Shown one piece after another: positions 1 to 18,500 of a stretch of 18,500 nucleotides of DNA (its first letter is position 1; each line of letters opens with the position of its first letter). Where the stretch lies: IMG/VR virus record IMGVR_UViG_2534682324_000033; one strand, given 5' to 3'. The position numbers were made by a program, and so were the translations under genes. The notes beneath the pieces are model-generated. The model was not told where the DNA came from. It searched no databases and saw only the letters and a program-made list of their open reading frames with translations. Origin of the DNA: a virus. Taxonomy: Duplodnaviria; Heunggongvirae; Uroviricota; Caudoviricetes.

Positions 1-553
1 ATGGCCATTGGGATGGGGACTGTTTTCTTTATCTCGACAAAGATGCTACATGCCAATAGTTCAAGTAGTGTTATTGTATCTGTGGTTCTGATGGCAATAG
101 TTGGTATTGTTTCCATTGGTATTTTTAATGGTACTTTATATAGCCTGGTAATGAGTTTTCTCTGGAGCAATACCAGTTTCGGTATACATCGTTTCAAGGT
201 GAAATTAGATACTGCGTATTGTATAAAATATGCCATCCTCGCATTTTTAGCTTTATTACCTTTTCTCGCTGTTGCTGGTTATATTATCTTCGATCAAATA
301 TTAAATGCGTATGATAGTTCTGTGTATGCAAATGATGATATTGAGAATTTACAGCAATTTATGGAAATGCAACGTAAAATGATAATCGCGCAGTTAATCT
401 ATTATTTTGGGATTGCTGTTAGCACCAGTTATTTAACGGTGTCGTTGCGAAATCATTTTATGAGCAACCTGTCACTGAATGATGGGCGTATTCGTTTTCG
501 CTCAACTTTAACATACCACGGTATGCTTTATCGCATGTGTGCGTTGGTGGTGA
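1..553 (+). CDS. hypothetical polytopic membrane protein, partial (open to window start; 3' end replaced by IS3-family remnant)
   Basis: Frame-1 ORF open from base 1; translation dominated by hydrophobic segments (VIVSVVLMAIVGIVSIGIF, ILAFLALLPFLAVAGYIIF); AT-rich composition unlike the prophage genes; frame runs into IS-derived sequence near 554-600. Confidence 0.35.
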
Positions 554-1030
<477 letters not shown>

Positions 1031-1111
1031 GTTCACAGATAAAACACTCTCCAGGAAACCCGGGGCGGTTCAGTACTTCTCCGACGAAAGTCAGTACTGG
1101 CTGTTTTTTTA

Positions 1112-2962
1112 TTATGCTGCCGGTGCATTTATCTCCAGCATCAGACTTTCTATCTCAACGCCATACGCTGCATTTTTTGTAACATCCGTCAGCGTCAGCG
1201 CATTCAGTCCCAGTGTCAGACTGTCTTTTATAACCTGGAATGCCGGGCCAGCCACTCCATTCAGTTTCGGAGTAACCATGGCACTGCCGGCGGTGAACAC
1301 CAGCTCCAGCGTCTGCCAGTCGTTACCGTAATCGCCGAACTCCCCCAGCTTCGTGTTTCCGGCTTTCCTGTGATGCATCAGATTCACCCTGCCGTCAGTG
1401 GTCTGAGTGAAGTACGACATCAGGAACGGATTACCGGTACCCGTCATCGCCACACCATCAGGAACGGGAGCATCCGTATACAGATAAATCCCCAGCCCGA
1501 ACTGATTGTTGGTCAGTGCGCCTGACAGGCGGAACTTACAGGTCAGTCTGCCGCCCTGTGTCAGCAGGGTAATTGCGTCATCCACCGGATGCGTCAGGGA
1601 CCAGGTTTTATTGCTCTGCCTGGTGATCTTAAATACACCATCTGACAACTGAATTCCGCCATCCTTAATGCTCCAGCCCTGCGCAGCAGCCTCTCCGGCT
1701 GCCGGCAGCAGGGAGATTGTGCGAACGGACGTATCTGCAGACGGACCCGATGGCGTGTTGCCGCCGGGCGAGGGTTTGATTTCCGGTGCCTTACCACTGA
1801 TGAAGGCTGAGGTGCGCCCGGCTGCGTTCAGAATAGCGGTTGCCAGACGATCCGGAATAATGCTCCTGCGCGCCCATGAACTGAAATGTGTCGGGCGGTT
1901 TGATGATACCTGGTTTCCATTCGTTCTCGATGCCGCACCGTAATATCCTGATGCCGGAATATCCGGATCTTCTGCCGGCGCGTTAGTGGCGGTATTGACG
2001 CCGTTACCGTCTGTCATGAAGGGCACAAAATAAACGCCCTCACTCTCCCTGTTTTTATACCCGCCGTACACGGTGTCGTACTGGGTAGCGTATGTATTTT
2101 TCCAGTAATACGTCGTGTCACCACAAATCCACGGCACATCTGCAGCGCTGCCACCATGGCACTGCGCGTTAAACACGGAGAGGTCAGCACGAAACTGTGT
2201 CAGCATGGCTGTAAACAGCGCAGGTTGCTGTGCGTGGGTGGCGGCGCTCATGTCAAACTCACCCTGCATCCAGCAGACGGCCAGCAGAACGTTTTTGGGA
2301 TTTTTCTGCAATGCCGCTTTTGTGCGGGAAATCAGATCCTGATATAACGGCTTGCCCACCCCCCAGCGTGCCGAATCCTGACTGGCCCCCGTGGACTCGC
2401 TGAATGTCCCCTCCGCGCCCTGGGTAAATGCCGAACCACCACGACAGCATGGTACCAGCAGGATCCCCGCGTTATTCGGGATATACGGGAGCAGTTTTTT
2501 GGCAATATGTAAACCCTGGCCGACACAGCCGTACTGCCCTTTGCTCAGGTCAGCCCTCGGATGATTCAGCGTACTCATATCCTGCACATCATGCAGACAG
2601 TGGTCAGCCGGAATAATATCGTTATATCTGCAGGCAGCCCCGCCCGGCGTCACTGTACTGCGGCGCGCCAGCTGTTTAATGCGCGGATCCGGAGCATCGT
2701 ATGAATCCGGCAGCGGAAGCCCTTCACCGTAAGCCATGGCATTGGACTGCCCGGCCAGTACGATGACGTAGTACCAATCCGGCTCAGATGAAGGGCCGAC
2801 CTGTGGCTCTCCTTCAATAGCCACCGCCTGCATCAGTGTGTACGGCGTAATGGCAACCGGTCCGCCGTATGGCTGCCAGCCCTCTTTCAGTTTGTGTGTC
2901 AGCTTTTCCGCAAGGTCTGACGGCGACGCCGCCCTGACAACATCATAATGTTTAATCGACAT
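1112..2962 (-). CDS. nanS: phage-type sialate O-acetylesterase NanS-p (SGNH/DUF303 esterase with C-terminal extension), 616 aa
   Basis: 616-aa ORF; N-terminus MSIKHYDVVRAASPSDLAEKL... followed by the esterase core motif AGQSNAMAYGEG; sits downstream of the phage tRNA genes as nanS-p does in lambdoid/Stx-type prophages. Confidence 0.8.
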   Translation of the reverse strand: MSIKHYDVVRAASPSDLAEKLTHKLKEGWQPYGGPVAITPYTLMQAVAIEGEPQVGPSSEPDWYYVIVLAGQSNAMAYGEGLPLPDSYDAPDPRIKQLARRSTVTPGGAACRYNDIIPADHCLHDVQDMSTLNHPRADLSKGQYGCVGQGLHIAKKLLPYIPNNAGILLVPCCRGGSAFTQGAEGTFSESTGASQDSARWGVGKPLYQDLISRTKAALQKNPKNVLLAVCWMQGEFDMSAATHAQQPALFTAMLTQFRADLSVFNAQCHGGSAADVPWICGDTTYYWKNTYATQYDTVYGGYKNRESEGVYFVPFMTDGNGVNTATNAPAEDPDIPASGYYGAASRTNGNQVSSNRPTHFSSWARRSIIPDRLATAILNAAGRTSAFISGKAPEIKPSPGGNTPSGPSADTSVRTISLLPAAGEAAAQGWSIKDGGIQLSDGVFKITRQSNKTWSLTHPVDDAITLLTQGGRLTCKFRLSGALTNNQFGLGIYLYTDAPVPDGVAMTGTGNPFLMSYFTQTTDGRVNLMHHRKAGNTKLGEFGDYGNDWQTLELVFTAGSAMVTPKLNGVAGPAFQVIKDSLTLGLNALTLTDVTKNAAYGVEIESLMLEINAPAA

Positions 2963-3275
2963 CGAATTTCTCCCGTGTAGAGGAACAGAGTTAAAAAGCC
3001 GGAAGCGGAATCAAATCACAGGATGACCATCTGCCAGTGGCTGGTCGTAAAAAAAGGCCGCGCCATGCGCAGCCGAAAATAAAGGGATAACGATGATAGT
3101 TTGAGAAAAACAGAAATAACACTTTTGTGGCAAAGCATGGTGCCGGGTGCCTCCCGGTGAATTCAGTATCAGCACCTGAATCCGCGATTACCCCATATTC
3201 CTTCTTGCTGATTGCCCCACCGCACAGGGGGATTCACCATGCAGAAGTGTTTTTAATAAACAGCAAACAAAAAAA

Positions 3276-3443
3276 TCAAGCATTATGCAGGCTGTTTCTT
3301 TTTATCACCGGCCACAGCAATACCATAATGCCGCAGACCAGCACCCCATCCGCCAGCACCGACATGATTCTGCTGGTGAAATCCACCATCACCACCAGAA
3401 ACAGCAGGAGTGCAGCCACAGTCAGGCGCAGTTTTACCGTCAC
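3276..3443 (-). CDS. small hydrophobic protein (55 aa), GTG start overlapping the TerB-like stop codon
   Basis: Hand translation MTVKLRLTVAALLLFLVVMVDFTSRIMSVLADGVLVCGIMVLLWPVIKRNSLHNA; GTG at 3443-3441 overlaps the upstream TGA (3442-3440), suggesting translational coupling; below the ORF-track length cutoff. Confidence 0.3.
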   Translation of the reverse strand: MTVKLRLTVAALLLFLVVMVDFTSRIMSVLADGVLVCGIMVLLWPVIKRNSLHNA

Positions 3444-3872
3444 AGGTAATTCTCCAGACGAAGACCCAGAACACCGGCAATCTCTTCCAGCACCTTGCGC
3501 TCTTCCGGCTCAATTTCGCCGTCTGCCTCCGCAATGGCCACCGCCACATCCAGCACATCTTCCGCTTCACGCGTATCGTGTTTCACATCCTCGATCTCAC
3601 GTAACGCCGCACGACGACCAGTTTTAAAGTTCGTATCCAGCTGACCGATAATGGTTGCGCTAATCGCATTAATTTCTGACGTAAACGCGTACAGCGCAGG
3701 CTGATTACGCAGTACCTGTTCGATCTTCGCTTTCTCGGATGCCTCACATTCACCATCTGCACAGGCCACCAGGTATGCGGCGTTAATCACCACCTGTGCC
3801 AGATCGCGTTTTTCAAACTTTTTAATTTCCGTTGCCGCTCTGCGGGCTTTTTTTACCAAAAATACCAAACAT
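3440..3872 (-). CDS. TerB-like (tellurite-resistance TerB domain) protein; N-terminus out of frame at an A7 run
   Basis: ORF body ...AAYLVACADGECEASEKAKIEQVLRNQ...AEADGEIEPEERKVLEEIAGVLG is TerB-like; ATG at 3872-3870 with AAGGA Shine-Dalgarno encodes MFGIFGKK, then T7 on plus strand (3848-3854) shifts the frame; six A would give one clean ~146-aa ORF. Confidence 0.6.
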
Positions 3873-4041
3873 CGTGACGTTCCTTTGGGTGGGTGAGCCA
3901 ACGCCCGGGAGCGATCTGCCCACAGAGAAAGTCACACTGACCACTCCATAAGCTCCCCCCGAAAGGCTCTGTGGTTGGTATGCGCCGGGCGTGGTGCGGA
4001 TACAAAAAAGGTCCGCAAAAGCGAGCGAGGGAAAATAAGTG

Positions 4042-4118
4042 TGGTGCGTTGTACTGGGTTCGAACCAGTGACCGATTGCTTAGAAGGCAATTGCTCTGTC
4101 CGGCTGAGCTAAAAACGC
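4042..4118 (-). tRNA. argO: tRNA-Arg (anticodon UCU)
   Basis: Hand-folded cloverleaf: acceptor GCGTTTT/ACAACGC (one mismatch), D-stem GCTC/GAGC, anticodon stem ATTGC/GCAAT with loop CTTCTAA, T-arm ACTGG-TTCGAAC-CCAGT, 3' CCA encoded. Confidence 0.8.
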
Positions 4119-4131
4119 AGAATACCGATAA

Positions 4132-4208
4132 TGGACCGCCATCGGAGACTCGAACCCCGCGAAACCAGCTTCGAAGGCTGGCGTTCTATCCCGATGAGCT
4201 AATGGCGG
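4132..4208 (-). tRNA. argN: tRNA-Arg (anticodon UCG)
   Basis: Hand-folded: acceptor CCGCCAT/ATGGCGG, anticodon stem CCAGC/GCTGG with loop CTTCGAA, T-arm CGGGG-TTCGAGT-CTCCG, CCA encoded; D-arm slightly irregular. Confidence 0.7.
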
Positions 4209-4215
4209 TATGTGA

Positions 4216-4291
4216 TGGTGGCCCTTGCTGGATTTGAACCAGCGGCCTGGCGATTATGAGTCGCTCGCTCTCACCACTGAGCTAAAGGGCC
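4216..4291 (-). tRNA. ileZ: tRNA with CAU anticodon (Ile2 lysidine-type or Met; ileZ-like)
   Basis: Hand-folded: acceptor GGCCCTT/AAGGGCC, D-stem GCTC/GAGC, anticodon loop CTCATAA, T-arm GCTGG-TTCAAAT-CCAGC, CCA encoded; first of three tRNAs downstream of the Q-like gene, the ileZ-argN-argO order of Stx-type phages. Confidence 0.75.
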
Positions 4292-4410
4292 GGGCGCAGG
4301 ATAATAACGTTACGAAATCAATGTTGCAAGCATTCAAGAATCACCTGGTTAAAAATTACCCTTGCTTCCTCCACCAGCGCATTCACCATGTCTATCCGAG
4401 ATAAGTGGCA

Positions 4411-4449
4411 CAAAAAAACCCGCTTGTGGGCGGGTTTTGTTTGCTTTTG
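4411..4449. terminator. bidirectional intrinsic terminator hairpin (candidate tR' for the minus strand)
   Basis: A7 run, stem AACCCGC (4417-4423) / GCGGGTT (4430-4436) with 6-nt loop, then TTTTGTTTGCTTTTG; gives a hairpin plus U-tract on either strand. Confidence 0.55.
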
Positions 4450-4489
4450 CCATCACGTACAAAATCGGCAAAATATCAGATTTGCATGA

Positions 4490-4518
4490 AATATATGCCT
4501 TTCAATCTACTTTTGCAA
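4490..4518 (-). promoter_or_regulatory. candidate late promoter (pR'-like) at the 3' end of the Q-like gene
   Basis: On the minus strand, -35 TTGCAA (4518-4513), 17-nt spacer, -10 TATATT (4495-4490); lies between the Q-like gene and the hairpin/tRNA cluster. Confidence 0.3.
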
Positions 4519-5191
4519 CACTTTGCTTTGAAAATGCCGCCTTTTGTTTTGAACGCGTTCTCATTACAAACAATAAAGCCTCACTATCCAGTCGGTGAAA
4601 AATGTGTTTCATTGCAACCCAGTGACGAGTAAATGTTTTGGACCAGTTTTTAGTTGTCACTCCCACCAGTAATGCCAGCTCCTTGTATTCATAACCTTCC
4701 CCACCAAAAAGTTCTGCTTTTACTGCCTGCGCCGCCAGCCAGATTAATTTTTTCAGGCGTTCCTGCGTTTTCCCTGCAATTTTTCTGGTACCGGATTGAG
4801 TATTAAATTCATTCCACGCCCACTGTGTTATCGCGATCTGATATTCCCAACAAATACTCCCGCTGTAACACCACAACAACCAGGCTTTATGATGTTCTTC
4901 AAGAGACAGAACAGCCCGCCGCCACGATGATGTCGAAAACTCAACCGGACTGACCAGAGGAATTGACGTCACCTTCGCCAGCGATTGCTTTCCCGGGATT
5001 GGTGGATTATCCCGCGTTATCATTTTTCCAGTCACTTCATCGCGGTACCGGATTTTTTTTCGCCTGTAACGCCCTGTATCGAACATGGCATTCTCCTGCC
5101 AGGCTTCAAGCTGACCTTTTGTTGCCCCACTCAAATCAGCGGTGGCGATAATGAGCTGCTCACGCACAAACTGTAAATAGTGGTTATTCAT
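4502..5191 (-). CDS. putative late-gene antiterminator (Q-like), 229 aa
   Basis: ATG at 5191-5189 overlaps the rusA stop (ATGA); position between rusA and the promoter/terminator/tRNA cluster matches Q of lambdoid phages (quuQ in K-12 Qin); no motif-level confirmation. Confidence 0.5.
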   Translation of the reverse strand: MNNHYLQFVREQLIIATADLSGATKGQLEAWQENAMFDTGRYRRKKIRYRDEVTGKMITRDNPPIPGKQSLAKVTSIPLVSPVEFSTSSWRRAVLSLEEHHKAWLLWCYSGSICWEYQIAITQWAWNEFNTQSGTRKIAGKTQERLKKLIWLAAQAVKAELFGGEGYEYKELALLVGVTTKNWSKTFTRHWVAMKHIFHRLDSEALLFVMRTRSKQKAAFSKQSVAKVD

Positions 5192-5547
5192 GCGCACTCC
5201 AGTTCTGTGATTTTTATCCCCAGCCGCTCACCAGGAACGAGCTGACCGCGCACAATATTGATTTCATCAAACTGCTCGTCGTCTATGAGAAGTCCGGCAT
5301 GCGTCAGCACATCCAGTGGTGCTTTCAGGATATTGTCCAGGTCACGACGGCGCTTATCCGGTGGCTCTGCAATAATCTTTATCACCAGCCTTCCGGACAG
5401 GTTTAATTTCAGCCGCTGCTGGCGAACAATAAGTGCCACATCCCGGCGATAACGCTCACCGGCTTTTGATACAAAATATGTGCTGCCACGACGTCGCCAG
5501 TAGGTGTTCACCGTCGGCGGGTAAGGCAAAACAAACTCTATACGCAT
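5188..5547 (-). CDS. rusA: Holliday-junction resolvase RusA
   Basis: 119-aa ORF with the RusA signature ...VLPYPPTVNTYWRRRG...PDKRRRDLDNILKAPLDVLTHAGLLIDDEQ... Confidence 0.9.
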   Translation of the reverse strand: MRIEFVLPYPPTVNTYWRRRGSTYFVSKAGERYRRDVALIVRQQRLKLNLSGRLVIKIIAEPPDKRRRDLDNILKAPLDVLTHAGLLIDDEQFDEINIVRGQLVPGERLGIKITELECA

Positions 5548-5559
5548 CAGTAACCTCTT

Positions 5560-6609
5560 TTACCCGAGCACGCCGGTTGCAAAGGCGTGATCAAGAAAAC
5601 GAAAAATTAAATCAACCTGGGAACCATGCTTTTCTTCGAACGCCAGCGGATCCGCATGAAGCTCGTTGTGATGCTCCCGACACAGCGGTAGCGTGAAAAT
5701 ATCGTGGGATTTTGTTCCCATTCCGCCCTGACCATGACCAATCAGATGATGAGGATCGTCCGCTGGCTTACCACAACACGCACACGGCTGTGTCTTTACC
5801 CAGCGTGTGTATTTCTCATTTACCCAGCGGCGACGTTTAGGTCGTTTCATGAAGGATTCCGGAGACTCCGGATCAACGGCAATGCTGACCACCGTCTTTT
5901 CCTGTGGTGGGTTCTGTTGCTGGTGGGTGTGAGGCGGTAGCGCAATATTTTTTGTGCGCTGCTTCAGTATGCTGGTGGCGGTCTGTTCTCCCGGTATGAT
6001 GTCGCTTTCACGGTATACGGAGCGGATTTTTTCCGCACGCAACCCCAGCGAACGACGTAATACCGCTTCCGGTAGCGCGTCCGCCACCTGATTGCGGACC
6101 GCCCACCAGGATAATTCAGCCAGAGATAATTCACGCTCCTGTGCGCCATTCATTGCGTGACGGATGATGTCAATCATCCAGGCGGCCAGATTCTGTTGAG
6201 CAAGTTGATCCAGTGAATCAGATGTCTGCTCCCGCAGCTGGTTGTCGCAGTGCCAGCACAACACCATCGCGCCGGTACCGTAACGGTGAATGACGGTTTC
6301 GCTGTGATGATAATCACCGTGTAGCCACTGGCAGGATTTCACGTGACGTAATAACCAGTCAGACAGTGCACCAGCGCCACCCGCAGCACGGATCACCCGC
6401 TCATCGCTGAAAAATGGCAGTAGTGATTTATCTTCCGCCAGCGGCTGGTGAACGGCAGGTACAACCCCGGACGGCAGAGCTCGCATGCTTTTTGGTTCCG
6501 GCTCCACCAGTATTCTGCCGTTATGGAATGCTGACATTGATTCACGGCCTGGCTTAACGATAACCAGACCGAGTTCCGGTACCAGAACAGGTCGAAGTAA
6601 TACCCGCAC
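5560..6609 (-). CDS. ydfU: DUF968-family prophage protein (YdfU-like) with C-terminal Cys/His HNH-like motif
   Basis: 349-aa ORF; C-terminus ...CACCGKPADDPHHLIGHGQGGMGTKSHDIFTLPLCREHHNELH...; position between rusA and hok matches ydfU of K-12 Qin; true start uncertain (tool start is GTG; ATG candidates at 6537 and 6486). Confidence 0.7.
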   Translation of the reverse strand: MRVLLRPVLVPELGLVIVKPGRESMSAFHNGRILVEPEPKSMRALPSGVVPAVHQPLAEDKSLLPFFSDERVIRAAGGAGALSDWLLRHVKSCQWLHGDYHHSETVIHRYGTGAMVLCWHCDNQLREQTSDSLDQLAQQNLAAWMIDIIRHAMNGAQERELSLAELSWWAVRNQVADALPEAVLRRSLGLRAEKIRSVYRESDIIPGEQTATSILKQRTKNIALPPHTHQQQNPPQEKTVVSIAVDPESPESFMKRPKRRRWVNEKYTRWVKTQPCACCGKPADDPHHLIGHGQGGMGTKSHDIFTLPLCREHHNELHADPLAFEEKHGSQVDLIFRFLDHAFATGVLG

Positions 6610-6610
6610 A

Positions 6611-6889
6611 TTACCTCCAGATCCGTTGCTGGAATGTGCGGGACGGACGCGGTGGCCGTTCGGAGTAAGGGAGCCTGACGGAGATTATCCAGTGACGGTA
6701 GTCGAGGCTAAGGGCTTTTTTAACCTCGCATCCGCGCCTGCGGTAACACTGAATGAGCCATTCGGCCTGTTCTTCAGTGCATGGGGGATGCTGGTACCAG
6801 TCAGATTTGAATGCGTAAAAACACCGTCCGCGCCTGCTGGCAAAGACGGCAGAATCATCAGAATTGTATAATTTGGTATCGTGCGCCAT
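6611..6889 (-). CDS. hypothetical prophage protein, 92 aa (occupies the rem position of Qin)
   Basis: ORF in the track; start taken at internal ATG 6889 because the upstream part overlaps a terminator hairpin; stop is 1 nt from the ydfU-like start. Confidence 0.4.
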   Translation of the reverse strand: MAHDTKLYNSDDSAVFASRRGRCFYAFKSDWYQHPPCTEEQAEWLIQCYRRRGCEVKKALSLDYRHWIISVRLPYSERPPRPSRTFQQRIWR

Positions 6890-6959
6890 CGGTTGTCTCT
6901 GCTGGCGCAGCAGGTGCCAGTTGTTCAGGCTGGCGTGCGAATTGTAAACCAGAATGCCA

Positions 6960-6988
6960 GGAAAAAACAAAACCCGCCGAAGCGGGTT
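6960..6988 (-). terminator. intrinsic terminator downstream of hok
   Basis: Stem AACCCGC (6971-6977) / GCGGGTT (6982-6988), loop CGAA; on the minus strand it is followed by a T-rich run (plus-strand A-run 6962-6970). Confidence 0.5.
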
Positions 6989-7056
6989 AAGTGCGGGTGC
7001 GTTGAGGATGCCTGATTCATCAGAGGTGGCGAGGGATTTCTCCCTCGCCGGGTCTC

Positions 7057-7212
7057 TTACTCCTCAGGTTCGTAAGCTGTGAAGACAGCGACCTCCGTCT
7101 GGCCGGTTCGGATTCGTACCTCGCAGAGGTCTTTCCTCGTTACCAGTGCCGTCACTATGACGGTAATACAGATGACGATCAGGGCGATTAACATCGCCTT
7201 TTGCTGCTTCAT
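7057..7212 (-). CDS. hokD: Hok-family type I toxin (HokD/RelF-like), 51 aa
   Basis: Translation MKQQKAMLIALIVICITVIVTALVTRKDLCEVRIRTGQTEVAVFTAYEPEE; AAGGAG Shine-Dalgarno 9 nt upstream of ATG 7212. Confidence 0.9.
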   Translation of the reverse strand: MKQQKAMLIALIVICITVIVTALVTRKDLCEVRIRTGQTEVAVFTAYEPEE

Positions 7213-7427
7213 AGCCTGCTTCTCCTTGCCTTTCGGCGCGTAAGAGGCTAACCTACATGTGTCTAGCATGAAATTGGCCTCAGATTAATGTTAGGCGTCT
7301 TGCAGGACGCGTAATGTTAACTGGGGCTTTTCTCTGTCTGCCTTACGGTGGCATGCCCGAGGCAGACAGCCTCAAGCACCCGCAGCAATTCTACTTAACT
7401 CTCGCTTTACCGCAAACCGTTTTTACC

Positions 7428-7449
7428 CGATATGGGAATTCCCATATCG
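7428..7449. repeat. perfect 22-bp palindrome CGATATGGGAATTCCCATATCG
   Basis: Direct reading: the sequence equals its own reverse complement over 7428-7449. Confidence 0.85.
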
Positions 7450-7457
7450 TAATGAAT

Positions 7458-7562
7458 TCAGTTCCCTAGTCGATCCATCAAAAACACAACCAGGCAGTAA
7501 ACGCCCACAACAGCAATAACAGCCAGCGCACCTTCCATTGCCAGTGAAATATCATCCGACAT
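7458..7562 (-). CDS. small hydrophobic peptide, 34 aa, with strong Shine-Dalgarno
   Basis: Hand translation MSDDISLAMEGALAVIAVVGVYCLVVFLMDRLGN; AAAGGAGGG lies about 6 nt upstream of ATG 7562; below the ORF-track cutoff. Confidence 0.35.
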   Translation of the reverse strand: MSDDISLAMEGALAVIAVVGVYCLVVFLMDRLGN

Positions 7563-7677
7563 ATTCCCTCCTTTGGTGTGAATCCCGGCGAACGTTTTTA
7601 CCCCCACCGACAAATAACATATACTAAAAAATCAATAGCTATAGCAACGCCTGTAATTGCAAAGGCTTCAGGCCAGA

Positions 7678-8262
7678 TCATTGGCGCACCTCCTGCGGCG
7701 GTTCTGGTAGCGGCATCCAGTCGGTTACATTGCGGCTCTGTGTTTCGAAAAATTCATCACCATTACGGACTACATCAAAAAACTCACCGTCTCGATATTG
7801 CGCATAAAGAACGAATGCGCCATCACATAAAATAATTACGTGCTGACCATCATCCGGCATTCGCTCACTACAGCTTATCCAATCATCCAGAGTTACCGGA
7901 TAGTTGGTTGACGTTTCCGAGATTTCCCGAAAATTATTGGTTGACGAACCCTTTTTTTCCCGAAAGTTTCCAGCCTGAAGCATGGCGGCGCTGTCTGGCG
8001 GGGCAGCATATAGCGGCACGTATATTTCCGGTTCCTTATCAGCACCGGGTTGCTCTTCCAGTGAGAATGTCTTTCCGGTAAATCGATTCATATAAAGCAC
8101 GGGCTCTGCTTCCAGCGAAGCCTGAGCAACAAGGGCCAGTGCTAAATCCAACTCAATTGCCTCGAGAGAATTTTTGAATGCTGTCTGTTTTACTGCAAAT
8201 TTCATCGCCTTTACATTTTCACTAACATGACTGATTAACTGCTCTTTTGTAAAAGTGGTCAT
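7678..8262 (-). CDS. DUF551-domain prophage protein, about 194 aa
   Basis: C-terminal ...DDWISCSERMPDDGQHVIIL...VTDWMPLPEPPQ is the DUF551 pattern; start set at ATG 8262 with AGGAG 7 nt upstream. Confidence 0.65.
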   Translation of the reverse strand: MTTFTKEQLISHVSENVKAMKFAVKQTAFKNSLEAIELDLALALVAQASLEAEPVLYMNRFTGKTFSLEEQPGADKEPEIYVPLYAAPPDSAAMLQAGNFREKKGSSTNNFREISETSTNYPVTLDDWISCSERMPDDGQHVIILCDGAFVLYAQYRDGEFFDVVRNGDEFFETQSRNVTDWMPLPEPPQEVRQ

Positions 8263-8318
8263 CTCATTCTCCTTTGATGCGAATGCCAGCGACAATTGAA
8301 GCCTGATAGCTAATTCAC

Positions 8319-8714
8319 TCACAGTACCGCCTCCTGAAAATTGCCCTGATAGAACGCCAGTACACGCAGCATAACTTCACTCTTCCGGCACTCGCCACAG
8401 ATTATGTTCTGTTGTCTGTCGTAGCGGCGTATTTCTCCGTCTGGTAACTTTCGAATCAATGTCTGGTCGGTTGCTTTCTCCGCTGCCTTACGCCATACGC
8501 GATACACCTGTTCTGATGTAAAAACACCGTATTTACCGGGCATGTATAAATCGCCACAAGCCAGTACATCCACAAGGCAACGTCTGACTGAATGCCAGCC
8601 TGCTCCCGTCGCTCTCTCCAGTTGTGATATCGTCATGCGTTCATTTTTGCGTACCAGCCCGATAATTCGGGCCTTCAGTTCTTCACGCTGTTCGTGTGTA
8701 AAAGGTTTCGCCAT
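8319..8714 (-). CDS. hypothetical prophage protein, 131 aa
   Basis: ORF with GGAGG Shine-Dalgarno 6 nt upstream of ATG 8714; family not recognised. Confidence 0.55.
   Translation of the reverse strand: MAKPFTHEQREELKARIIGLVRKNERMTISQLERATGAGWHSVRRCLVDVLACGDLYMPGKYGVFTSEQVYRVWRKAAEKATDQTLIRKLPDGEIRRYDRQQNIICGECRKSEVMLRVLAFYQGNFQEAVL

Positions 8715-18500: not shown

Follow-up and report, generated by a model that had tools for sequence, protein, structure and literature searches.

A homopolymer frameshift in the tciA-like gene of a two-gene prophage cargo cassette at the site where Stx phages carry stx2AB

The locus considered here is a known and widely annotated pair of phage cargo genes in a known slot, with a fixed homopolymer frameshift in the first gene that resembles early pseudogenisation. 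It occupies positions 3276-3872, on the minus strand, of an 18,500-nt sequence, referred to below as the window, from IMG/VR record IMGVR_UViG_2534682324_000033. The locus is a tciA-tciB cassette, the presumed late-operon cargo of a lambdoid prophage of O157:H7 type that lacks stx. In intact form the cassette encodes a cytoplasmic protein of TerB fold and, translationally coupled to it, a DUF3927 protein with two predicted transmembrane (TM) segments. In the window copy, one extra A eight codons into the tciA reading frame (a +1 change, from A6 to A7) cuts the product of the ATG short at 16 residues. Weak initiation at an overlapping, out-of-frame TTG (3868), or rare slippage, would then be the only way to the TerB body. 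tciB is intact and has its own Shine-Dalgarno (SD) sequence. Since the body would be accessible only by these routes, tciA here is probably a null allele, or else a strongly hypomorphic one, in early decay.

The tciA-like gene of the TerB family (3440-3872, minus strand) has its ATG at 3872, 8 nt downstream of an AAGGA Shine-Dalgarno sequence (3881-3885, minus) that is conserved in relatives. The frame set by this ATG runs through MFGIFGKK into a run of seven As (3848-3854, T7 on the plus strand) and closes at TAA (3824-3822), so delimiting a 16-codon ORF (3822-3872, minus; MFGIFGKKSPQSGNGN). The TerB-like body (…ARRAATEIKKFEKRDLAQVV…ENYL) is in the +1 frame relative to ATG 3872 and ends with TGA at 3442-3440. 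Deletion of one A, the run being one base longer than in the in-frame A6 allele, fuses the ATG 3872 frame with the body; as it stands, the window copy does not have an intact reading frame from the conserved start of the TerB family. A preliminary description of this DNA had put the ATG out of frame with the body on account of the seven-base run, with all coordinates right, and its proposal that six As would fuse the frames is borne out by phage JLK-2012. That phage has the exact A6 allele, ATGTTTGGTATTTTTGGTAAAAAAGCC, which gives MFGIFGKKARR… and a 143-aa product annotated as tciA. JLK-2012 has the same pair, leader and order (Q, tRNAs, tciA, tciB, nanS-p, holin) at a DNA identity of 92.6%, and differs from the window in its in-frame A6 allele and in its tRNA set (Asn/Thr/Gly). 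Strain SCU-387 and phages Evi and PPyecE_EH1910 are one base shorter at this place and lack the homopolymer (TTCAAAAAGAAAA); each has a 143-aa gene from the equivalent ATG.

Homologues from E. coli, Klebsiella, Serratia, Pantoea and Erwinia phages begin M-F/L-G-x-F/L-x-K-K, as does P1 TciA (MLGILKKK). In a set of 36 homologues that takes in Salmonella as well, M-F-G-x-F-x-K-K is the conserved form, with K7 invariant and G3 conserved in at least 90%. Judged by this sequence comparison, ATG 3872 is the ancestral start of tciA. Relatives with a different start and no conserved small ORF had been named as the outcome that would count against the preliminary description, but the relatives have the same ATG and the DUF3927 gene is conserved.

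Many complete O157:H7 genomes have the 711-bp region, A7 included, at 100% identity, and prophage copies in E. coli annotated in RefSeq as 'TerB family protein | DUF3927 family protein', with the gene pair, leader and order of the window, also have 100% DNA identity. An exact-pattern scan of IMG/VR, the copies in which come nearly all from different genomes, yielded 48 A7 and 45 A6 alleles, 2 of A5 (both in truncated genes) and one AAAAAGG. With a short megablast query, the A6 allele was found at 142 places in 118 complete E. coli genomes. The exact product from TTG 3868 is on at least 1000 contigs, versus 2 contigs with that body in its exact A6 form; many of the A7 copies belong to clonally related O157:H7 genomes and cannot be counted as independent events. 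Homopolymers are error-prone and there is a database record of a 143-aa A6 form whose body is identical, both of which would suit the extra A being a sequencing or assembly error in a gene that is really intact. However, the identity, A7 included, of many independently sequenced complete O157:H7 genomes, the occurrence of A7 in 48 IMG/VR contigs of several haplotypes, and the number of contigs with the exact TTG product leave that explanation with a negligible probability, and it was rejected.

A different type of reading is that of the automated annotation. PGAP, the RefSeq pipeline, annotates the gene from TTG 3868 (3866-3868, minus), four bases past the ATG, as a 142-aa 'TerB family protein', WP_001303558.1 (MVFLVKKARR…), and sets no pseudogene flag. 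The gene would then be functional and near-full-length, with the insertion having swapped the start and perhaps lowered expression. That the exact product is so abundant on contigs, and that the body is open in the window copy and intact in 14 A7 haplotypes with a pN/pS of 0.21, are points in its favor, as is a possible reversion of a nonsense codon dealt with below. On the other side, the TTG is present in all alleles by chance, as part of codons 2-3. It overlaps the ATG out of frame and is 12 nt from the SD, so that, with the strong overlapping ATG competing for the same ribosomes, synthesis of the TerB body would probably be low. The product lacks the N-terminal motif, which is conserved out to P1; F2 and G3 are lost. 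The substitutions private to A7 alleles, which are mostly nonsynonymous and affect the conserved ADGE motif, and an additional nonsense codon in most A7 copies also weigh against it, and a functional gene from the TTG is considered unlikely.

With regard to the latter points, a second lesion, GAG to TAG at the codon at 3736-3734 (minus), is found in 30 of 47 full-length A7 copies. Among full-length A6 copies the body is intact in 32 of 34 and disrupted in the other 2. The window retains the GAG; the nearly identical sister allele with both A7 and TAG, just two substitutions from the window, is widespread in O157:H7 and elsewhere, is flagged by PGAP as a pseudogene ('internal stop'), and is the only copy in at least one genome. 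Substitutions private to A7 comprise 3 synonymous and 7 nonsynonymous changes, one of the latter being D to E within the conserved ADGE, versus 49 synonymous and 9 nonsynonymous among those private to A6 or tract-free alleles (Fisher p = 0.0009), though recombination among paralogous prophage copies (mosaic haplotypes) blurs the A7/A6 contrast. Pairwise pN/pS is 0.34 for all A7 copies and 0.06 for A6 copies. Loss of one copy is likely cheap, given a median of four copies in those genomes that have the pair. Early decay of tciA is the favored reading, but there are counterpoints to it: the body is still open here and in the 14 A7 haplotypes, pN/pS among them is below 1, and in one A7 protein the TAG may have reverted to TGG.

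Codons 46-48 of tciA (window 3734-3742, minus) are a small hot spot of variation, represented in the protein entries P0004, P0006 and P0013. In addition to the TAG nonsense codon, the variants include two 2-aa insertions (EKFKAKIE, EKVKAKIE) and TGG in one A7 protein, P0004; as the sister allele has TAG at this place, the TGG could be a reversion.

Productive use of the tract is the remaining alternative. The A7 run could be a programmed recoding site, for +1 ribosomal frameshifting or transcriptional slippage, or a phase-variable switch, in either case setting the ratio of TciA to TciB. The frame would be restored by a +1 slip or by an mRNA with one A fewer, and from the sequence tRNA-Lys can re-pair at +1 on A7. 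A5, A6 and A7 alleles all exist across haplotypes, with the A6 version of exactly the same body being on two contigs. However, the classic -1 shift on A_AAA_AAG leads into the wrong frame, the body being read at +1. The codon following the A7 is not a stop, and no SD-like stimulator was seen. A tract of seven As is shorter than those known to slip efficiently in E. coli. The homologues do not share the frameshift, their genes being in frame, and the disproportion of at least 1000 A7 to 2 A6 contigs for an identical body suggests that the tract is probably not switching often. Taken in either form, recoding or switching, this explanation is highly improbable, considerably more so than initiation at the TTG. 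A null or strongly hypomorphic tciA is, accordingly, retained as the working interpretation in what follows.

The second gene of the pair, the tciB-like DUF3927 gene (3276-3443, minus), encodes 55 aa. Its GTG (3443-3441) overlaps the tciA TGA, as GTGA, and it has its own GGAG at 3455-3452 with a spacer of 8 nt to the GTG. The protein has two hydrophobic segments, predicted to be TM helices, split by DFTSR and with basic residues at both ends. It matches Pfam DUF3927 (PF13064; 60.4 bits versus a cut-off of 25, E = 1.7e-16) and phrog_1470, 'TciB-like' (E = 1.8e-29). The preliminary description had noted it as a hydrophobic 55-aa ORF whose GTG overlaps the TerB-like stop. tciB is intact in almost all copies surveyed, and its pN/pS against diverged alleles is ~0.3. 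Rare entries, P0011 (197 aa) and P0064 (170 aa), have TerB and DUF3927 fused by indels near the stop/start overlap, and may represent either misassemblies or natural fusions that are tolerated.

The body of the first gene had been called TerB-like from its letters, and profile and structure comparisons agree. The A6-repaired protein matches Pfam PF05099 (TerB) with 45.7 bits versus a cut-off of 24.4 (E = 9.5e-12), matches phrog_632, 'tellurite resistance', from end to end (1-143 of 143, E = 2e-68), and matches Klebsiella TerB, PDB 2JXU (E = 4e-7). An AlphaFold2 model of a 96%-identical A6 homologue, P0001, is all helices with a pLDDT of 88.8, and its top Foldseek matches are TerB-like 2h5n (probability 1.0, TM 0.53-0.62) and then 2ou3. 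Paired acidic D-G-x5-E motifs are present (ADGECEASE and ADGEIEPEE), and across the 36 homologues E46, G118 and E124 are invariant with D39, G40 and D117 conserved in at least 90%. NCBIfam profiles gave only sub-threshold matches, to DjlA and YmfL.

Membership of the domain family does not carry the family's best-known label with it. TerB of the terZABCDE cluster (R478; Klebsiella 2JXU) shares with TciA the domain family, the all-helical fold and the two acidic DG…E motifs. That cluster confers tellurite, phage and colicin resistance and there the partner is TerC, whereas here it is a 55-aa DUF3927 protein. With no terZ/A/C/D/E nearby, the neighbors being tRNAs, DUF3927, STnc100 and a SASA esterase, and with DUF3927 in place of TerC, the label 'tellurite resistance' is unjustified by context, and a ter-operon tellurite determinant was rejected as an identity for the locus. 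Also rejected was membership of the anti-phage systems with TerB domains, such as Shango and Bunzi: PADLOC models, these included, gave only PDC-S48 for the TerB protein (13.7 bits, E = 0.006) and no match for the small protein.

By homology, the gene pair is the tciA/tciB module named in phage P1. As in a module of P1 type, a full-length TciA homologue is followed directly by a DUF3927/TciB gene whose start overlaps the tciA stop. P1 TciA (141 aa) is 40.6% identical over 143 aa, with a similar N-terminus, and P1 TciB (54 aa) has in common with the window TciB the core VDFTS.I.SVL.DG.LV…WP. P1 tciB starts at the tciA stop with a 1-nt overlap, where the window has the GTGA. The starts and stops of P1 tciA, tciB and tciC (35 aa) abut, and tRNA genes adjoin them, as they do the window pair; both pairs are non-essential cargo. 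The differences are that P1 has a plasmid-prophage context, has tciC and has an unshifted tciA, whereas the window pair is lambdoid late-operon cargo. A 31-aa ORF after tciB (3188-3283) was considered as a counterpart of tciC and rejected, since by eye it is unlike P1 TciC and it overlaps the STnc100 match.

The pair is not confined to these phages. TerB and DUF3927 genes are annotated as a pair in 807 of 5426 complete E. coli genomes, and the DUF3927 gene is directly 3′ of the TerB gene in lambdoid, P1, N4-like and Erwinia jumbo phages, including Salmonella N4-like phage FSL SP-076 and Erwinia jumbo phage ChrisDB, in which the pair is among tRNAs. In Vibrio, Pseudomonas and Sinorhizobium phages there is a TerB homologue without an annotated small partner. 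The earlier suggestion of a two-gene accessory module thus holds across phage types, but since the pair has already been annotated and named, the module is not new. The P1 name tci (tellurite/colicin resistance, cell-division inhibition) was given by homology only (PMC4319500), the P1 annotation notes for the tci genes reading 'by homology', and the P1 tci genes were non-essential in a CRISPRi screen (PMC10695390). A search of the literature on DUF3927, TerB-family prophage proteins, and nanS-p together with tellurite found no functional study. As a separate observation, tRNA genes adjoin tciA/tciB in four unrelated phage types, lambdoid, P1 and jumbo phages being among them.

The surroundings of the cassette are also pertinent. 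On the minus strand, the Q antiterminator gene (5197-4502) is followed by a pR′-like promoter (4518-4490; TTGCAA-17-TATATT, 3′ of Q), a strong tR′-like intrinsic terminator (4438-4409; AAACCCGCCCACAAGCGGGTTTTTTT) and three tRNAs (4042-4291; Ile2/CAT, Arg-TCG and Arg-TCT). After them come a leader of ~170 nt, the TerB-like gene, the 55-aa ORF, an STnc100/PasD-like sRNA element (3099-3271) with a terminator (3056-3074), and a SASA/nanS-p esterase gene of 616 aa (2962-1112). In VT2-Sakai the order is Q, tRNA Ile/Arg/Arg, stx2A, stx2B, STnc100 (with AsxR antisense), yjhS/nanS-p, S and R, which the window matches with TerB and DUF3927 replacing stx2AB. The statement in the preliminary description that the slot between tRNAs and nanS-p is the place of stx in Stx phages is accordingly well founded. 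The stx2AB cargo is in the same slot downstream of Q, pR′ and tR′, and its proteins are unrelated to TciA and TciB. Homology between the window and Stx2 phage spans the tRNAs and ends near window 3999; in VT2-Sakai an STnc100 element (L102 7696-7955), with the antisense sRNA AsxR adjoining, comes after stx2B. With the same order, homology ending at ~3999, and STnc100 following both cargoes, tciAB and stx2AB are alternative fillings of one cassette site, bordered on the left by the tRNA array and on the right by the STnc100 element upstream of nanS-p. No tciA homologue was found in any record of an Stx-converting phage in the collection searched.

Late-promoter control of the TerB/DUF3927 cassette fits this anatomy; as the cassette is 3′ of the pR′-like promoter and tR′-like terminator, Q-dependent late transcription would be expected. 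The placing of these two elements between Q and the tRNAs is the short late-transcript arrangement of Stx phages, and there is a second promoter-like site (4329-4301) immediately upstream of the tRNAs. Directly after the last tRNA-Arg is a hairpin followed by T6 (at ~4004-4027, minus), which in SCU-387, JLK-2012 and L109 is a clean, terminator-like 7-bp GC-rich stem; PPyecE_EH1910 has a compensatory change in it (GGTTCGC/GCGGACC), and in the window two mismatches weaken the stem. The ~170-nt tciA leader has an ordinary folding stability (z = 0.07), and a scan of it showed no sigma-70-like promoter. The leader at 3873-4003 (minus) is more conserved than the synonymous sites of the gene, with ~2 differences in the 90 nt inspected versus a pS of ~0.2 between A6 and A7 alleles.

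Attention is also drawn to some features of the window away from the cassette. Two overlapping ORFs at 1-1030 (plus) are on the opposite strand to nanS-p, and in the identical TR01 locus their place is that of an IS3-family IS1203 (IS629-like) transposase with a programmed frameshift. An Rfam match to sok antitoxin RNA is at 7207-7381 (minus), with a hok-type gene adjoining in the TR01 annotation, and one to DicF sRNA is at 14227-14278 (plus); a 'dicF-like region' is annotated close to the tci genes of P1 as well.

What an intact module might do can be sketched from its parts. In the best-supported working model, TciB would anchor or partner TciA at the inner membrane, TciA being the soluble, N-terminally basic TerB-fold partner of the 2-TM protein, and the pair would act on membrane integrity or stress in late lytic growth. 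The sketch derives from the conserved coupling of the genes, from the reported association of TerB with the membrane and the fact that some membrane-linked defence systems use TerB domains (10.1101/2022.05.11.491447), and from DjlA, whose TerB-like domain has the membrane helix on one side and the J-domain on the other (10.1101/2024.08.29.610257). A bolder version, and an improbable one, is that tciAB is a late-expressed, phage-beneficial membrane module, for instance a guard against premature depolarisation of the inner membrane or a defence decoy, with the A6/A7 tract and the SD of tciB allowing a switch to TciB alone. In the former case the sources of depolarisation could be pore-forming colicins, abortive-infection effectors or superinfecting phage; in the latter tciAB could be a decoy for host 'membrane surveillance' defences with TerB domains, such as Shango or Bunzi.

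From a practical perspective, the RefSeq entry WP_001303558.1 (142 aa, TTG start), which many O157:H7 genomes have, is best regarded as frameshifted tciA, and its annotation merits correction. The cargo slot of Stx-like prophages is now bounded precisely, from tRNA-Arg to STnc100. More broadly, tciA/tciB is a deeply conserved phage pair, shared by lambdoid, P1, N4-like and jumbo phages, and it is in the function of the pair that the residual interest lies.

Follow-up and report, generated by a model that had tools for sequence, protein, structure and literature searches.

The Q antiterminator of phage 82 belongs to PF06323, the Q82 family, which is one of three unrelated Q families, and the Q82 mechanism is regarded as still unresolved (PMC9388147). 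The features of the phage 82 late promoter, pR', have been described: an extended -10 lies within a -10-like pause-inducing element, a GCC at +15 to +17 is required for pausing, and there is an AT-rich segment with a sigma70-dependent pause at +25/+26, where U occupies +25 (PMC5001585). That paper also cites initiation by slippage at 82 pR' (PMC5001585). The Q-binding element (QBE) of phage 82 lies between the -35 and the -10, inside the region from -31 to +30 (PMC4914094). In Stx phages, the pR' leader yields StxS, a working sRNA and a precedent for leaders as sRNAs, and in the Sakai Stx2a prophage a transcription start that drives the tRNAs has been mapped between tR' and stx2 (PMC7547250). 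On induction of 933W, the nanS-p homologue z1466 is strongly up-regulated together with the late genes (PMC8065619). An effect on invasion has been reported for IsrJ, a 74-nt RNA detected in Salmonella (PMC2330248); Gifsy-1 lysogens transcribe IsrJ at a high level in every condition tested (10.1101/787010).

Here we analysed a stretch of viral DNA of 18,500 nt (IMGVR_UViG_2534682324_000033, hereafter the window), in which positions 4412-4518 of the minus strand very probably form a phage 82-type late-gene control module of a lambdoid prophage closely related to Sp12 of the Sakai strain. The window matches Sp12 with 99.1% identity from position 1090 on, and the stretch that holds pR', tR' and the tRNA promoter pT is identical to it save one base at 4364. 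Sakai coordinates (NC_002695.2) equal the window coordinates plus 2236580, and because of this near-identity the published Sakai transcript-end maps can test the predictions made below. Sakai Sp10 was also considered as the counterpart and was rejected in favour of Sp12, its Q being a different protein of 184 aa. Most of the window recurs in at least 291 complete genomes of E. coli.

Both Sp12 and strain OK1 have genes for holin, endolysin, Rz and terminase after nanS-p. In the window, the homology to Sp12 stops about 20 bp past nanS-p, and the plus strand beyond holds the C-terminal part of an IS3-family transposase (584-1030) and an unrelated ORF for a membrane protein of 199 aa to which no family could be assigned (1-600). 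The holin, endolysin and Rz genes expected in 1-1090 are missing from the window. The late operon is thus probably truncated here, and Q-dependent read-through may no longer lead to lysis genes. Elsewhere in the window, Rfam matches at gathering level were obtained for sok, of the hok/sok toxin-antitoxin type (7207-7381, minus strand), and for DicF (14227-14278, plus strand), and close relatives annotate hokD/mokC, a relB/parE pair, dicB and ydaT. The sok, DicF, relB/parE, dicB and ydaT elements mark an immunity and early region of the Qin/CP-933P type.

The Q gene occupies 4502-5191 on the minus strand, with an annotated ATG start at 5191; the ORF called mechanically begins at a GTG at 5197, and the homologue in RefSeq is a CDS of 690 nt. 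Its product matches PF06323 over profile positions 2-217 of 220 (E 7e-92) and belongs to PHROG 304, 'anti-termination protein Q-like'. In tblastn comparisons, its identity along the whole protein was 76% with phage 82 Q, and the figure for phage 434 Q was 73%. A search of PDB sequences with Q returned no antiterminator structure, and the sole weak match was the unrelated phage lysin Ply (1xov, E 0.00055).

Direct reading and a promoter scan both placed a promoter-like sequence at the 3' end of this gene. The minus-strand sequence across the region reads gtgTTGCAAaagtagattgaaaggcaTATATTtcatgcAAATCTGATATTTTGCCGATTTTGTAcgtgatggcaaaagcaaacAAAACCCGCccacaaGCGGGTTTTTTTg. The -35 hexamer TTGCAA (4518-4513) lies within the final codons of Q, and it is followed by a 17-nt spacer, AAGTAGATTGAAAGGCA (4512-4496), and by the -10 hexamer TATATT (4495-4490). 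The stop codon of Q (TGA, 4504-4502) falls inside the spacer, which is the candidate Q-binding element. Relatives retain this spacer, and Gifsy-1 does so even though the spacer does not encode Q there; in most loci it also encodes the C-terminus of Q. Transcription is predicted to start at AAA (4483-4481), 7 nt past the -10. With +1 set at 4483, the GCC takes positions +15 to +17 and a T takes +25, as published for 82 pR' (PMC5001585). A transcript from this predicted start would begin with AAAUCUGAUAUUUUGCCGAUUUUGUA. Rfam alignments of isrJ and isrK with the window begin at 4486 and 4485, respectively.

Just past the predicted start lies TGaTATTTT (4478-4470, +6 to +14), an extended -10-like sequence (TG-a-TATTTT) that is predicted to act as a sigma70-dependent pause element; it defines phage 82-type promoters. 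By homology to 82 pR', the segment 4469-4458 would comprise the GCC at +15 to +17 (4469-4467), an AT-rich stretch and the pause site itself, T/A at +25/+26 (4459-4458). The comparison with 82 pR' is a match to features stated in prose rather than a sequence alignment, and the phage 82 record in the phage collection stops at the Q stop codon.

Downstream of the promoter, the minus strand carries an intrinsic terminator, tR' (4438-4412). Its hairpin, AAAACCCGC-CCACAA-GCGGGTTTT (4438-4415), pairs 4438-4430 with 4423-4415 around a loop at 4429-4424, has an energy of about -12.5 kcal/mol and is accompanied by a run of seven T (4418-4412). It begins 64 nt past the Q stop codon. The palindrome scores as a terminator on the plus strand too, and folding of 4485-4395 gave z = -2.7. 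At the equivalent place in phage 434, the annotators of that phage marked a terminator. An earlier note on this DNA had read TTGCAA-17-TATATT where the Q-like gene ends, followed about 45-60 nt downstream by a strong hairpin with a U-tract. Its coordinates and its description proved correct, the hairpin starting 52 nt downstream of the -10; the TGaTATTTT element was absent from that note.

A further sequence at this place concerns the opposite strand. TTGCaacactTTGC (plus strand, 4513-4526) fits the lambda CII-box consensus TTGCN6TTGC; it is antisense to Q and overlaps the -35 of pR'. The phage 434 annotators placed paQ at the spot equivalent to this CII-box-like sequence. The prophage carries immunity genes of the YdaS/YdaT type, and no obvious CII was seen in it.

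Single elements of the promoter and terminator carry little weight by themselves. The window contains 22 promoter-like sites against 21.4 expected from shuffled sequences, and 21 terminator-like sites against 20.2 expected, so that each taken singly is at chance level. The composite of promoter and pause element, TTGMAA-N17-NANNNT-N11-TGNTATNNT, has a single occurrence in the window against none in 200 shuffles, and it is not due to chance. It is on this composite, and on the comparison with relatives, that the case for pR' rests.

For that comparison, we examined the post-Q region of 11 other phages whose Q proteins are 51-73% identical to that of the window (434, PhiR47_2, CobraSix, ZC-S1, BHUENT6, KO-TP1, ST11-VIM1phi8.2, Kp4864-1, RothC, Gifsy-1 and phiES15). 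All 11 have the same layout: a -35, a 17-nt spacer, a -10, exactly 11 nt, TG(A/G)TATnnT and a GC-rich triplet. The -35 is TTGCAA in 10 of them and TTGAAA in phiES15, and the -10 appears at the same spacing as TATATT, TATACT, TACATT, CATATT or CAGAAT. With the window included, TG(A/G)TATnnT stands exactly 11 nt past the -10 in 12 of 12 loci, and 11 of the 12 have a terminator in the same position, the hairpin of ZC-S1 being weak. A clear terminator ends between +48 and +80 in 10 of the 11 other phages, and its hairpin varies in sequence between phages. Between genera, DNA similarity outlasts the Q stop codon and breaks off at about +10 to +16.

Gifsy-1 separates the module from the gene that it normally overlaps. 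There the module comes behind anrP, some 840 bp away from Q, and the homology begins exactly at the -35, so the conservation of the pR' module is not a by-product of coding for the C-terminus of Q. Between Q and the displaced module, Gifsy-1 (locus L091) carries isrK-orf45-anrP at 964-1800, with Rfam matches to the P1-type C4 antisense RNA at 1099-1182 and to its a1/b1 targets at 984-1036. The C4 and a1/b1 matches show that a P1 immI-like antirepressor cassette is inserted in the late control region of Gifsy-1.

The same pattern was scanned for in bacterial genomes, one genome per species, and 25 loci were found, nearly all of them in Enterobacteriaceae. The distance of 11 nt between the -10 and the TG is fixed in these loci by the design of the search pattern. 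A Q82-type ORF ends 13 nt into the -35 in 23 of the 25, and a terminator follows in every one, again with differing sequences. Near-identical sequences (79 in all, the window plus 78 viral-contig loci; 36 of the 79 are distinct) show no variation in the -35, in the -10 or in the start region. The 36 distinct sequences have no substitution in the 18 stem positions of tR', and three of the six loop positions vary. In one locus of this set, homology is lost right after the terminator, which marks a module boundary there. The sequence elements, their spacing, their conservation and the family of Q are thus direct observations, and together with the homology to phage 82 they strongly support the earlier note's proposal of a Q-dependent late promoter with a tR'-like terminator.

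By homology, a start site, a pause, Q loading and read-through can be proposed for this module. pR' would be a sigma70 promoter that overlaps the end of Q and is probably constitutive, with RNA polymerase starting at about 4483. The sigma70 retained in the early elongation complex would rebind TGaTATTTT, and the complex would pause near +25. Without Q, polymerase would leave the pause, terminate at tR' and free a leader of about 72 nt. With Q, made by the early operon, the protein would bind its DNA site in the spacer and load onto the paused complex, probably with the assistance of NusA. The Q-modified polymerase would resist terminators and could read tR', the tRNA cassette, the TerB/DUF3927 genes and the terminator at 3074-3056 into nanS-p; in intact relatives it would go on to transcribe the genes for lysis and morphogenesis. 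In addition, pT would serve the tRNAs as a promoter of their own.

The predicted terminated leader RNA of pR' (about 72 nt, 4483-4412, minus strand) corresponds in position to lambda 6S RNA, StxS and IsrJ. At gathering thresholds, Rfam gave no match in 4411-4520. At a relaxed threshold, the isrJ model (RF01393) aligned in full length with 4414-4486 at 24.5 bits (E 0.013), below its gathering score of 37, and isrK also matched the leader region in full length at a sub-threshold 22.7 bits. The predicted leader is therefore a positional equivalent of IsrJ and not a member of isrJ by the Rfam criterion. In six related phages (Gifsy-1, BHUENT6, KO-TP1, ST11-VIM1phi8.2, CobraSix and Kp4864-1), isrJ matched above threshold, with 54-100 bits, exactly on the promoter-to-terminator RNA. 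These matches lie at 1801-1907 in the Gifsy-1 locus (L091) and at about 638-748 in loci of Klebsiella and Enterobacter phages (L084 and L086-L089). The conserved 5' portion of isrJ, about 17 nt, coincides with the sigma70 pause element. High transcription of IsrJ in lysogens is what a constitutive pR' with termination at tR' would give. Against the assignment of the start, the published 5' end of IsrJ falls 2-3 nt further upstream than the one predicted by analogy with 82. We found no description of IsrJ as a late-promoter leader in the literature examined. HnrS (EcOnc10-12), a multicopy sRNA of 66 nt in Sakai Sp9, Sp10 and Sp12, was considered as the identity of the window leader and rejected, since HnrS lies between the Rz and terminase genes and not after Q.

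The promoter and terminator might instead constitute a stand-alone gene for an IsrJ/StxS-like, Hfq-dependent trans-acting sRNA in lysogens, with base-pairing rather than Q loading as its main function. The predicted RNA of about 72 nt would suit such a role, having a 3' hairpin with seven U and an A-rich stretch ahead of it; the full-length weak Rfam matches to isrJ and isrK, the effect of IsrJ on Salmonella invasion (PMC2330248) and the working of the StxS pR' leader as an sRNA (PMC7547250) point the same way. But what the genera have in common is roughly the first 17 nt, a DNA-level pause signal at a fixed distance from the -10, and the remainder of the leader turns over freely between genera. 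The isrJ score is also below threshold (24.5 against 37), and the Sakai Hfq-crosslinking data have no entry at the Sp12 leader, which is a weak point given that the screen skipped peaks within 100 nt of genes. We therefore consider base-pairing as the main function unlikely. An sRNA role is in any case compatible with the late-gene control module, as the sRNA role of StxS is a by-product of antitermination control.

A broader proposal, which we put forward as possible but rather unlikely, can also be made. The leader (4483-4412) might be made continuously in EHEC lysogens and act as an Hfq-binding, trans-acting sRNA like StxS, and the isrJ family, Salmonella IsrJ included, might consist of Q82-type late-promoter leaders whose conserved 5' end is a DNA pause signal and not an RNA seed. 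The presence of isrJ on Q82-type leaders may reinterpret a published Salmonella sRNA, and it would extend the idea, raised by StxS, of antitermination leaders as a source of sRNAs.

Beyond tR', the minus strand carries a tRNA cassette with a candidate Q-independent promoter, pT (4329-4301), which was identified by the scan and by homology to 933W. It consists of TTGCAA, 17 nt and TATTAT, followed by the GC-rich CCTGCGCC, and it ends ten bases ahead of the first tRNA. Window positions 4329-4285 align with 933W 21082-21126 and do not differ in the -35 TTGCA, the -10 TATTAT or the discriminator; the -35 of pT is exactly where the homology to 933W and to many Stx phages sets in. The 933W record annotates 'pT; putative tRNA promoter' at the equivalent site. 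The cassette (4291-4042) comprises three tRNA genes, with anticodons CAT (annotated ileZ), TCG (Arg, argN) and TCT (Arg, argO). The first of them (4216-4291, minus strand) was called Met (CAT) by ARAGORN; RefSeq and 933W give it as ileZ, a tRNA-Ile that reads AUA after lysidine modification.

The tRNAs are followed by a moron pair (3276-3872, minus strand), namely a TerB-like gene at about 3440-3872 and a DUF3927 gene at 3276-3443. Next come an STnc100 element (3271-3099; Rfam RF02076, 100.8 bits) and a strong terminator (3074-3056) with eight pairs, seven of them GC, plus T7 in the scan; together (3056-3271) they are a predicted second barrier before nanS-p. STnc100 recurs soon after the pR' leader in Klebsiella phages (828-1023 in L087 and L088) and directly ahead of the SASA esterase gene in phage 434 (3373-3577 in L001), and it looks like a conserved late-operon element, either a second barrier or a leader. 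The late-region gene nanS-p (1112-2962, minus strand) encodes a SASA-family sialate O-acetylesterase, with Pfam SASA, DUF1737 and DUF6645 matches and the RefSeq annotation. The scan gave no promoter-like site of its own for nanS-p, which stands behind two terminators.

The earlier note had placed the tRNAs, the TerB-like gene and nanS-p together under Q control, which was too broad. Since pT is homologous to 933W pT and a start has been mapped in the Sakai Stx2 prophage, the tRNAs are not solely Q-dependent and are probably made without Q as well. TerB and DUF3927 are possibly expressed without Q too, by read-through from pT, and transcripts from pT should stop at 3074-3056. For nanS-p, Q dependence stands as plausible, judging from its position behind that terminator and its lack of a promoter of its own.

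There is very little room for the alternative that the hairpin is a plain terminator of the early-right operon after Q, the hexamers are chance and the downstream genes use their own promoters such as pT: it can draw on the chance frequency of promoter-like and terminator-like matches in the window, on the hairpin 64 nt after the Q stop codon and on the separate pT of the tRNAs, but the -10, the start region and the pause element, which are noncoding, persist across genera with invariant spacing where their flanks do not, the whole module is detached from Q in Gifsy-1, and nanS-p and the lysis genes of relatives lie behind strong terminators with no promoter-like site of their own.

The phage 82-type module allows a precise annotation of the late unit of the common Sp12/CP-933P-type prophage, in which the promoter, its pause site, the terminator and the leader RNA can each be placed, along with a separate promoter for the tRNAs. 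It predicts that nanS-p is silent in lysogens, and that the tRNAs and perhaps TerB can be expressed there. The late switch is ordinary for a lambdoid prophage of E. coli O157:H7 and of the known phage 82 kind, and no new mechanism is implied.

Compared with the described systems, IsrJ of Gifsy-1 (RF01393) resembles the predicted leader in that it sits exactly between a Q82-type promoter with pause element and a terminator (L091, 1801-1907), is of the same length class and has the first 17 nt or so in common with it. The two differ in that the window RNA scores 24.5 bits against a gathering score of 37, in that its 3' two-thirds are unrelated, and in that the Gifsy-1 module is parted from Q by the inserted isrK-orf45-anrP cassette. 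The lambda system (pR', QBE, pause at +16-17, and tR' with 6S RNA) follows the same logic: a constitutive promoter with a sigma70-dependent promoter-proximal pause, a Q that is loaded from its site in the promoter DNA and, in lysogens, a short leader that ends at a terminator. However, lambda Q belongs to an unrelated family (PF03589), the lambda pause element is 9 bp nearer the start, and the leader is 194 nt in lambda against the 72 nt or so predicted in the window.

With 933W and Sakai Sp5 (Q933, pR', tR', StxS, pT, ileZ-argN-argO, stx2 and nanS-p), the window shares the gene order after Q, a homologous tRNA cassette and pT with identical -10 and discriminator, and nanS-p as a late gene. 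The Q family and the pR' sequence are different, and the stx genes are absent from the window; the leader of 933W/Sp5 is much longer, with a 3' end 258 nt from pR', and is processed to the 74-nt StxS. In phage 434, the spacer that forms the candidate QBE differs from that of the window at several positions. From phage 82 the window differs in about one quarter of the Q residues and in its cargo of tRNAs, TerB and nanS-p, after which the prophage looks truncated. As for the likeness to the phage 82 late region, Q is of the same family (PF06323, 76%), the promoter overlaps the 3' end of Q, the extended -10-like pause element and the GCC at +15 to +17 with T at +25 agree with the described features of 82, the predicted AAA start fits the slippage known at 82 pR', and an intrinsic terminator lies within about 75 nt.

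Follow-up and report, generated by a model that had tools for sequence, protein, structure and literature searches.

The hok/mok/sok system (parB) of plasmid R1 combines a Hok/Gef toxin with an overlapping mok frame, pairing of the mRNA ends through the tac and fbi elements, alternative pairings of the ucb and dcb elements, a cis-antisense Sok RNA and a leader that matches the sok model of Rfam (PMC9841398). All of these features recur at the locus described here. [quoted passage not shown] The Hok proteins of the prophage clade are about 44% identical to R1 Hok, a figure that was measured for HokW (PMC8621323). Further relatives are found in Escherichia coli K-12, namely hokC/mokC/sokC and the relB-relE-hokD locus of Qin.

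The window, i.e. the whole stretch of 18,500 nt that was analysed, is a lambdoid (Qin/DicF-type) prophage of E. coli O157:H7 with the hok/sok module in its nin region. The segment 6950-7700 is 100% identical to many E. coli O157:H7 chromosomes, and positions 4290-15698 are 99.9% identical to NZ_AP018488. The Rfam scan found DicF, STnc100 and three tRNAs in the window. The minus-strand genes are, in order, DUF977, DUF551, a 27-aa ORF, a 34-aa ORF, hok, a 92-aa hypothetical protein, DUF968 (YdfU-like), RusA and Q. A first-pass annotation of this DNA had pointed out that hok has its own Shine-Dalgarno sequence and that ORFs of the size of relB and relE are missing directly upstream. Both observations are correct: hok is preceded by AAGGAG at 7227 to 7222, and the next genes are small ORFs, including the 27-aa ORF, and the DUF551 gene. 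A RelB-like and RelE/ParE-like pair is located about 5 kb away on the other strand, beside the immunity region (12417/12471-12662 and 12664-12942).

Our assignments are based on family membership, predicted folds, homology, linkage and coding signature. Statements on where transcription starts, on expression and toxicity, and on what the dyad and the peptide discussed below may do are inferences from these data, and the start sites, the Sok RNA and the peptide are given as predictions. The module consists of the following elements:

7057-7212 (7212 to 7057), minus strand: hok coding sequence, 51 aa, Hok/Gef toxin (Pfam PF01848, 81.9 bits with a cut-off of 22; PHROG 251 'MokW-like host killing', 113 bits).

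7057-7269, minus strand: mok frame, 70 aa, an in-frame N-terminal extension of hok with ATG at 7269 and a GAGG Shine-Dalgarno sequence at 7281 to 7278 (ORF list and Rfam alignment).

6966-7383, minus strand: predicted full-length hok mRNA, 418 nt, starting at about 7381-7383 and ending with a terminator-like hairpin (6988 to 6971) and a T run; -182.5 kcal/mol, z = -8.6.

7368-7383, minus strand: tac element GCGGGUGCUUGAGG at the 5' end of the hok mRNA, the partner of fbi in the full-length fold and of ucb once the RNA is truncated.

6992-7007, minus strand: fbi element CCUCAACGCACCCGC near the 3' end of the mRNA (inverted-repeat search and full-length fold; role as in R1 hok, PMC9841398).

7334-7369, minus strand: apical hairpin of the tac stem-loop, which is the 9-bp stem pair of the first-pass annotation (positions ~11-47 of the Rfam RF01794 model; truncated folds).

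7323-7329, minus strand: ucb, anti-Shine-Dalgarno AAGCCCC, pairing with the mok Shine-Dalgarno sequence in the full-length fold and with tac in the truncated fold.

7244-7281, minus strand: hairpin of the mok Shine-Dalgarno sequence (7281 to 7278) and dcb (7248 to 7244), the Sok target region (truncated-mRNA fold; mechanism PMC9841398).

About 7261-7337, plus strand: predicted Sok antisense RNA, with a 5' tail and a long hairpin followed by GGGGCUUUUCUCU, aligned end to end with the annotated K-12 sokC.

7226-7254, plus strand: putative sok promoter, TTGCCT, 17-nt spacer, TAACCT (hexamers read by eye at the position aligned with sokC, below the threshold of the promoter scan).

The Rfam sok model (RF01794), which spans the hok 5' leader, matched over its whole length at 7381 to 7207 on the minus strand with 116.9 bits, compared with a gathering score of 59 (E = 1.7e-26). 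Minus-strand positions 7207-7383 constitute a canonical hok/mok/sok 5' leader, and the type I toxin-antitoxin module to which it belongs is intact. The proposal that the region upstream of hok holds hok mRNA folding or antisense (sok-like) elements was thereby borne out for the hok-proximal part, in which the alignment with hok/sok family leaders is complete. The 9-bp inverted repeat that had been noticed there (CTGTCTGCC at 7334-7342 and GGCAGACAG at 7360-7368) is the core of a 21-nt imperfect repeat (7323-7343 and 7360-7380). It corresponds to the top of the first helix in the Rfam model and is a folding element according to both this model and the folds. The proposal did not hold for the 22-bp palindrome and the 34-aa ORF further upstream, which are outside the hok mRNA. 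The mok and hok frames are in frame, as are mokC and hokC of K-12, which have one common stop codon; PGAP labels the hok coding sequence hokD. A 9/9 inverted repeat joins 6992-7000 with 7376-7384, and the fbi segment lies 375 nt downstream of the 5' end, just before the terminator-like hairpin and the T run. A sok-like antisense gene, which had been suspected on the plus strand within 7213-7460, is predicted at ~7261-7337 from the sokC alignment and from the fold of the RNA, which has a single-stranded 5' tail, a hairpin and a U run (-33.3 kcal/mol, z = -5.3).

The locus differs from R1 hok/mok/sok in that it is chromosomal, located in the nin region of a prophage, with mok in frame with hok. 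Moreover, it contains an extra 16-18 nt that lengthen the hairpin serving both as the ucb/mok Shine-Dalgarno stem and as the Sok terminator stem. Stx2 phage I carries a module of the same prophage hok clade that is 91% identical at the nucleotide level over 417 nt. In this phage, taken as the Sp5-type context, neither the 34-aa ORF nor the palindrome is present upstream of hok. The hokC/mokC/sokC locus of K-12 shows 75% nucleotide identity over 7033-7393, with sokC mapping to 7261-7337 and mokC likewise in frame; hokC is flanked by IS186, whereas the window locus is uninterrupted. Separately, a sister locus (L004) carries IS481 at 7221-7226.

The comparison with K-12 Qin bears on the absence of relBE. 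K-12 hokD, together with the region 3' of it, shares 97% identity with window positions 6963-7226, and a ydfU-like DUF968 flank is common to both loci. The homology ends 14 nt upstream of the hok ATG, however, where K-12 has relBE in place of the mok/sok/tac leader that is complete in the window. Because the K-12 homology stops at 7226, with relE-relB replacing the leader, a hok gene without relBE represents the intact state. It had been recorded as an oddity by the first-pass annotation, but K-12 hokD matches the window only up to 7226 and the arrangement in the window is not anomalous. On the sequence comparison, the K-12 relBE-hokD arrangement is the derived, rearranged one, and the prophage layout in the window is ancestral.

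In the minimum-free-energy fold of the full-length mRNA, GCGGGUGCUUGAGG pairs with CCUCAACGCACCCGC (tac/fbi) and GCCCCAG pairs with CUGAGGC (ucb and the mok ribosome-binding site). When the last 46 nt were removed, the fold switched: tac and ucb formed a stem capped by the 9-bp hairpin, and GAGG of mok paired with GCCUC (dcb). These two predicted conformations match the closed and open forms published for R1 hok (PMC9841398). Variants of tac and fbi in the closely related prophage family were few, mixed and only partly compensatory, and hence covariation support comes from the Rfam model and not from these loci. Judging from these models, the mechanism is most likely that of plasmid R1. A closed form would lock the full-length hok mRNA, with the 5' end (tac) paired to the 3' end (fbi) and the mok ribosome-binding site masked by ucb. 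Slow trimming from the 3' end would then remove fbi, upon which tac would pair with ucb in a stem-loop capped by the 9-bp stem. The mok ribosome-binding site would shift into the Sok-target hairpin, and translation of mok would drive translation of hok. If the unstable antisense Sok RNA binds first, decay would be triggered and mok/hok translation prevented.

The region further upstream contains the hok promoter and several elements that are unrelated to this RNA switch:

7388-7416, minus strand: putative hok promoter, -35 TTTGCG (7416 to 7411), 17-nt spacer, -10 TAGAAT (7393 to 7388), identified by homology and alignment.

7428-7449, both strands: perfect 22-bp dyad CGATATGGGAATTCCCATATCG, with its centre near -57 of the hok promoter; probable relic of a KilA-N gene (7425-7460).

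7458-7562 (7562 to 7458), minus strand: 34-aa ORF MSDDISLAMEGALAVIAVVGVYCLVVFLMDRLGN, an acidic peptide with one predicted membrane span; Shine-Dalgarno sequence AAAGGAGGG at 7574 to 7566, followed by AAT and the ATG.

7593-7603 (distal copy) and 7418-7428 (proximal copy), minus strand: 11-bp direct repeat GGGTAAAAACG, identified from the sequence and by comparison with loci without the cassette described below.

7598-7681, minus strand: 27-aa hydrophobic ORF (MIWPEAF...VICRWG) from the ORF list, with an ATGA overlap with the DUF551 stop codon.

Three lines of evidence place the predicted start of the hok transcript at about 7381-7383: the start of the Rfam model (7381), the alignment with K-12 hokC, and the TAGAAT box at 7393 to 7388. 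This -10 box aligns with the TATAAT box of hokC, the homologous TTGGCG-17-TAGAAT in phage Tritos was flagged by the promoter scan, and the promoter is conserved across every upstream type that we distinguish below. With a start at ~7381-7383, the palindrome (-47 to -68) and the 34-aa ORF lie outside the hok mRNA and therefore do not represent tac, fbi or ucb. The interval upstream of hok is, with high probability, a composite of four separate things: the hok/sok leader, the hok promoter, the 22-bp dyad and the 34-aa ORF.

The 34-aa hydrophobic ORF with AAAGGAGGG is present as described in the first-pass annotation, and PGAP already calls it as a hypothetical protein (WP_001278450.1). Its conservation in related loci, which had been named there as a point to check, was observed: copies with their own Shine-Dalgarno sequence were found in lineages that are 44-50% identical. 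Lineage 2 (MLVLKCALAIAAVMAIYCLAVVLMDRLSD) shows this 44-50% identity to the 34-aa ORF, has its own AGGAGG and a GTG start, and is unannotated in the phage records that were inspected. The third lineage is a chimeric variant that likewise has its own AGGAGG. Frame, length and a strong ribosome-binding site are kept across the lineages, and the 19-residue hydrophobic core GALAVIAVVGVYCLVVFLM is conserved in all three. Among 48 distinct sequences of the family, variable sites were distributed over the three codon positions as 13/8/19, and pN/pS was 0.2-0.4 in frame compared with 0.6-12 in the other two frames. The peptide had no significant match in Pfam, PHROG or NCBIfam, and its UniRef label is uncharacterised. 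A phmmer search against 1.84 billion representatives returned only seven near-identical clusters, and literature searches with the peptide accessions or sequence found nothing relevant. These data indicate that the 34-aa ORF is probably a real gene for a small membrane peptide of narrow distribution.

The association of this gene with hok is tight. A hok leader was found within about 260 nt downstream of the 34-aa ORF at all 113 lineage-1 sites and at 108 of the 117 lineage-2 sites (221 of the 230 sampled, ~96%), and the nine lineage-2 copies without hok have one other downstream sequence in common. The 34-aa ORF lies 35 nt behind the preceding ORF, and its strong Shine-Dalgarno sequence is exposed. 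The only nearby plus-strand promoter-like match points away from the 34-aa ORF. The gene looks like the last cistron of the upstream early-right (nin) operon, after DUF551 and the 27-aa ORF, and not like part of the hok RNA switch.

The first-pass annotation proposed that the peptide may be a second small membrane toxin. If it were a type I toxin with a cognate antisense antitoxin, the locus would be a tandem toxin pair. Such a pair would fit the small size of the peptide, its conservation, its single predicted membrane span and its position directly upstream of hok in most copies, and the 34-aa ORF is tandemly duplicated in O55:H7 TB182A. However, scans of the opposite strand over 7458-7575 found neither a plus-strand promoter/terminator pair nor an RNA-family match, although such scans are weak tests. 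Furthermore, the ORF combines its strong ribosome-binding site with only 35 nt to the preceding ORF and lacks a long structured leader. The net charge of the peptide is about -3, and an acidic charge is unlike most type I toxins. The tolerated duplicate argues mildly against strong toxicity, and 9 of the 117 lineage-2 copies occur without hok. We consider such a tandem toxin pair quite unlikely. The 34-aa peptide may have a Hok-linked role at the membrane.

For comparison of the upstream regions, hok promoters in viral contigs were sampled blind to the sequence upstream, which yielded 172 sites with 65 distinct upstream sequences. Five types were distinguished:

Type A, the type of the window: 34-aa ORF, then the palindrome.

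Type B: a 27-aa ORF (M.WPEAF...VYSICRW) whose stop codon runs into TAAAAACGGTTTGCGG; the context of Stx2 phage I (Sp5-type).

Type C: a 29-aa homologue of the 34-aa ORF, without the palindrome; phages Tritos, Evi, mEp460 and HannyBb.

Type D: a paa/adfO moron, then the palindrome.

Type E: a different flank, then the palindrome and ~18 extra nt.

Homologues of the 27-aa ORF end right at the hok promoter in the context of Stx2 phage I (Sp5-type). The order in the window is instead 27-aa ORF, GGGTAAAAACG, 34-aa ORF and palindrome, and GGGTAAAAACG again. Because this 11-bp direct repeat brackets both the ORF and the dyad, the two together look like a 175-bp cassette.

The palindrome at 7428-7449 proved to be perfect over its 22 bp, as had been reported. 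About 0.004 perfect 22-bp palindromes are expected in 18.5 kb of random sequence (18500 x 4^-11). The palindrome was unique in the window even with three mismatches allowed, and 0 of 200 shuffles matched. A search for a repeated operator likewise found one copy or half-site pair only in the 18.5 kb. Among 16 distinct hok-linked contexts, the palindrome was the most conserved block, and in one variant (L134) a compensatory change has turned an A:T pair into G:C. Literature searches with the palindrome sequence found no paper mentioning it.

As RNA, the palindrome, which begins 9 nt past the 34-aa stop codon, folds into a 9-bp stem with a 4-nt loop. The sequence downstream of the hairpin reads GGGUAAAAACGG on the minus strand and UAAUGAAUUC on the plus strand. 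Since there is no U tract after the hairpin on either strand, the palindrome is not an intrinsic terminator, and the terminator scan was negative. More broadly, the hairpin might mark the end of the upstream operon, where it would terminate or insulate transcription or stabilise the 3' end and so keep read-through from yielding 5'-extended hok mRNAs. Its position directly after the 34-aa stop codon is compatible with this role, as is the fact that the palindrome always lies between the upstream gene and the hok promoter. Apart from the missing U tract, however, the palindrome is located ~120 nt beyond the upstream stop codon in the PPompW context, many hok loci (types B and C) do without it, and an identical sequence is conserved inside the coding regions of KilA-N genes. 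We consider such a role of the hairpin distinctly improbable.

These KilA-N genes emerged from exact searches with the 18-bp core of the palindrome, which gave at least 46 non-hok matches among the first 120 viral matches and 95 matches in species-representative genomes, compared with 0 and 1 for composition-matched control palindromes. Most of the non-hok matches lie inside KilA-N domain genes (PF04383), where the sequence encodes D-M-G-I-P-I-S. We had considered the non-hok palindromes as an independent noncoding element, and this candidate was rejected because most of them encode DMGIPIS within KilA-N genes. A minority of the non-hok matches are longer perfect palindromes with unrelated arms. 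The dyad was also seen in KilA-N-like ORFs of giant-virus contigs.

Conservation of the dyad within KilA-N genes was analysed in a sample that was drawn by protein pattern, independently of the DNA sequence, and that comprised 21 distinct genes with 62-100% pairwise nucleotide identity. The motif was encoded by GAT ATG GG(A/G) AT(T/C) CCC ATA TCG in 21 of the 21 genes, with variation at the two central bases only. Of the 43 fully conserved columns with a degenerate amino acid, five used a single codon; four of these five belong to the palindrome arms (4 of 6 columns), compared with 1 of 37 columns elsewhere. Distant cyanophage homologues, with SDIGKTISE or SDIGMTISE at this position, keep CGATATCG...CGATATCG at the same codons. 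The fixed codons and the persistence of the half-sites in cyanophages imply that the dyad is under nucleotide-level constraint inside KilA-N genes.

The window shares the identical 22-bp dyad with these phage genes, but it holds only ~36 nt of such sequence, with stop codons and no KilA-N ORF. In E. coli 7/2, a KilA-N gene lies directly upstream of, and divergent from, a hok/sok module that is 88% identical to window positions 7043-7393. Positions 7425-7460 of the window match the inside of this KilA-N gene at 32 of 36 nt, and both the arrangement and the orientation with respect to hok agree. Relic translations in other hok contexts read FSSDMGIPISE*IQ and SPDMGIPISRLTQSVKA, compared with LSSDMGIPISELIQ in KilA-N. 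Outside the palindrome, the flank match is modest for the window type (10 of 14 nt) and stronger for type E, in which 19 of 26 nt match by eye. Part of the window-type flank is ambiguous in origin, because CTGAATTCAT recurs in the palindrome-free lineage-2 peptide gene. The collinearity with E. coli 7/2 suggests that the palindrome in the window is most likely what is left, over ~36 nt, of a KilA-N gene formerly located in the slot upstream of hok. The 34-aa ORF itself was also considered as the antisense of a decayed KilA-N gene; tblastn similarity was limited to the motif, and the candidate was rejected.

The remnant may be a neutral scar, i.e. a recombination-prone leftover at a mosaic junction without present function. 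Collinearity with the KilA-N gene beside hok points in this direction, and so do the direct repeat GGGTAAAAACG that brackets the cassette, the change of flanks by module swapping instead of point mutation, and the functioning of Sp5-type hok modules without the palindrome. Conversely, the 22 bp are almost perfect across differing flanks, and L134 shows its compensatory change. On balance, we regard a scar without function as a real possibility, if somewhat less than an even one.

Alternatively, the palindrome could be a live protein-binding operator for the hok promoter or for local DNA transactions, bound by a KilA-N-type or other dimeric protein, with the intragenic KilA-N copy as the same site. 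Such an operator would be in keeping with the perfect 22-bp symmetry of the site, with its outer half-sites CGATAT/ATATCG and with the location of its centre near -57 of the hok promoter. The fixed codons in KilA-N genes, with variation confined to the two central bases, are consistent with it as well, as are the outer half-sites that are kept in cyanophage homologues with different amino acids and the excess of non-hok matches over the control palindromes. However, the site is single in the window, its distance to the -35 box shifts by ~18 nt in type E, and the literature searches found no paper that mentions the dyad. Moreover, the matching KilA-N gene occurs in 137 of 5426 E. coli genomes, compared with 674 for the window segment 7395-7680, which implies that there is no obligatory pairing of KilA-N genes and hok dyads in E. 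coli; O157 strains were absent among the listed matches for this gene. Literature searches on KilA-N binding sites or Roi found nothing useful. The HK022 nin-region protein Roi reportedly binds a site inside its own gene, which would be a possible precedent but is not evidence. An operator at hok is a tentative reading that we consider rather doubtful.

A broader version of this reading seems unlikely to us. It holds that CGATAT-N10-ATATCG is a functional cis element for a conserved factor, possibly the KilA-N proteins, which is kept by nucleotide-level selection in the KilA-N genes of enterobacterial and cyanobacterial phages. The copy at about -57 would then tie hok or the neighbouring peptide gene to this factor, and the 34-aa peptide would be a membrane partner of Hok.

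The odd-looking structured region upstream of hok is mostly a standard hok/sok RNA switch, a largely ordinary finding that the first-pass annotation had sensed but not recognised. The 34-aa and 27-aa genes add to the large number of small membrane proteins in EHEC prophages that await study, and their tight linkage to hok makes them candidates for lysis timing or modulation of Hok. The only surprise is that the dyad is conserved at the DNA level in KilA-N genes. This may prove more important than the hok finding: it would point to a binding or recombination site, so far overlooked, in a viral gene family that is very widespread and the DNA targets of which are poorly defined.

Besides hok, the prophage carries further small genes and RNA genes, and the RNA genes listed here scored above the Rfam gathering score.

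Small genes and RNA genes of the prophage
3099-3271, minus strand: STnc100 sRNA (Rfam, 100.8 bits)
4045-4291, minus strand: three tRNA genes (Rfam)
7598-7681, minus strand: 27-aa hydrophobic ORF (MIWPEAFAITGVAIAIDFLVYVICRWG), overlapping the DUF551 stop codon
12417-12942, plus strand: RelB-like antitoxin and RelE/ParE-like toxin pair, adjoining the immunity region
14227-14278, plus strand: DicF (Rfam, 76.7 bits)

The RelB-like and RelE/ParE-like pair, which lies within this prophage too, is not linked to hok. The 3' UTR of hok (hairpin and terminator; 6967-7048, minus strand) matched isrK, a family of Hfq-binding sRNAs of Salmonella, at 27.7 bits, below the gathering score of 50 for this family.

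The homologues of the 27-aa ORF that are found in Stx2 phage I, and in phages like it, end directly at the hok promoter. Hence, the 27-aa ORF is a predicted second conserved and unannotated small gene linked to hok. The 34-aa ORF, which lies between the 27-aa ORF and the hok leader, is tandemly duplicated in E. coli O55:H7 TB182A (L002 2397-2608), with a unit of 107 bp and a TTG start on the second copy.

Just upstream of the hok ATG, the relBE-hokD junction of K-12 Qin coincides with the insertion point of an IS481-family element, and homology to the window stops at 7226. This element was found in the sister locus of E. coli RM14723 (L004), where it is inserted at the site corresponding to 7221-7226 and accompanied by a 6-bp duplication. 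The stretch 7221-7226 may be a recurrent breakpoint that separates hok from its own leader.

The 18-bp core of the dyad upstream of hok (7428-7449) is also central in far longer perfect palindromes of 30-46 bp with unrelated outer arms, in genome and viral contigs (L381, L405/L418, L426, L027 and L126); these come from Patescibacteria and from viruses with no assigned host, and the positions apparently lie outside KilA-N genes. In E. coli 7/2 (L615 3353-4774), a full KilA-N gene and a hok/sok module are divergent neighbours, with ~350 nt between them; the annotated Hok ORF is shorter there (41 aa).

Within KilA-N genes, the dyad sequence encodes D-M-G-I-P-I-S. The codons were GAT ATG GG(A/G) AT(T/C) CCC ATA TCG in all 21 distinct genes investigated (21/21; viral contigs, L472-L551), and they form an 8+8 inverted repeat whose sequence is shared with 7428-7449. 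Among the conserved codons of these 21 genes, four of the six motif codons were restricted to a single codon, versus only one of 37 elsewhere, and nearly all other conserved codons varied synonymously. This fixation of the motif codons, while other conserved codons vary, implies that selection acts on the DNA or RNA itself in this stretch of the KilA-N genes.
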